Below are positions 1-64,000 of a stretch of 64,000 bases of DNA, piece after piece. Origin of the DNA: Spirochaetales bacterium (lineage in GTDB: Bacteria; Spirochaetota; Spirochaetia; Treponematales; Treponemataceae); contig QKAR01000114.1 of the NCBI GenBank assembly GCA_003246335.1, positions 920-64,919 on the forward strand, in the 5' to 3' direction. Below the pieces are notes generated by a model. It saw nothing but the letters and a program-made list of their open reading frames with translations. It did no database searches and was not told the origin of the DNA. Every line of letters begins with the position of its first letter. The first letter of the stretch is position 1. Both the position numbers and the translations under genes were made by a program.

Positions 1-302
1 AGGCCATCGAGTACCCGACTCGCGTCGGTTGGCATAAGTAACTCGACGAAGTTTTTTTTCCCGACCAAAACGAGCGGAGTCCCGGACCACGGCGCGTCCT
101 CTTGCGCGGCGTCGAAAATGGTTCCGTCGCGGTTAAGCAGGCAATAGGATTCGGGAAACGTCGATACGAGCGATAGCAGCAGCGACTGCTGCCGCTCAAG
201 GCGGCGGACCCGCCGCGCGCAGGCGCGCCGCTGAAGCGAGGCGAAAATCGCGAGCGTCGCGCAAAGCAAGAGCGCTGCCGCGAGCGGGGGCGTTAATTGC
301 AT
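1..302 (-). CDS. Partial (runs off window) sensor protein: N-terminal hydrophobic segment followed by a probable PAS-like domain
   Basis: Hand translation from ATG at 302: MQLTPPLAAALLLCATLAIFASLQRR...LLSLVSTFPESYCLLNRDGTIFDAARG..., open to the window edge. AAGGA upstream. The 'P-x-x-hydrophobic-D/N-x-x-G-x-I' pattern is typical of a PAS start. Confidence 0.55.
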   Translation of the reverse strand, partial: MQLTPPLAAALLLCATLAIFASLQRRACARRVRRLERQQSLLLSLVSTFPESYCLLNRDGTIFDAAQEDAPWSGTPLVLVGKKNFVELLMPTDASRVLDG

Positions 303-466
303 ACGATCCTTGCGAAAGACGAACGGGCGAGAAACGCGATCGATTTTTTTACCCGTGAGCCGAGAATCAGCGATTTCAATCCGAAGTTCCCCTTACCCTC
401 AATATTATCACAGTTTCCGGCAAATACCGATGTCCATGACCGAGCCTTCGCGTTATAGTGTGCCGT

Positions 467-1300
467 ATGGGAGAAAAAACTGTGCCGTTTGACGTCACGA
501 TAGCGGCGAACGCCCTCGGAGCGCCGGTACTCCACACGGCCGAAACCGACAGTACGATGGAAGACGCGCGTAACTTAGCCGCGCGGGGATTCCCTTCCGG
601 AACGGTAATTTGCGCCGACTACCAAAGAGCGGGACGCGGCCGGATAGAAGGTCGCGTATGGAACTCGCCCGCCGGCGAGAATTTACTCTGTACCGTCCTT
701 CTGCGCGGGGTTTCCGCGCTCGGCCTCACCCTGCGGGTCGGACTCGCCGTCGCTCGCGCGTTTGACGCGTTCCTCGTCCCGAACGGGCTTGGGGAAACCG
801 CCATAAAATGGCCGAACGACGTGCTGTACCGGGGGAAAAAACTCGCCGGCATTCTCTGCGAAAGCGACGGAGCGGAAATTCTCGTCGGCACGGGATTTAA
901 CCTTGGTCAAAATTCTTTTCCCGAGGAGATTTCCGGTAAGGCGACTTCGCTCGCGCTGGCCCTGTCGGGCGAATCTCGTGCCCCCTTGCCGTCCAGGGAA
1001 GCGTTTCTGACCGAATATCTCGCGCAACTCGCCGCGGCGCTCGATCTCGATGCGTGGCACGAGGCGATTTCGCGCAAATTGCTCTGGCGCGGGGAACGAA
1101 TTACGTTTCTCGCGGGAGACCCCGCGCGCCGAGAAACCTTGGACGGGGTCATCGAGGGAATTGGCCCGTCAGGGGAACTTCTTTTTCGATCGGCCTCGCC
1201 GCTCCCGACGGCGTCCTCCTATCGAACCGACGAAAACGGTGTAACCCGGCTTTGGTCGGGAGAAATCCCCTATCCGACCGATAGCTCTCGCTCGGGATAA
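467..1300 (+). CDS. birA: Biotin-[acetyl-CoA carboxylase] ligase, no N-terminal HTH
   Basis: TDSTM, QRAGRGR, KWPND and KKLAGIL motifs. ATG 467 preferred over GTG 458 because TATAGT (454-459) lies 7 nt upstream. Confidence 0.93.
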   Translation: MGEKTVPFDVTIAANALGAPVLHTAETDSTMEDARNLAARGFPSGTVICADYQRAGRGRIEGRVWNSPAGENLLCTVLLRGVSALGLTLRVGLAVARAFDAFLVPNGLGETAIKWPNDVLYRGKKLAGILCESDGAEILVGTGFNLGQNSFPEEISGKATSLALALSGESRAPLPSREAFLTEYLAQLAAALDLDAWHEAISRKLLWRGERITFLAGDPARRETLDGVIEGIGPSGELLFRSASPLPTASSYRTDENGVTRLWSGEIPYPTDSSRSG

Positions 1301-1332
1301 TGCCGCGGAAAAAACGCGTTATCCCGCCCCCC

Positions 1333-1362
1333 TTGCGCCGCAACGCGACTCCGCGATACTAT
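1333..1362 (+). promoter_or_regulatory. Sigma70-type promoter of serS
   Basis: TTGCGC-18-TACTAT, 8 nt before the ATG, no Shine-Dalgarno. Confidence 0.55.
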
Positions 1363-1370
1363 ATTTCATT

Positions 1371-2648
1371 ATGTTAGACTATCGATTTATCAAGGAAAAC
1401 CTTGACGCCGTTAAGGCAAATATCACGGCTCGCCACATGACCGCCAACGCGGACGCGGTCGTCGCGCTCTTCGATCAGCGAACGGCGCTCACCACCGCCC
1501 TGCAAGCGCTCCAAACGAAACGCAACGATAACGCGAAAGCGATGAAGGGGAAACTCTCCGACGAGGAGCGCAAACGGCTCATCGAAGAGGGAAAGGCGAT
1601 TAAGGACGAGATCGCCCGCGACGAGGCCACGCTCGCGAAAGCCGAGGCCGATTTGGACGCCGCCGGACGCCTCATCCCGAACATGGCGCATCCCGACGCG
1701 CCGGTCGGCAAAGAGGACAAAGACAATACCGAGGTAAAGCGCGTCGGAGAGCCGACGAAATTCGGTTTCGAGCCGAAAGATCACGTACAGCTCGGCGAAG
1801 CCCTCGACCTCATCGACTTTGACGCGGGAACGAAAGTTTCCGGCGTCAAATTCTATTATTTGAAAAACGAAGCCGTATTCCTCGAGCAGGCCCTCATCAT
1901 GTACGCGCTGAACGTCCTGCGCAAGCACGGTTTCACCCCGTTCATCACCCCGGACGTCGCGAAAGAAGAGATTCTCCAAGGAATCGGCTTTAACCCGCGC
2001 GGGAAGGAATCGAACGTTTACAATATCGAGGAAGAGGGTTCCTGCCTCGTCGCAACCGCCGAAATCACCTTAGGAGGATATCACAAGGACGAGATTCTCC
2101 CGAAAGAGAAACTCCCGCTCTTTTACTGCGGGCTCTCGCATTGCTTCCGCCGGGAAGCGGGCGCCTCGGGCCAATTCTCCAAGGGACTCTATCGCGTCCA
2201 TCAGTTCAATAAACTGGAAATGTTCGTCTATTGCCTTCCCGAGGAGTCGGATGCCCTCCACGAAAAACTCCGCCTCATCGAGGAGGAAATTTTCACCGGC
2301 CTCGGCATTCCGTTCCGCGTAGTCGATACGTGCACCGGCGACCTTGGCGCTCCCGCGTACCGGAAATGGGATCTCGAAGCCTGGATGCCCGGAAGAAACG
2401 GCGGCGAATGGGGCGAAGTTACCTCGACGTCAAATTGCACCGACTTTCAGGCGCGTCGTCTCAACGTGCGCTACAAAGACGACGACGGCAAGAATAAGTT
2501 CGTTCATATGCTGAACGGTACCGCTATTGCCCTTTCGCGCGCGATGATCGCCGTGCTGGAAAATTACCAGCAAGCGGACGGTTCGATTAAGGTTCCGGCC
2601 CCACTCGTCGCTTACTGCGGATTTGACGTGATTAAACCCAGACGGTAA
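1371..2648 (+). CDS. serS: Seryl-tRNA synthetase
   Basis: N-terminal coiled-coil arm, ATAE, SHCFRREAG, GLYRVHQFNKLE, EVTSTSNCTDFQARRL, HMLNGTAIA. Confidence 0.98.
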   Translation: MLDYRFIKENLDAVKANITARHMTANADAVVALFDQRTALTTALQALQTKRNDNAKAMKGKLSDEERKRLIEEGKAIKDEIARDEATLAKAEADLDAAGRLIPNMAHPDAPVGKEDKDNTEVKRVGEPTKFGFEPKDHVQLGEALDLIDFDAGTKVSGVKFYYLKNEAVFLEQALIMYALNVLRKHGFTPFITPDVAKEEILQGIGFNPRGKESNVYNIEEEGSCLVATAEITLGGYHKDEILPKEKLPLFYCGLSHCFRREAGASGQFSKGLYRVHQFNKLEMFVYCLPEESDALHEKLRLIEEEIFTGLGIPFRVVDTCTGDLGAPAYRKWDLEAWMPGRNGGEWGEVTSTSNCTDFQARRLNVRYKDDDGKNKFVHMLNGTAIALSRAMIAVLENYQQADGSIKVPAPLVAYCGFDVIKPRR

Positions 2649-2695
2649 TACTTTTCGTCATCTGTCGTACTCGTATTGTTATTAGAAAGCGAAAG

Positions 2696-2726
2696 GCCGC
2701 CTTCTTTATCGAAGGCGGCTTTTTTT
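2696..2726 (+). terminator. Intrinsic terminator after serS
   Basis: GCCGCCTTC-tttatc-GAAGGCGGC followed by T7. Confidence 0.9.
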
Positions 2727-2749
2727 ATTCGTTACGACTTGCATTAATT

Positions 2750-2794
2750 CGCATTTTTATGTAATTTATACAAAATTAAATGAATATTTATACA
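2750..2794. promoter_or_regulatory. ARG-box-like operator sites upstream of the amino-acid ABC operon
   Basis: TGAATATTTATACA (2781-2794) fits TGnATwwwwATnCA exactly. CGCATTTTTATGTA (2750-2763) fits with 2 mismatches. Confidence 0.45.
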
Positions 2795-2828
2795 GAGTCA
2801 AAGCAACGAGAATAGGAGGTACGGTAGC

Positions 2829-3557
2829 ATGATAACGCTCGAAGACGTCAACAAGCATTTCGGCAAATTGCACGTGCTTAAAAATATCAATCTCCAAGTA
2901 GCCGAAGGCGAGAAACTCGTGGTCATCGGTCCCAGCGGTTCGGGAAAAAGCACGCTGATTCGGTGCATGAATTACCTCGAAAAACCCGGTTCGGGGCGCA
3001 TTACCGTCAACGGTATCGATTTAACGGGAAAACACCCGCGAGTGCGCCAAGTCCGCGAAACGGCGGGTATGGTATTTCAGCAGTTCAACCTTTATCCGCA
3101 TAAAACGGCTTTGGAAAACTGCACGCTCGCCCCGATGAAAATTCTCAAAAAAAGCAAGGCCGAGGCGGAAGCAACGGCGGTTAAGTATTTAACGCGGGTC
3201 GGCCTCAAGGACAAGCTCGACGCCTACCCTTCGCAGCTTTCCGGCGGTCAACAGCAGCGCGTCGCCATCGCCCGAACCCTGAGCATGAACCCCAAAATCA
3301 TGCTGTTCGACGAGCCGACAAGCGCCCTCGACCCCGAGATGATTCAGGAAGTGCTCGACGTCATGGTGAGCCTTTCCCACGAAAAAATCACCATGGTCGT
3401 CGTGACGCACGAAATGGGTTTCGCGCGCGAGGTCGCCGACCGCGTCGTGTTCATGGATTCGGGGGAGATAATCGAAACCGGCACGCCGGAGCACTTTTTC
3501 ACTAACCCCGAGCATCCCCGCGCGAAGGCGTTCCTGGGAAAAATTCTGCGCAATTAG
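2829..3557 (+). CDS. glnQ: Polar amino-acid ABC transporter ATPase (GlnQ family)
   Basis: [46 protein letters not shown]. Confidence 0.92.
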
Positions 3558-3647
3558 CGGCATTTCCCCGAGCGAGCGCTCAGAATTTGTTTTGGATTCA
3601 CGCGGGACTTCGCGGTTCCGCTAAAAAAAAGAAAAGGAGCTCAACGT

Positions 3648-4445
3648 ATGAAACTCAACCGAAAAATCGTCGCGGGTCTCATCCTGATGGCGGGATTCTC
3701 CGCACTCGCCGTGGCCGGCGGTAAAAAAGACGGAGCCGCCACCGAAATCGACGCCATTAAGAAAGCCGGCGTTCTCAAAGTCGGCGTCAAGGTCGACGTG
3801 CCCAAATTCGGGTATAAAGACCCCACGACCGGCGTTATCTCCGGAATGGAAATCGATATCGCCAAGGCGATCGCCAAAGACATTCTCGGCGACCCCGAAA
3901 AAGTCTCGTTCCAGGCCGTTACCGCGAAAACCCGCGGGCCGCTCCTCGATTCCGGCGAGCTCGACATGGTCATCGCGACGTTCACGATCACCGAAGAGCG
4001 CAAGCTCAGCTATAACTTCACCGATCCCTACTACACCGACGGCATCGCCCTTCTCGTGAAAAAAGACGCCGGATACTCGGTCCTGAAGGATCTCGCCGGC
4101 AAGACGGTCGGCGTCGCGCAGAGCGCCACGACGAAAAAAGCCCTTGAGGCCGCCGCGACCGAAGGCGGTTATTCGCTCAAGTTCGCCGAGTTCGCGAGCT
4201 ATCCCGAAATCAAAACCGCCCTTGAGTCAGGCCGCGTCGACGCCTTCTCGGTAGACGCCTCCATCCTCGGCGGATACGTAGACGATAAGTCCGTCATCCT
4301 TTCCGAGCGATTCTCGCCCCAAAACTACGGCGTCGCGACGAAACTGTCGAACAAGGCCCTTGCGCAGTTCGTGAACGACAAAGTCAACGCCATGAAATCC
4401 TCCGGCGAGCTCGACGCTCTCGTCGCGAAATGGGGACTCAAATAA
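3648..4445 (+). CDS. Amino-acid ABC substrate-binding protein (PEB1a/GlnH-like, probably Glu/Asp/Gln)
   Basis: Signal peptide ending AVA-GGKKD, GVKVDVPKFGY, AVTAKTRGPLLDSGELD, ATFTITEERK. Confidence 0.9.
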   Translation: MKLNRKIVAGLILMAGFSALAVAGGKKDGAATEIDAIKKAGVLKVGVKVDVPKFGYKDPTTGVISGMEIDIAKAIAKDILGDPEKVSFQAVTAKTRGPLLDSGELDMVIATFTITEERKLSYNFTDPYYTDGIALLVKKDAGYSVLKDLAGKTVGVAQSATTKKALEAAATEGGYSLKFAEFASYPEIKTALESGRVDAFSVDASILGGYVDDKSVILSERFSPQNYGVATKLSNKALAQFVNDKVNAMKSSGELDALVAKWGLK

Positions 4446-4491
4446 CAGCCAAGCGTTAGCGCCTCCCCGGGAAACATCCCGAGGGGACGCA

Positions 4492-4525
4492 CGCGCGGGC
4501 CTGTCCCGCGCGATTTTTTATTTTT
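4492..4525 (+). terminator. Intra-operon hairpin plus U-tract between the binding protein and permease genes
   Basis: CGCGCGGG-cctgt-CCCGCGCG followed by ATTTTTTATTTTT. Confidence 0.65.
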
Positions 4526-4604
4526 GGATCGGAACCGACATGAAACGCGCAACTGACAACGCAAAGGACGCGAATGCTCGCGGGGCTAAACGCCCGAACG
4601 CCCT

Positions 4605-5297
4605 ATGAACGGCCCTTTCGCAATCTTTAAATGGAAAGCCCTTTTCGTCGATTGGATCGTTTTCGCGCAGGGGCTCGGCACCACCGTTTTAGTCTCAGCC
4701 GTCGCGCTCTTTCTCGCGTTAGTGCTCGGGATCGTTTTAGGCCTTTTCGGCACGGCGACGAACCGAGGGCTCCGAGCCATTAACCGCGTTTACGTCGAGT
4801 TCATCCAAAACACGCCGCTCGTCATCCAAGTCTTCTTTTGGTACAACGGATTGCCCTACGTCGGAGTCGTTTTGCCGACGCTCATCATCGGTTTCGCGGC
4901 CCTCTCGATCTATACCGGCGCCTACGTCGCCGAAGTCGTTCGCGCGGGCGTGCAGGCCATACCGCGAGGACAAATCGAGGCCGCGTACTCGCAAGGATTC
5001 ACCTACCCGCAGGCCATGCGCTACATCATTCTGCCCCAGGCGCTGAAAATCATGCTGCCGCCGCTCACGAACGTCGCGGTAAACCTCATAAAAAACAGCT
5101 CGGTACTCGCGATCGTCGCCGGCGGAGACCTTATGTATCACACGGATTCCTGGTCAAGCGGAAATCTCTTTTACGGACCCGCCTACGTCGTGACGGGATT
5201 ACTCTACTTCGCGATGTGCTATCCCCTCACCCGTCTCGCTAAAAGCCTCGAATCTCGCGTATCCGAGGACGCAGTTCGGAAAGGGGGCAAAAAATGA
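4605..5297 (+). CDS. Amino-acid ABC permease (HisM/GlnP family)
   Basis: YVEFIQNTPL, AEVVRAGVQAIPRGQIEAAYSQG (EAA loop), multiple TM segments. Confidence 0.92.
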   Translation: MNGPFAIFKWKALFVDWIVFAQGLGTTVLVSAVALFLALVLGIVLGLFGTATNRGLRAINRVYVEFIQNTPLVIQVFFWYNGLPYVGVVLPTLIIGFAALSIYTGAYVAEVVRAGVQAIPRGQIEAAYSQGFTYPQAMRYIILPQALKIMLPPLTNVAVNLIKNSSVLAIVAGGDLMYHTDSWSSGNLFYGPAYVVTGLLYFAMCYPLTRLAKSLESRVSEDAVRKGGKK

Positions 5298-5929
5298 TCT
5301 CGACGGTGCTTACGCCCTCAAACATAAAGTTTCTCCTCTCTGGCTTGGGAACGACGCTCTATATCGCGCTGGTCTCCATCGCGTTCAGCATCGTTTTCGG
5401 CATACTGCTCGCCCTCGCGAAAGACGGCCATCACCGCGTTTTGCGCAGATTCAGCATCATGTACATCGATTTTTTCCGCAATATACCCAACTTGCTGGTT
5501 ATTCTCGCGATGCGTTTCATCGTGCCGATGAAGGCGGTCGATACCGGTATTTTGTCGATTACGCTATTTACCTCGGCGGTCATCGCGGAAATCATCCGCG
5601 GAGGGCTTAACTCGGTCAAGAAAGGCCAGTACGAAGCGGCGTATTCTCAGGGTTTTTCAAGGACCAAAACGCTTCTGTACATCGTTTTGCCCCAGGCGAT
5701 ACGCAATATGCTGCCGACGCTCCTTTCGCAGTTCATCACGGTGATTAAGGACACGTCTTTTCTCTGGGCAGTCGGCATCGAGGAGCTCACGGGAAAAGGC
5801 ATGATAATCATGGGCAGTTTCGCGACCGGATCGCAAATATTCATGCTGTTCGCGGTATTGATGCTCACGTATTTCACGGTCAATTTCCTGCTCTCGCTGC
5901 TCATCCGAACGCAAAAAAGCAAATATTGA
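5294..5929 (+). CDS. Amino-acid ABC permease (second subunit)
   Basis: YIDFFRNIP, AEIIRGG..GQYEAAYSQG, IKDTS. ATGA overlap with the previous gene. Confidence 0.92.
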   Translation: MISTVLTPSNIKFLLSGLGTTLYIALVSIAFSIVFGILLALAKDGHHRVLRRFSIMYIDFFRNIPNLLVILAMRFIVPMKAVDTGILSITLFTSAVIAEIIRGGLNSVKKGQYEAAYSQGFSRTKTLLYIVLPQAIRNMLPTLLSQFITVIKDTSFLWAVGIEELTGKGMIIMGSFATGSQIFMLFAVLMLTYFTVNFLLSLLIRTQKSKY

Positions 5930-6048
5930 AATTTCCTCGCCGCCGGAATTCACCGACGGCAAAAATAAGCTATTATAAAATCAACCGCATTGCAAAAAGT
6001 GACTAAAAAACTACGCGTAACGGGAATTCGGTACGCATTGGAGCGGTA

Positions 6049-6534
6049 ATGAACGTACGGCTTATTAATCCTTTTCTGTCGGCGACGATGGGCGTTTTTG
6101 AGCAGACTTTTCAGTTGGGCGCGACGCCCGGCGATGTGTATTTGGACGAACGCGCGTATACGCATCGATGGGATATCTCCGCGGTCATGGTCTTAACCGG
6201 GAACGCGATCGGGGTCGTCGCGATCAGGCTTACCCGCGTGCTCGCGGATAAGCTCTTGGGACGATCCGGGGTTACGTGGGAAAACCAGGAAGAACGGGAA
6301 AAACTCGTCAACGGTATGGTCGGAGAGCTCGTGAACGTCATCGCTGCGCAGGCTTCTAACCATCTCGAAGAGTATAAAATCGAGATATCGGTGCCAATCG
6401 TCGTGCAAGGAATCAATCACACGATCTCATGGCCCGACAAGCAACCGATCGTCGCGATACCTTTCTCGACGACGGTTGGGCCGTTTGTCGTGAACGTCAG
6501 CCTCTTTGAATTGCCTCGGGCCTACCGAAAGTAG
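6049..6534 (+). CDS. cheX: CheX-family CheY-P phosphatase
   Basis: INPFL N-terminus, ISAVMVLTG, GELVNVIA (E-x-x-N catalytic motif), ISVPIVVQG. Confidence 0.82.
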   Translation: MNVRLINPFLSATMGVFEQTFQLGATPGDVYLDERAYTHRWDISAVMVLTGNAIGVVAIRLTRVLADKLLGRSGVTWENQEEREKLVNGMVGELVNVIAAQASNHLEEYKIEISVPIVVQGINHTISWPDKQPIVAIPFSTTVGPFVVNVSLFELPRAYRK

Positions 6535-6544
6535 GCCCGAGGCG

Positions 6545-7075
6545 TCATTTCACCTGGCTAAAAAGGCCCGCGATATCGGCGCGCCAAGAAGCCGCCGTTT
6601 CGCGGTTTTCCCATTCGATCGTCCTGACGATCCGGAATTTGCGGGTATCGGAAGGATTCTCGAAAACCACGACGGCAAAACGACCATGACCGATGTAGGC
6701 GAGTTTTTCGCTCGCCGCGAGGTTTTCAGCGCCTTGCAGGAAACTCAGCACGCAATCGAAATGCACCGGGGCTCCGCCCTCGCGGTCCGCGAGCGCGGAC
6801 GTTATATCCTGGATTGGCTGCCCGCAACGGGGGCACGTCGGCGTCGGGAGTTTTGGCAACGGAATTTGCTCTTCCCGGCGCTCGCGGCGATTTTCCTTTT
6901 GCTGGTCCCTGCGACCGCCGGAAGCGTCGCGCGCGGGGCCGGAAGTTTGCCGCTGATCGCGTGTCCGGGCTTGATCCCCGGAACGTCCGCCCTGGTTCGC
7001 GTTCGCGCCGTTCCCGCCGCCGCGTCTCCTTCTATGTCGTTCTTTTTTTCGGGGATTATCGGTAAACTCGCTCAT
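6545..7075 (-). CDS. Hypothetical protein: Arg/Gly-rich disordered N-terminus plus putative Zn finger
   Basis: CPRC...HFDC (C3H ligand set), YIGHGRFAVV. ATG 7075 follows a GAGGGTAAGGA purine stretch. Confidence 0.75.
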   Translation of the reverse strand: MSEFTDNPRKKERHRRRRGGGNGANANQGGRSGDQARTRDQRQTSGPARDASGGRRDQQKENRRERREEQIPLPKLPTPTCPRCGQPIQDITSALADREGGAPVHFDCVLSFLQGAENLAASEKLAYIGHGRFAVVVFENPSDTRKFRIVRTIEWENRETAASWRADIAGLFSQVK

Positions 7076-7217
7076 GAAATACGTCCTTACCCTCAATGAT
7101 TTTATTGCTCAAAATGAGCGCGATTCTCTGGATGGCGCCCTGAACGTATCCTTCATCCTTTATTTTTTCCTTCAGCTCAAGGATTCGGGGATTTTCAGTC
7201 GCGATCTTTTTGGTCAT
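7056..7217 (-). CDS. Small 53-aa helical protein absent from the ORF track (below its size cutoff)
   Basis: MTKKIATENPRILELKEKIKDEGYVQGAIQRIALILSNKIIEGKDVFHERVYR*. Its ATG overlaps the yraN-like stop (TAATG), and it fills the entire gap between two co-oriented genes. Confidence 0.7.
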   Translation of the reverse strand: MTKKIATENPRILELKEKIKDEGYVQGAIQRIALILSNKIIEGKDVFHERVYR

Positions 7218-7570
7218 TATACACGCTCCGAGAAGGCATCTTTGAGGTGACGCACGACTGAATTAACCAGCACGACGTCAAACCGAACATACATACCATT
7301 ATATTGTCGATGCGTGTCGAGGAAACATTTAGCCGTTTCCACGATTCTTTTCCTCTTCGTCCGCCCGATCGCGCGCTCGAGGTCGAGCGCGTCGCCGTTT
7401 GGCCAAGTTTTAACCTCAATGAACACCAGAGTATCGGTTTCTATGGCGATTATATCAATTTCGCCCGATCTTGTCCGCCAATTTCGCGCGATGACGAGCC
7501 ATCCTTCCGCCGCCAACTTCGCCGCGACGAGCGATTCCCCGTCGCGACCGACGCGCGAGTGATCACTCAA
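7217..7570 (-). CDS. YraN/UPF0102 family PD-(D/E)xK nuclease-like protein
   Basis: GRDGE, RNWRTRSGEIDIIA, FIEVKT, RFDVV. Confidence 0.9.
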   Translation of the reverse strand: MSDHSRVGRDGESLVAAKLAAEGWLVIARNWRTRSGEIDIIAIETDTLVFIEVKTWPNGDALDLERAIGRTKRKRIVETAKCFLDTHRQYNGMYVRFDVVLVNSVVRHLKDAFSERV

Positions 7571-8915
7571 TCTTTTGGTATTCCGACGGGTCGATGGCCC
7601 GCGCGATGAAAAGGTTCCGATTCGCGATCAAGTCGATGAGCTCGCCCTCGTTATTCGTGTACGGCTTCGCGAACTCGTCGATCAATACGCGAATGACGGG
7701 ACGTAGCGGCGCTTCCTTGTGGCTCTCCACAACGCGCGCGATGACGGAATTATTCATGAGTACGATGGATCCGATGGGATAAATTCCCATGCTTTGAATC
7801 ATTGCCTTTATGATATCCGGGTCAAAGCGGCGCGAGTTGTCGGAAAGGAGGTTTTTCATGGCCTGATAGCCAACCATCGAGTTACGCCACGCCTTAGGCG
7901 AAACCATCGCCTCGAACGCGTCCGCGACGGAAATAATGCGCGCGCCGACGTCAATCGCCGAGCCCACTAAGCGGCCGGGATAGCCGGTACCGTCCCAGCG
8001 CTCGTGATGCTGCGCCGCGGCCTTTCCCACCTCGTCGGCGTACAACAGGTCGTTCACGATGAGCTTATACCCGTAAAACGTATGAGAGCGCATCGTTTGC
8101 GTCTCGGCGTCGTCAAGCTTACCCTCTTTATTGACGATTGCCTCTGGGACGCGCAGCATCCCGACGTCATGGAGGAGGGCTCCGGTGGCGACTTGCAGCA
8201 ATCGATGGCGGGGAAGGTCCATGTGTGACCCGATGATGATCGACAATATGGCGGTGTTTATGGAGCTTTTCGCCAAATCCATATCGCGAATGTCCCCGCC
8301 GAGGATGAAACCGACCATCTCGGAACGTTCGGCCTGTATCGCTGAAAAAAGATCCGTAACGATTTTATCGATGCCACGCGTACGGATTTCCTCTTGGTTA
8401 CGGATATCCGAAAAAATTGCGTGGAGCGCGGAAACGAGTTCGCGATACGACTTATAAAGCGTATCAACGCCCAAGACTGAAGGGAGCTTAAGGATTTGCT
8501 CGGAGGTGTACGCGAAGGCATCGAGGGAAGGGCTTTCTTCAGCGACTTCGGCGACGGCGCTAGGAGAAGAAGTCCGGGTAGCGGGAGTGGCGTGAGACGG
8601 TTCCTTTCCTTGCTCGCCCCGCCCCGACGGACGAGACGAGCCGGTACGCTCGCCCTCTTCTTCGTCGCCGCCGATATCCTCGAGGTCCTCAAGTTCCTCG
8701 ATGGCGTCGGGTGAATCAGCCAAAACCTCCCCCTCAGAGAGAATCCTTCCGGCGGTAAGCACGTAAGAAACTTTCCATCGATCGAGGGCCTTCAGCTCCC
8801 GTTGCTTGATGGAAACCCCGGAGGAAACCAGCATGTTTTCCCCGTCGTCGAAGAATACCGGCGCCGAAAACCTCATCCCCTCGACGATTTCGTTTCGATA
8901 GACTTTTTTTAGCAT
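7563..8915 (-). CDS. HD-GYP domain protein (putative c-di-GMP phosphodiesterase) with N-terminal domain and acidic linker
   Basis: LHDVG, HHERWDGTGYP, IISVADAFEAM. Start moved to ATG 8915 (GAGG RBS); the longer track ORF extension overlaps the upstream gene. Confidence 0.9.
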   Translation of the reverse strand: MLKKVYRNEIVEGMRFSAPVFFDDGENMLVSSGVSIKQRELKALDRWKVSYVLTAGRILSEGEVLADSPDAIEELEDLEDIGGDEEEGERTGSSRPSGRGEQGKEPSHATPATRTSSPSAVAEVAEESPSLDAFAYTSEQILKLPSVLGVDTLYKSYRELVSALHAIFSDIRNQEEIRTRGIDKIVTDLFSAIQAERSEMVGFILGGDIRDMDLAKSSINTAILSIIIGSHMDLPRHRLLQVATGALLHDVGMLRVPEAIVNKEGKLDDAETQTMRSHTFYGYKLIVNDLLYADEVGKAAAQHHERWDGTGYPGRLVGSAIDVGARIISVADAFEAMVSPKAWRNSMVGYQAMKNLLSDNSRRFDPDIIKAMIQSMGIYPIGSIVLMNNSVIARVVESHKEAPLRPVIRVLIDEFAKPYTNNEGELIDLIANRNLFIARAIDPSEYQKIE

Positions 8916-8937
8916 GATAAACCTCGTCCAAACTTTA

Positions 8938-9195
8938 TTAAAATGTATTCTCAGCAAGACCCTTTTCAAGAAAGGCGAAAATGGCCGCGACGGCCTCCCA
9001 AGTCTCGTACGGCACGCAGGTTCCGACGTCGACGACGGACAAAGTTTCCGATAAAAGCGGATCGTCAACGATGGGGATACCGCATGATTGGGCGATTTCG
9101 AGCATGCGCTCCGCGAGCGCGTCTTTGCCTCGGGCAATCACGACCGGCGCAGACTCATTTCCCGACCACGCAAGCGCCACTGTTTTTTTCGCCAT
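8938..9195 (-). CDS. Stand-alone FlhB C-terminal (FlhB-CC / FlhX-like) domain protein
   Basis: VALAW...APVVIARG..LAERMLEIA...IPIVDDPLL...VPYETWEAVAAIFAFL matches the post-cleavage FlhB/YscU domain. Confidence 0.88.
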   Translation of the reverse strand: MAKKTVALAWSGNESAPVVIARGKDALAERMLEIAQSCGIPIVDDPLLSETLSVVDVGTCVPYETWEAVAAIFAFLEKGLAENTF

Positions 9196-10133
9196 TACGC
9201 TTCCACGTCAATGCCGCGCAAAACGCCGCCCGAATCTAAACCGGGTGAACGCCACGAAACGTCGAAAATACCCGCGCGAGAAAGAACGCCCCTCAAATAT
9301 ACTACAAATTCTCCAAAATTGATAGGACTAAACGGCGGTGACGCCGTAAACGAACAGGACTCGCCGACAACGGTAAATTCCCAGGCGCGATCGCCGGTAA
9401 GGGCCGTAACCCGCGTTTCGACCGTCGCCATTCGGGATTGATCCACGAGAAAGCGAACCGAACCGGAGCAGAGTCGAGAACCGAAATGGCGAGAAAAGGG
9501 AACGACGATCCAATGAAGGTCTTGTCCCATTTTTCGATTCACGTGCGCGCAAAAATCCGCGTCAGAGCCCCGCTCGCCTTCCGAATCCGATTCGCTCGGA
9601 GAAACCGCGCGGCGGCCTTCAAAGAGACTCACGAGTCGCGCGACGGTATCTTCGGTAACCTCAATACCGCGCTCGGACAAAATGGCCGCAGCCTCGGCGG
9701 CGCGCCGTTCCTTCCCCGGAAATTTGCCCGCGATTCGATCGAGATTACCAATAATTCGAGTATCGAGTTTCATGCCGATTTGGCTAAAAAAAGACACGAG
9801 AAATGACGTAACCTCGGTTTTAGGCAGATTGAGAAAGAAGAACGCGTCTAGCGGGTCTCGGGAGATAACCGGCAACCGAAGGGGCTCAAGGACTATCGAC
9901 CCTTCGACGTAAGACACACGCGCGTCAAAAACTGAGCCAGGGCGATATTCGCCGAGGCCGGCGGCGACGAGTGTTCGATTGGCCGCTCGGATTATCACGG
10001 TGCCGTTGGGCCGAAGAGAAACGACGCTTACCCGAACGACGGAACGGTCGGGTAAGTCGGCCGTAAGCCCGCGCGTCGCGCGAGTGGAAAGAAAGACGCC
10101 TCGGGACCCGTTTGTGGTATCGGCTCGAATCAT
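9195..10133 (-). CDS. Hypothetical protein, possibly FliK-like (hook-length control type)
   Basis: Coupled by TAATG overlap to the FlhB-like gene. C-terminal beta-rich segment (WIVVPFS...GSVRFLVD). The FliK resemblance is inferred mainly from context. Confidence 0.6.
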   Translation of the reverse strand: MIRADTTNGSRGVFLSTRATRGLTADLPDRSVVRVSVVSLRPNGTVIIRAANRTLVAAGLGEYRPGSVFDARVSYVEGSIVLEPLRLPVISRDPLDAFFFLNLPKTEVTSFLVSFFSQIGMKLDTRIIGNLDRIAGKFPGKERRAAEAAAILSERGIEVTEDTVARLVSLFEGRRAVSPSESDSEGERGSDADFCAHVNRKMGQDLHWIVVPFSRHFGSRLCSGSVRFLVDQSRMATVETRVTALTGDRAWEFTVVGESCSFTASPPFSPINFGEFVVYLRGVLSRAGIFDVSWRSPGLDSGGVLRGIDVEA

Positions 10134-10178
10134 CGTTTTCCCCAAATTGAAAACAGCGCAAAAGCGCGATTTTTCCCT

Positions 10179-10206
10179 AAAAAAAAACCGGACCTCTCGG
10201 TCCGGT
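10179..10206 (-). terminator. Intrinsic terminator after rplS
   Basis: ACCGGACC-gaga-GGTCCGGT followed by a T run on the minus strand. Confidence 0.88.
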
Positions 10207-10223
10207 CATCCTTGAAACGGAAA

Positions 10224-10589
10224 TTATTTGTCCGCTTTTTTGGTGATAAGCGTCTTGATCTTCGCCGCCTTACCGATCTTCTCGCGGATATAATAGAGTT
10301 TAGCGCGGCGGACTTTACCGGGGCGAACGAGCTCTATCGAGTCGATTCGGGGTGAGTGGAGCGGAAATACGCGCTCGACGCCGACGCCGTAGGAGTTCTT
10401 GCGAACGGTAAAAGTACGGCCGATTCCTGCGTTTTTAAAGCAGATAACTAAGCCTTCGTATACCTGGATGCGCTCGTTTTTTCCTTCAACGATCTTAAAA
10501 TTCACCTTAACGGTATCGCCGACCTTGAAATCCGCGATCTCGGCCTTTTTCTGTCCTTCTTCGATCTTGCTAATCAGATCCATTCCCAT
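10224..10589 (-). CDS. rplS: 50S ribosomal protein L19
   Basis: [41 protein letters not shown]. Confidence 0.98.
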
Positions 10590-11400
10590 TTTCGATCTCC
10601 TTGATGATTCGCTCGGCTTCTTTGGAAAGTCGCCCGGAATCCCGAACCCCTTGCATAAGGTCCGGCCTAACCCTGATCGTCTTCTCGATGCGTTTCCGCA
10701 GACGCCAGCGTCGAATGTTTTCGTGATGCCCCGAAAGGAGCACCTCCGGGACGCTCACGCCCCGGAAAATTTCAGGCCTCGTGTACTGAGGATACTCAAG
10801 GAAACCATCGGAGAAACTTTCGTCGTCCAACGACTCGCTTGAAATAACGCCTTCGATAAGCCGATACACCGCGTCGATAATTACCGTCGCGGCGAGCTCT
10901 CCCGACGACATCACGTAGTCGCCGATGGAAATCTCATCGTCGACGTACGCGTCGATTACGCGCTGGTCGATACCCTCATACCTTCCGCAAACGAATACGA
11001 GTTCGTTTTCCCGCGAAAGTTCCTCGGCAAGCTTTTGCGTCAAAGGCGTACCGGAAGGCGTCACGTAAATGACGCGCTTTCGATTTTCATCCTGACGAGA
11101 GCCGCTCGCCGCGTCCAAATCTCCCGATTCGCCCGCGAAACAACCGGGTTTCGGCGAAACGCCGACCGATTCAAGCGCGAGGGAAAGCGGTTCAGGGAGC
11201 ATGAGCATACCGGGTACATGCTTATCGTTAACCGCGCCGTAGGGTTTGTCGTCGCAGGATCGGTGTTTATTAAACGCGAAATCCCGGACGTTCACGAGAT
11301 CGTAGGCAATAATTCCCCGCTGTACCGCCTTCGCCATGATCGAACTCTCGAAAAAAGCGCGCGGTATTTCGGGAAACAAGGTCAGCACATGGAATATCAT
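10570..11400 (-). CDS. trmD: tRNA (guanine37-N1)-methyltransferase
   Basis: [43 protein letters not shown]. Confidence 0.97.
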
Positions 11401-11406
11401 GGAAAA

Positions 11407-11937
11407 CTATTCCAGAATCCAGCGGTGCATGAGCTCAACGGTTTTGTTCTTTACGTCGACTGCGCCGACGAATTCCTTTCGGAACGGAACATACCGCGTA
11501 TTTCCCCGCCCAAGGGGCGGTTCGGAGCCATCGGATAGGGTAACTTCGAGTAAGTCGCCCGCCCCGCCTTCCATTACGCCCGTGATTACACCCACTACGG
11601 TTCCTTGATACACAAGGACACACTGACAAAGATCACTGACATAGGCTTCGCCCGGTGAGAGCGGACAGGCCATGTCGCGCGAAACGAGGAGTTCGGCGCC
11701 GGAAAGCGCCTTAGCGCGCTCAGGCGAGTCTATTCCCCGAAACTTAATGAGTAGGCCGCGGTCTATTTCCTCAAGGGATTCGATTTCGAATTCCCTTACG
11801 TCTTCAGACCCAGCCATTCGCAGATAGACGCTATCCAAACGCGCGATATGCGACGTTTCCCCGGAAGCGCTCTCTACTTTCACAAATCCGTCCAACCCAT
11901 GGGAAGAACGAACGAAACCGGTGACCAACAAATCCAT
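11407..11937 (-). CDS. rimM: 16S rRNA processing protein RimM
   Basis: VRSSHGLDGFVKV, YVSDLCQC, GAGDLLEV, YVPFRKEFV, plus operon position. Confidence 0.95.
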   Translation of the reverse strand: MDLLVTGFVRSSHGLDGFVKVESASGETSHIARLDSVYLRMAGSEDVREFEIESLEEIDRGLLIKFRGIDSPERAKALSGAELLVSRDMACPLSPGEAYVSDLCQCVLVYQGTVVGVITGVMEGGAGDLLEVTLSDGSEPPLGRGNTRYVPFRKEFVGAVDVKNKTVELMHRWILE

Positions 11938-12170
11938 CAGTCAAGAATTTCCAAAGAAACCCTTTTTCCTGACTTTCCGGAAGAGGCGCTCAGAACCGTG
12001 CGCATCGCCTTCGCGATACGGCCGTATTTTCCGATTACCTTTCCGATATCCGCGGGCGCGACACGGAGCTCGAGAATCGTGGCTTTTTCGCCCTCGACCT
12101 CACTAACCGTTACCGCACCGGGATCGTCGACCAACGATTTAGCGATATATTCAACCAAATCTTTTTCCAC
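11937..12170 (-). CDS. khpA: KH-domain RNA-binding protein (KhpA/YlqC)
   Basis: DIGKVIGKYGRIAKAMR (GxxG loop), between rpsP and rimM. Confidence 0.93.
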   Translation of the reverse strand: MEKDLVEYIAKSLVDDPGAVTVSEVEGEKATILELRVAPADIGKVIGKYGRIAKAMRTVLSASSGKSGKRVSLEILD

Positions 12171-12191
12171 GCTCGGTGCCTCTCCCGCGAA

Positions 12192-12440
12192 TTACAGGGA
12201 GAAATTCTTTTTATTAAAAAGACCGCGCACGGTATCCGACGGAACAGCGCCCTTATCGAGCCAGCTGCGAACTTTGTCGGCATCGAAGGAAATCTGCTTA
12301 TCCTCGGCCTCGATCGGATGATACACGCCCAATTCCTCTATCGTGCGACCATCGCGCGGCACGCGTGAATCCTGAACGACGATACGATAGTACGGTCGAC
12401 CCTTGCTTCCGAATTTTTTCAGTCTAATCTTAACGCTCAC
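12192..12440 (-). CDS. rpsP: 30S ribosomal protein S16
   Basis: VKIRLKKFG..RPYYRIVV.DSRVPRDGR.IEELGVYHP. Confidence 0.98.
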   Translation of the reverse strand: MSVKIRLKKFGSKGRPYYRIVVQDSRVPRDGRTIEELGVYHPIEAEDKQISFDADKVRSWLDKGAVPSDTVRGLFNKKNFSL

Positions 12441-12495
12441 TGTCTATCCTCCTGGGAACATTCGCCCATAAAATCATGATTGCATACGAACTAAC

Positions 12496-12524
12496 GTTAT
12501 ACCTGAAAAGCGAAAAACCGTCAA
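12496..12524 (-). promoter_or_regulatory. Sigma70-type promoter of the rpsP operon
   Basis: TTGACG-17-TATAAC on the minus strand. Confidence 0.8.
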
Positions 12525-12599
12525 TACAACGACATATACGGCATAAAATAGGGGAAAAAACATCTATACAACTCAAGTTTTTACTATCATAATACTTAT

Positions 12600-14192
12600 A
12601 TGACACGACGCCGAGCGAAACAACCCAAATTCATCGTCGTAAACGACCGAAAGCCTGTCTGGAAACCAAGCTTAAAAATAGCGATTATTTATGCGCTTAT
12701 CGGGTTTTGCTGGATTTTTTTCTCGGATAATCTCGCGGAATTTTTGGTCAAAGACCGCCATATACTCCTTCAACTCAACGTATTTAAGGGCTCCGTATAC
12801 GTTATTCTGAGCGCCTTCATCATTTATTTCTTGATATCCCGCGCGTTCGCGAAGCTCAGCGACAACGAGCAAGTCATAAACGAAAATCAGCGGGAACTCA
12901 AAGCGCTCCTCTATTATGACCATTTAACCGGCCTATTCAACCGTCGAAAACTTATCGAGCGGCTTCCCGATTACCTGCATGACGGAACGACGCAAGGTAA
13001 GGCGCTATTATATCTCGACATCGATAACATCAAGCTCATTAACGATACCATGGGGCATTTAACCGGAGACGGCCTGATCGCCACGACCGCAAAAAAGCTT
13101 TCGTCGATACTGAGCGCGCCGGAGGAAGTGTATCGACTCGGCGGGGACGAATTCATCATTCTCATGAAGTTCGCCAATGTCTTGGACGTCGAGCGGAAAG
13201 CCGAAACCCTACTCTCGCTTTTCGACGCGCCCGTCTCGGTCGACGGCGCCCTCATCCACACGACCGTCAGCGTCGGAATCGCGCTTTACCCGCGACATTG
13301 CGAAGAGCCCGGCGAATTGCTGAAATTCGCCGACGTCGCCATGTATCGCTCGAAGCGGAACGGAAAAAATCAGGCTATCATTTATGATCCGAACATGATG
13401 AACGAAATCAACGAGCGCATGAGCATCGGCGAATACCTGCATGACGCGCTTGAACGGAACGAACTGGAGGTATTTTATCAGCCGCAATTATGCGTCAATT
13501 CGCGGCAAATCGAGGGTTTTGAGGCGCTACTCCGGTGGAACAATCATTTTTTAGGGAAAGTCTCTCCCGATAAATTCATTTCCGTCGCGGAAGAAACCCA
13601 TCTCATCATACCGATCGGCGAGTGGATTTTGCGAGAATCGTGCGCTTTCCTCAAGAAAATGCACGACGCGGGCTTCGTCGACCTGTCGGTTTCCGTGAAC
13701 ATTTCGATGATCCAGCTTCTCCAGGACGATTTCGTCGATTCAATTATGCTCGCCATAGAGGAAACGAACATTAACCCTGAAAAGCTCAAGCTCGAAATTA
13801 CCGAATCCATATTGATGGAGTCCTGGACCATGATTCGGGCGAAACTTGAGAGACTTCGCGGAAAAGGCGTCGGCATCGCCCTCGACGACTTCGGAAAGGG
13901 CTATTCTTCGCTCAGCTACCTGGAACGGCTCCCGATCACCATATTGAAAATCGACAAAATTTTCGTCGATGGCATCCACGAGACGAATAACGACGCGACG
14001 TTGATGGGAAATATCGTGCAAATCGGAAAAAAACTCGGACTGCAGGTCATCGCCGAGGGCGTCGAGACGGCCGCGCAAATGCGATATCTCTCCGCGCAAA
14101 ACTGCGACTCGATTCAGGGATGGTTCTACAGCAAAGCGCTGTGCAAGGCCGAGGCCGAAAAACTCGCGCGCGAGAATCTCTCGAAAGATTAG
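12600..14192 (+). CDS. Membrane-anchored GGDEF-EAL protein
   Basis: Two N-terminal TM helices, YDHLTGLFNR, RLGGDEF, FEALLRW, LEITES, ALDDFGKGYSSL, KID, AEGVET. Confidence 0.95.
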   Translation: MTRRRAKQPKFIVVNDRKPVWKPSLKIAIIYALIGFCWIFFSDNLAEFLVKDRHILLQLNVFKGSVYVILSAFIIYFLISRAFAKLSDNEQVINENQRELKALLYYDHLTGLFNRRKLIERLPDYLHDGTTQGKALLYLDIDNIKLINDTMGHLTGDGLIATTAKKLSSILSAPEEVYRLGGDEFIILMKFANVLDVERKAETLLSLFDAPVSVDGALIHTTVSVGIALYPRHCEEPGELLKFADVAMYRSKRNGKNQAIIYDPNMMNEINERMSIGEYLHDALERNELEVFYQPQLCVNSRQIEGFEALLRWNNHFLGKVSPDKFISVAEETHLIIPIGEWILRESCAFLKKMHDAGFVDLSVSVNISMIQLLQDDFVDSIMLAIEETNINPEKLKLEITESILMESWTMIRAKLERLRGKGVGIALDDFGKGYSSLSYLERLPITILKIDKIFVDGIHETNNDATLMGNIVQIGKKLGLQVIAEGVETAAQMRYLSAQNCDSIQGWFYSKALCKAEAEKLARENLSKD

Positions 14193-14237
14193 AGACAACG
14201 GGCCGTTCGTTAGCCGAGGAATCGCGGACCGCGAGTT

Positions 14238-14981
14238 TTACTCGGAAAATCGCCGCAAAAAAGCGCGCGTCCGCTCGTTTTTCGGGTTCGTTATCAGGTC
14301 GGCGCTCCCTTCCTCGACAATAACCCCGGCATCCATGAAAATAACCCGATCGGCGACGTCTCGAGCGAACGCCATTTCATGCGTTACGATGACCATCGTC
14401 ATATTCTCGCTCGCCAGGCCTCGTATGACTTTCAGGATTTCCCCGGTGAGTTCCGGATCAAGCGCGCTCGTCGGTTCGTCGAAAAAAATGACTTCCGGGT
14501 CGAGCGCGAGCGCGCGGGCGATCGAAACGCGTTGTTGCTGTCCGCCAGACAGCTCAAATGGGTAAGAATCGGCCTTCGCGGAAAGGCCCATTTTCTCGAG
14601 GAGCGCGCGAGCCCTCGTTTCCGATTCGGCTTTCGAGCGCTTTAGTACGCGGATTTGCGCCTCGGTGACGTTTCGAAGCACGGAAAAATGGGGAAACAGG
14701 TTAAAATTCTGGAAGACGAGGCCAACTTTCAGGCAAATCGATCGGAGGACATCGGGTTCCGCGTACACGCCGTTTTCCACCATGCACTGATCTGAAATTT
14801 TTATCGTTCCGCCGTCGACGGTTTCAAGGTGATTAATCGCGCGCAAGAGCGTCGATTTTCCCGAACCGGACGGTCCGATAACGGCCAAAACCTCGCCGCG
14901 ATGCACCGAAAACGAGATGTCCTTAATAACTTCAAGAGCCCCAAAAGACTTAGAAAGGCGTTCAACCGCGATGACTTCCAT
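14238..14981 (-). CDS. Polar amino-acid ABC transporter ATPase
   Basis: [32 protein letters not shown]. Confidence 0.93.
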
Positions 14982-15003
14982 GCGCTGGCTCCCCTACCCG
15001 CGA

Positions 15004-15648
15004 TCAGCGGTAATACGAGAGTTTTCTCTCGAAGAAATCGAAACAGGCCGAAACGACCCAGTTCATGACGAAATAAAACACGCCCGCGAGAAATATCGGC
15101 ATCGTCGAAAAATCGCGGGACGAGGCGTTTTGCGCGAACCGAAACAATTCGGCTACCCCAAGGGTAGAGGCGAGCGCGGTATCTTTTACGAGGGTTATGA
15201 CCTCGTTCGCGGTCGCGGGCACGATGCGCTTAACGACCTGGGGCAGGACAATCCTGAAAAAAGTCTGGCCTTTCGTGAAACCGAGGACTTTCGCCGCCTC
15301 GTATTGTCCTTTCGGAATGGACTCGATGCCGCCTCGATAAATCTCGGCGAAGTACGCCGCGTAATTTATAACGAAGGCGATGATGACCGCGAGAAAACGG
15401 TCGTAGCGAATGCCGATCTGGTAGAGAAATCGAGCGGGAACGAAATAAACAAAAATGAGTTGAAGGATGAGGGGAGTTCCGCGCATGACGAGCAAGTACG
15501 CGTTAACGGTTCCCCGCACGGCGCGGTTGGCCGACATACGGCCGAACGCGATCGGCAAGGCGAGCGGCAGGGAAAAAAGCAGGGTGAGAAAGAAAACCTC
15601 AAGCGAAACGAGCGAGCCATGCAGCATCGCTTCCAGCATTTTAGCCAT
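15004..15648 (-). CDS. Amino-acid ABC permease
   Basis: MRGTPLILQL, AAYFAEIYRGG, GQYEAAKVLG, VKDTAL. Confidence 0.93.
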   Translation of the reverse strand: MAKMLEAMLHGSLVSLEVFFLTLLFSLPLALPIAFGRMSANRAVRGTVNAYLLVMRGTPLILQLIFVYFVPARFLYQIGIRYDRFLAVIIAFVINYAAYFAEIYRGGIESIPKGQYEAAKVLGFTKGQTFFRIVLPQVVKRIVPATANEVITLVKDTALASTLGVAELFRFAQNASSRDFSTMPIFLAGVFYFVMNWVVSACFDFFERKLSYYR

Positions 15649-15706
15649 TGCGCGCTCCCGAACGCCCGCCGGGGAAAAACCGCCGACGGGTTACGTGTAT
15701 TATTGA

Positions 15707-16519
15707 TTACTTTCCGACGATCGAAATATCGGAGCCGAACCACTTCGTCGAAATGGTCGCGATAGTTCCGTCAGCGGCCATCGCCTCGAGGGTTTCCTCG
15801 ACTTTGGCGGCGAGGGCGAGATCGGCCTTGCGGAAGCCAACGCCATAATTTTCGGGCGCGAGCGATTCCTCAATTACCGCGAACGGCTTTCCCGACTGGG
15901 CGATGCTATAGTTCGCCACGACGAGATCCATGACGACGCCGTCGATTCCCTTAACGTCGAGGTCCATCAGGGCGGTCAGATTGTCCTTGTACTCCACGAC
16001 GTTCTTGAGGCTCGCCTTAAAATCGGCGGACGCGTCGAGGGCGTCGGCGGCGGAAGAACCGGCCTGGAGGCCGATCGTCTTGCCGGAGAGGTCCGCGAGG
16101 GCCTTATAGCCCGAGTCGGCGCGAACGACGACGACCTGCGCGTTCTTCAGATAGGGTTTCGTGAAGGTCAGCGCGGCTTCGCGCTCCGGCGTAATCGTGA
16201 ATCCGTTCCAAATGCAGTCGATTTTGCCGGTGTTGAGCTCCTGCTCTTTGGCGTTCCAGTCGATCGGCTGACACACGAGCTCGACGCCCATGCGCTTCGT
16301 TACCTCTTTCGCGAGGTCGACGTCATAACCGACGATCTCATTGTTTTCGTCGGTAAAGCCCATCGGCGGGAAGGAAGCGTCGAGACCGAGCACGAACGTC
16401 TTCTTGTCCATAATCGCCTTGAGCGAATTATCCGCGGCCGTCGTTTCTTTTTTTGAGCACGAGACGAGCGCGAGGGCCGCAAGCGCGAGGCAAACGGCAA
16501 TACTAGTGATTTTTTTCAT
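15707..16519 (-). CDS. Amino-acid ABC substrate-binding lipoprotein
   Basis: Lipobox LALVSC, GLDASFPPMGF, GYDVDLAKEV, WNGFTITPER. Confidence 0.93.
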   Translation of the reverse strand: MKKITSIAVCLALAALALVSCSKKETTAADNSLKAIMDKKTFVLGLDASFPPMGFTDENNEIVGYDVDLAKEVTKRMGVELVCQPIDWNAKEQELNTGKIDCIWNGFTITPEREAALTFTKPYLKNAQVVVVRADSGYKALADLSGKTIGLQAGSSAADALDASADFKASLKNVVEYKDNLTALMDLDVKGIDGVVMDLVVANYSIAQSGKPFAVIEESLAPENYGVGFRKADLALAAKVEETLEAMAADGTIATISTKWFGSDISIVGK

Positions 16520-16644
16520 CGAAAAAATCCTCCAATCGCGAAATAATACCTGATTTTCATTTTTTAGTAAACGATTGCGAAGAATCGTTATCGCCGCTGG
16601 AGTTTGCGGCTACGCGCCGCGCGCTGAAAAAAAAGCAGGGCGCT

Positions 16645-17277
16645 CTATCGTCCCGTCGAACCTCGCAACGCGGTCGCCAATTCTTTCCAAACGAGTTTAT
16701 CGGCCTCGGAAAGCGAGGCGAAATCGGCCTGGCGACCCCAGGCCGAAAAATCGATAAAGCGCTTGGCGCGTTCCAATAACGATTCAAAGCTTTCGAGCTG
16801 GAATTTCTCTAGCCAAGTCGGCACTTTCTTCGCCACGGAAAGGAGTTTTTGATAATGCGGAACGCATAGGCCGTCCGAACCGGTAAAAAAAGCGATAAAC
16901 TCCGGATCAGACGTTTCCGCGATACATCCCAAAAACTCGCGCTCCACCCGATCGGTTTCGACGCAGGCCGGGCATTCGCCTTTCGGGGGGCGATTTTTTT
17001 TGCGAGAAAGGTTTGGCAGTCGGTCGGCGAGAATATCGGCTCCGAGAATGGCGACCGCGAGCCCATCGCGAAACGAATCGAGATGGCGCGCGTGAAACGG
17101 GCAAAAGCCACCCGCCTCGCGGTATTTCGCGCGAAAACCGCGATCGGAAACGTGCTCAAACAGCATATTGTCGATATAACGGTCGGCGCGCTCGGAAACG
17201 ATCCCGCATACGGGACAACCGGGGTTCGCGCACGCTTTTTCGAGCGCGAACCAATTGACGTGTTTTTCGGCGGACAC
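16645..17277 (-). CDS. DUF6062-like protein with duplicated CxxC/CxxH metal-binding motifs
   Basis: CPVC...LFEHVSD..FR..Y...GGFCPFH and CPAC...GLCVPH. Confidence 0.7.
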   Translation of the reverse strand: MSAEKHVNWFALEKACANPGCPVCGIVSERADRYIDNMLFEHVSDRGFRAKYREAGGFCPFHARHLDSFRDGLAVAILGADILADRLPNLSRKKNRPPKGECPACVETDRVEREFLGCIAETSDPEFIAFFTGSDGLCVPHYQKLLSVAKKVPTWLEKFQLESFESLLERAKRFIDFSAWGRQADFASLSEADKLVWKELATALRGSTGR

Positions 17278-17287
17278 AGCCTGAACC

Positions 17288-17590
17288 TTACAGGGAATAA
17301 TCGACGACCGCGCGGCTCGTGCGGACTTTCGTGACGTATTCGCTCACTTTAACGTGATTCGGGTTAACGGCGTACAGATCGAGATCGTCCTTGGAGTCAA
17401 ACTCGGTAATGAGCACCATATCGAACGACATGGCCGACGAAAACTCGTTAATGCCGACCTCGAGACGTCGAATGTACGGAATGACGGCGGGAAGCGCCTC
17501 AAGCCGCTCTTTGACGATTTTGCAATTTTCCGCCTTCGTCTTCCCCTCAGCCTCGTCCTTGAATTGCCACATAACTACATGCCGGATCAT
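17288..17590 (-). CDS. Dabb family (stress-responsive alpha/beta barrel) protein
   Basis: MIRHVVMWQFK, LEVGIN, FDSKDDL..YAVNPNH. GGAGG RBS. Confidence 0.9.
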   Translation of the reverse strand: MIRHVVMWQFKDEAEGKTKAENCKIVKERLEALPAVIPYIRRLEVGINEFSSAMSFDMVLITEFDSKDDLDLYAVNPNHVKVSEYVTKVRTSRAVVDYSL

Positions 17591-17660
17591 TTGATGCCTC
17601 CCAATGCGTTCTTAATTTTTAAGTATATCATTTTGACGAGAACGGTACAGCGATACGGCG

Positions 17661-17693
17661 AAAAAAAAAGCCGAACCGCGCGAGCGATTCGGC
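17661..17693 (-). terminator. Intrinsic terminator after cpdB
   Basis: GCCGAA...TTCGGC stem followed by T9 on the minus strand. Confidence 0.75.
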
Positions 17694-17718
17694 CTAGCAC
17701 TCGAAAAAGCGATTCGCG

Positions 17719-19659
17719 TTACTCGGTTTTCAGCGCGTATTTACCATACCCGGTGTCGAGAAGGCCGAGGAAAGTAATTCCGGAGGGAAGCGCGTCGGCG
17801 CCGAGCGGCGAGGTTTGGAAGACGACGGGGCCGGCGGCCTTGAACGGCGCGAGCGACCAGTTGTCGTCGGCCTTCGGATCGATCTTTCCACGGGAGGCGA
17901 TGTACTTCAGGATAACCTGACGGCTCTCGTCGGGAGAGGAAAGAATGATCTTGCCCGGGTTGACGTTCGGGAAGTTTCCGCCGCCGCCCGCGCGATAGTT
18001 GTTCGTCACGACGACGAATTCCTGCTTGGGATCGATCGGCGCGCCATTATACGAAAGGCCGACGATACGCTCAGAAGCCGCGTCGGCGATCGTACCGTCG
18101 GTGTTGTAACGGGCTTTTTTGGTCACGTCAATCTGATAGGTCACCCCATCGATCACGTCATAGTTGTACGTCGGGAACTTGTCGTTGATGAGGTCCTGCT
18201 CGGCCGTTGCCGTCGGATCGATGCGGTTGAACTGGCCGGCGCTCATTTCGAGCCATTCCTTAACATCCGCGCCGGTGACTTTAATGATGGTCACGGTGTT
18301 CGCGTAGACATAGAGGTCGGCCATGTTCTTGACGGCCAAAGGACCGGCGGGAACGTTCGTGTAGTATTTCGGGCCTTGGCGACCGCCGGCCTTAAACGGG
18401 GCGGCGGCGGACAGGATCGGGAGGCCCGCGTTCGCCGTGCCCTTCAGCGCGGTTTTCGCGTACCAAGACTGCGCTTCGTTGATGATCTGCACGGAATACT
18501 GATCGCGCTCAAGCGCGAAGAAGCTCGTCAGCGGCGCGGTTACCTCGCCCGCGGAGGGGCCGCCGGTGCTCGCGTCGGCGACGATCGGCGCGCGGATATA
18601 GGCGAGCGTCTTCTCGTTCGCGTCCTTCAGGATGTTGACGAGCTCGGGAATCGCCTCATAGTTGCTCTTTTTCGCCGCTGCGTCCCAAACCGGCAAAAGT
18701 TTCGTTTGCGCGTCGACGCGCGTCCATTTGCCGTTTTTAAGCTCGACGGTCAAGTCGATCTCCGCAATATTGTCCGCGAAGCTGTTCGGCATGACGAAGG
18801 GAATGCCGTTGATCAAGCCTTTATCGAGATCGACGCCGGGAAGCGAGGCGAACGCCTTGCTCGGGAATTTCATGTGCGCGTGACCGGTCACGACGGCGTC
18901 GACGCCGGGGATATCGGCGAGATAGGCGCCGGCGTTTTCCTCGCCGCCCTTGCGCGGGAAGGCGGACATGCCGGTATGAGCGAGAAGAACGACGATGTCG
19001 GCGCCTTTTTTCTTCATTTCGGGCACGTATTTCGCGGCCGCGTCGTAGATGTCGACGGTCGAGACTTTTCCGGCGAGGTTTGCGTTGTCCCACTGAATGA
19101 TCTGGGGAGGCGCGAAGCCGGTAACGCCGACTTTGATTACGCGTTCTTTTCCGTCGCGATCCTTGACCGTTTTCTTAATGATGACGTACGGGGTGAAGTA
19201 CGGTTTCAACGACTTGCCCTTCACGACGTTCGCGTTCACCACGGGGAACTTCGCCCCGGAGATAACCGCGTTGAGATACGGAAGGCCAAAGTTGAACTCG
19301 TGGTTGCCGAGCGTCATCGCGTCGTATCCGGCGGCGTTTAAGAGCGTCATGATCGGGCTCGGGTTTTTCTTCGTCGGGAGCGTCTGCGCGAGCACTTCGC
19401 CCATGGGGTTGCCCTGGATGAGGTCGCCGTCATCGAACAGAAGAACGTTTTCTCCCGCGGCGCGGGCGGCGTATACCGGGGCAAGGGCCTTCACGAGACC
19501 GTATTGCTCGTTCGGGGTGTCCGTAAAGTAATCGTAGGGCAAATAGTTGTTATGCACGTCCGAGGTCGCGAATATCTTGATGTCCGCGGTCTGGGCGAAA
19601 CAGGCGGTCGCGGCGGCCAAAAAGGCGACGGCGACGAAAAGCATCCGTTTCATCATCAT
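17719..19659 (-). CDS. cpdB: Periplasmic 2',3'-cyclic-nucleotide 2'-phosphodiesterase / 3'-nucleotidase
   Basis: Signal peptide, ATSDVH, DDGDLIQG, TLGNHEFNFG, LAHTG, GHAH, APFKAGGR, NNYRAGGGGNFP. Confidence 0.93.
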   Translation of the reverse strand: MMMKRMLFVAVAFLAAATACFAQTADIKIFATSDVHNNYLPYDYFTDTPNEQYGLVKALAPVYAARAAGENVLLFDDGDLIQGNPMGEVLAQTLPTKKNPSPIMTLLNAAGYDAMTLGNHEFNFGLPYLNAVISGAKFPVVNANVVKGKSLKPYFTPYVIIKKTVKDRDGKERVIKVGVTGFAPPQIIQWDNANLAGKVSTVDIYDAAAKYVPEMKKKGADIVVLLAHTGMSAFPRKGGEENAGAYLADIPGVDAVVTGHAHMKFPSKAFASLPGVDLDKGLINGIPFVMPNSFADNIAEIDLTVELKNGKWTRVDAQTKLLPVWDAAAKKSNYEAIPELVNILKDANEKTLAYIRAPIVADASTGGPSAGEVTAPLTSFFALERDQYSVQIINEAQSWYAKTALKGTANAGLPILSAAAPFKAGGRQGPKYYTNVPAGPLAVKNMADLYVYANTVTIIKVTGADVKEWLEMSAGQFNRIDPTATAEQDLINDKFPTYNYDVIDGVTYQIDVTKKARYNTDGTIADAASERIVGLSYNGAPIDPKQEFVVVTNNYRAGGGGNFPNVNPGKIILSSPDESRQVILKYIASRGKIDPKADDNWSLAPFKAAGPVVFQTSPLGADALPSGITFLGLLDTGYGKYALKTE

Positions 19660-19736
19660 GAGTCCTCCATAAAAATCTTTTACTACGGCAGTCGCGAGTA
19701 TTATATGTTTTTTATTTTAAAAGTCGATGAGTTCGC

Positions 19737-19771
19737 AAAAAAAACCGCCGGCAAAAGAATATCGCCGGCGG
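19737..19771 (-). terminator. Intrinsic terminator after the GGGtGRT gene
   Basis: CCGCCGGC-11 nt-GCCGGCGG followed by T8 on the minus strand. Confidence 0.85.
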
Positions 19772-19789
19772 ATTGAACAGTTGATGCAT

Positions 19790-19820
19790 TGGAGAATTTC
19801 GCGTAACGCGAAATTCTCCA
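19790..19820. repeat. Perfect 14-bp inverted repeat in the GGGtGRT 3' UTR
   Basis: TGGAGAATTTCGCG-taa-CGCGAAATTCTCCA. Confidence 0.9.
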
Positions 19821-19839
19821 GAAGAAATAAGGCAAAGCC

Positions 19840-20841
19840 TTATTTCTTCATCGCTTCCGAAATCGCGACCGCGACCGAAACGGAGGCGCCAACCATCGGG
19901 TTGTTGCCCATACCGATGAGGCCCATCATCTCGACGTGGGCGGGAACCGAGGAGGAACCCGCGAACTGCGCGTCGGAGTGCATGCGGCCCATGGTGTCGG
20001 TCATGCCGTAGGAAGCGGGACCGGCGGCCATGTTATCGGGATGGAGGGTTCGGCCCGTACCGCCGCCGGAGGCGACTGAGAAGTACTTCTTGCCCTGGTC
20101 GACGGTTTCCTTTTTGTAGGTACCGGCGACGGGATGCTGGAAGCGGGTCGGGTTGGTGGAGTTTCCGGTGATGGAAACGTCGACGCCTTCCTTCCACATG
20201 ATCGCGACGCCTTCGCGGACGTCGTCGGCGCCGTAGCAGCGGACGGCGGCCTTTTCGCCTTCGGAGTACTTATACTCTTTGACGACCTTGAGCTCGCTCG
20301 TATAATAGTCGAATTGGGTCTGCACGTAGGTGAAGCCGTTGATGCGGCTGATGATCTGCGCGGCGTCCTTTCCGAGTCCGTTCAGGCACACCTTGAGCGG
20401 GGTCTTGCGGGCGCGGTTGGCGCTGCGCGCGATACCGATGGCGCCTTCGGCTGCGGCGAAGGATTCGTGACCGGCGAGGAAGCAGAAGCACTTCGTCTCG
20501 TCGGAGAGAAGCATCGCGGCGAGGTTACCGTGACCGAGGCCGACTTTGCGGTCGTCCGCGACGGAACCGGGGATGCAGAACGCCTGGAGGCCCTCGCCGA
20601 GGGTCTTGGCGATGGAGTACGCGTCCTTTTCGCCCTTCTTGATCGCGATCGCGGCGCCCACGATGTAGGCCCACTTCGCGTTCTCGAAGCAGATCGGCTG
20701 GATTTTCGCGACGAGGTCGCCGACGTCGACGCCTTTCGCGAGACAAATGTCGCGGCATTCCTCGACGGAGTTAATGCCGTATTTTTTCAGAACGGGAAGA
20801 ATCTGGTTGATTCTGCGCTCGTAGCTTTCAAACAATGCCAT
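19840..20841 (-). CDS. GGGtGRT family protein (unknown function)
   Basis: MALFESYERRI start, FLAGHESFAAAEGAIG, GNSTNPTRFQHP, SVASGGGTGRTLHPDNM, GRMHSDAQFAGSSSVPAHVEM. Confidence 0.93.
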   Translation of the reverse strand: MALFESYERRINQILPVLKKYGINSVEECRDICLAKGVDVGDLVAKIQPICFENAKWAYIVGAAIAIKKGEKDAYSIAKTLGEGLQAFCIPGSVADDRKVGLGHGNLAAMLLSDETKCFCFLAGHESFAAAEGAIGIARSANRARKTPLKVCLNGLGKDAAQIISRINGFTYVQTQFDYYTSELKVVKEYKYSEGEKAAVRCYGADDVREGVAIMWKEGVDVSITGNSTNPTRFQHPVAGTYKKETVDQGKKYFSVASGGGTGRTLHPDNMAAGPASYGMTDTMGRMHSDAQFAGSSSVPAHVEMMGLIGMGNNPMVGASVSVAVAISEAMKK

Positions 20842-20856
20842 GGTTTTTCCCTCCCC

Positions 20857-21549
20857 TTACTCGTGCCGCGGGTCGATTTGCTTGGCGGCTTCGGCGAAGC
20901 GTCCGTATGAACCCTTAGCCTTCGCGAGCGCCTCGTTGGCGTCGGTGCCCTTCTTGATCGCGTCCATCATTTTTCCGAGGTTTACGAATTCGTAACCGAT
21001 GATCGCGCCTTCTTTGTCGACGCCGATGCGGGTAACGTAGCCTTCGGCGAGCTCGAGGTAGCGGGGTCCTTTCGCCTTGGTGGCGAACATGGTTCCAACC
21101 TGGCTGCGGAGGCCCTTACCGAGGTCTTCGAGGGACGCGCCGACGACGAGACCGCCCTCGGAGAAGGCGGACTGGCTGCGGCCGTAAATGATCTGGAGGA
21201 AAAGCTCGCGCATCGCGGTGTTAATCGCGTCGCAAACGAGGTCGGTATTCATCGCCTCAATGATGGTCTTTCCGATAAGGATCTCGGAAGCCATGGCGGC
21301 GGAATGGGTCATACCGGAGCAGCCGAGCGTCTCGACCAGGGCTTCCTCAATGATGCCTTCCTTAATGTTGAGGGTGAGTTTGCAGGCGCCCTGCTGGGGA
21401 GCGCACCAACCCACGCCGTGGGTGAAACCGGAAATGTCCTTGACTTCCTTCGCCTGCACCCATTTTCCTTCTTCCGGAATCGGGGCCGGGCCGTGGTAAG
21501 CGGCCTTGGCGAGGGGACACATGTGTTCGACTTCTGCCGAATAAACCAT
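20857..21549 (-). CDS. IscU/NifU-N-like protein associated with GGGtGRT
   Basis: HGVGWCAPQQGACKLTL, ETLGCSGMTHS, DLVCDAIN: IscU-like spacing of Cys residues plus a C-terminal extension. Confidence 0.88.
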   Translation of the reverse strand: MVYSAEVEHMCPLAKAAYHGPAPIPEEGKWVQAKEVKDISGFTHGVGWCAPQQGACKLTLNIKEGIIEEALVETLGCSGMTHSAAMASEILIGKTIIEAMNTDLVCDAINTAMRELFLQIIYGRSQSAFSEGGLVVGASLEDLGKGLRSQVGTMFATKAKGPRYLELAEGYVTRIGVDKEGAIIGYEFVNLGKMMDAIKKGTDANEALAKAKGSYGRFAEAAKQIDPRHE

Positions 21550-21651
21550 ATCAGTCTCCTTAAAAAGAGTTTGAAAACCGTGTTAGGGTCAGCTTTTGGG
21601 GAATTGTATAAAAAAAGGGAGATAAAATCTAGGGGGAACGTCGCTTATCGG

Positions 21652-22389
21652 CTATGCCCAATCGATGGCGATGACGCAGCGGTCTTCCCCTTCGGAGAAT
21701 ATCGTATGCGTCGAACGGTTCCCATCCGCGGAGGTAATTACCTCCGCTTGCGCGCCCGGCGCGAGTTCCTTGCGATACTGGGCCGAAAACGTCCTCGGCG
21801 AGCGGCCGAGCGAGAAATCGTGCGGAAGGGAATCGACGGCCCAATTGAGGTAGCTCACGTTATTGACGTGGCCGTTCGTGTCGATGTCGGATGCGGAGCC
21901 GCAAACGGCGCGACGCGAAGGAGCTGCCGAGGCTATCGGGAGCACGTCGGGAATGGCGACGAAATCGGCGTCGAGGACCGACTCTGGGGAAAAACCCGAA
22001 ACTATCGAGTCGGGGACGCGAACCGGACGGCGCCGCTCGGTATCGATGAAAACCCAATTCGACCGCCCCTCGGCGAGCAGGACTCCGTCGGCCGAGACGA
22101 GCGAAAAAACGCGATCGGCGAGGAAGCGCTTGAGTGCATGAACGCCCGTGGAGACCCGTACGGTTTCGCCGAACACCGGCAACGAATGAATCGTGATGGA
22201 CCATTTCATCAGAAGCCACACGCAGTGGTTCTCGGCGTAATACTCGAGCCCGAAACCGCGACTGGCGCTGTGCAGGATAGCCACGTCCTCAAAGTACTTG
22301 ACGAGGGACGGCAACGTAAGCCGCCGATTCGCGTCAACCTCATAATAATGAACGAAATAATCTCGTGAATATTCCATGGTGAACGCCAC
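21652..22389 (-). CDS. Acyl-ACP thioesterase (FatA/FatB-like double hotdog)
   Basis: YYEVD, WLLMKW, WVFID..RRRPVR, DIDTNGHVNNVSYLNW. AGGAG RBS before GTG. Confidence 0.92.
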   Translation of the reverse strand: MAFTMEYSRDYFVHYYEVDANRRLTLPSLVKYFEDVAILHSASRGFGLEYYAENHCVWLLMKWSITIHSLPVFGETVRVSTGVHALKRFLADRVFSLVSADGVLLAEGRSNWVFIDTERRRPVRVPDSIVSGFSPESVLDADFVAIPDVLPIASAAPSRRAVCGSASDIDTNGHVNNVSYLNWAVDSLPHDFSLGRSPRTFSAQYRKELAPGAQAEVITSADGNRSTHTIFSEGEDRCVIAIDWA

Positions 22390-22524
22390 ACTCCTGGCAA
22401 AGATGTCTTTTAAAATATCCCAAACGGGAGAAAACTAACAGACTTTCGACGTTTTTTTTTCATAATTCTCATCACGACCTCATATTTCCCCGCCATTATC
22501 CCAAGCGTGCGAAGGGAGGGAACC

Positions 22525-23589
22525 ATGACGTTAGGAATTGCGATCAACGGAGAGGGCCGCGGTCATTTTACCCGCGCGAGGGCGCTCGCGGAAATCCTTC
22601 GAGAGCGGCACCGCATCGTTTTTTGGGTGCCGGAACATTTGAAAAGAGAGCTCGCCGCGTACTTTCCCGACGCGACGATTTACGCCATTCCCTATCTGAA
22701 ATTCATCCAAAACGGTTTTTCGATCGATTACGTGCGCACGATTTCGGAAAACGCGCTGAACTTTCTTTTCCCCTTTCATATTTGCGATAAAATTCGCAAG
22801 CAACTCCAGACGGAACGCGTCGAGGCCGTGCTTTCCGATTTTGAGCCGTTCTCTTCGCGATCGGCGCGCGCGGCCGGCATTCCCGTCCTGCAGCTTAACC
22901 ATCCCGGCGTCGTGACGCGGGTGAACATTTTCACGCCCGACGCGGTCGCTTCACAGTTCGTATCGCGCTACATGATGTCCTGCGCCGACCGCACCATTAT
23001 TTGCTCGTTTTTCCGCGGCGACGTCGGCCCCATCATCCGCTCGGAGCTTCGCGCCCAACGCGTCAGCCGCGGAGATTATTTCGTCGTGTATATGAAGCCG
23101 ATGTACCGCGACTGCCTTGAGCCGGCGCTTGAGGCTGCGGGTCGCGGGCGGTTCATGGTTTTTCCGGATTACAAGCTTGATTACGCGAAAGCCCTCGCCG
23201 GCTGCGCGGGACTCATCGCCCCGGCGGGGCATCAAAGCATTTCGGAGGCGCTCGCGCTCGGAAAGCCCGTGCTCGCGATTCCGGTCGAGGGTCAATTCGA
23301 GCAGGAACTGAACGCGCGGGAATTGAGGGAGTCGGGCTTCGGCGATTACGCGCGGGCTTCGGAAATCGGCGTCGCCCTCCCCCGCTTCATAAACGAGCTC
23401 GATCGCTTCGAGAACGCGATGGCGGCCTGCAGGATTTCGGGCGGGACCTCGCCGAGCAAGCGGTGGAAATGCGGGGACGAGACGGAACGCGCGGCCGCCC
23501 TCGTCGAAAACTTCATGAACGACGCCCACGCGCTCAACGAAACGAGGAAAAAGGCGGGCGCGTTCCAGGCGCTCTATCGGCTCGGATAA
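22525..23589 (+). CDS. GT-B glycosyltransferase (MJ1255/VC2487-like)
   Basis: INGEGRGHFTRA, VLSDFEP, GPIIR, APAGHQSISEALALGKP..IPVEGQFEQ. Start at ATG 22525 after AGGGAGG. Confidence 0.85.
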   Translation: MTLGIAINGEGRGHFTRARALAEILRERHRIVFWVPEHLKRELAAYFPDATIYAIPYLKFIQNGFSIDYVRTISENALNFLFPFHICDKIRKQLQTERVEAVLSDFEPFSSRSARAAGIPVLQLNHPGVVTRVNIFTPDAVASQFVSRYMMSCADRTIICSFFRGDVGPIIRSELRAQRVSRGDYFVVYMKPMYRDCLEPALEAAGRGRFMVFPDYKLDYAKALAGCAGLIAPAGHQSISEALALGKPVLAIPVEGQFEQELNARELRESGFGDYARASEIGVALPRFINELDRFENAMAACRISGGTSPSKRWKCGDETERAAALVENFMNDAHALNETRKKAGAFQALYRLG

Positions 23590-23704
23590 CCGACTCGCGG
23601 GCGGATAGTCCTGAGATTCGATCCCGACGCATAGTAAAGGATCCGGGAGTCCATTGGCCCTTAGCGGGCTATATGCGCCCGCGGGTTTTCGCTATACTGC
23701 AAAA

Positions 23705-24577
23705 ATGCTTTTCCCTAGAAAACGCGAGAGACCAACCGTCGCGCCCCGATCGTCGGCGCTCGCCGCGATACTCGCCCTAGTCGCGCTCGCGACGGCCTTT
23801 TCGTCGTGCTCGACGGCGGCGGGACTTTCGGGTCAACGGGAACTTGGAGTCGATCGCGTGCGTCGCGTCGAAATACTGCAGCCCGACCTTCCCGACTCGC
23901 TCGACGGATACCGCATCGCGTTCGTTTCGGACATCCACTACCACAATAATTTTTCCCGCGCGCGGCTCGATACCTTGGTCGCCGCTATAAACGAGGAACG
24001 GCCCGATTGCGCGATCGTCGGAGGGGACTTAACGCGCGCAGCGCAAGACATCGAGGGACTCTCTGACGGGCTCGCCCGCCTTGCCGCCCCGGACGGGGTG
24101 TACGCCGTATCCGGGAATCACGATTTTTATAACGACCAGGCGAAAACCTGCGCCGCCCTCCGCGGCCGGGGAATCGTCGTCCTCGACGAAGCCGGCGTCG
24201 TTACCCCGGGAGGCGTCGGCATTCTCGGCATCAATGAATTCCGCGATATTTACCCGGACCTTTCGCGCCTCTACGATACGGTGTCGACCGCGCGTTTCAT
24301 CGTGCTCGCGAACCATGACCCGGATTTCGCCGAGGAAACCGATATGTCCCGGTTCGCCGCGGTACTTTCCGGCCATACCCACGGCGGGCAAATCACTATA
24401 TTCGGGTGGGCGCCGGTCCTCCCTTCCGCGTACGGCCAAAAATACCGAACGGGCACCGTCTATAAGGACGGCACTCCCGTCGTCGTCTCGAACGGGGCGG
24501 GATATGGGGGAAATATTCTCCGTTTCAGATTTTGCGCGCCGTCTGATTTTCTCGTCGTGACCTTGCGAAAGCGATAA
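23705..24577 (+). CDS. Metallophosphoesterase (YkuE-like), probable lipoprotein
   Basis: FSSC lipobox, SDIH, GGD, GNHD, ANHDP, SGHTHGGQ. ATG 23705 lies 6 nt after TATACT. Confidence 0.9.
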   Translation: MLFPRKRERPTVAPRSSALAAILALVALATAFSSCSTAAGLSGQRELGVDRVRRVEILQPDLPDSLDGYRIAFVSDIHYHNNFSRARLDTLVAAINEERPDCAIVGGDLTRAAQDIEGLSDGLARLAAPDGVYAVSGNHDFYNDQAKTCAALRGRGIVVLDEAGVVTPGGVGILGINEFRDIYPDLSRLYDTVSTARFIVLANHDPDFAEETDMSRFAAVLSGHTHGGQITIFGWAPVLPSAYGQKYRTGTVYKDGTPVVVSNGAGYGGNILRFRFCAPSDFLVVTLRKR

Positions 24578-24588
24578 TCGGGCCGACG

Positions 24589-25185
24589 CTAGTCCCTCAC
24601 GACGAGCGCTGACCGACCCGATGAAAGATCGCGCACGCGGTCGGACAATTGCGCAAGATGCCGCTCCTCCACGCGCGCCGTAACCGAGACGCGCTCGGCG
24701 AAATCCTCGGAGACGATTTCGGCGCCGACGGCGCAAAGCTCGTTTCGCACCGGCTCGTAAATATCGTAGCCGACGTCCGCAGTCACTTGGACGCGCGCGA
24801 GGATTTCGCGGGAAGTCGCCGCCGCGACCGCCGCCTTCGCGGAATCGCCGTAGGCTTTCACGAGACCGCCGGTACCGAGCAAGGTGCCGCCGAACCAACG
24901 GGTAACCGTCAACAGCACGTCGGTAAGACCCGAGCCCTTCAGCACGTCAAGCGCGGGGCGACCGGCCGTGCCCGAGGGCTCGCCGTCGTCCGAACAGCCA
25001 AGAATGCCGCCGGTCGGGCCGACGACGAAGGCGTGCACCACGTGCGCCGCGTCGGCGTATCCGAGCTTCCGCTCCTTAATGACGGCGCGCGCCTCCTCCG
25101 CCGAGGATACCGGGCAAAGCTCCGCGAGGAATCGGGAATTTTTCACGTTGAGCTCGCTCACGACCGGGGAGAGTATTTCTTTCAC
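24589..25185 (-). CDS. YigZ/IMPACT family protein
   Basis: VKNSRF, HVVHAF, SDDGEPSGTAGRP, TRWFGGTLLGTGGLVKAY. Confidence 0.95.
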   Translation of the reverse strand: MKEILSPVVSELNVKNSRFLAELCPVSSAEEARAVIKERKLGYADAAHVVHAFVVGPTGGILGCSDDGEPSGTAGRPALDVLKGSGLTDVLLTVTRWFGGTLLGTGGLVKAYGDSAKAAVAAATSREILARVQVTADVGYDIYEPVRNELCAVGAEIVSEDFAERVSVTARVEERHLAQLSDRVRDLSSGRSALVVRD

Positions 25186-25198
25186 GGAGCGAGCCCGG

Positions 25199-28006
25199 TC
25201 ATTTCGACGTCATGTTGATCACGTCGGACCAATCGTCGGCAACGCCGGACTTCACGAGCTCGGCGAGTCGATCCCGGAAAATTTTCGAAGGTTCGTCCGA
25301 ATGGTCGATCTCCACGCAATCCTCGAAATGCGCGAGCGATTCCGCGAATCGTTTCTCGCGGTACGCGTCGATGCCGAGGTCGAAACTCTCGACGAGGGCG
25401 ACGGCCTTCTCGGTCGCCTCGGCGCGCACGGCCATGACGTTATAGAGCTGGACGGGCGTGTTGATGCCGACGACGCGGACGCGGTCGAGCTTGCGGCCAA
25501 GGAACATGCCCTCAGTCGCGTCCCAGGTCGACTCAGACGCGAGTATCCAGGTAGCATACTGTTTGTTGACGCCCTCAAGGCGCGCCGCGAGGTTCACGTC
25601 ATTGCCCATAATCGTGTAATTCATCTTATTGTCGGTTCCCATGTTCCCGACGACCATCGCTCCGGTATTGACGCCGATGCGCGTGTGTATCTCCATTGGC
25701 ACGTCGCCGGCCGCGCGGAACTCCTCGTTCAGCCGGTCTTCGGCCTCTTTCATGCGCACGGCCGCGAGGCAGGCTTTTTTCGCGTGATCCGGCAAATCGA
25801 TCGGCGCGCCGAAAAACGACACGATCGCGTCGCCGATGTACTTATCGATAGTGCCGCGCTGCTCAAGCACGATATCGCTCATCACCGTCAGGTATTTATT
25901 GAGAATCTGAACCAAATGTTCCGGCGTGACTTTTTCGGACAGCGACGAAAAGCTCTTAATGTCGGTAAACAGCGCGGTGATGCGTTTTTCCTGGCCGCCG
26001 AGCTTCAAGGCTTCCGGGTGCGAGACGATTTGGTCCACGACGTCGGCCGAAAGGTACGTCGAGAACGCCTTGCGCAGGAAACTCTTTTCCTGCTCCGAGA
26101 AAACGAATTTCAGGATCGATATCATCACGAACGTCATGACGACGGAGAAGAGCGGAACGAAGAGCGAAACATACACGCGGAAGGCGGCGAACGCCCCGAG
26201 CACGCCGACGAAGGCGAATACCGACGCGGCGAGGCCGAACGCGATGCGTCCCGCAAGGGAGGTAATCTTGCGATTCGCGATCGCGACGATCCAGCAAAGG
26301 ACGAGAGCGAGGGCCCAGGACGCCCACGACGGCAAGGGGTAAATGAACTGCCGCGTCATGATCGTGTTGTAAATATTCGCGTGGGTACCGACGTTCGGGT
26401 AACTCTTGCGAAAAGGATTAACGCCGAGATCGGTACTTCCCGTCGCGGTATTACCGAGGATGCAGAACGAGCCGGCGCCAGCGTTTTCGAGAAAGGCGAT
26501 TTGCTCCCCGTAAGCCGTGAATTCCTCGCGGTATACGTCGAAGTTCTTCTTCACGCTCTCCTTGAGCTCCGCGTACTTCGCGTCTCCGGTGGCCGCGCCG
26601 ACGCGGTCAAACGTATCGTAAATTTCGGTGTCGTACCCGCCGTCGAGGAATTGGCCGTAGTTCGAGAAAAACTCCTTTTTAGCCGCGAAATACCCGTCAT
26701 AGTCGTCGCGCGTTCCGTCGAGCAAGCCGGTTTTCCAGGCGTCCAAATCCTTCCGAGAGGCGAGAAGCCACTGCACGGCGTCATGATAGGAAAGGTATCC
26801 CGAGGCGGTCTTTATGCCGAGAGCGTCAATCGCCGAAAGATTATCCACGAGTTTTTCCTCAAGGGCGTCCGCGCGGATGAAGGCGGTGACTGAAACGTGC
26901 CGAAAGCTCGAGTTTTCGGGATTCGACGAATCGCTGAACATTTTTTTCAGCCAGTTAATGAGAAACCGGCCATGCTCGTCGAGCGGAATTTTCAAATCTG
27001 CCCGCTTGTCGGAGGAGGGATTCTCCGGATCAAGCGCGTTCACAAGCGTGATGTGGTTACCCGAGCGCACGATTTTTTCCGGCTGAAGGATGTCGATGAT
27101 CGGCGCGAACACGAGCTGGGCGACGTATTTCCCGTTATATTCCGCGAGAAGCGGGATGCGCCTGCGGACGCCGTCGGGGTCGATAACGACGTTTGGGAAG
27201 CCCGCGCCGCGAACTTTGCTCAAAAGGGGCAGGATCGCCGGCGCTATTCCCGGCTCGGTATCGGCATCCCCTTCTTGCCGGGTCAGGAGGTTTTCCGCCG
27301 GTATGAGCCGATGCGGGTCGTCCACGTTCGAAAGCATGATATGCTCATACGCGAAATCCTCGGCGGGCTTCGACTCATCGGTCGTGTTTATGCGCTGCGA
27401 ATTGATCGTTAGGTACGCGTTGCCGAAAAAATGGATGGCTTGGGCGAAATAGGCGTCGTTGTCGCGAAAAATATTAGCCGTGATCGAGTCGGAAAGCGAA
27501 GCCATGTCGGAGGAAATGTAGCCGCCGAGTTCGCCGCCGACTTCACCGACATACGAGAGCGGGATATTCTTCGACTCAACCGCGTCGGTGAAATCTTTCA
27601 CGTATTGCAACACCTCGTCCCGAACGCCCGAAAATTGCGCCGGAAACTCGTTTTTTACGTAGGCGCGGTTGACGCCGGTTTGGCCGGGATTCAGGTACTC
27701 AATATCGAAAACCGCGTATTTGGCGCCGGTTTCCCGCATACGGATCAGCACGTCGGCAATAACGTCGCGGCTCCAAGGCCACGCGCCGACTTCCTCGATG
27801 GCGGAATCGTCGATGTTAACCATTAATACGTCATGGCGCTCCGTTGGGGCCGGCTTTAAGGCCAAAAGCCAGTTATAGAGGCGAAACTCGACGCCTCGGC
27901 CCGCATCGCTCATCGAGAGCGCGACGAATAACGCTAAAACTACAGCGGCAACGCAGTATTCCAGGCGTTTTCGGAAAAAGTCCGCCAGATTTTTCGTTTT
28001 TTTCAT
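25199..28006 (-). CDS. CHASE2-domain class III adenylate cyclase (TM-CHASE2-3TM-cyclase-TPR-like tail)
   Basis: NIDDSAIEEVGAWPWSR and DPDGVRRR (CHASE2); three TMs; LFTDIKSF, DKYIGD (Lys indicates ATP specificity), HTRIGVNTG, NYTIMGNDVNLAARLEG. Start ATG 28006 after GGGGAG. Confidence 0.95.
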   Translation of the reverse strand: MKKTKNLADFFRKRLEYCVAAVVLALFVALSMSDAGRGVEFRLYNWLLALKPAPTERHDVLMVNIDDSAIEEVGAWPWSRDVIADVLIRMRETGAKYAVFDIEYLNPGQTGVNRAYVKNEFPAQFSGVRDEVLQYVKDFTDAVESKNIPLSYVGEVGGELGGYISSDMASLSDSITANIFRDNDAYFAQAIHFFGNAYLTINSQRINTTDESKPAEDFAYEHIMLSNVDDPHRLIPAENLLTRQEGDADTEPGIAPAILPLLSKVRGAGFPNVVIDPDGVRRRIPLLAEYNGKYVAQLVFAPIIDILQPEKIVRSGNHITLVNALDPENPSSDKRADLKIPLDEHGRFLINWLKKMFSDSSNPENSSFRHVSVTAFIRADALEEKLVDNLSAIDALGIKTASGYLSYHDAVQWLLASRKDLDAWKTGLLDGTRDDYDGYFAAKKEFFSNYGQFLDGGYDTEIYDTFDRVGAATGDAKYAELKESVKKNFDVYREEFTAYGEQIAFLENAGAGSFCILGNTATGSTDLGVNPFRKSYPNVGTHANIYNTIMTRQFIYPLPSWASWALALVLCWIVAIANRKITSLAGRIAFGLAASVFAFVGVLGAFAAFRVYVSLFVPLFSVVMTFVMISILKFVFSEQEKSFLRKAFSTYLSADVVDQIVSHPEALKLGGQEKRITALFTDIKSFSSLSEKVTPEHLVQILNKYLTVMSDIVLEQRGTIDKYIGDAIVSFFGAPIDLPDHAKKACLAAVRMKEAEDRLNEEFRAAGDVPMEIHTRIGVNTGAMVVGNMGTDNKMNYTIMGNDVNLAARLEGVNKQYATWILASESTWDATEGMFLGRKLDRVRVVGINTPVQLYNVMAVRAEATEKAVALVESFDLGIDAYREKRFAESLAHFEDCVEIDHSDEPSKIFRDRLAELVKSGVADDWSDVINMTSK

Positions 28007-28124
28007 CCTTTTTCGCTCCCCCAAAAACTATACTTAACTATAGGATACTATACACGGAAAGTGAACGATAGCAATGGATTCATTTTCTTTTTGTGGTATA
28101 CTCAGCTAAATAAGGAGAGCGTCG

Positions 28125-29213
28125 ATGGATCAGATAAAAAGTATTTGTACGTCGGTGTTTGCGCTCGCGCTCCTCAGCGGCGTCGCAGGCGAGACCATCA
28201 ACTGGCGCATGAATCCAGGACAGCAATTCGAGGCGAAAACGACGATACAAGAGTCGATTCGCGACTTGCGAACCGTCACGGTAAAGCCAGAAACGACGGC
28301 GAGCATGACGATAGAACAGGATGTTGCCGCGTCTCGAAAGAGCACGCTTGAAAACCTCGAGGGAATCCCCAGTTTCCCCGACCGCGCGATAAGCGTGGGC
28401 GACACGTGGAATGAGGCCGCGACGGCAACGTACGACCTGAAGAAATTCGGCATCGATGAGCCATTGAAAATATCGGTTGACGTCCGATTCAAACTCCTCG
28501 GGACGACGCTCGTCAACGATCTTCCATATTACCGGATTTCCGCGGAATGGTTCCCGTTCCGAATACTCGACGCGAAAACCGCTAAACGAAGCGGCATAGC
28601 CCGCATTTCCGGCCATTCAAGCATGGATATTCTCTGGGATAATCGTTCCGGAGGCCCCAAAAAAATCGATTTGAGCGAAGAGACTCAATTCCGATTTTCC
28701 GAGAATTCCCAAATAATCCTGCAAAGGAGAACGGTGCAGGATTTTAAGACGGTCGCCGAAATCCTTCGGGAAAAGGCGATCAAGCAAATCTCCGAGCAGA
28801 TCAAGGCGCAAGCGGTCGAGCACGTCGAAGTCAAGCAATCGGACGAAGGCATCGTCCTTTCGGTCGAAAACATCCAATTCGACGCGGAATCGGCGACGCT
28901 CAGCTCCACCGAAAAGGCGAAAATCGACCGAATCGGCAAACTGCTCGCGCCCTTCGCGAACCGTAAGATCAGCGTAGTCGGCCATGCTGCCTCGACGCCG
29001 GACTCGACGGAGGAGGAACTCGTGAGGCTATCGGCCGAGCGGGCGCAAGCGGTCGCGAATTACCTCGCGGAGAAAAACTTCAAGCCGAGCGACATGATCG
29101 TCGCGAGCGGCATGGGCGGCTCAAAGCCGCTCGCCTCGAACGACACCGCCGAGGGGCGAAGCAAAAACCGCCGAGTTGAAATCGTCATTCTTGACGAGGA
29201 GGCGCAACAATGA
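28125..29213 (+). CDS. Exported OmpA-C domain protein, Tpn50-like N-terminal domain
   Basis: Signal peptide, PSFPDRAISVGDTW, NIQFDAESATL, VVGHA, LSAERAQAV..YL, GMGGSKPLASN, NRRVEI. Confidence 0.9.
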   Translation: MDQIKSICTSVFALALLSGVAGETINWRMNPGQQFEAKTTIQESIRDLRTVTVKPETTASMTIEQDVAASRKSTLENLEGIPSFPDRAISVGDTWNEAATATYDLKKFGIDEPLKISVDVRFKLLGTTLVNDLPYYRISAEWFPFRILDAKTAKRSGIARISGHSSMDILWDNRSGGPKKIDLSEETQFRFSENSQIILQRRTVQDFKTVAEILREKAIKQISEQIKAQAVEHVEVKQSDEGIVLSVENIQFDAESATLSSTEKAKIDRIGKLLAPFANRKISVVGHAASTPDSTEEELVRLSAERAQAVANYLAEKNFKPSDMIVASGMGGSKPLASNDTAEGRSKNRRVEIVILDEEAQQ

Positions 29214-29725
29214 AAAAACCGATACTCGCCATTCTCGCCGCGATCGCGTTCCTGCCCGTCTACGGGCAGGAAGCCGCGGTCGTCTCTGACATCCTTTCGC
29301 GGCCGGTGGCGACCGTCATGGACATGTCCTACCTCGTCGCCAGCGCGAGCGGCGTCGATTGCACGCCGTTCGAGGCTTACGCCTTCTGCGACCAGTTCGG
29401 CGTATTTCCGCTCACGCGCCGGCCCGACGCGCCGGTGACCGTTCGGGACGCTTCATACTTTTTTATGTCGGCGTACGGATTAAAGGGCGGCATTATGTGG
29501 AACGCGCTCAAAAACCCCCGCTACGCGTGGAAGGAGCTCAAGGCGAACGGCTTTTGGAAACAAGGAACCGACCCGGGCGCGACGCTTTCGGGAAGAGACC
29601 TCGTGCGCGCAGTCGGTAAATTTTACGAGACGTGGCCGGACGCGAAGCTCCGCGTGCCTACGATGATTCAAGCGTCAGATCAAAACCGGAAAGCCTTGCT
29701 TGCCGGAGAGGAGAGCGCACAATGA
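29210..29725 (+). CDS. Exported small protein with SLH-like repeats
   Basis: Signal peptide; PDAPVTVRDASYFFMSAY and DPGATLSGRDLVRAV resemble the SLH 'P-x-x-x-I-T-R-x-E' helix motif. ATGA overlap with the ompA-like gene. Confidence 0.65.
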   Translation: MKKPILAILAAIAFLPVYGQEAAVVSDILSRPVATVMDMSYLVASASGVDCTPFEAYAFCDQFGVFPLTRRPDAPVTVRDASYFFMSAYGLKGGIMWNALKNPRYAWKELKANGFWKQGTDPGATLSGRDLVRAVGKFYETWPDAKLRVPTMIQASDQNRKALLAGEESAQ

Positions 29726-30912
29726 AACAATGCATAAAACCGCTCGCCATCGCGATGCTTTCAATACCGCTCGCCGGAGGGCTTTTCGCCTTGGACACCG
29801 GCTTGGAACTCAGCAACGCGGTCGGCGATAAAAACACCGGCGAAGCCGATTGGTACACCGACCATAAATTGACCGGATGGCTTCGCCTGCCGCTGGGGAC
29901 GGGAACCGAAAACGCGCTTTCGGTGGAAGGCAGCCTCTACGCGGCCAAGCCCGCCAACGAGACTGACCTTAACTTTTTCGCCGATCTCGACTTGTGCCGC
30001 TTAAGTCTCGTTCCGGTCGCAAAGCCCGGCTTCCGCGTCGCGCTCGACGCCGGACGAATCCCCGTAGCCGACGCCTCGGGCCTCATTCTGAACCAAACCG
30101 TCGACGGCGCGGAGGCTCACGCCTCCTTCAAGGCGGCCAATATCGATTTCCTCGCCGGCTACACGGGCCTGCAAAACGCCCAAAAAGACGGAGCACTGAT
30201 GACGACGGACGATTTCGCCGATTCCGACGCGACTGATATTTATCCGCTCGGGTCAAGCAGAATTCTCGGTAAGGCGACCGCGCAATTCCCGCAGCTCATT
30301 AAGACGAATGACCTCATCGTCCAGGCGGTCGGGCAATACGATATGCGCCGCTATATCGACAGCGACCCGGATCAAGTCGTCGATACCTCGTATTTCTCGG
30401 TTATCTTAAACGGGCCAGTGGCTCAGACCCTCTTTTATTCCCTTACGGGCACGTTCCAGTCGGGAATTTTGGAGGAAAACGATAAGAAATACTCCGAGAA
30501 TTCCGCGCTTGCCTCGGCTCGCCTTGATTGGTATCCGGTTAAGAAAAACCACGGTTTCCTTCAAGTCGTGTATACCCCGCCCGAGGGCGATTTCTTCTCG
30601 GAATATTTGCCGATTACGTTTCAGGCGGCCGGGGACCTCTATGGCTTAGGTTATGGGGACCTGACCCGCATTTCCGCCGGGTGGTCCGCCGCCCCGCTTT
30701 CGATACTCAACGTTGACATAGCGGGCAAGGCGTTCGTATATTCGGAAAAACCCGATGGCGTCGACAGCGCTTACCAAGGCACGGAAGTTTCCGGGGGCGC
30801 GACGGTAAAGGCGACGAGCGACTTACGGCTACGGCTCAACGGCGCCGCCTTTTGGCCGCAAGACGAGGATATGCAATATCAAATATCGCTCAAAGCGATA
30901 TTCGACCTATAA
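29722..30912 (+). CDS. Predicted outer-membrane beta-barrel protein
   Basis: Signal peptide, many amphipathic alternating segments, and an alternating C-terminal strand YQISLKAIFDL. Start ATG 29722 (ATGA overlap, GAGGAG RBS). Confidence 0.7.
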   Translation: MKQCIKPLAIAMLSIPLAGGLFALDTGLELSNAVGDKNTGEADWYTDHKLTGWLRLPLGTGTENALSVEGSLYAAKPANETDLNFFADLDLCRLSLVPVAKPGFRVALDAGRIPVADASGLILNQTVDGAEAHASFKAANIDFLAGYTGLQNAQKDGALMTTDDFADSDATDIYPLGSSRILGKATAQFPQLIKTNDLIVQAVGQYDMRRYIDSDPDQVVDTSYFSVILNGPVAQTLFYSLTGTFQSGILEENDKKYSENSALASARLDWYPVKKNHGFLQVVYTPPEGDFFSEYLPITFQAAGDLYGLGYGDLTRISAGWSAAPLSILNVDIAGKAFVYSEKPDGVDSAYQGTEVSGGATVKATSDLRLRLNGAAFWPQDEDMQYQISLKAIFDL

Positions 30913-30934
30913 TTGGAGTGATGGGAGGTTTGCT

Positions 30935-31642
30935 ATGAATAGAACTATCGCGGCGATTTTCGCCTTCGCGCTCGTGGGAGCGGCGCCCCTGATCGCCCTT
31001 GACGGAACGATCGTGACCGTTACCGGAAAAGTGGAGTCCCAGGACGTTAATGGCGCATGGAAGACGCTCAAGGCGGGCGACGTCATCGCCTCTGGATCGA
31101 TGATTTCGACGGGCTTTAAGTCCGAGGCGACCGTTAAGCTCGGCGCGTCCATCCTCACCGTAAAGCCGCTGACGCGCATGACGCTGACGCAACTCGAGGA
31201 AAAGCAGGATACCGTCAACACCGAGCTCTATCTCGAGGTTGGAACCGTCAAGGCCGAGGTAAATTCCCTTAACAATAAGAAAAACGGATTTACCGTAAAA
31301 AGCCCGGCCGCGACCGCGTCCGTTCGCGGTACCGTGTTTCAAATCGGTGAATATCTCGTAGTGTTCGAGGGAAACGTCGCGTTGACTAACCCAATAGGCC
31401 AGCAGCGCAACGGAACCGCCGGGCAACAGCTCAATATCGTCGGAAATACCATCGCGAGCGCGGCCGTCGCCATGCAAAACGACTCGGGCGTCATTCAGCT
31501 GACGACGCTCCCGTCGACGGAGGTGTCTTCCCCGATTCTCGCGACGCTCGCGGCGAACGCGCCCGCAAAACCCGACGTCACCGCGGCGTCCGCGGCAGCG
31601 TCCGCGAGCACCGTCGCGACGCTCGCGCTCACGCTCGAGTAA
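30935..31642 (+). CDS. Secreted FecR-domain protein
   Basis: Signal peptide, GKVE, LKAGDVI..GSMISTG..SEATVKL, LEVGTV, FTVKSPAATASVRGT.F, VFEGNV. Confidence 0.88.
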   Translation: MNRTIAAIFAFALVGAAPLIALDGTIVTVTGKVESQDVNGAWKTLKAGDVIASGSMISTGFKSEATVKLGASILTVKPLTRMTLTQLEEKQDTVNTELYLEVGTVKAEVNSLNNKKNGFTVKSPAATASVRGTVFQIGEYLVVFEGNVALTNPIGQQRNGTAGQQLNIVGNTIASAAVAMQNDSGVIQLTTLPSTEVSSPILATLAANAPAKPDVTAASAAASASTVATLALTLE

Positions 31643-31660
31643 AGTCGCGGATCACAGCAT

Positions 31661-31693
31661 GAAAAAACCCCGGGTTTCGCCCGGGTTTTTTTT
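31661..31693. terminator. Bidirectional terminator between the FecR gene and parC
   Basis: A6-CCCGGG-tttcg-CCCGGG-T8 between convergent genes. Confidence 0.85.
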
Positions 31694-31772
31694 ATCGGTT
31701 GCGCGTAGACGGTGAACGGGATTTCGCTCGCCGGCGAGCGATACCACCTAGCCGGCGATGACTGTCACACCG

Positions 31773-33893
31773 CTATTTTTTTTTCGTTTTCGCCGAAGGT
31801 TTCGACTTATTCGGCGTTTTTTTCGTCGGCTTTTCGGGGGCGATCGCCGCTGAGGATTTCCTCGCCGCTGGCTTGGCCGCCGATTTCACCGATTTTTTCG
31901 CGCCCAATTCGCCTTCCCGAGACTCGGTCGCCTCGGCGATTTTCGCCGCGGCCTTGCGCAAGCCACCCGATGCCGAGCCGGACGCAGCCGCTTCGCTGAC
32001 CGACTGAACCACGCGCGGCGCAAGCCGGACGCCGAGCGTCTTAAGTCCCTTTTCCTCGAAGTCGTGCGCGTTAAAAGTCTCCTCGGAAATTTTTATGCGC
32101 GCCTTCGGCTCGTAGCGCACGGTGAACGACGCCTTTTCTTTCGTGCCGACGTAGAGAACGGTCGCGCCGTCGGGAACGATGAGATAGTCGCGGTTCAGGA
32201 TGTAGCCCTCGATTCGGCAGCGTTTGATGTGCGGATAGCCCGTCTTGCCGTCCTTATACACGACCGTGAACAGTATCTTCGAAAGGATCTCCTTGTCGGC
32301 GAAACCGCAATAGCGCAGTTCCTTGTCGACGAAGAGTCGGTCGGGGACGTCCATGACCGCGTACACGCCGCTGCGGCGCAGCACGATGATGCGGTCGTAC
32401 GGCGTCACTTTCATGATTTCCTCGCCCGAGGAGACGGCGGTTCCGAGATAGCCGGTTTCCGCGTCATAGCGAAGCGACGTGTCGCGCGTGACCGCTTCCT
32501 TCGCGTCGACCTTCGTGAAGCGAGCGAGTTCGGTCTTGCGCGACGTCGCGGCAGGATCAAGCCCTTTCAGGATTCCGTCGAGCACGTCGATGGCGTACGC
32601 GACGAGGTTTTTCAAAAGCTTGTTGATTTCCTTGATGCGCGCGTTAATCTCGGCTACCTCGGCCCGGTTGCGGTTGATGTCGTACAGCGATATGCGCCGG
32701 ATCGGGATCTTGAGAAGGCGATCGACGTCCTCCTCGGTGACCTCGCGGATGAGCTCCGCGGAGAACGGCTCGAAGCCCTTCAGCACCGCCTTGATTACCC
32801 CGTCCGCGGTTTTCATCGTCTCGATTCTTTTGTAAATGCGCTCCTCGACGAATATTCGCTCAAGGGTGCGCGCGTGGAGGCGATCGACGAGATTTCGCTT
32901 CTCGAGCTCAAGCTCCTCCTTCAGAATTTTCACGAGCCGCTTCGCGTGGTCTCGAACGATGTCGGTGACCGTCATCAGCGTCGGCATGGAATCCTTAATG
33001 ACGAGGAGGTTGCACGACACGGACTGCTCGCACTCGGTGAACGCGTACAGCGCGTCGACGACGTCTGGGGCGTACACTCCGCGCTGAAGCTTAATCTCGA
33101 TCTCCACCCTATCGGTGGTAAAGTCGTTTATTTCCGAGACCTTCACCTTGCCCGATTTCGCCGCGCTCTCGACCGAGGCGATTAGGCTTTCCGTCGTGCT
33201 CCCGAACGGAAGCTCGCGAATGACGATGCGCTTTTCGTCAGAAAGGTCGAGCTTCGCGCGGACGAGCACCTTACCGAGCCCGTCCTCGTAGCCCGATACG
33301 TCGACGAGACCGCCGGTCGGGAAATCGGGATACAGCGAAAACTTTTTCTCCGAGAGGCAGGCTTTTTCCGCCTCGATGATCTCGCGGATATTATGCGGGA
33401 GAATGCGAGTCGACATGCCGACCGCTATGCCCTCGGCGCCGATCGCGAGCACGATCGGGAGTTTCGCGCGGAACGCCGTCGGCTCGCGGTTGCGCCCGTC
33501 GTAGGAGTCGACGTAGTTCGTGATGTCGGGATTATGGAGCAAGGCCTTCGCGAGGGATGAAGCGCGGCACTCGATATAGCGCGGAGCCGAAGCGCCGTCG
33601 CCGGTCATGATGTTGCCGAAGTTCCCCTGCTTCTCGATGAACAGTTCCTTGTTCGCGAGGACGACGAGGGCGTCGCCGATGGAGGCGTCGCCGTGCGGGT
33701 GATACTTCATGGCCTGGCCGACGACGTTCGCGACCTTGTGGAATTTCCCGTCGTCTATCTCGAAGAGCGTATGAAGGATGCGCCGCTGGACGGGCTTGAG
33801 GCCGTCCTCGAGGTCGGGGATCGCGCGGTCGCGGATGACGTAGCTCGCGTACTCGAGGAAGTTTCGGTTAAAGAGCGATTTCAGGTAATCCAT
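31773..33893 (-). CDS. parC: DNA topoisomerase IV subunit A (type IIA topoisomerase A subunit)
   Basis: DRAIPDLEDGLKPVQRR, KYHPHGD, QGNFG, SAPRYIE (catalytic Tyr), YPDFPTGG. Short CTD plus a Lys/Ala-rich tail. Confidence 0.85.
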   Translation of the reverse strand: MDYLKSLFNRNFLEYASYVIRDRAIPDLEDGLKPVQRRILHTLFEIDDGKFHKVANVVGQAMKYHPHGDASIGDALVVLANKELFIEKQGNFGNIMTGDGASAPRYIECRASSLAKALLHNPDITNYVDSYDGRNREPTAFRAKLPIVLAIGAEGIAVGMSTRILPHNIREIIEAEKACLSEKKFSLYPDFPTGGLVDVSGYEDGLGKVLVRAKLDLSDEKRIVIRELPFGSTTESLIASVESAAKSGKVKVSEINDFTTDRVEIEIKLQRGVYAPDVVDALYAFTECEQSVSCNLLVIKDSMPTLMTVTDIVRDHAKRLVKILKEELELEKRNLVDRLHARTLERIFVEERIYKRIETMKTADGVIKAVLKGFEPFSAELIREVTEEDVDRLLKIPIRRISLYDINRNRAEVAEINARIKEINKLLKNLVAYAIDVLDGILKGLDPAATSRKTELARFTKVDAKEAVTRDTSLRYDAETGYLGTAVSSGEEIMKVTPYDRIIVLRRSGVYAVMDVPDRLFVDKELRYCGFADKEILSKILFTVVYKDGKTGYPHIKRCRIEGYILNRDYLIVPDGATVLYVGTKEKASFTVRYEPKARIKISEETFNAHDFEEKGLKTLGVRLAPRVVQSVSEAAASGSASGGLRKAAAKIAEATESREGELGAKKSVKSAAKPAARKSSAAIAPEKPTKKTPNKSKPSAKTKKK

Positions 33894-33894
33894 A

Positions 33895-35712
33895 TTACGC
33901 GTCCACCTCGGGAAGAAGATTTTTCATGATGAACTCGCGCCGCTCGGGCGTGTTCTTTCCCATGTAGAACTCAAGTATTCCCGGAACGTTCTTGAGCGCC
34001 TGCACGGTGACCGGCAAAAGCCGGATGTCGTCGCCGATGAATTGCCCGAATTCGCTCGGGTTAATCTCTCCGAGACCCTTGAACCGGGTTACTTCCGCGG
34101 ACGAGCCGAGCCGAGCGACCGATGCGTCGCGTTCCTTTTCCGAATAGCAATACGTCGTCTCTTTTTTATTGCGCACGCGGAACAGCGGCGTCTCCAGGAT
34201 ATACACGCGGCCGCTCGTCACGAGCTCCTCGAAAAAACTGAGGAAGAACGTCAGCAGCAGGTTGCGGATGTGGAAACCGTCGTTATCGGCATCGGTCGCG
34301 ACGACGATCTTCGAGTAGCGCAGGCCCTCGATATCGTTCTCGATTCCGAGCGCCATCATCACGTTATAGAGCTCCGCGTTCCGGTAAATGTCGGCGCGCT
34401 TTTTCCCGAACATGTTCTCGCACTTGCCCCTCAGGCTGAAAATCGCCTGGGTGAGCACGTTCCGGCTTGACACCATCGAGCCCGAGGCCGAGTCTCCCTC
34501 CGTGAGGAAAATCATCGAACCCTCGCCGCCTTTCGAGTCGCCGAGGTGATATTTGCAGTCCTTGAGCTTCGGGATCTTGAGCGCGATTTTTTTCGCCGCT
34601 TCCTTCGCCTCTTTTTTTACGCTGTTAAGCTCGGTGCGAAGCGTTTCGTTCGCGAGGATTTTCTGCTCAAGGGAGCGGGCCGCGTCCGGGTTCTTGTGGA
34701 GCCAATCGTCCACGGCTGCCTTCGTCTCGTTCACGATCCACGAGCGGACCTCGGTGTTGCCGAGCTTATTCTTGGTTTGGCTCTCGAAAACGGGCGCCTG
34801 AATTTTTACCGCGACGGCGGCGGCCGTTCCCTCGCGCACGTCCTCGCTCTTATAGTTTTTGCGGTAATACTCGTTAATGCCCTTGAGAAAGCCTTCCTTA
34901 AAGGCCGAAAGGTGCGTGCCGCCGTCAGACGTGAACTGGCCGTTCACGAACGAAAAATAATTCTCGCCGTAGTTGTTCGTGTGCGTGAACGCGATCTCAA
35001 GCTGGCTGCCCTTGTAATAGCCCACTTGATACAGCGGTTCCTCGCCGACTTCCGCCTCCAGGAGATCAAGGAGGCCGTTCTTAGAGGTGTACTTCTCGCC
35101 GTTAAAATTGAGGACGAGTCCGGCGTTGAGATAGGCGTAATTCCACACGCGCTTTTGCAGGAATTCAATGTTGAACTCGTAATCGGGAAAAAGCTCGTCG
35201 TCGGGAATGAACTCTACGAGGGTCCCGTTCTTGACGTCCCCCTTGACCGTTCCTTTACGCTCGCTTTTGAGCACGCCGCGCTCGAACACGGCCTCGGCGC
35301 ATTTCCCGTCGCGAACGCTCATGACGCGAAACCATTTCGAAAGCGCGTTGACCGCCTTCGTGCCGACGCCGTTAAGCCCGACCGAGAACTGAAACACGTC
35401 GTCGTTGTATTTCGCGCCGGTGTTGATCACCGAAACGCATTCAACGACTTTTCCGAGCGGTATTCCCCGTCCGTAATCGCGGACGGAAACTTGGTTATTC
35501 TTGAGGACGATGTCGATTTGACGGCCGTTTCCCATAATGAACTCGTCGATGGAGTTATCGATGACTTCCTTCACGAGCACGTAAATGCCGTCGTCGGGGT
35601 TCGACCCATCGCCCAATCGTCCGATATACATGCCAGTCCTGAGGCGGATATGCTCCAGGGAACTCAATGTCTTGATTTTCGATTCATCGTAATCTGCGGT
35701 TTTTTTGGCCAT
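33895..35712 (-). CDS. parE: DNA topoisomerase IV subunit B
   Basis: LEHIRLRTGMYIG, EVIDNSIDE, DYGRGIP, GLNGVGTKAVN, TEGDSA, TDADNDG, RFKGLGEI. Start ATG 35712. Confidence 0.88.
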   Translation of the reverse strand: MAKKTADYDESKIKTLSSLEHIRLRTGMYIGRLGDGSNPDDGIYVLVKEVIDNSIDEFIMGNGRQIDIVLKNNQVSVRDYGRGIPLGKVVECVSVINTGAKYNDDVFQFSVGLNGVGTKAVNALSKWFRVMSVRDGKCAEAVFERGVLKSERKGTVKGDVKNGTLVEFIPDDELFPDYEFNIEFLQKRVWNYAYLNAGLVLNFNGEKYTSKNGLLDLLEAEVGEEPLYQVGYYKGSQLEIAFTHTNNYGENYFSFVNGQFTSDGGTHLSAFKEGFLKGINEYYRKNYKSEDVREGTAAAVAVKIQAPVFESQTKNKLGNTEVRSWIVNETKAAVDDWLHKNPDAARSLEQKILANETLRTELNSVKKEAKEAAKKIALKIPKLKDCKYHLGDSKGGEGSMIFLTEGDSASGSMVSSRNVLTQAIFSLRGKCENMFGKKRADIYRNAELYNVMMALGIENDIEGLRYSKIVVATDADNDGFHIRNLLLTFFLSFFEELVTSGRVYILETPLFRVRNKKETTYCYSEKERDASVARLGSSAEVTRFKGLGEINPSEFGQFIGDDIRLLPVTVQALKNVPGILEFYMGKNTPERREFIMKNLLPEVDA

Positions 35713-35761
35713 AACGGGCATGAGTATAGCAGAAAATCGCGCAAACGTCAGGATGCGGAAA

Positions 35762-36985
35762 TCATTCCCCGGGAGAGACGGTCGAAGCCTCGCCGGCGAC
35801 CGAGGCATGGAGTTCGTCACGCTGAGCGACGAGAAGAGACCGTTCCGTCGCGCCATTCTCGACGGCCCGTCGAGCGGCCTCGTTTTGCTCCTGAAGCCGC
35901 GCGATTTTTCGGTCATTTTCGGCGATGGAGCGACGAGCGGCGGCGTCAGCGCGGTCGACGCTCTCTATCTTCACCGACAGTTCCATAATCTCGATGCGCC
36001 GGCGAACCGCCGCGGTCTCCGCGCGGTATTGAGCGACGAGCTCAAGCTGACGCGCGTAGGCGCCCATGTCGCTAAAGGAATTCCCGTCACTCGCGTCGCC
36101 GAGGAGAGATCGCCCTTCCTCGTCGAGAAACTTATCGGCGTACTCGCGGGCGACTTGCGCGGTTTGCGCGTCGATGCGGCGATCGAAATCGCGGATGGAA
36201 AGTCGCAGGGATTCGACGCGTTTTCCCGGTTTTCCCCCGGCCCCGCGCGCCGATAAGGATTCCTCGACGGCGCTAAAGTCGGAATCGACGGAGCCGGCCC
36301 GCTGCTTGATTCCGTTGAGTCGCTCAAGGGACTCGCGAACGCCGGAGTAAGTCGAGGAAAGCTCGGGGCCGTAGCGGCCTTCGTCGACGGATCGAGCGAA
36401 TTCGCCCGAGTCGACGACGCGACGGGCGCCCTCGGTCAAGATCTTGCCGAATTGCTCCTGGCGCGCGCGTATGTTCGAGGAAAGGCCCCAAAGACGGAAG
36501 TAAATCGGTAGTTTCGCGAAAAGTGCCGAGCGGGACAGGTCCTCGCGCGCGGCGGCCTTTTTGACCTCGGCGCGTTCGATGGATTCCCTCACGGAGCTCG
36601 CGCTTGCCCACGCTTCACCGAAAAGTTCGGCGTCCCGTTCTGGGTCGTAATGGTCGAAGAAAAGCTTTCCCATGCGGGCATACCGCTCGTCGAGCTGATC
36701 GGTTTCTTCGGCGAGCGTCCTTTCGAGCTCCCTGCGGAAATTCGAGAGCTCTTGTTGACGGGTCACCGCGGACTTGATGTCGAGCATCGTCTGGGCGTCG
36801 GCCTCGCGTTGCCGCATGAGCTCTTTCCACCCGGAAACCCGCTCTGCGGGCACCGCGCCGCCCGCGCCGTCGGCCGAATCCCGCATGAGCCGTTCGCCGA
36901 ACTGTCGGTAATACGCCGATAGCCGTTCCCTTTTTTCGTCGAGCTCGGCGGTCAAGAGCTGGATGTTCCTGCGTAGTGAATCCAT
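35762..36985 (-). CDS. Hypothetical long coiled-coil protein
   Basis: Heptad-rich Glu/Arg/Ala/Leu helical sequence. ATG 36985 follows a TTGTCA-17-TACTAT promoter. Confidence 0.75.
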   Translation of the reverse strand: MDSLRRNIQLLTAELDEKRERLSAYYRQFGERLMRDSADGAGGAVPAERVSGWKELMRQREADAQTMLDIKSAVTRQQELSNFRRELERTLAEETDQLDERYARMGKLFFDHYDPERDAELFGEAWASASSVRESIERAEVKKAAAREDLSRSALFAKLPIYFRLWGLSSNIRARQEQFGKILTEGARRVVDSGEFARSVDEGRYGPELSSTYSGVRESLERLNGIKQRAGSVDSDFSAVEESLSARGAGGKPGKRVESLRLSIRDFDRRIDAQTAQVAREYADKFLDEEGRSLLGDASDGNSFSDMGAYARQLELVAQYRAETAAVRRRIEIMELSVKIESVDRADAAARRSIAENDRKIARLQEQNEAARRAVENGATERSLLVAQRDELHASVAGEASTVSPGE

Positions 36986-36991
36986 GGCGCC

Positions 36992-37042
36992 ATAGTAGCG
37001 GGATATTATTTTCTTGACAATAGACGGCCCCAAACTTACGAT
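36992..37042. promoter_or_regulatory. Back-to-back promoters sharing one -35 element
   Basis: Plus strand: TTGACA(37014-19)-17-TACGAT(37037-42). Minus strand: TTGTCA(37020-15)-17-TACTAT(36997-92). Confidence 0.7.
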
Positions 37043-37097
37043 TAACGGGTAACGGCGTGAGCCGCTCTACGTTTCTCGAACGCGAAAGGAGCACGTA

Positions 37098-39182
37098 ATG
37101 GGATTTTCCACGGATTTCGTACGAACTGTCGCCGTCGCGGGACATGGGCAAACAGGAAAGACTACCCTTGTCGAGCAACTGCTTTTCGCTGCGGGTATGC
37201 TGCAAAAGGCCGAAACCGTAGAGTCGGGAAAAACCGTGAGCGATTGGACGAGCGAGGAAATCGATCGGAAGATTTCAATTTATTCGTCGCTCGCGCACCT
37301 TTCGTGGGAAAACACGAACGTGAACCTGTGGGACACGCCGGGTTCGTCCGATTTTATCGGCGAGGTCATTTCCGCGTTTCGCGCTTCCGAACTCGCCCTC
37401 ATGGTCATAGACGGGCGATCGGGCGTCCAGATCGAGACGATAAAACTCTGGAGAAACCTCGATAGAAGGAATAAGCCGAGACTCGTCGCGATAAATCGCG
37501 TTGACGACGAGCGGGCCGATTATGCGGGCGCGGTACAGGACATCCACTCCCAGTTCGAGGCCGAAGTCTGCCCGGTAACCATACCGATCGGGTCGGGAGA
37601 GAAGCTCCTCGGCGTGATCGACGTGCTTCACGAAAAAGCGTACGAAATATCGGGGGGAACCGAACGCGAAATCCCGATACCGGAAGCGATGAAAGCGGAA
37701 TTTTCGCGTGCGCGCGAAGTCCTCGCCGGCGCCGCGGCGGAGGGTGACGACGAGCTTCTCGTCAAGTTTATCGATCAGGCGGGTCTCAACGCCGAGGATA
37801 TCGAGCGGGGCCTGAAGCTTGCCATCGCCGACAACCGAATCGTGCCGGCTTTCGCGACCTGCGCGAAAACCGGCCTTGGCTGCCGCGCGCTGCTCGATTT
37901 CATCGCGAGGATAGTCCCTCCCCCCGCGGGCGCGATCGAAATGGCGCAGAGCGCCGATGGGCTTGAGCTCGCGGTTAAGGTTGACTCAAGACTGCCCCTC
38001 TCAGCCCTCGTGATAAAAACCTCCAACGACCAATTCTCGGGAAAACTCTCATACGTGAAGGTAATCACCGGCACGCTCGCCGCGGACGCGGAAGCGTTCA
38101 ACGTCAGCGAGGGCAAAAAAGAGAAGATAGGGAAACTGTACCGCGCGCTCGGGAAAAAACTCGTGGAGGCGCGCGAGCTCGCCGCGGGCGACGTCGGCGT
38201 CGCGACGAAGCTTCCGTACGCGAAAACGAACGACACGCTGGGCGCGAGTCCCGAAACACCCGCCTTCGTCAAGCTGCGCACGCCAAACCCGGTCTATTCC
38301 ATGGCCGTCGCCGCCAAGGACAAAAAAGACGACGACAAACTCGGTGAACTTCTCACCCGCTCATGCGAGGAAGACAAAACGCTCTCGTATGCCTTCAATC
38401 CCGAGACACGGCAAAACGTCCTTTCGGGAATGGGCGACCTTCACATATCGATCGTGCTCGCCCGCGCCAGGGCCCTGACGAAAATCGATTTCGTCACCTC
38501 GGTCCCGCGCATCGCGTATCGCGAAACGATACAGCGCAAGGCGCAGGCGGAATACACGCATAAAAAACAATCGGGCGGCCATGGCCAATACGCGCGCGTC
38601 GTGCTCGCGATACAGGATCTGCCCCGCGGCGAAACCTACTCATTCACGAACGCGGTGTTCGGCGGCGCCATCTCAAAGGGGTACATTCCCGGCATCGAGA
38701 AAGGCGTCAAGGAAGCGATGGAATCCGGGGTACTCGCCGGATATCCGGTCGTTGACGTCGCGGTCACCGTGCTTGACGGAAAAGAGCACCCCGTAGACTC
38801 CTCGGAAATGGCGTTTAAGATTGCCGCGCGCAACGCCTTCAAGGATGCCATGCGGAACGCGGGGGCGATTTTGCTCGAGCCGATCATGAGCCTGACGGTT
38901 TTCGTCGATGAAAAAAACCTCGGAGACATCATGAGCGACCTTTCTTCCCGCCGAGGCCATATTCTTGGGCAAGAAAGCCTCGGTACCGGGATAGAGGAAA
39001 TCAGGGCGCAGGTGCCGCACCATGAACTGCTAAAATACGCGATCGACCTGCGGTCGATGACGAGCGGGACGGGATCGTTCGAAATGTCCTTCGACCACTA
39101 CAGCCCGATTTCGGGGAAAATAGCCGACGAGGTCATCGCGACCGCGAAGGATTTCATGACGCGGCAGGCCGAGGACGACTAA
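37098..39182 (+). CDS. fusA2: Elongation factor G paralog (EF-G2 type) with divergent G-domain
   Basis: GHGQTGKTT, DTPG, YRETI..., HKKQSGGHGQY, KEHPVDSSEMAF, ILLEPIM, LRSMTSG.GSF. Confidence 0.9.
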   Translation: MGFSTDFVRTVAVAGHGQTGKTTLVEQLLFAAGMLQKAETVESGKTVSDWTSEEIDRKISIYSSLAHLSWENTNVNLWDTPGSSDFIGEVISAFRASELALMVIDGRSGVQIETIKLWRNLDRRNKPRLVAINRVDDERADYAGAVQDIHSQFEAEVCPVTIPIGSGEKLLGVIDVLHEKAYEISGGTEREIPIPEAMKAEFSRAREVLAGAAAEGDDELLVKFIDQAGLNAEDIERGLKLAIADNRIVPAFATCAKTGLGCRALLDFIARIVPPPAGAIEMAQSADGLELAVKVDSRLPLSALVIKTSNDQFSGKLSYVKVITGTLAADAEAFNVSEGKKEKIGKLYRALGKKLVEARELAAGDVGVATKLPYAKTNDTLGASPETPAFVKLRTPNPVYSMAVAAKDKKDDDKLGELLTRSCEEDKTLSYAFNPETRQNVLSGMGDLHISIVLARARALTKIDFVTSVPRIAYRETIQRKAQAEYTHKKQSGGHGQYARVVLAIQDLPRGETYSFTNAVFGGAISKGYIPGIEKGVKEAMESGVLAGYPVVDVAVTVLDGKEHPVDSSEMAFKIAARNAFKDAMRNAGAILLEPIMSLTVFVDEKNLGDIMSDLSSRRGHILGQESLGTGIEEIRAQVPHHELLKYAIDLRSMTSGTGSFEMSFDHYSPISGKIADEVIATAKDFMTRQAEDD

Positions 39183-39198
39183 GGAGCGACGTAAAACC

Positions 39199-39237
39199 AA
39201 AAAGGCGGTCCGGCTTCGCGCCGAACCGCCTTTTTTT
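39199..39237. terminator. Bidirectional terminator between the EF-G paralog and citrate synthase
   Basis: A5-GGCGG...CCGCC-T7. Confidence 0.85.
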
Positions 39238-39296
39238 GTCGCGGGAAGCAGCCCAACGAACGTGGCTTTCGAGTTTTCTCGAGCGAGCGCGAGCGC

Positions 39297-40658
39297 TTAG
39301 CGGCGGTCGTCGAGCTTAACGTACTCGCGGAATTCGCCGACTTGCTTAAACGCCGGTCGATAGATGCGACCGCCCGAGACGATTTCTTCCAGTCGGTGCG
39401 CTGACCAGCCGGCGATGCGGGAAATGGCGAAAATCGGGGTATACAGCTCGCGCGGAATGCCGAGCATCGAGTACACGAAACCGGAGAAAAAGTCGACGTT
39501 CGTGCAGATGCGCTTGTCGTCGCCTTTTTCTTCCTTAAAAATTTGCGGGAAAATTCGCTCGATGAGGCAATACAGTTCGTATTCCTCGGTGCATTTCTTC
39601 ACTTCCGCGAGCTTGCGAGCCTTTTCCCTGAGCAAAAGCGCGCGCGGATCGGAAATCGTATACACCGCGTGGCCCTGCCCATAGACGAGCCCGGTGCGGT
39701 CGAAAGCCTCTTTTCTCACGATTTTGCGCAAATAATCGCCAACTTCGCGCTCGCTCGACCAATCCTTCACGTTCGCCTTAATGTCATCCATCATTTCGGC
39801 GACCTTAATGTTCGCGCCGCCATGCCTTCGGCCCTTAAGCGAGCCAACCGCCGCGCCGATGGACGAATAGGTATCGGTATCGGCCGAGGAAACGACGTGA
39901 ACCGTCAAGCTCGAGTTATTTCCGCCGCCATGCTCGGCGTGCAGGATGAGGGAGAGGTCAAGGATTTCGGCCTCGAGCTTATCGTAATTTTTATCGGCCC
40001 GAATCATGCGGAGGAAATTCTCCGCCGTCGAGAGGTTCGGAAGGGGATTATGCAGGTACATGCTCTTCCCGTCGTAATGGCGGCGTTTCGCCTGATACCC
40101 GTACGCGACCATGGTCGGAAAGCGCGCTATGAGCTGGACGCACTGCAAAAGGTTATTCGCGATCGAAACGTCCTCGGGATTGGGATCGTAGGAATACGAA
40201 ACAAGGACCGACCGCGCGAGCTTATTCATAATGTCCGAAGACGGCGACTTCAGGATCATGTCCTCGACGAAGTTATTCGGCAATTCGCGATAATCGCCGA
40301 GCATCGCGTCGAACTCCGCGAGCTGGGAAGCGTTCGGAAGTTCCCCGAACAGGAGCAAATAGACGACCTGCTCGTAGCCGAATTGGTCATTGCTCTCGAT
40401 ATCGCTAATAATGTCGACGACGTCATACCCGCGGTAAATAAGCTTTCCGGGAACGGCGACGGGTTTTCCGTCGACTACGTCGTAGCCATAGACGTTACCG
40501 ATGCGCGTAAGACCGACCAGCACGCCTTTTCCGTCCGCGTCCCGAAGCCCGCGTTTTACGTCATATTTTGTATATAATTCGGGGTCAATGTAATCGTTAG
40601 CGGTCGCCATTTTCGCAAGATCGTTGAGAACGGCGAGATTCGGGGACTCATACTGCAT
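39297..40658 (-). CDS. gltA: Citrate synthase
   Basis: GKLIYRGY, HAEHGGGNNSS, HGGAN, YGQGHAVY, NVDFFSG, RIAGWSAH. Confidence 0.93.
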   Translation of the reverse strand: MQYESPNLAVLNDLAKMATANDYIDPELYTKYDVKRGLRDADGKGVLVGLTRIGNVYGYDVVDGKPVAVPGKLIYRGYDVVDIISDIESNDQFGYEQVVYLLLFGELPNASQLAEFDAMLGDYRELPNNFVEDMILKSPSSDIMNKLARSVLVSYSYDPNPEDVSIANNLLQCVQLIARFPTMVAYGYQAKRRHYDGKSMYLHNPLPNLSTAENFLRMIRADKNYDKLEAEILDLSLILHAEHGGGNNSSLTVHVVSSADTDTYSSIGAAVGSLKGRRHGGANIKVAEMMDDIKANVKDWSSEREVGDYLRKIVRKEAFDRTGLVYGQGHAVYTISDPRALLLREKARKLAEVKKCTEEYELYCLIERIFPQIFKEEKGDDKRICTNVDFFSGFVYSMLGIPRELYTPIFAISRIAGWSAHRLEEIVSGGRIYRPAFKQVGEFREYVKLDDRR

Positions 40659-40683
40659 AATCTTTCCCTCCGAGAGTGATATG

Positions 40684-40782
40684 CGAATATTTATACAACT
40701 CTTTCAGTGTTTACTCAAGTATACATTCTCAAAAAAAGAGTGAAGTAATGAAAAATTCACCGAATCAATGCATAAATATACA
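40684..40782. promoter_or_regulatory. gltA promoter with ARG-box-like sites
   Basis: Minus strand TTGAGT(40718-13)-17-TATAAA(40695-90). CGAATATTTATACA (40684-97) overlaps the -10; TGCATAAATATACA at 40769-82. Confidence 0.5.
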
Positions 40783-40794
40783 TCACAAAAACCT

Positions 40795-40823
40795 TTGACG
40801 CGCCGGAATGAAAATGATATTCT
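40795..40823 (+). promoter_or_regulatory. Sigma70-type promoter of asnS
   Basis: TTGACG-17-TATTCT with an extended -10 TG, 8 nt before ATG 40832. Confidence 0.7.
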
Positions 40824-40831
40824 TTGCTACC

Positions 40832-42239
<1,408 letters not shown>

Positions 42240-42253
<14 letters not shown>

Positions 42254-43685
42254 TAAAAACCGATTACCCGCGCGCGGATTGCGCGCCTTTGCCGTCGCCT
42301 GCGTCGCGGCATCCATCGCGCTTGGAGTCTCGTACGCCGTAGCGCGCGGTAGAGTCCTCAACCCGCGGGCGCGCGTCATCAGCGCGGCGGAGGCCGAGCT
42401 CGCTCGGCTCGCGTGGCGCAACTCGACGCCGGACGAACGCTTTGGCGACGCGCCTGAGCTCTCCCCCCTGAGGTTGCCGGAAGGCATACCCGCGCCGAGC
42501 GACGCGGACCTCTCGGCGAATATCCACGCGCGCGCGGCGATACTCGTCGACGCTACGACGGGCGCCGTTTTGTTCGAGAAAGACGCCGACGAAAAAATCC
42601 CCCCCGCGTCAATGACGAAACTCGTCGCGCTCTACGTCGCATTCCGCGCCGCCGCGGCGGGCGAGATCGGCTTCGACGACGTAGTCACGCTTCCTCCGGA
42701 TTCTTGGGCCGTGAACATCCCGCCCGGATCGTCGCTCATGTTTCTCGGAGAGGGTCAGCGCGTAACCGTGCGGGAACTCTTCGCCGGCATGGCGGTAGCC
42801 TCCGGCAACGACGCGGCGATCGCCATCGCCTATCACGTCGCCGGCGGCGTCGCGCCCTTCGTCGAGCGCATGAACGGCGAAATGGAGAGGCTCGGCCTTT
42901 CCGGCACGACGTTCGATGAACCTTCGGGATTAAGCGAGCGCAATTTTACCTCGACCCGAGAATTCGCCGATTTCTGCCTCGTGTACACGAAAGAATATCC
43001 CGAGGCGCTCAAGGCTTTTCACTCCCTCGAAAAAATCGAATACCCGAATCCCTGGAATTTACCCGCAGGAAGCGCGCAAAAGCCGTATGTTCAGCGCGCG
43101 ACCAATCACTTACTCGGCGTATTGCCCGGCTGCGATGGGCTGAAAACCGGCTTCATCTACGAGTCGGGCTACAACCTCGCGCTCACCGCGATGCGCAACG
43201 GCACGCGGTTTATTTCCGTCACGATGGGCGGGCCGGGAAATGGCTCTGCCGAGGGAAGCAGGCTCCGCAGCGAGGACGGCGCGCGATTGATGGAATGGGC
43301 GTTCGCGAACTTTCAGACGGTCCGTCCGGAACAACCGCGATCCTACCCCATCGCGGTATTCGGCGGCACCGAACGCGCGATAATGGCCATCGCGGCCGAC
43401 GCGGTCGCTTTCACCGCGCCGCGGGATGGTCTCGGCGAAACGCCGCCCAGCGGCGGACAGCCCGCAGGAATGGAGACGTCGGTAACGAGTGAAAGATTTC
43501 TTCGCGCTCCGATCGCCGCCGGGGACGTCGTCGGGACGATTCGCTATAGCGTGAACGGAAAAATTTATCGAGAGGTGCAGCTCGTGGCGGATCGGGGCGT
43601 CGCTCGCTCGAACGCGCTCGATCGAGCGAAAGACGCGCTACTCATCCCGTTCGCCGAGCTCGCGGCAAAGAAAGCGCGGAACTGA
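42240..43685 (+). CDS. D-alanyl-D-alanine carboxypeptidase (peptidase S11), membrane-anchored; start codon uncertain
   Basis: PPASMTK (SxxK), SGNDAA (SxN), DGLKTGF (KTG), N-terminal TM. Confidence 0.9.
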
Positions 43686-43743
43686 AGCGCGACGAGCACC
43701 ACGCTCGGCGCGACGCCGCGATTCTCCGCCGCCAGTTTTCTTT

Positions 43744-46029
43744 TTATTTACTTAAATTATTGACGAGCGTATCGACGGTCACGATCTCGTAGCCGGCCTC
43801 AACCAAGGCGTTGACGAGTAGGTCGACGCGATCGAAAAGATAATCGCTTCTTCCCGCATCGCGCTTGCCGAGGGTAACCGGGATAATCGACCCGGAACGC
43901 GCCGAGTTCATGATGCCCTCGAGAATCGCCGAAGAGTCCCGATACAGTCCCGGTATCGACCGACCTTGCGCTTCCGTCACCCAATCCATCACCGTCACGT
44001 CGCCGGAAACGTAGCGGTACCCCGCCTTTTTCCCTGCCGCGACGATCAGGGGAGAGGCGACGTAATAGGGCGCGTGCCACAAGAGCGTCAGCTCCTGGCC
44101 CGTGGCATTATAGAAATCATCCTCGTTTCGGGCCAAGCCTCGCGTGATAAAATCCTCGTCGATGCGATACGCCGTCCCCGAAAGATCCCACGTCGTGAAA
44201 AAAAGCGACGCGCACTGATGGCCGGCCTTGACGATTTCGTTGACCGCCGCGGGATGCTGGCGAATAAACTCGCCATTGATGAAAAACGTCGCGCGGATAC
44301 CGTAATTCGCGAGGGTTCGCAGGGTTTCTGGAAGGCCGTCAAGGCCGTCCATCGCGTCAAACGTAAGAGCTACTTGCTTTAAGCCGGTGCGAGAACCATG
44401 CGCGAAAATCCCGTTCGATTCAGACGGTCCGTCGAAAGGAAACGCTTTCGGCAGGGAAACGGCCGGCTCGGCGAAAAACGGCGACGTCCCGCCCGGGGTC
44501 GTCGCCGCGCGGGCGTACAGCATATTCGCGTAATACCCGGCGCCCGTGTCTGTATACAGACGGTACGAGCCGTTCGTCGCGGAAGCGGGCCGTATTTTTC
44601 CCGCGGCGAGCGGGGACCAGCGCATCGAACCATCGTACGAAAATCGCCCCAAACTCGCCGTATCGCCGAGAATCGATTTCTCCCGCTCGTCCCAGGCGAA
44701 CGCCGTCACGGACGAAAGGAAAAGAACCGAGGAAGATCCCGACCGTACGTTCCAGGAGCGAACGGTTTCTTTTCCGCCGACAAACATGGAGGAAGAGTCT
44801 CGCCAGGCTATCGACTCGACGGGCTCGGTTTTCCAGGTAGCGGCTTCCTTCCAGGTCGAGGTAGAGAGCACGGAAATTCCCTGCGTCGTGACGAAGGCGA
44901 TTAAGGAGCCGTCGGGCGCGGGCTTATAGGCCGAAACGCCCGAGGGGACGGATACCTGGGTGAATATTTTCGCCCCGAGTATATCGTCGAGTTTCCACGC
45001 CTTCACCGTCTTCTTCCCGTCCTCTACGGAATCGGCGAGCACGGCGGGTTTTCCCGAGGGGCTCCACGAAAACGAAACCGCGGCGGTGTTCCCGGGCAGA
45101 AGCAAATAAGGCAAAGGATCGGCGCGATTCGCGAAAACGTAATCGTCGCCGACGAGGGGGCAATAGTACACGTTCCGCCCGTCCTTCGCGTACAGGAGGG
45201 CCGAGCCGTCGGGATCAGACTGAAAATCGTCGAAATCGGGGTCAAAATCGCAGGGGATTTTTCCGGCCAATTCGCCGGGGCCCATAAGGGGAGCGTATAG
45301 CGATCGGGCGAAAAGCTCGGACGATTGAACGCGATACACAGAAGCCCCGCTTACGTACAGAAAACGGGTGTCGGAATACCACGAAACCGAATTGACCGAT
45401 CCCGGGCCGAGCACGCGGTATTTTTCGTCCACCGTCGAGACGGAGAAAAACGACTCGGGTCGCGCGAAGTAGAGCGTACCGTCCAGCGCGTACAGCATGA
45501 CCGAGGAGTCTGGCGCCCAAGAGACGGGAATGGGACCGCGCGGCACCGATTCCGAAAGCACGCGGCGAAATCGCTTATCCGTGTCGTACATGACGAGGCG
45601 ACCGCGCGCTGACGACACGGGGTCGATGGAGACGATCCACCGGCCGTTCGGGCTCGCGGAAAAGTCGGGCAACAGCCCGCGCGCGACGATGCCGCCCGCC
45701 TGAAACGGTTTCGGGTCTTCCAGCCACGAAAAGGCGCTCGTGCGCGTGTCATAGCGGCCGGCGCCAAAGCGATTGCGTATTTGCAGGACGAATCCGTCAG
45801 AAAGGGACTCGAGGCTCTCGGGGTAGCAGGTTAGCTGCTCCAGGGCTCCGGTATCGAGGTTTTTCCTAAAAAGCGTTTTATATTCACCGTCGCCGGGAAC
45901 GGTCGTTACCGCGCCGAACAGCACCTCGTTCGTGGCGTTCACGTCGGGACCGAAAAAAGAAAGCTGCGCAAAAAGGGGCACGGCGGAGGCGGCCGCCAGA
46001 AAAATCATCGATAGGGAAAATTTCCTCAT
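43744..46029 (-). CDS. Exported protein: WD40/beta-propeller-like region plus C-terminal polysaccharide-deacetylase-like domain
   Basis: Signal peptide; repeated SPNG/WAPD/DPDG/WSPSG/APDG blade motifs; VALTFD...ATFFING (NodB fold). Confidence 0.8.
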   Translation of the reverse strand: MRKFSLSMIFLAAASAVPLFAQLSFFGPDVNATNEVLFGAVTTVPGDGEYKTLFRKNLDTGALEQLTCYPESLESLSDGFVLQIRNRFGAGRYDTRTSAFSWLEDPKPFQAGGIVARGLLPDFSASPNGRWIVSIDPVSSARGRLVMYDTDKRFRRVLSESVPRGPIPVSWAPDSSVMLYALDGTLYFARPESFFSVSTVDEKYRVLGPGSVNSVSWYSDTRFLYVSGASVYRVQSSELFARSLYAPLMGPGELAGKIPCDFDPDFDDFQSDPDGSALLYAKDGRNVYYCPLVGDDYVFANRADPLPYLLLPGNTAAVSFSWSPSGKPAVLADSVEDGKKTVKAWKLDDILGAKIFTQVSVPSGVSAYKPAPDGSLIAFVTTQGISVLSTSTWKEAATWKTEPVESIAWRDSSSMFVGGKETVRSWNVRSGSSSVLFLSSVTAFAWDEREKSILGDTASLGRFSYDGSMRWSPLAAGKIRPASATNGSYRLYTDTGAGYYANMLYARAATTPGGTSPFFAEPAVSLPKAFPFDGPSESNGIFAHGSRTGLKQVALTFDAMDGLDGLPETLRTLANYGIRATFFINGEFIRQHPAAVNEIVKAGHQCASLFFTTWDLSGTAYRIDEDFITRGLARNEDDFYNATGQELTLLWHAPYYVASPLIVAAGKKAGYRYVSGDVTVMDWVTEAQGRSIPGLYRDSSAILEGIMNSARSGSIIPVTLGKRDAGRSDYLFDRVDLLVNALVEAGYEIVTVDTLVNNLSK

Positions 46030-46040
46030 TGCTCCCCCCG

Positions 46041-46280
46041 TCAACGGCCGCTCGAGATCAGAGAAGACAACGCTTTCTCCAACTCGCCGAGTTCGTCGCT
46101 CATGCGCTCGATGCGGCTTTCTGTCGCGACGTGTTGCAGGGCGCCCGCCTTATCGAAGGCCGCGTCGAACGCGTCGTCGAGGTATTCGCCGGATTCCGCC
46201 ACCGAGCCGCACCATGGGCAAAAGACGAAATCGCTGTTTATCGTCCGTCCGCAACCGCGGCAAATCGAAACCTTTTCCAT
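46041..46280 (-). CDS. Small zinc-ribbon protein with C-terminal coiled coil
   Basis: CRGC...CPWCG, GAGGGG RBS before ATG 46280. Confidence 0.7.
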   Translation of the reverse strand: MEKVSICRGCGRTINSDFVFCPWCGSVAESGEYLDDAFDAAFDKAGALQHVATESRIERMSDELGELEKALSSLISSGR

Positions 46281-46316
46281 CGCGTTCCCCTCACTCATAA
46301 AAAAGTATAACACACC

Positions 46317-47393
46317 CTATTTCAGAAGCGACAGCGGATCCACCATCTTTCCGTTTTTATACATGGAAAGGTGAACATGCGGCCCCGTCGAGTAACCGGT
46401 ACTGCCGACTTTCCCGATTATCGCGCCCTGGGAGACGTACTGGCCGCGTTTCACGCCAACGACGCTCATGTGGCCGTAGAGGGACTGATAGCCGTTGTCG
46501 TGGGTGATGATGACGTAATTCCCGAAAACCGTCGAAAAACCCGTAGTCGCGACCTTTCCGTCAAGGACAGCCTTAATCGAGGTCCCCGTGGGCGCGGCAA
46601 GATCGATGCCGGTATGAAACGTTCGGGCGCCGGTGAAGGGATCGCTTCGATAACCGAACCGGGAGGTGAGCCGTCCCTTGATCGGATAGATGAAAAGCTC
46701 GCCCATCGCGCGGCGCAGCTCATACGACGAGAGCGTCGCGCCGGGAACGAACAGGCGCTGGCCAACCGCGAGCGTTTCGGACGCGAGATCGTTCGCGTCG
46801 AGAATCGCCGTCATGGAAACGCCGTAGCGATTCGCGATCTTGCCGAGGGAATCCCCGCGAGCGACGGTATACGCGACGCCGTCCATCGACGGCACGCGCA
46901 GCGTTTGCCCAGTCTTAATGCGGCGGACGTTCTCGATCGAGTTTGAGGAAAGGATAGTGCTGACGTTCCGAAGCCCAAACCGGGCGACGATGGCGCCGAC
47001 GCTGTCTCCCGCGCGGACTTTATATTCGCTCCACGTAACCGCCTGAATGGACGCGGGAACTTCGGCGGCGGAGGCCTCTGCCAAAAGCGAGGCGTCGGGC
47101 TCGGGAATCGAAAGTTGTCGCATCGCGAACTCGGCGCGATCGTCTCCGGGCAAGCCGAGCCGGCCTAGGCGATAAAAGCCGAGCCTATCCTGGGCGAGCG
47201 GGCTTAAAGCCACGCACGCGGTCGCGAAGATCACGAAAATGAAGGGAAAGGAGGCTTGAGCGAGCGGTTCGCGAGGCGCCGCGACCGCGGCAACGCGCGG
47301 TTGCCGGTCGTTTTTTTCCCTAAGAAACGATACGCTCCGTCGCGGCGCGCGTATCGCGCGACCCTCGTCCTGAAAAAAGGTTATGACGTCCAT
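46317..47393 (-). CDS. LysM x2 plus M23 metallopeptidase (peptidoglycan endopeptidase)
   Basis: YKVRAGDS and YTVARGDSL LysM repeats, HTGID (HxxxD), YGHM, GPHVH (HxH). Confidence 0.93.
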   Translation of the reverse strand: MDVITFFQDEGRAIRAPRRSVSFLREKNDRQPRVAAVAAPREPLAQASFPFIFVIFATACVALSPLAQDRLGFYRLGRLGLPGDDRAEFAMRQLSIPEPDASLLAEASAAEVPASIQAVTWSEYKVRAGDSVGAIVARFGLRNVSTILSSNSIENVRRIKTGQTLRVPSMDGVAYTVARGDSLGKIANRYGVSMTAILDANDLASETLAVGQRLFVPGATLSSYELRRAMGELFIYPIKGRLTSRFGYRSDPFTGARTFHTGIDLAAPTGTSIKAVLDGKVATTGFSTVFGNYVIITHDNGYQSLYGHMSVVGVKRGQYVSQGAIIGKVGSTGYSTGPHVHLSMYKNGKMVDPLSLLK

Positions 47394-47438
47394 AGGGTAC
47401 GTATCGACAGAAACGCGCCGTATAATTAGAATGACACC

Positions 47439-47939
47439 ATGAAAAAAACGGCCCGACCAACAATCCTTTTCATCTCGGTTATCCTTTTCGCGCTCGCTAT
47501 AAAACTCCTCGCCTTCGACGTTCTGTGGGTTTCCGGGCCGTCCATGCTCCCGACGCTTCGCGCGGGCATGCCCGTCTGCGAGTTCAAGCTCGCGTGGGGC
47601 GTTCCGATCCCATTCAGCAACCGCTACGCGCTCCGCTGGGGTAGCCCAAAGCCCGGGGAGATCGTAATTTATCCCGTCGCGGGCCGATACGTCGTCAAGC
47701 GCTGCGTCGCCCCAGCCGGCACGCCGCTTTTTTTTTCCGCCGAAAGGGGCTATAGTGTCTCAGTGGGCGGGCGAACCATCCCGCTTGACGAAGAACAGTA
47801 CCGCAATCTGAAGGACGCGCTCGTCGTTCCCACGGGAATGATTTTCGCGATTGGGGACAACATGGCAGAATCCCGGGACTCTAGGGACTACGGCTTCGTG
47901 TCGATCGACAGCATTCGGGGAAAAGCCCTGTGCAGGTAA
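47439..47939 (+). CDS. lepB: Signal peptidase I
   Basis: VSGPSMLPTL (Ser), YVVKRC (Lys), GDNMAESRDSRDYG. Confidence 0.9.
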   Translation: MKKTARPTILFISVILFALAIKLLAFDVLWVSGPSMLPTLRAGMPVCEFKLAWGVPIPFSNRYALRWGSPKPGEIVIYPVAGRYVVKRCVAPAGTPLFFSAERGYSVSVGGRTIPLDEEQYRNLKDALVVPTGMIFAIGDNMAESRDSRDYGFVSIDSIRGKALCR

Positions 47940-49795
47940 ACGGTTTCGTTTCCCGGACAAGGCTCGTCATTCTCGCCGTCATACTCTCGCTCATCGCAGC
48001 CGCCATGATTTTTTCTTTCGGCAAAACGATGCTCGGGCCGAAAGCCGACGACAGCCAACCGCGCATAACGGTCGAGCGCGGTTCCATCCTCGACCGAAAC
48101 GGGAAAATTCTCGCCGTACAAACGACGCTCTACAACATTGCCATAACGCGGTCGGCGATCGCCGACAAGGGCGCATTCGCCCGAGCGCTCTCGCGACCGA
48201 CCGCGATTCCCGAAACCGACATCCTCGCGCGGCTGAGCGAAGGCGCGAACGATTTCTTCTACCTGAAAAAAAAGATCAGCGAGGGCGAACGCGCGGCGAT
48301 CATGGAAGCGGTCAAACGGGAAAAGCTCCGAGGCATCCGGCTCGAGCCGGTCATGAGCCGGACGTATCCCGAGAACGACCTCGCGTCCCACGTCGTCGGC
48401 TTTCTCGGCGACGACGGGATCGGCCTCACCGGCGTGGAATACTCGTTTCAGGACATACTATCCCCGCCGGTCAACGGCGACGGGAATTCCGCTATCGGTT
48501 ACAATGTGATGCTCACGATCGACGGGACGATTCAGTACGAACTAGAGAAAATCGCGCAACAAACGAAAGACGAAACGAAGGCGCAGGCGGTCATGATGAT
48601 CGCGGCAGACGCGCGATCGGGGGAAATTCTCGCTTACGTCAGCGAGCCGTCGGCGAACCTGAACCAATACGGGCAAAGCGACCAGGCGGCGCGGCAGGAT
48701 ATGCCCGCGCTCTACGCCTACGAGCCCGGTTCCGTGTTCAAGATTTTTTCCATCTCGTCGATGCTCGATCTCGGAGCCGTAAAGGACGGCGATAGTTTTT
48801 TCTGCGACGGGGAATACACCTTCACGACGGCGAGGGGCGAACGCATCAGCATAAAATGCCTCGACCACCACGGTTGGGTCTCCCCGAGGGAAATCATCAA
48901 GTATTCCTGCAACGACGGGACGGCGCAAATCGCCGAGCGCGCGGGAGCGGCGGAGCTTGAGGCAAAACTCCGGCAGCTGGGCTTCGGCGCGAAATCGGGC
49001 ATTGAGCTTCCCGGCGAGACCGCGGGGATTTTCCGGCCTAACGCCGAATGGTCGCTCCGATCCAAGCCGACGATCGCGATGGGACAGGAAATTTCCGTTT
49101 CCGCCCTGCAGATGGTTCAGGCGGCGACCGCGATCGCGAACGGGGGAACGCTGCTCAAGCTGACGCTTCTCTCGAAAATATACACGCAGGACGGAGTGCC
49201 GGTGTACGCACACGAGCCCAAATCGCTCGGTTCCGTATTCAAGCCGGAGACCGTCAAGCTCATGCTCAGCTACATGCAAACGACGAGCGAGTCAGGGACG
49301 GGAACTCGCGCCGCCGTCGGCGACGTACCGATGGCGGTCAAGACGGGAACCGCGCAAATGCTTAATCCCCAAAAGGGCGGCTACAGCGACACCGATTTCA
49401 TCTCAAGCTGCATGGGCATTTTCCCGGCGGACGATCCTCAAGTCATACTCTATATCGCCATCGTCAAGCCCGAGGGCGAAACGTACGGAGGCCGCATCGC
49501 GGCGCCGGTAATCTCGAAAGCAGCGAACGCCATCATCGACTATCTCGGGATGGGCAGGGCGAACGCGACGTCGGTCACGCACTCCGGCATCATCCCGGTC
49601 CCCAAAAATCGACCCGTCACCCTCGAATCGACGATGCCCGACCTTACGGGCGTTTCCAAGCGAATGCTCACGAACCTCCTGTCCCGAACCGACGTCATCG
49701 TTACGATCGAGGGAGACGGCTACGTCGTCGAGCAGTCCCCGGAGCCGGGTACGCCGATCGAGAAAGGAATGAAAATTGAGCTTAGGCTCGAGTAG
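47930..49795 (+). CDS. Class B penicillin-binding protein (FtsI-like) with PASTA domain
   Basis: RGSILDRNG, YEPGSVFK (SxxK), SCN (SxN), KTGTAQ, C-terminal MPDLTG..QSPEPG. Confidence 0.92.
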   Translation: MQVNGFVSRTRLVILAVILSLIAAAMIFSFGKTMLGPKADDSQPRITVERGSILDRNGKILAVQTTLYNIAITRSAIADKGAFARALSRPTAIPETDILARLSEGANDFFYLKKKISEGERAAIMEAVKREKLRGIRLEPVMSRTYPENDLASHVVGFLGDDGIGLTGVEYSFQDILSPPVNGDGNSAIGYNVMLTIDGTIQYELEKIAQQTKDETKAQAVMMIAADARSGEILAYVSEPSANLNQYGQSDQAARQDMPALYAYEPGSVFKIFSISSMLDLGAVKDGDSFFCDGEYTFTTARGERISIKCLDHHGWVSPREIIKYSCNDGTAQIAERAGAAELEAKLRQLGFGAKSGIELPGETAGIFRPNAEWSLRSKPTIAMGQEISVSALQMVQAATAIANGGTLLKLTLLSKIYTQDGVPVYAHEPKSLGSVFKPETVKLMLSYMQTTSESGTGTRAAVGDVPMAVKTGTAQMLNPQKGGYSDTDFISSCMGIFPADDPQVILYIAIVKPEGETYGGRIAAPVISKAANAIIDYLGMGRANATSVTHSGIIPVPKNRPVTLESTMPDLTGVSKRMLTNLLSRTDVIVTIEGDGYVVEQSPEPGTPIEKGMKIELRLE

Positions 49796-51680
49796 CGGGC
49801 CCGACGCGGCGGACCGGTGGGCGACGCCGGAGAATGAACGAACGTTCTTGGGAAATAGGCGCGCGTTCGCGGCGCGGTTTCCCGAGCTCGCGCGCTTACT
49901 GAAACTCGATACCGACGAAGGCGCCTTGGCTCTCGCGGCCATGATTCCGCGCGACTATCGCCTGGAACCGACGCGGTCGGGCATCCCGACGGTTTCGGTA
50001 CGCGGAACGTATATTCAATCGCGGTATGACCCGGCGAAGGACGCTGAGCGCGCCGCGGCGACCCTTGCGGCGGGAGGTTTTATTTTCGCCGGGATCGGCC
50101 TCGCCCTCGTTCCCGAACGTTACGCCGCGCGCAATCCGGAGGCAAACGTCGTCGTCGTCGAACCCGACGTTTTTCTTTTCGCGCTTTGCCTTTTCAGCAG
50201 GCCGCTCGACGCGTTTTTTTCCCATCCGGCGCTCGCGCTCCTCGTCGGCGTCCCCGCGGGCGAGGCTTCAGCCTTCCTTGAAAAGGCGGATCTCGCCGAT
50301 CTTCCCGCTTACGAAAATCCCGCCATCGTCGCGGCAAACGCGCCGTGGTACGGGGAATTTTCCCTGCTCCGAAAGCGCAATCGGCAAAAAAGGGAAATTA
50401 ACGCGAATACCCTGCGAAGGTTTGGCGGCTTATGGCTCTCGAACATCGGCCGCAACCTGCGCGAATTGCGCGATCGGCCCGGCATAGCCGCCTTCGACTG
50501 CGCGTTCCCGGACGTCCCCGTTGTCGTGCTCGCCGCGGGCCCAAGCCTCGACCGAGTGCTCCCCCATCTCCCGGAGCTCAAGAAAAGATGCGTCATCATC
50601 GCCGTCGACACCGCCGTTCGCGCCTGCGTTCGCTGGGGCGTTGAGCCTGACTTTGCCGTATTGGTCGACCCGCAGTACTGGAATTGGCGGCATCTCGACA
50701 ACGTTGACGCCCCTTCGAGCGTTCTCGTCACGGAATCGGCCGCGTGGCCCCCCGTGTTCCGGTTTCGCTGCAGGGAAATATTCCTTTGCTCGTCCCTCTT
50801 TCCCCTGGGCAAATTCCTCGAGGAGCGCACGGGAAAAAAAGGGGAGCTCGGCGCGGGCGGGTCGGTCGCGACGACGGCCTGGGATTTCGCCCGAAGGCTC
50901 GGCGCCTCGGAAATATTCATGGCCGCCCTCGACCTCGGATTTCCCGGACTCAAGACTCATTTTACCGGCAGCATTTTCGAGGACCGCACGCACGCCGCGG
51001 CGACGCGACTCTCTCCCGCGGAAACGGCGGGGTACCTCGCGCTCTATGGCGCGGGCCCCTACCCGGTCCCCGACTATCGGGGGGGGAACGTGCTTACCGA
51101 CAAGCGGCTCGTTCTATACGCCTGGTGGTTCGAGAGCAAAGTCGCCGCCCACCCGACCGTCAAGACGTCGACGATAACCGACGAAGGAGTCAAGATCCCC
51201 GGTTTCTCCGTAACCGAGATCGAGGAACTGGAACGGCGCCCGATTCGGCGGTCGGAAATAAACGAAAAGATCGCCGCGATCCTTCGCTCAACGATCCTCG
51301 CGCCCGAGGAGAAATCGGCGAGAAATCGGCGATTCGGCGACGCCGCGAAAACACTCGCGCGAGAACTCGAAAATCTCTCATCGATCGCGGGAAAGGGAAA
51401 AACGCTCGCGCGCGCGGCGAAAGCCGAAACGGCTTCGGCGACGCGGAGAAATCGCCTCGTCGCCGACCTCTCCGAGATCGACAAAAAAATCATCGCTCAT
51501 CCGGCGAAAGACGTCGTCGCCATGGCGTTGAGGGACGATGGACCATCGGGGACGAACCCGTTGGACGCCTCTGAGGCGCTGTACGGCCGCATCGAGCGGG
51601 CGGCCGAAGAAAACCTCGTCGTATTGCAACATTTCATTAAAGAAACGGCGAACGAAACCGATACATATAATGTTGATTGA
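49776..51680 (+). CDS. Motility-associated factor (Maf / MAF_flag10, DUF115) family protein; start uncertain
   Basis: IQSRYDP..DAER, VVEPD, AAGPSLD, AVDTA, PDFAVLVDP, GGSVATTAW, IFMAALDLGF. Confidence 0.85.
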   Translation: MSLGSSSGPDAADRWATPENERTFLGNRRAFAARFPELARLLKLDTDEGALALAAMIPRDYRLEPTRSGIPTVSVRGTYIQSRYDPAKDAERAAATLAAGGFIFAGIGLALVPERYAARNPEANVVVVEPDVFLFALCLFSRPLDAFFSHPALALLVGVPAGEASAFLEKADLADLPAYENPAIVAANAPWYGEFSLLRKRNRQKREINANTLRRFGGLWLSNIGRNLRELRDRPGIAAFDCAFPDVPVVVLAAGPSLDRVLPHLPELKKRCVIIAVDTAVRACVRWGVEPDFAVLVDPQYWNWRHLDNVDAPSSVLVTESAAWPPVFRFRCREIFLCSSLFPLGKFLEERTGKKGELGAGGSVATTAWDFARRLGASEIFMAALDLGFPGLKTHFTGSIFEDRTHAAATRLSPAETAGYLALYGAGPYPVPDYRGGNVLTDKRLVLYAWWFESKVAAHPTVKTSTITDEGVKIPGFSVTEIEELERRPIRRSEINEKIAAILRSTILAPEEKSARNRRFGDAAKTLARELENLSSIAGKGKTLARAAKAETASATRRNRLVADLSEIDKKIIAHPAKDVVAMALRDDGPSGTNPLDASEALYGRIERAAEENLVVLQHFIKETANETDTYNVD

Positions 51681-51798
51681 ACCTGAGCGAACGGCGAACG
51701 AGAGTGACGTCCAGTCGCCGTTTATGGACAATCCGCCGGACCGTGTCGATAGAGACGCGGTCTTTTTTTTTACCCGAGAGACACGGCGGTTCGCGCGG

Positions 51799-52629
51799 TT
51801 AGCGGATCGCTCCCGGCGCGGCGAAGGCCCACGTCGAAAGGTTCTCGGTAAGCTTTGAGAGGATAACCACGTGCATCTCGGTTTTTTCGTCCTCGAGGTA
51901 GCGGTCCCACGCGGCGCGGGAATAGCGCGCCGAGACCCGCGCCTTCGCGGAAGCCCCGGCTTGGGAGAGTTCCGCCGCGCGGTCAGGTAAGGCGCGCGGC
52001 AGGAGTTCGCCGCACAAATAGCCGGCAAGCGCGGTTACCATCGGGTCCCGCGCGTTGGCCGCGAGGGAAATCGTCCGTTCCGCAGCCTCCGGAAACTTTT
52101 TTTCTAAGTGCCGCGCGAATCCCGCGTAAAACGAAAGCCAATCCCCATTCGCGCCCGTATCGTGCTCGTGCTCCGAGGCAAAACGAAAAGTTTCCGCGTG
52201 GTTACCTTCCAACAAATACGCCGACGCGAATCTCGTGCCGAGAGTGCCCAGCAACCTCGGTTTTTTTTCCGCGAGCAGGCGCTCGAGTTTGTGTATGGCC
52301 GCGAAATCCCCGAGCAGAATGAGAGAGTCCGCCAGTAAGCGAACTTTTCGCGACGAAAGCCGCGCGCGGTCGAAAACCTCGATCTCAAGGAAACGCGCGA
52401 GGGCGGGCCAATCCTCTTTCTCCAAAAATGTCAGAATTTTCCAATTTAAAATGAAGGCGGCATTGACGATTCCCAAAATTAGCAGGAAAATTAAACAGAA
52501 GTACCAATTCTTCGCCCAAAATTCGCGCATGTAGCTTCCATCCAGAATGAAAAATGGAAGAAAGAAAACAGTAAGAAACGAAAAAAACAAGACGATATTA
52601 AAGACGACGAAGAGTACTTTGAATTTCAT
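51799..52629 (-). CDS. Hypothetical membrane protein (2 N-terminal TMs plus helical-repeat domain)
   Basis: Very hydrophobic first ~65 aa, LEKEDWPAL, AGGAG RBS. Confidence 0.75.
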   Translation of the reverse strand: MKFKVLFVVFNIVLFFSFLTVFFLPFFILDGSYMREFWAKNWYFCLIFLLILGIVNAAFILNWKILTFLEKEDWPALARFLEIEVFDRARLSSRKVRLLADSLILLGDFAAIHKLERLLAEKKPRLLGTLGTRFASAYLLEGNHAETFRFASEHEHDTGANGDWLSFYAGFARHLEKKFPEAAERTISLAANARDPMVTALAGYLCGELLPRALPDRAAELSQAGASAKARVSARYSRAAWDRYLEDEKTEMHVVILSKLTENLSTWAFAAPGAIR

Positions 52630-52677
52630 GCCTTTGCTCCTACAGCTCAGTGCATTGTACTATAGGGGAACCGATAA

Positions 52678-53883
52678 GTGAATACGTTTAACGTCGCGGA
52701 GCTTCCTGAAGGGTATTATTTCACCGAGGACGCGTATCTCGACAAAAAATTCCTCATTCTCCCGCCGAATGTGCCTATCGCCGATTCGACGAAAAAGGCG
52801 TTGCGGGACTGGGATTTCTTTAAGATTTATTCCGAAGGCCATCCGTCGGAACAGCCTATCACGAACGACGCGCCTAAACCTTCCATGACCGACGCCACGG
52901 CGGAATTCGAGGCTCAAACGGAGATTGAGGAAAATCCCCTCGCGAATGCGGAACCCCAAACGGAAGAAGGGAGAATCGCGCAGGTTGAGCGGATTTTTCT
53001 CGACTATCAGGGTTACATTTCGGAAATTTTTACCCGATACGCCACGAAAAAAGAACTTCCCCTTCAGGCGATTTCCGACAAAGTCAAGGATCTGTGCGAA
53101 TTCGTCAAGGAATATAAACGATACATTCTCCGCATACAGCCCTCGCAGGAAAACAGGAATAAAAACTACCTCGTGGTGCACTCGATGCGCTCGACGGTAT
53201 TCGCCATCGTCATCGCGATTCAGTTGAAATTCCCCATCCATAAGCAAATCGAGCTCGGAGTCGCCTGCATTCTGCATGAAATCGGCATGATCCGCCTGCC
53301 GCCCCAGCTCTATATGGGAAACCGTACGCTGACGCCGATCGAGAAAAACGCGATTTTTACCCATCCGGTCATTTCGTACAATATTTTGCGCGAGTTCTCG
53401 TTTCCGCTCAATATTTGCCTCGGCGTGCTCGAGCATCACGAACGCGAAAACGGCGAAGGCTATCCCCGCAAGCTGACGAAAGAAAAAATCTCGATTTACG
53501 GCAAGATTATCGCCGTCGCCTGCTCTTACGAGGCGATTACCTCTCCCCGACCCTATAAAGAGGCGCGGGACGCGTACACCGGCATCATCGACATCATGAA
53601 GAACCAGGGGAAACAGTACGATGAAACGATTATCCGCGCCCTGCTGTTTTCCGTTTCGCTCTACCCGATCGGGCTTTTCGTTCTATTGTCAAACGATAAA
53701 GTCGGTCAAGTCATCGACGTGAACCCGGAAAACCCCAAATACCCCATCGTCGAGGTTAGCGGAGAACTTCGACCCGACGGCAAGCCGCGCGTTATCGAGA
53801 CGAACGAATACGGAGTCCGCATCGTTCGCCCGTTGACGAAAGAGGAAGGCGCCGCCTACATCAAACCCCCAGACGAGGCTTAG
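52678..53883 (+). CDS. HD-GYP domain protein with HE in place of HD
   Basis: HSMRST, LHEIG, HHERENGEGYP, IAVACSYEA, RPYKE. Confidence 0.88.
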   Translation: MNTFNVAELPEGYYFTEDAYLDKKFLILPPNVPIADSTKKALRDWDFFKIYSEGHPSEQPITNDAPKPSMTDATAEFEAQTEIEENPLANAEPQTEEGRIAQVERIFLDYQGYISEIFTRYATKKELPLQAISDKVKDLCEFVKEYKRYILRIQPSQENRNKNYLVVHSMRSTVFAIVIAIQLKFPIHKQIELGVACILHEIGMIRLPPQLYMGNRTLTPIEKNAIFTHPVISYNILREFSFPLNICLGVLEHHERENGEGYPRKLTKEKISIYGKIIAVACSYEAITSPRPYKEARDAYTGIIDIMKNQGKQYDETIIRALLFSVSLYPIGLFVLLSNDKVGQVIDVNPENPKYPIVEVSGELRPDGKPRVIETNEYGVRIVRPLTKEEGAAYIKPPDEA

Positions 53884-53914
53884 CCCGCGACGCGCGGGTA
53901 TTCTTGAAAAAAAA

Positions 53915-55657
53915 TTAGAAAAAGAGGGTCACGCCGCCCGAGGCGATGGAATCATCGCCGCTTCCGGACTCGACGGAAAAGCCGCCGATTTTTCCGGCAG
54001 CCTCTTTATGACTCGTGATCGTGAATTTCTCGACAAGCGCCTTCAGGCGGTCGTTATGTATCGTCCACGTCCCATATCCCGATTCCAAAAGCAGGGCCGA
54101 GCGCTCGGCTTTGCAACTCTCGAGCGCGGCCTCAAGGTCCGAGGCGGATTCCGCGACGACGCCGCGCGCATCGCGAAGGCTCGAAACCAAAGAATCGATT
54201 TCGCCGCAGAGGGATTGGAATGAATCGGGATACACCCGCAGCGACAGCACGTCGCCGGCGAGTTCTTCCTGAAGCGATTTCATCCGGGTGAAAAACTCGG
54301 TTTTCGTCTGTTTAATCGCGTCGAGTTCCCGGGAATCCTTCGATGAGTTCTCCGAGAATTCACCGGTCAATTGCTCAATATCCTCGATAAACGTTTCCAA
54401 AACCGCGCGCGCGTCCTGGACCCGAAGATCGGCGCGCTGGATCAAATCGCTCATATATTCGACGGTATCCTTCACGGCGGCGATGGCGGGGTTTTTCGCG
54501 ACCTCAATTTGCTGGGTTATTCGAACGTGCTGCAATCGCGCGATGATGGGGCGGATCATGTCGAAAATCGCGCGCAAATGCTTTACCTCGGACACGATCA
54601 TCGTGCTGTCGCGAACCATCGTCCGCTGGCCGCGCTGGTACACGTTTAACTGAGCGATATAGTCCGAAAAGCCGCCGGTTATGCGATCGAGCAGGACCGG
54701 CAGGGATTTGCCGCGTCGATTCGCCGTTTCGAGGTAGGTTTCGATAAACGAAAGCCGCGTGCTCTCGACCTCGTCCAGGATTTCGTGAACCCGATCCCAA
54801 TTCCCCGAAAACGTTTGAATGGAGGCGTCGAGATCGCGCATGATGTCGCGGATGATTTTTATGCAGATCGACAGGAGCTCGGTATCGAGGGTGAGGCGAT
54901 CCAATCGTTCGTCTATTGAGGCACCCACCGAGGGATCGAGCTCGGACAGGGCGAGGATGATTTGATCGATCGATTGGCGAATAATGTCCTGGAGCTGAAT
55001 GCCGGACATAGCCTCGTGAATCGGCGCGGAAACGTTTTGCGCGCGCCGTTCCATGGACTCCAACGAGGCGGAAGCTTCGCCGATAACGGGAACGATTTCA
55101 GCCCCGGAGGTCTCGGTCCCGGAAGTAATGACGCGCCGCTGAACCGCGGAAATCGACTCAAACGAGGACCGCAGGGCGTCGTTTTTCTCGATGAGCTTCG
55201 TTTCGTCCTGAATAAGCGAGTTCGAAAGCGAAATCATGCTGGCTGAAAGCCGCTTTAGGTTTTCCGTGATACAGGAAAAAGCCCGACCCTTTTCGCCCGA
55301 CTTGATCGAAATGACCATGGCGTTCAGCGAAATGATCTCGAGTTCCTCGGAATCGGTACGGATAGAAGAAACGCGCTCGGTAATCTGGCTCAAGGCCGAC
55401 ATTTTCTCGCTCAGGGCCGAGAAAACGCCGGAATTTCGGGCGTTATAGGACTCGAAAAAACTCACCTCATCCTGATTATAGCAAGAAAAACCCTCAGACA
55501 ACGCGCGAAACGCCGAACCGAGCGCGGCGAGCGACGACGACTCGGAGTTGGACGTTATCGCCAACAACTCGGGGAAAATGTTACCCATTCGCGTATATAT
55601 TCGTTCCGTCTCGGCGCTACATGCGGTGATGCCGTCGTGGATTCGCTTCGTGTCCAT
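53915..55657 (-). CDS. Soluble methyl-accepting chemotaxis-like protein with two hairpin-tip-like motifs
   Basis: ISLNAMVISIKSGEKGRAF, IQLQDIIRQ, ITQQIEVAK, C-terminal VTLFF, no TM. Start ATG 55657 preferred (TATAGT 6 nt upstream). Confidence 0.7.
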   Translation of the reverse strand: MDTKRIHDGITACSAETERIYTRMGNIFPELLAITSNSESSSLAALGSAFRALSEGFSCYNQDEVSFFESYNARNSGVFSALSEKMSALSQITERVSSIRTDSEELEIISLNAMVISIKSGEKGRAFSCITENLKRLSASMISLSNSLIQDETKLIEKNDALRSSFESISAVQRRVITSGTETSGAEIVPVIGEASASLESMERRAQNVSAPIHEAMSGIQLQDIIRQSIDQIILALSELDPSVGASIDERLDRLTLDTELLSICIKIIRDIMRDLDASIQTFSGNWDRVHEILDEVESTRLSFIETYLETANRRGKSLPVLLDRITGGFSDYIAQLNVYQRGQRTMVRDSTMIVSEVKHLRAIFDMIRPIIARLQHVRITQQIEVAKNPAIAAVKDTVEYMSDLIQRADLRVQDARAVLETFIEDIEQLTGEFSENSSKDSRELDAIKQTKTEFFTRMKSLQEELAGDVLSLRVYPDSFQSLCGEIDSLVSSLRDARGVVAESASDLEAALESCKAERSALLLESGYGTWTIHNDRLKALVEKFTITSHKEAAGKIGGFSVESGSGDDSIASGGVTLFF

Positions 55658-55731
55658 AGTGAAACTATAACCCATTGTCCGCATCCGTGTAAATCAAATA
55701 CCGCGCGGACCGTTCGTTTTGCGGACTGCGC

Positions 55732-56322
55732 TTACGAGGCGGCGCTGCCGTCCAGCCCGATCTCGGAAGCGACCTTCCGCATACCGGCGATCGTTTGGGC
55801 GATCGCTTCGTCCAAATCCATGCCGAGCATATCGACGCCCGCCTGTATGACCTCGCGATTGCAGCCGGCGGCGAAACCGGCGGATTTCCATTTTTTCTTA
55901 ACGGATTTCACCTCAAGATCGGCGAGGCTTTTGCTCGGGCGCATCAAGGCGGTCGCGTACACGAAGCCCGAAAGCTCGTCGATGGCGTAAAGCGTTTGCT
56001 CGCAGGCTGTTTCGGGTTTGACTTCGTTCACGAGGCCGTATCCGTGACTCTCGATGGCGCGAATCCAGGCATCAGGAACCGCGCCTGAGAGAATTTCGCG
56101 AGTCCTCGCGCAGTGCTCGTCGGGGTATTTCTCGAAATCGATATCGTGCAGGAGGCCGATGCAGCCCCAAACGTCGGGGTTTTCGCCCGATTTTTCGGCG
56201 AAATGACGCATCACGGCCTCGACCGTAACCGAATGGCGAAGGAGCGTTTCTCCCGAAACCCATTCCTGAAGCAGGGCATACGCGCGGTCTCGGCCGATCG
56301 GCGCGGTGTTTTCGTTATCCAT
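55732..56322 (-). CDS. HD-superfamily (HDIG-type) hydrolase
   Basis: LLRHSVTVE, GLLHDIDFE, AIESHG, AIDELSG, ALMRPSK, FAAGCNR. Confidence 0.9.
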   Translation of the reverse strand: MDNENTAPIGRDRAYALLQEWVSGETLLRHSVTVEAVMRHFAEKSGENPDVWGCIGLLHDIDFEKYPDEHCARTREILSGAVPDAWIRAIESHGYGLVNEVKPETACEQTLYAIDELSGFVYATALMRPSKSLADLEVKSVKKKWKSAGFAAGCNREVIQAGVDMLGMDLDEAIAQTIAGMRKVASEIGLDGSAAS

Positions 56323-56491
56323 ACCAAAGCCTCCGTTCGCTCATCTTATACCCCCGCTCGAGGCGAAACAAGGGGATTGTTTTTTTCCCGAGCGTTCGTA
56401 TTCGGTAACGCATGGTTCCTTGCCGCGTGTTGAATTGACCGCATGGAAGTTAATCAGTACCTTAAAAGTATCTCGCTTTTTGGAGGGTTTG

Positions 56492-57067
56492 ATGAGTAAA
56501 GGCTTAAAGACGGCGATTATCGTTATCGGCGGCGTACTGGTGATCGTATTCATGGTATCGAAGGACGAAGGGGTGAAAAGCCAATGGAGCCAAGTGCAAA
56601 ACGCCTATCAGCGCAGGGCGGACCTCATCCCGAACCTCGTCGCGACGGTCAAGGGCTACGCGAAGCACGAATCAGAGGTGTTCACCCAAATCGCCGAGGC
56701 GCGTTCCAAGGCAGGCGGCGTGACGAACATTAGCTCAGACGTGCTCGACAATCCCGAAACCTTCAAAAAATACCAACAGGCGCAGAACGAGCTGAGCGGA
56801 GCCCTCCAGCGGCTCCTCGTCGTCTCGGAAAATTATCCAGAACTGAAGGCCGACCAAAATTTTCTCGCGCTCCAAGATCAGCTTGAGGGCACGGAAAACC
56901 GCATTGCAACGGAGCGCAACCGTTTCAACGAGGCGGTAAGGGATTACAATGTCTTCATTCGCCAATTCCCCCGCTCCATTATCGCGAACATGTCCGGCTT
57001 CCGCGAAAAAGCGTATTTTGAGGCCGACGAGAGCGCGCAAAAAGCGCCGACGGTGACGTTCGAATGA
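56492..57067 (+). CDS. lemA: LemA family protein
   Basis: WSQVQNAYQRRADLIPNLV.TVKGYA.HE, ENYPELKA, QLEGTENRI, FPRSIIA. GGAGG RBS before ATG 56492. Confidence 0.95.
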   Translation: MSKGLKTAIIVIGGVLVIVFMVSKDEGVKSQWSQVQNAYQRRADLIPNLVATVKGYAKHESEVFTQIAEARSKAGGVTNISSDVLDNPETFKKYQQAQNELSGALQRLLVVSENYPELKADQNFLALQDQLEGTENRIATERNRFNEAVRDYNVFIRQFPRSIIANMSGFREKAYFEADESAQKAPTVTFE

Positions 57068-57762
57068 CGCGCGCGCGACTCGCCAAAAAACTTTGCCTTT
57101 CCCCGGCCGATCTCGAGGAGATCCGAACCGCCGTTCGCGCGGCCGAAGGCGGCACGACCGGCGAGATAGCCCTTGCGGCCATCGGCGAAAGCGCGGACTA
57201 CTCTTTTTTCGAGCTTTTCGCGGCGGTCATGATCGGGGTTCTCGTTTTCGCGATTACCCTGCCCTTTCATGGCGCGATCGAGGCTGTAATGGCCCGATGT
57301 TTCTGGGTTGACGCGCCCTGGCACGCGACCGCTTTCGCGGGAATCGTCTCGTTCGCGGCTATCCCGATCGCTTTCGCCCTCGCGAATATTCCGGCGATAG
57401 ACCGGCTCGTCATTCCGCGCGCGACGCGCGCAAATCGCGTTACCGCGCGATCGTTTCGCCATTTCGTCGAAAGCGGCGCGTACACGACCGTCGACCGAAC
57501 GGGAATTCTCATTTTCGTGTCGCTCCTCGAGCGGGAAGTGCGCTTCGTGGCGGACGCGGGCATCAACGCGAAAATACCGCAAGAAACGTGGGACGCGCTC
57601 GCCGCCGCGCTCGCGAGCGGCATTCGCGCGGGAACGGCGAAAGACGCCTTCGTCGCCGCGGTCAATGCGTGCGGAACCATCCTCTCGAGGCATTTTCCGG
57701 CGAAAAAAGAAAACCCGAACGAACTGCCCGACGGGCTCGTGCTATTGGAGGGCGACGAATGA
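57064..57762 (+). CDS. TPM domain membrane protein
   Basis: AEGGTTGEI, two TMs, RTGILIFVSLLER, ADAGI, NELPD. ATGA overlap. Confidence 0.88.
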   Translation: MTRARLAKKLCLSPADLEEIRTAVRAAEGGTTGEIALAAIGESADYSFFELFAAVMIGVLVFAITLPFHGAIEAVMARCFWVDAPWHATAFAGIVSFAAIPIAFALANIPAIDRLVIPRATRANRVTARSFRHFVESGAYTTVDRTGILIFVSLLEREVRFVADAGINAKIPQETWDALAAALASGIRAGTAKDAFVAAVNACGTILSRHFPAKKENPNELPDGLVLLEGDE

Positions 57763-58577
57763 TCGGAACGATTTCCCCCAAAAAGGCGTTTTTGCTCGCC
57801 GCGACCGCGGCCTTCTGCGCGGCTCTCCCGCTCTCGGCCCTTGAGGTTCCCGCCATGGCCGGTCCGGTGAACGATGTGGCCGGCGTAATGACCGCGAATG
57901 AGCGAGCGGAACTCAGCGCCTACCTTACGGAAGTTTCCAACGAAACCGGAACGCAAGTCGCCGTCCTCGTCGTCAATTCGCTCGAGGGCGAGTCGATTGA
58001 AACATACTCGATGCGCGTCGCGGAAGCCTGGAAACTGGGGCAAGCCGACGCCGATAACGGCGTGTTGCTGACGGTGTCGGTAGCCGATCGGGCGCTTCGC
58101 GTCGAAGTGGGGTACGGGCTCGAGGACAAGATTACCGACGTGAAAAGCGGACTCATCATTCGGCAGGTCATCGTGCCGTATTTCCAGAAAGGCGCGTACG
58201 GGAGCGGCATTATCGCCGGAGCCAAGGCGATAGCCGAAACGGCGACCGGACGAGGGGACTTTACCGCGGCAACGAAGCCGAGCGCCGATCAATCGAGCGA
58301 AAGCGGCGGAGCGGGCGTTCTCGCCTTCGCGTTTTTCTTCGTTTTTTTCTTCTTGTTGCGCGCGAGCGCGGCCGGGAGACGAGGCCGTTCCCGAGGCATC
58401 GGCGGTCTCCTTTCGGCCATATTCCTTGGGGAAATGCTCGGAAGCATGAGCGGAAGGCATCGCGGAAACGGCGGATTCGGCGGGGGAAGCGGCTTTTCCG
58501 GAGGAGGATTCTCCGGAGGCGGTTTTTCGGGCGGCGGCGGCGGATTCGGCGGCGGCGGGGCTTCCGGCCACTGGTAA
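57759..58577 (+). CDS. TPM domain protein (YgcG-like) with Gly-rich tail
   Basis: VND.AGV, QVAVLVV.SLEG, WKLG..DNGVLL, RVEVGYGLE, TM, then GGGSGFSGGGFSGGGFSGGGGGFGGGGASGHW. ATGA overlap. Confidence 0.93.
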   Translation: MIGTISPKKAFLLAATAAFCAALPLSALEVPAMAGPVNDVAGVMTANERAELSAYLTEVSNETGTQVAVLVVNSLEGESIETYSMRVAEAWKLGQADADNGVLLTVSVADRALRVEVGYGLEDKITDVKSGLIIRQVIVPYFQKGAYGSGIIAGAKAIAETATGRGDFTAATKPSADQSSESGGAGVLAFAFFFVFFFLLRASAAGRRGRSRGIGGLLSAIFLGEMLGSMSGRHRGNGGFGGGSGFSGGGFSGGGFSGGGGGFGGGGASGHW

Positions 58578-58629
58578 AGGATCGAGAAGAGTGCCTTACC
58601 GGAATCGCTCAAGCGATTCCGGTAAGCCG

Positions 58630-59361
58630 TTACGGCGAAGTCGCGCGAAGCTCCGCGATTTCCGCAGGCGTTAAGGGGCGATAATCGCCGGGAACGAGAT
58701 TTTCGTCCAGCGAAAGCGAGCCCATCGCCGTGCGCCGTAAATACGAAACTTCGTTCCCCACGACTTTGAACATTTTCTTTACTTGATGGTATTTCCCTTC
58801 CTGAATCGTGACGAAAAAACCGTTTTCTTCGGCGCCGACGCGCGTTAGCCGCGCCGGGAGACATTGAAATCCGTCCTTAAACGTAATTCCCGCGGCGAAC
58901 GCGGCGGCGTACCGAATCGATTCCGCGTCGTTTACCGCGTCGCGAAGCCGGGCGTAATACGTTTTATCGACCCCGGTACGGGGAGAAGTGAGCCAATGCG
59001 TCAACGGACCGTCATTCGTAATCACGAGTAAACCTTCGGTGTCGTAATCAAGCCGACCGATCGGAAACAGATCCATCGCCGAGTACGGCTCATCCAAAAG
59101 GTCCATGACGGTCCGATGTTCGGGGTCAGCCGTCGACGTCACCGTACCGGCGGGCTTATTAAGCATCAAATACACCGACGTCATCAGCGCAAGGGGCTCG
59201 CCCCGCAACGTCAGCGCGTCGGCGTCCGGGTCAATTTGCGTGCCAGGATCGTCGCAAACCCGCCCATTCACGGTCACGACGCGTTCGCGCAAAAGGCGCT
59301 TAATGTCTTTTCGGGAACCTAAACCGTTATCCGAGAGGATTTTATCAAGTCGAAATTTCAT
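58630..59361 (-). CDS. RsuA-family pseudouridine synthase
   Basis: S4 domain RLDKILS..GSRK, NKPAG, GRLDYDTEGLL (catalytic Asp), EGKYHQVKKMF, LRRTAMG. Confidence 0.92.
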   Translation of the reverse strand: MKFRLDKILSDNGLGSRKDIKRLLRERVVTVNGRVCDDPGTQIDPDADALTLRGEPLALMTSVYLMLNKPAGTVTSTADPEHRTVMDLLDEPYSAMDLFPIGRLDYDTEGLLVITNDGPLTHWLTSPRTGVDKTYYARLRDAVNDAESIRYAAAFAAGITFKDGFQCLPARLTRVGAEENGFFVTIQEGKYHQVKKMFKVVGNEVSYLRRTAMGSLSLDENLVPGDYRPLTPAEIAELRATSP

Positions 59362-59369
59362 TGTCGGCC

Positions 59370-59398
59370 AGTATACCTTCGCGGGCAGGGGCGAGCAA
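59370..59398 (-). promoter_or_regulatory. Promoter of the pseudouridine synthase gene
   Basis: TTGCTC-17-TATACT, 8 nt before ATG 59361. Confidence 0.6.
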
Positions 59399-59416
59399 GA
59401 TAGTACAAACGCCCGA

Positions 59417-59462
59417 TTGACAGTGAAACCGCGCGCGTTTACTGTTTGAAACATTGTTTCAT
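59417..59462 (+). promoter_or_regulatory. uxaC promoter with KdgR-type operator over the start site
   Basis: TTGACA(59417-22)-17-TACTGT(59440-45), then TTGAAACATTGTTTCAT (59446-62). Confidence 0.8.
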
Positions 59463-59482
59463 TTCAAAAGGATGGAAATACG

Positions 59483-60889
59483 ATGAAGCGATTCATGGAC
59501 TCGGAATTTTTACTGAAAACCCCAACGGCGCGAAAGCTCTTTCATTCGGCCGCCGAAAACGCCCCGATTTTCGATTACCACTGCCATCTCGACCCGCGGC
59601 AAATCGCCGAAAATAAACGCTTTGAGCACCTCACCGAGGCTTGGCTCGGCGGGGATCATTATAAATGGCGACAAATGCGCGCCCTTGGCATTGAGGAAAA
59701 ATTCATCACCGGAGACGCTGACCCCTACGAAAAATTCCTCGCCTGGGCGCGCGCCGTGGAGCGTCTCATCGGCAACCCGCTCTACCATTGGACCCACCTT
59801 GAGTTACGGCGATTTTTCGGCATTGACAAACCGCTCTGCGAGAAAAGCGCCCCGGATATATGGAAAGCGGCCAATAAACGCCTCGCCGACGAGGCCTTAT
59901 CCGTCAGGGGGATTTTCGCCTCGGCCCGCGTTCACGCGGTCGGGACGACGGACGATCCCGTCGATTCGCTTGAATATCACCGGCAAATCGCGGCGGGAAC
60001 GGCGCCGATCGGCCCCATCGCCACGAAAGTCCTTCCCTCGTTTCGGCCGGACAAGGCGCTTGAGCTGACCGCGCCGGGCTACGCCGAATATCTCGATGCG
60101 CTCTCCGCCGTCAGCGGCGTAGCGATTAACTCCGCCGAAAGCCTAATCGCCGCGCTCATAAACCGGCTCGATTTTTTCGCGGCTTCGGGTTGCCGCGCGG
60201 CCGACCACGGCATGGGACGCATACCCTTCGCGCGCGCGTCGCATGACGACGTCGAAAAAGCCTTCGCCCGCGCCCGAAAAGGAGAATCGATAACGGAAAA
60301 CGAGGCTAACGGCTTTAAAACCGCGCTACTCGTCGCGCTCGCCGCCGCCTACGAAAAAAGAGGCATCGTCATGCAACTGCATTTTTCGGCGATTCGGGAC
60401 AATAATCCCCGCGCGTTCGCCCGGCTCGGGGCGAATACCGGCTTTGACGCCGCCCATGACGTCGAAATCGCGGCGCCGCTATCCTCTCTTCTCGGCGCGA
60501 TGGAAGAAAACGGCGGCTTACCCAAGACAATCCTCTACTCGCTGAACCCGAAAGATTATTATTCGATGGCGACCCTCATGGGATGCTTTCAGGGAGGCGT
60601 TCCCGGCAAAATGCAAATGGGCTCGGCCTGGTGGTTTTCCGATCATCGCGACGGCATGGAAACCCACCTGAGAACGCTCGCGAACCTCGGCATGCTGCCG
60701 CTCTTCGTCGGTATGCTCACCGATTCGCGCAGTTTTCTGTCCTATCCCCGGCATGAGTATTTTCGCCGCATTTTGTGCAATCTCTTGGGAGAATGGGTCG
60801 AGAATGGCGAATATCCGGCCGACCTCGCGGGGCTCGGGCAAATCGTCGCCGACGTTTCTTTCGGCAACGCGCTGAGGTATTTCAACTGA
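59483..60889 (+). CDS. uxaC: Glucuronate (uronate) isomerase
   Basis: PIFDYHCHL, WLGGDHYKWR, GNPLYHWTHLEL, GTTDDP, SFRPDK, GSAWWF, GMLTDSRSFLSYPRHEYFRRILC. Confidence 0.97.
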   Translation: MKRFMDSEFLLKTPTARKLFHSAAENAPIFDYHCHLDPRQIAENKRFEHLTEAWLGGDHYKWRQMRALGIEEKFITGDADPYEKFLAWARAVERLIGNPLYHWTHLELRRFFGIDKPLCEKSAPDIWKAANKRLADEALSVRGIFASARVHAVGTTDDPVDSLEYHRQIAAGTAPIGPIATKVLPSFRPDKALELTAPGYAEYLDALSAVSGVAINSAESLIAALINRLDFFAASGCRAADHGMGRIPFARASHDDVEKAFARARKGESITENEANGFKTALLVALAAAYEKRGIVMQLHFSAIRDNNPRAFARLGANTGFDAAHDVEIAAPLSSLLGAMEENGGLPKTILYSLNPKDYYSMATLMGCFQGGVPGKMQMGSAWWFSDHRDGMETHLRTLANLGMLPLFVGMLTDSRSFLSYPRHEYFRRILCNLLGEWVENGEYPADLAGLGQIVADVSFGNALRYFN

Positions 60890-60915
60890 ACGCTCGGCGT
60901 GCTATAATCCGCGGC

Positions 60916-61680
60916 ATGGAGAATGAGGAATCGGAAAAGCAATCGAGCGCGGTCGCGCGTACCATGCGCGTCATGGAACTGCTATCCGGCCACAAATCCA
61001 TCAACCTCGAGCAGCTCGCGCGGGAGTCAGAGCTCCCGAAAGCGACGCTTCTGCGGTTTCTCGGCGCGCTCGCGAATCTCGGCTACGTTTACCGCGACCC
61101 CTACGATCAATACTCGCTCACCCTTAAAATGTTCTCCGTCGGTTCCCGATCCTTGGAGCACCTCGAACTCGTTCGCGTCGCGCGTCCCATCGCCGAAAGT
61201 CTTGCCGAACGGCTCCGCGAAACGGTGCATATGGGCATCCGGGAGGAAACATCGGCGATATACGTGCTGAAAGTGGAATCAAAATATACGATCCGCATGC
61301 ATTCGCGCGTCGGGAAGTCCATACCGCTGTACTGCACGGGAATCGGCAAGGCGCTACTCGCCGACCTGCCGAAAGAGGAGCGGGACGCTGCGCTCGACGC
61401 CATGGAACTCGTCCCGTTCACGGAAAATACGATAAAAACGCGCGCCGCTCTCGTAGAGGAGCTTGCCGCGATAACGGACTCAGGCGTTTCCCTTGATCGG
61501 GAAGAGCATGAAGAGGGGATTATGTGCATCGCCGCTCCCGTCCGCGACTACTCCGGCAGCGCGGTAGCGGCTCTCAGCGTTTCCTGGCCGCTTTTTCGCT
61601 ACGCTGCCGACCGAGAGGCGGAATACGTGGACGCCGTAAAAACCGCCGCTCGTCGCATTTCCGAACTGCTTGGAAATTAA
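60916..61680 (+). CDS. IclR-family regulator, probable KdgR-like repressor of the hexuronate genes
   Basis: N-terminal HTH (LPKATLLRFL..L...GYV), RETVHMG, PLYCTGIGKALLA, CIAAPV, ALSVS. ATG 60916 lies 7 nt after TATAAT. Confidence 0.9.
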   Translation: MENEESEKQSSAVARTMRVMELLSGHKSINLEQLARESELPKATLLRFLGALANLGYVYRDPYDQYSLTLKMFSVGSRSLEHLELVRVARPIAESLAERLRETVHMGIREETSAIYVLKVESKYTIRMHSRVGKSIPLYCTGIGKALLADLPKEERDAALDAMELVPFTENTIKTRAALVEELAAITDSGVSLDREEHEEGIMCIAAPVRDYSGSAVAALSVSWPLFRYAADREAEYVDAVKTAARRISELLGN

Positions 61681-61756
61681 TGGCGATTTTCCGGCGCGCC
61701 GGTAACCGCGCGGCAGCTTCCCCCGCTCGGACGAGGGAAGCGATAACGAGCCGTTT

Positions 61757-62791
61757 TTACCGCTGAACGCGGCCGCTTCCGTCTCCCTTCAAGAGCGCTT
61801 CCACTTCGGATCGCCGCGTAAGATTGAAGTCGCCGTCAATCGAGTGCTTTAGGCATGACGCCGCGACGGCGAACTCCAGGGCTTTTTGATCGTCTCCCGG
61901 AAATTCCAGCAAACCGAAAATAAGTCCCGCGGAAAACGAATCGCCGCCGCCGACGCGATCGATGATATCGTCGATGTCATATTTTCGGGAAAGGAAAAAT
62001 CCGCTTTTCGACGCCAAGGCGGCCGACCAGCCATTGCGGTCGGCGGAGCGGGATTCCCGCAGCGTAATCGCGACCCGCGACAGGTTCGGGAATTCCTTGA
62101 GAACCGTCGCCGCAAGCCGCTCGTACGCGCCCGTATCAAGGGAACCCGAGGATACGTCGACGGCGGGAAGCTCAATGCCTAAGCATTTCTGGATATCTTC
62201 CTCGTTCGCGATCGCGACGTCCGCGTGCGCGATGAGCTCACGCATGACTTCTGGCGCTTTTTTCCCGTAATTCCAGAGTTTTTTCCGGTAATTGAGGTCG
62301 ATCGATACCGAGCAACCCGCTTTTTTCGCCTCGATAACAGCTTTCAGCGCGGTTACCGCCGAGGTCTCGGAGAGGGCGGGCGTGATGCCCGTGATATGAA
62401 ACCATTGGGCTCCCGCAAACATCGACGGCCAATCAAAATCCTCCGGCCGCGCCGCGGAAATGCAGGAATAATCCCGATCATACACGACGTTCGAAGCCCT
62501 CTGATTTGCTCCGGTTTCAAGGTAATAGATACCGAGGCGACCTTTCGCCCGACGAACGTTCGATACGTCGACTCCATGTTTGCGCAGTTCCGCTACGGCC
62601 GCGTCCCCAATGGGATTATCGGGAACTACCGACGCGAATACCCCTTGCTTTCCCAGCAAGGATAGCGAAACGGCGACGTTCGCCTCCCCGCCGCCAAAGG
62701 TAGCCTCAAGAGCGGGAGACTGAAAGAAACGCTCATGACCGGGACTTTTCAGGCGAAGCATGATTTCGCCAAAGGTGACTATTTTATCCAT
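61757..62791 (-). CDS. kdgK: 2-keto-3-deoxygluconate kinase (PfkB family)
   Basis: [51 protein letters not shown]. Confidence 0.9.
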
Positions 62792-62838
62792 AAAAAAATT
62801 CCTCCTAATAATGGGCTCTCGAATATCCGAATGAAAAC

Positions 62839-62924
62839 AGTGTACTCTATCGTTGTCACGCGGTCAATATTTTATGAAACATAGTTTCATTTATTTCATT
62901 TCTCTGCTACAATCATGCTATACT
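62839..62924. promoter_or_regulatory. Divergent kdgK/eda promoters with a central KdgR-type operator
   Basis: Palindrome ATGAAAC-ata-GTTTCAT (62874-90). kdgK: TTGACC-17-TACACT (minus). eda: TTTCAT-17-TACAAT, plus a second TGcTATACT. Confidence 0.8.
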
Positions 62925-62945
62925 GTCTATCTAAAGGAGCGCAGC

Positions 62946-63905
62946 ATGCATCCCATACTTTCTCAACTCGGTTCAATTGGCCTCGTGCCGGTCGTAAAAA
63001 TCGACGACGCCCAGAAAGCCGTCCCCCTCGCGAAAGCGTTAATCGACGGGGGACTTCCCTGCGCGGAAGTGACGTTCCGAACCGCGGCCGCGGAAACCGC
63101 CATCGCCGCTATTGCCCGCGCGTATCCCGAAATGCTCGTCGGCGCGGGAACCGTCATCAACGTCGAGCTCGCGAAAAAAGCCGTCGCCGCCGGCGCGAAG
63201 TTCATCGTTTCGCCCGGATTTAACCCGGCCGTCGTCGATTGGTGCCTCGAAAACAACGTGCCCATCGTGCCCGGGGTGAATAATCCCAGCGGCGTGGAAG
63301 CGGGACTGGAGCGCGGCCTCGAGGTGCTCAAATTCTTCCCCGCGGAGGCGTCGGGCGGCGTCGCTATGCTGGACGCCCTCGCCGGACCCTTCTCGCAGGT
63401 AAGTTTTATGCCGACCGGCGGCATCGACCTAAAAAACCTCCCCGACTACGCGAAACGGCGCAACGTGCTCGCGATCGGCGGGACATGGATGGTAAAGGCC
63501 GACCTTATCGACCGAGAGGACTGGGCCGCCATCGCGCAGCTGTGCGCCGAGGCGCGGGCGGCAATCCACGGCTTCACGTTCGCCCACGTAGGGATCAACG
63601 CGAAAGACGCGGACGACGCGACATCCGTCGCGGGACGATTCGCTCTTTTCGGTTTCGCGCCAAAAGCGGGAAACAAGTCCATTTTCAACGATACCGTGAT
63701 CGAGGTAATGAAAGGACCCTTCCGCGGCGACCGCGGGCACATCGGCCTCAAATGCTGGAATATCGAGCGGGCGCTCGCCTATCTCGAGCCGTACGGATTT
63801 CGGGGAGTCGAGGAAACCGCCCAATACGACAAAGGGAAACTCTCGGTCATCTACCTCGAACCGGAAGTTTCCGGATTCGCCGTTCACCTCGTCCGGGCAA
63901 AATAG
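62946..63905 (+). CDS. eda: KDPG/KHG aldolase with an extra ~110-aa C-terminal domain
   Basis: EVTFRT, VGAGTV, FIVSPG, LKFFPA (Schiff-base Lys), FMPTGGI, then HVGINA...EVMK...GHIG..C.NIERA. Confidence 0.93.
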   Translation: MHPILSQLGSIGLVPVVKIDDAQKAVPLAKALIDGGLPCAEVTFRTAAAETAIAAIARAYPEMLVGAGTVINVELAKKAVAAGAKFIVSPGFNPAVVDWCLENNVPIVPGVNNPSGVEAGLERGLEVLKFFPAEASGGVAMLDALAGPFSQVSFMPTGGIDLKNLPDYAKRRNVLAIGGTWMVKADLIDREDWAAIAQLCAEARAAIHGFTFAHVGINAKDADDATSVAGRFALFGFAPKAGNKSIFNDTVIEVMKGPFRGDRGHIGLKCWNIERALAYLEPYGFRGVEETAQYDKGKLSVIYLEPEVSGFAVHLVRAK

Positions 63906-63957
63906 AAAAGAAAACTCTCTAGCTCTTTCCATTACTTTTCAGTTATACTGAAGAGTA

Positions 63958-64000
63958 ATGGACATCGATCAGTTTTTGAACGAGACACACACTATTGACG
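63958..64000 (+). CDS. Start of a CDS truncated by the window edge
   Basis: MDIDQFLNETHTID..., ATG 8 nt after TATACT. Too short to classify. Confidence 0.45.
   Translation, partial: MDIDQFLNETHTID

Follow-up and report, generated by a model that had tools for sequence, protein, structure and literature searches.

The closest described systems come from Sinorhizobium meliloti, Burkholderia and Campylobacterota. In S. meliloti, the CHASE2 cyclases CyaK, CyaD1 and CyaD2 need the outer-membrane barrel protein NsrA, the signal is plant uL2, and the cAMP is read by a Crp-like regulator (Garnerone 2018; Sorroche 2020, PMC7529298). NsrA is a single protein of ~1200 residues with the barrel at roughly residues 600–1200, and a FecR-domain gene, SMc02177, adjoins cyaD1. 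The 'BiofilmReg' operon of Burkholderia combines a LysM-FecR protein with a CHASE2 histidine kinase (PMC5192318), and a cluster in Campylobacterota contains a CHASE2 cyclase, a phosphodiesterase, a FecR-domain protein of the outer membrane and a TPR protein (PMC9239204). In addition, the alphaproteobacterial plasmids pAMI5 of Paracoccus aminophilus and p1 of Shinella sp., which were checked here, carry operons for an outer-membrane protein with TPRs (and a barrel), a FecR-domain protein whose C-terminal barrel is TbpB- or fHbp-like, and a CHASE2 cyclase. Publications already report the CHASE2–FecR link from Burkholderia, Campylobacterota and S. meliloti, and barrel-dependent CHASE2 cyclases (NsrA/CyaK) are likewise on record, a precedent that the initial annotation of this DNA had cited correctly. 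In the literature, no published description of such a module in spirochaetes was found.

In the window, i.e. the whole stretch of 64,000 nucleotides that was analysed, a CHASE2 cyclase gene is divergent from an operon encoding OmpA-like, SLH-like, barrel and FecR-like proteins (Table 1). This locus represents one instance of a module that is conserved across Spirochaetota and whose four-gene core consists of the SLH-like, barrel and FecR-like proteins (the triad) and the CHASE2 cyclase. The gene set, the domains, the ATGA overlaps, the 22-nt gap, the 118-bp divergence, the signal peptides and the terminator are all as initially annotated. Because homologues align from residue 7, the ATG at 28006 (935 residues) rather than the upstream TTG at 28024 (941 residues) is the likely start of the cyclase, and the divergent gap is therefore 118 bp. 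A promoter scan of this gap finds two extended −10-like boxes (TGnTATACT type) back to back, one per direction, and a ribosome-binding site, AAGGAGAG, lies in it 5' of the operon. The terminator, with the stem CCCGGG-TTTCG-CCCGGG, T8 on the plus strand and a T-run on the minus strand, ends the operon and is also used by a convergent parC-like gene. The topology analysis gives all four operon products one N-terminal hydrophobic segment apiece, which is read as a signal peptide. The lack of any ECF sigma factor or TonB-dependent receptor, claimed initially for the window, extends to its entire contig (C152), where neither Sigma70_r2 nor a TonB-dependent receptor barrel was found; the sole TonB-dependent receptor of the genome is on contig C137.

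Table 1. Features of the cyclase–operon locus (positions are those of the window)
Feature	Position	Strand	Remarks
CHASE2 receptor adenylate cyclase (predicted)	25199..28006	-	ORF as called 25199-28024(-)
Divergent control region, 118 bp	28007..28124	none	
OmpA-like gene (secreted, OmpA-C)	28125..29213	+	PF00691
'SLH-like' protein, 171 aa	29210..29725	+	ATGA overlap with OmpA-like gene
Barrel ORF, 396 aa	29722..30912	+	ATGA overlap with SLH-like gene
FecR-like gene, 235 aa	30935..31642	+	22-nt gap after barrel gene
Bidirectional intrinsic terminator	31669..31693		CCCGGGTTTCGCCCGGG then T8 on + strand

The cyclase is made up of an N-terminal TM segment, a periplasmic CHASE2 domain (Pfam PF05226, 110.6 bits, E = 1.2e-31, cut-off 26.3), three TM segments, a class IIIb catalytic domain (Pfam Guanylate_cyc, 74.7 bits, E = 9e-21) and a C-terminal TPR-like tail, and its hydrophobic segments follow the same 1+3 pattern, with CHASE2 between the first TM and the three C-terminal ones. 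The CHASE2 match comes in two pieces, profile positions 3–188 being spread over residues 29–390 and interrupted by an insertion of ~170–200 residues, which is a mark of the ~900–1000-residue cyclase type that is linked to the triad. The best PDB sequence match is CyaB of Pseudomonas aeruginosa (3R5G, E = 9.3e-38), and in alignment with it the metal-binding aspartates (D688 and D732), the adenine-specifying K728 and T804 and the transition-state residues N811 and R815 are all in place. A Lys/Thr pair is typical of ATP specificity in class III cyclases, whereas Glu and Gly occupy the specificity positions of the guanylate cyclase Cya2. Judged by its Pfam domains, 1+3 TM topology and complete catalytic residues, the protein is an intact CHASE2 adenylate cyclase of class IIIb, in agreement with the earlier reading of it as an intact CHASE2-3TM-class III enzyme. 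The other long CHASE2 cyclase of the genome (contig C85) has a FecR-like secreted neighbour too (hhalign, 97.8%).

The 396-residue protein had been predicted to be a β-barrel, and its confident AlphaFold2 model (pLDDT 90.1, pTM 0.81) indeed folds into one with 18 strands. Its best structural match in the PDB is AlgE (Foldseek TM 0.71, E = 1.2e-15), followed by OprD/Occ and OmpM1. No Pfam family, PF13372 (Alginate_exp), TPR and DUF560 included, matches it at E ≤ 0.1; distant members of the barrel family do carry PF13372 (L153, 46.1 bits against a cut-off of 25.2, and P0089). On the strength of the model, this core member of the module is an 18-stranded outer-membrane barrel of the AlgE/Alginate_exp-like kind.

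In its AlphaFold2 model (pLDDT 83.5), the 171-residue secreted protein, also a core member, consists of helices only and has three SLH-like repeats. Foldseek's top 13 PDB matches to the model are all SLH domains (Sap, SpaA; TM 0.37–0.51, E 0.02–0.3, probability 0.89–1.0). At the level of sequence, Pfam gives nothing at E ≤ 0.1, SLH profiles included, and a profile of 29 homologues has no PDB match at E ≤ 10. The 'SLH-like' label of the initial annotation is thus a tentative one for the predicted fold, at a TM of ~0.5, and does not extend to sequence. The protein is found in nearly all related loci, and in one genome (G055) an OmpA-C domain is fused to it, which ties the SLH-like protein to peptidoglycan.

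The FecR-like protein, the third envelope member of the core, has a FecR domain (PF04773, residues 57–148, 34.8 bits, E = 2.3e-8, cut-off 24) and a single hydrophobic segment, the predicted signal peptide; Pfam and the topology analysis find neither an anti-sigma domain nor a TM. Its tail is a low-complexity Ala/Ser/Thr/Pro stretch that, by its sequence pattern, ends in a conserved amphipathic β-strand. NCBIfam gives only weak matches, all below cut-off, to Lsa33, LipL45 and the LapA retention module, and unlike the Paracoccus and Shinella proteins it has no Pfam match to TbpB_B_D or FHBP_C.

The OmpA-like protein carries an OmpA-C domain (PF00691, residues 252–349, 68.3 bits, E = 7.5e-19, cut-off 27.2). 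Its N-terminal half has no assigned fold. The initial annotation had made this protein part of the system; it is a lineage-specific addition and does not belong to the module's core. Its gene is missing in three of 20 same-genus loci (L045, L046, L052) and truncated in another (L034), and outside the genus clade of the window it occurs in the module only in Brucepastera.

How does this ensemble compare with the systems described above? As in the NsrA system, an inner-membrane CHASE2 class III cyclase is combined with an outer-membrane barrel partner, the pairing being seen here as linkage. Unlike NsrA, the barrel of the window is a stand-alone AlgE-like protein without an N-terminal extension, and the FecR-like and SLH-like proteins are separate. 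Judging from size and architecture, it may be regarded as an analogue of NsrA and not as a demonstrated homologue. With the Burkholderia and Campylobacterota clusters, the window shares a secreted FecR-domain protein beside a CHASE2 sensor, an accompanying peptidoglycan-binding element (LysM in that comparison, OmpA-C and the SLH-like protein here) and the lack of an ECF sigma factor. However, the output in Burkholderia is a kinase and not an adenylate cyclase, neither cluster has an AlgE-like barrel or an SLH-like protein, and the phosphodiesterase and TPR genes of Campylobacterota have no counterpart in the window. The pAMI5 and p1 clusters likewise bring together an outer-membrane protein, a secreted FecR-domain protein and a CHASE2 cyclase, but the window barrel has no TPRs and is AlgE-like with 18 strands instead of Slam/DUF560, the FecR-like protein (235 residues) ends in a single strand and not in an eight-stranded barrel, and the SLH-like protein is a fourth partner. 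Slam/type XI secretion (TPRs, a 14-strand DUF560 barrel and FecR-headed cargo ending in a TbpB-like eight-stranded barrel) was considered for the window itself and rejected on the strand number, the lack of TPR and DUF560 and the shortness of the FecR-like protein. In FecA-FecR-FecI, too, a PF04773 domain is the presumed relay from an outer-membrane barrel to an inner-membrane signalling protein; the window lacks both a TonB-dependent transducer and an ECF sigma factor, its FecR-like protein has neither an anti-sigma domain nor a TM, and the output is cAMP and not sigma-factor release.

Linkage, taken as the cyclase lying within 3 kb of the triad, was counted only at loci flanked by 4 kb or more on either side. 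It was found at all 14 loci of the window's genus, at 8 of 15 in other genera of the order and at 12 of 16 in other families and classes, as well as at 43 of 50 FecR-seeded public loci. The module occurs in six gene orders, fully co-directional operons among them, and in many other families all four genes are co-directional with the cyclase, apparently in one operon. The flanking genes (yigZ-like, parC, parE) remain in place across the genus, and outside it they are found in only 0–1 of 20 loci; since the linkage outlasts this synteny, it is more than chance. The barrel profile matches 108 of 301 genomes of Spirochaetota, and these include all 46 in which the periplasmic domain of the cyclase has a strong match. 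The four genes are also inherited together: the second module of one genome (G015, locus L059) is closest in 4/4 genes to module L061, carried by a genome of a different family (51/47/39/64% identity), compared with 37/24/24/37% to the first module of its own genome, and thus the module moves as a unit. Adjacency is not obligatory, because genus g31 (genomes of 2.1–2.9 Mb) has retained both cyclase and triad hundreds of kb from each other, and they are also apart in Treponema putidum (L103). In several genomes the triad persists without an adjacent cyclase, and in Brucepastera parasyntrophica an intact operon stands beside a cyclase that reads as frameshifted. The proposed co-conservation of the operon with CHASE2 cyclases holds for the SLH-like, barrel and FecR-like genes (phylum-wide, in six orders and with congruent paralogues) and fails for the OmpA gene.

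Given the observed gene content, domains, folds, catalytic residues, linkage and joint inheritance of the four genes, this CHASE2 sensor family probably has the envelope proteins as its input. Our main reading, to which we assign a probability of about 0.6, is that the four-gene core, with the genus-specific OmpA-C protein, is a module that relays a change at the outer membrane or surface to cAMP. We infer the physical contacts and the direction and nature of the signal as follows. The barrel and the SLH-like protein would form an outer-membrane unit associated with peptidoglycan, to which the OmpA-C peptidoglycan-binding protein would be an addition of the window's genus. The FecR-domain protein would dock onto this unit and, in the periplasm, also touch the enlarged CHASE2 domain. 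Changes in the outer membrane or at the cell surface, be it a ligand or the envelope state, would alter cAMP synthesis, and the cAMP would be read by the many cNMP-binding proteins of the genome, in which 13 matches to cNMP-binding domains were found.

The direction of the relationship could be the reverse, with the operon as a target of the cyclase: cAMP and a Crp-like regulator would act at the shared divergent promoter region, and the linkage would reflect co-regulation. Such an output or feedback role has a parallel in S. meliloti, where smc02177 is a Clr/cAMP target reported to be dispensable for signal perception, and it suits the common 118-bp control region and the abundance of cNMP-binding proteins. 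We nevertheless consider it unlikely. No CRP-like palindrome is conserved across the intergenic regions of 19 same-genus loci, in which only the −10-like boxes recur, the co-directional operons with the cyclase elsewhere look more like components of a single machine than like a regulator with its target, and FecR domains are known periplasmic signal relays.

Similarly unlikely is a structural or transport role, in which the SLH-like, barrel and OmpA-C proteins would be a split OmpM-like tether/porin or an AlgE-like polymer export pore with the FecR-like protein as cargo or cap, while the cyclase would monitor or tune the structure or be linked for unrelated reasons. The best barrel folds, i.e. 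the alginate exporter AlgE, the Occ porins and the attachment porin OmpM1, point this way, as do the SLH-like fold of the barrel's partner, the OmpA-C domain here and its fusion to the SLH-like protein in G055, and the triads without an adjacent cyclase. The window barrel resembles AlgE in its 18-strand fold, and distant relatives pass the PF13372 cut-off; yet no alginate or other polymer-synthesis genes accompany it, and ~140 related loci show no conserved polysaccharide synthase, glycosyltransferase or inner-membrane exporter. The SLH-like partner is reminiscent of the SLH-barrel fusion of OmpM porins, although here it is encoded on its own and alike at fold level only. The presence of the barrel wherever a genome strongly matches the periplasmic domain of the cyclase and the congruence of the four genes in paralogous modules also speak against this role. 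It is most improbable that the FecR-like protein is an exported adhesin of the Lsa33/LipL45 kind, displayed via the barrel and without a signalling role: the Leptospira adhesin Lsa33 (E = 8.8e-14) and LipL45 are its best NCBIfam matches, but at 51 bits against a cut-off of 420 and 23 against 350 they are limited to the common FecR domain, and the adhesin role would leave unexplained why pairing with CHASE2 cyclases is conserved.

Within the relay from the outer membrane to cAMP, a more specific and doubtful, though conceivable, arrangement is that the FecR-like protein and the AlgE-like barrel make up a threaded two-piece surface receptor feeding the CHASE2 cyclase. The FecR head, with its weak likeness to the LapA retention module, would be a periplasmic stopper in touch with the CHASE2 domain, the low-complexity tail and its terminal β-strand would run through or dock into the 18-strand pore, and the SLH-like protein, together with OmpA-C in the window's genus, would fix the receptor to peptidoglycan. 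Pulling on the exposed tail, its cleavage, the binding of a ligand to it, or an altered distance from the outer membrane to the wall would then be converted to cAMP.

The locus is a new variant of the little-studied CHASE2–FecR arrangement, one that includes an AlgE-like barrel and an SLH-like protein. The threaded receptor, if real, would amount to an Rcs-like envelope sensor assembled from unrelated components, and CHASE2 domains would thereby have a general input mechanism mediated by proteins.

The gene calls bear out the layout first proposed for this locus, a CHASE2 cyclase facing a four-gene operon that has two ATGA overlaps and one 22-nt gap at its junctions and is closed by a terminator. 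The alignment of cyclase homologues begins at residue 7, so the start codon is likely the ATG at 28006 and the divergent region therefore measures 118 bp, as annotated. Each of the four operon proteins has one N-terminal hydrophobic segment, read as a signal peptide. A search of the entire contig for Sigma70_r2 and TonB-dependent receptor domains found neither, in agreement with the initial annotation.

Features of the cyclase locus and its operon
Feature	Position	Strand	Remarks
Cyclase ORF, 941 aa	25199-28024	minus	
OmpA-like ORF	28125-29213	plus	first gene of the operon
SLH-like ORF, 171 aa	29210-29725	plus	
Barrel ORF, 396 aa	29722-30912	plus	ATG chosen over upstream GTG at 29632
FecR-like ORF	30935-31642	plus	
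Intrinsic terminator	31669-31693		strong, bidirectional; CCCGGG-TTTCG-CCCGGG + T8

The co-conservation of the envelope genes with CHASE2 cyclases, the point on which the initial proposal chiefly depended, was found across the phylum. In all 20 loci of the genus the cyclase faces the (OmpA)–SLH-like–barrel–FecR operon, with the OmpA gene absent from three loci and truncated in one. Elsewhere in the order, in other genera and families, 20/20 loci contain the triad of SLH-like, barrel and FecR-like genes, and about half of them have a divergent cyclase next to it. Clustering of the four genes recurs in 20 loci drawn from about 15 further families and classes, in six different orders, and several of these loci are fully co-directional (e.g. 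FecR-SLH-barrel-cyclase and SLH-FecR-barrel-cyclase). A public-genome scan seeded with a trimmed alignment of the FecR-like protein returned 450 relatives. Every one of the best 79 loci comes from a spirochaete record or a mis-binned contig, including Brucepastera parasyntrophica, Treponema parvum, T. putidum and many uncultured Treponemataceae, and most of the 79 show the same four-gene arrangement in an HMM scan. With the count restricted to loci that have 4 kb or more on each side, the triad has the cyclase no more than 3 kb away in 14/14 loci of the genus, 8/15 from other genera of the order, 43/50 FecR-seeded public loci and 12/16 from other families and classes. The genes flanking the module in the window (yigZ-like, metallophosphoesterase, parC and parE) served as a control; they keep their synteny in 12-18 of the 20 loci of the genus and occur in 0-1 of the 20 from the order and in none of the 20 from the phylum.

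The barrel profile matches 108 of the 301 genomes of the phylum (54/126 genera), and all 46 genomes with a strong match to the cyclase periplasmic domain (E ≤ 1e-15) are among these 108. A related-locus scan with the single barrel protein gave zero relatives; a word-filtered protein search with the barrel profile matched spirochaete-like metagenome proteins only. Some genomes carry two modules. In G015 the second one, L059, is closest in all four genes to a module from a genome of another family (L061) and not to the first module of G015; the set of four is therefore duplicated or transferred together. Their mirror-tree correlation (r about 0.9) was discounted as evidence, since common descent predicts it; what is informative is that paralogous modules are congruent. 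One module, L175 (G331:C1:764000-774000), may be decaying as a whole: its cyclase has a frameshift at about residue 244, and the barrel gene next to it contains an in-frame TAA stop.

There are exceptions to the linkage. In one genus, represented by nine complete or nearly complete genomes of 2.1-2.9 Mb (G075, G102, G125, G145, G224, G262, G272, G311 and G340), both the cyclase and the triad are kept, separated by hundreds of kb where the genome is complete; the module is unlinked here without loss. The periplasmic domain of these cyclases is 49-51% identical to that of the window's cyclase. T. putidum has the triad without a nearby cyclase. In Brucepastera parasyntrophica RmG11 (L086:465-3411, NZ_CP084606.1) all four operon genes are intact and the cyclase reads in three frames, which implies two frameshifts near residues 645-745; it may be either a pseudogene or the product of sequencing errors. 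A counterpart in T. pallidum was considered and dropped: G162, the one genome of ~1.1 Mb in the family, contains neither the barrel nor the long CHASE2 cyclase.

The two middle operon proteins (171 and 396 residues) match no Pfam or NCBIfam family. The AlphaFold2 model of the larger one, built with 29 homologues, has 18 strands (pLDDT 90.1, pTM 0.81) and is most similar in the PDB to the alginate exporter AlgE (TM 0.71, E 1.2e-15), followed by OprD/Occ porins and the attachment porin OmpM1, which upholds the earlier assignment of this protein as a beta-barrel. Two distant members of the barrel family carry an Alginate_exp domain: L153 (46.1 bits against a cut-off of 25.2) and P0089. The most conserved barrel motifs, residues 147-152 (YTGLLN) and ~295-306 (F-L-P-I-T...G; both within 30160-30640 of the window), sit in two long loops, which strand parity places outside the cell or folded inside the lumen. 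Their location in loops rather than strands suggests a putative specific binding or constriction site.

The cyclase contains CHASE2 (Pfam, 1.2e-31) and Guanylate_cyc (9e-21) domains, with one N-terminal and three central transmembrane segments. Its catalytic domain is closest to Pseudomonas aeruginosa CyaB (3R5G, 9.3e-38) and keeps both metal-binding aspartates (D688, D732), the transition-state Asn and Arg (N811, R815) and the ATP-specifying Lys/Thr pair (K728, T804), unlike the guanylate cyclase Cya2, whose specificity positions are Glu and Gly. With these residues the protein is expected to be active as an adenylate cyclase. An insertion of about 170-200 residues interrupts its CHASE2 match. 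Cyclases of this long type (~900-1000 aa) share their genomes with a different type of ~760 aa, in which the CHASE2 domain is contiguous. The ~3-Mb genome is rich in cAMP signalling for its size: tblastn with the cyclase gave nine matches on eight contigs, of which at least seven cover the catalytic domain, and there are 13 matches to cNMP-binding domains. One further long-type CHASE2 cyclase, a 928-aa ORF, lies outside the window in the C85:26459-29857 region. Its convergent neighbour, a secreted protein of 144 aa, is a homologue of the FecR-like protein's N-terminal half (hhalign 97.8%, E 1.2e-12) with a weak resemblance to the LapA retention module, and no barrel or SLH-like gene was found beside this cyclase. 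This neighbourhood suggests that the primary partner of CHASE2 is the FecR-like protein.

The FecR-like protein carries a FecR domain (Pfam, 2.3e-8, residues 57-148) without an anti-sigma part, and its NCBIfam matches to Lsa33, LipL45 and the LapA retention module are all far under the cut-offs. The FecR-like proteins of one distant family (f40) were rejected as Lsa33 orthologues (29 bits against a cut-off of 420). Here (31400-31642) and in homologues from loci L034-L073 and L153-L155, the protein has a low-complexity Ala/Ser/Thr/Pro tail ending in a conserved amphipathic beta-strand (e.g. TLALTLE, GSVTVTIQ, VSIYLVWP), which could serve as a signal for docking to the barrel or threading into it. 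Two other spirochaete families have a ~530-aa lipoprotein of no known family between the FecR-like gene and the cyclase (L169:10358-11944, L170:9877-11472), which appears to be a lineage-specific accessory.

The 171-aa protein is modelled as all-helical (pLDDT 83.5), and SLH domains account for all 13 of its best fold matches in the PDB. The initial label of SLH-like is thus reasonable but weak, because the matches reach a TM of only about 0.5 (E 0.02-0.3) and neither a profile search of PDB sequences nor Pfam gave a match. The OmpA-like protein has an OmpA-C domain (Pfam, 7.5e-19, residues 252-349). In G055 (L070:2647-3561) an SLH-like domain is naturally fused to OmpA-C (PF00691, 69 bits) directly upstream of the barrel and FecR-like genes, a fusion that works as a putative Rosetta-stone link between the two peptidoglycan-related parts.

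We consider a trans-envelope module to be the best-supported reading of the locus (probability about 0.6). The outer part would consist of the AlgE-like barrel and the peptidoglycan-associated SLH-like protein, joined in this genus by OmpA-C; the secreted FecR-like protein would relay to the enlarged CHASE2 domain, and the resulting cAMP would be read by the cNMP-binding proteins of the genome. Co-conservation and the barrel fold bear out two parts of the initial proposal; the route from barrel through FecR and CHASE2 to cAMP, with its contacts and direction, is what we infer. The operon might instead be a target of cAMP, as is the FecR-domain neighbour of cyaD1 in Sinorhizobium meliloti, a cAMP/Clr target reported to be dispensable for signal perception. 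We regard this as unlikely. No CRP-type palindrome or site in the divergent region is conserved across the module's intergenic regions, where two divergent -10-like boxes are the sole recurring elements; the three ACTATA repeats of the window are thus probably promoter elements rather than an operator. It is also rather improbable that the proteins build a structural or transport complex, and a function as an adhesin seems very improbable.

Relatives of the trans-envelope module are known. The precedent invoked initially is published: the S. meliloti CHASE2 cyclases depend on the outer-membrane barrel protein NsrA (PMC7529298). Published neighbourhoods also include CHASE2-FecR in S. meliloti, a LysM-FecR protein with a CHASE2 kinase in Burkholderia (PMC5192318), and a cluster of CHASE2 cyclase, phosphodiesterase, FecR outer-membrane protein and TPR protein in Campylobacterota (PMC9239204). 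In annotated public plasmids of Paracoccus and Shinella, one operon encodes a TPR protein, a CHASE2 cyclase and a FecR-domain protein whose C-terminus is TbpB/fHbp-like. The spirochaete version differs from these CHASE2-FecR systems in its stand-alone AlgE-like barrel, its SLH-like fourth partner and its short FecR-like protein ending in a single conserved strand. We found no paper describing the module in spirochaetes. It is a new variation on a kind of system that is known but little studied; the observation is confirmed and its interpretation partly supported.

CHASE2 is widespread and serves as a sensor domain in cyclases, kinases and c-di-GMP enzymes. We know of no direct ligand for it, and S. 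meliloti is, to our knowledge, the one studied case, in which an outer-membrane barrel protein is needed. The cAMP signalling of spirochaetes is poorly understood. The value of the finding is tempered by the general theme being already partly published, and the module, neither unique to the window nor conceptually unprecedented, is a clean candidate input set for an orphan sensor domain. As a phylum-wide four-gene module it would supply defined candidate partners of CHASE2 (barrel, FecR-like and SLH-like proteins), with which signal reception becomes testable by reconstitution, and it would add an envelope-to-cAMP pathway to spirochaete biology.
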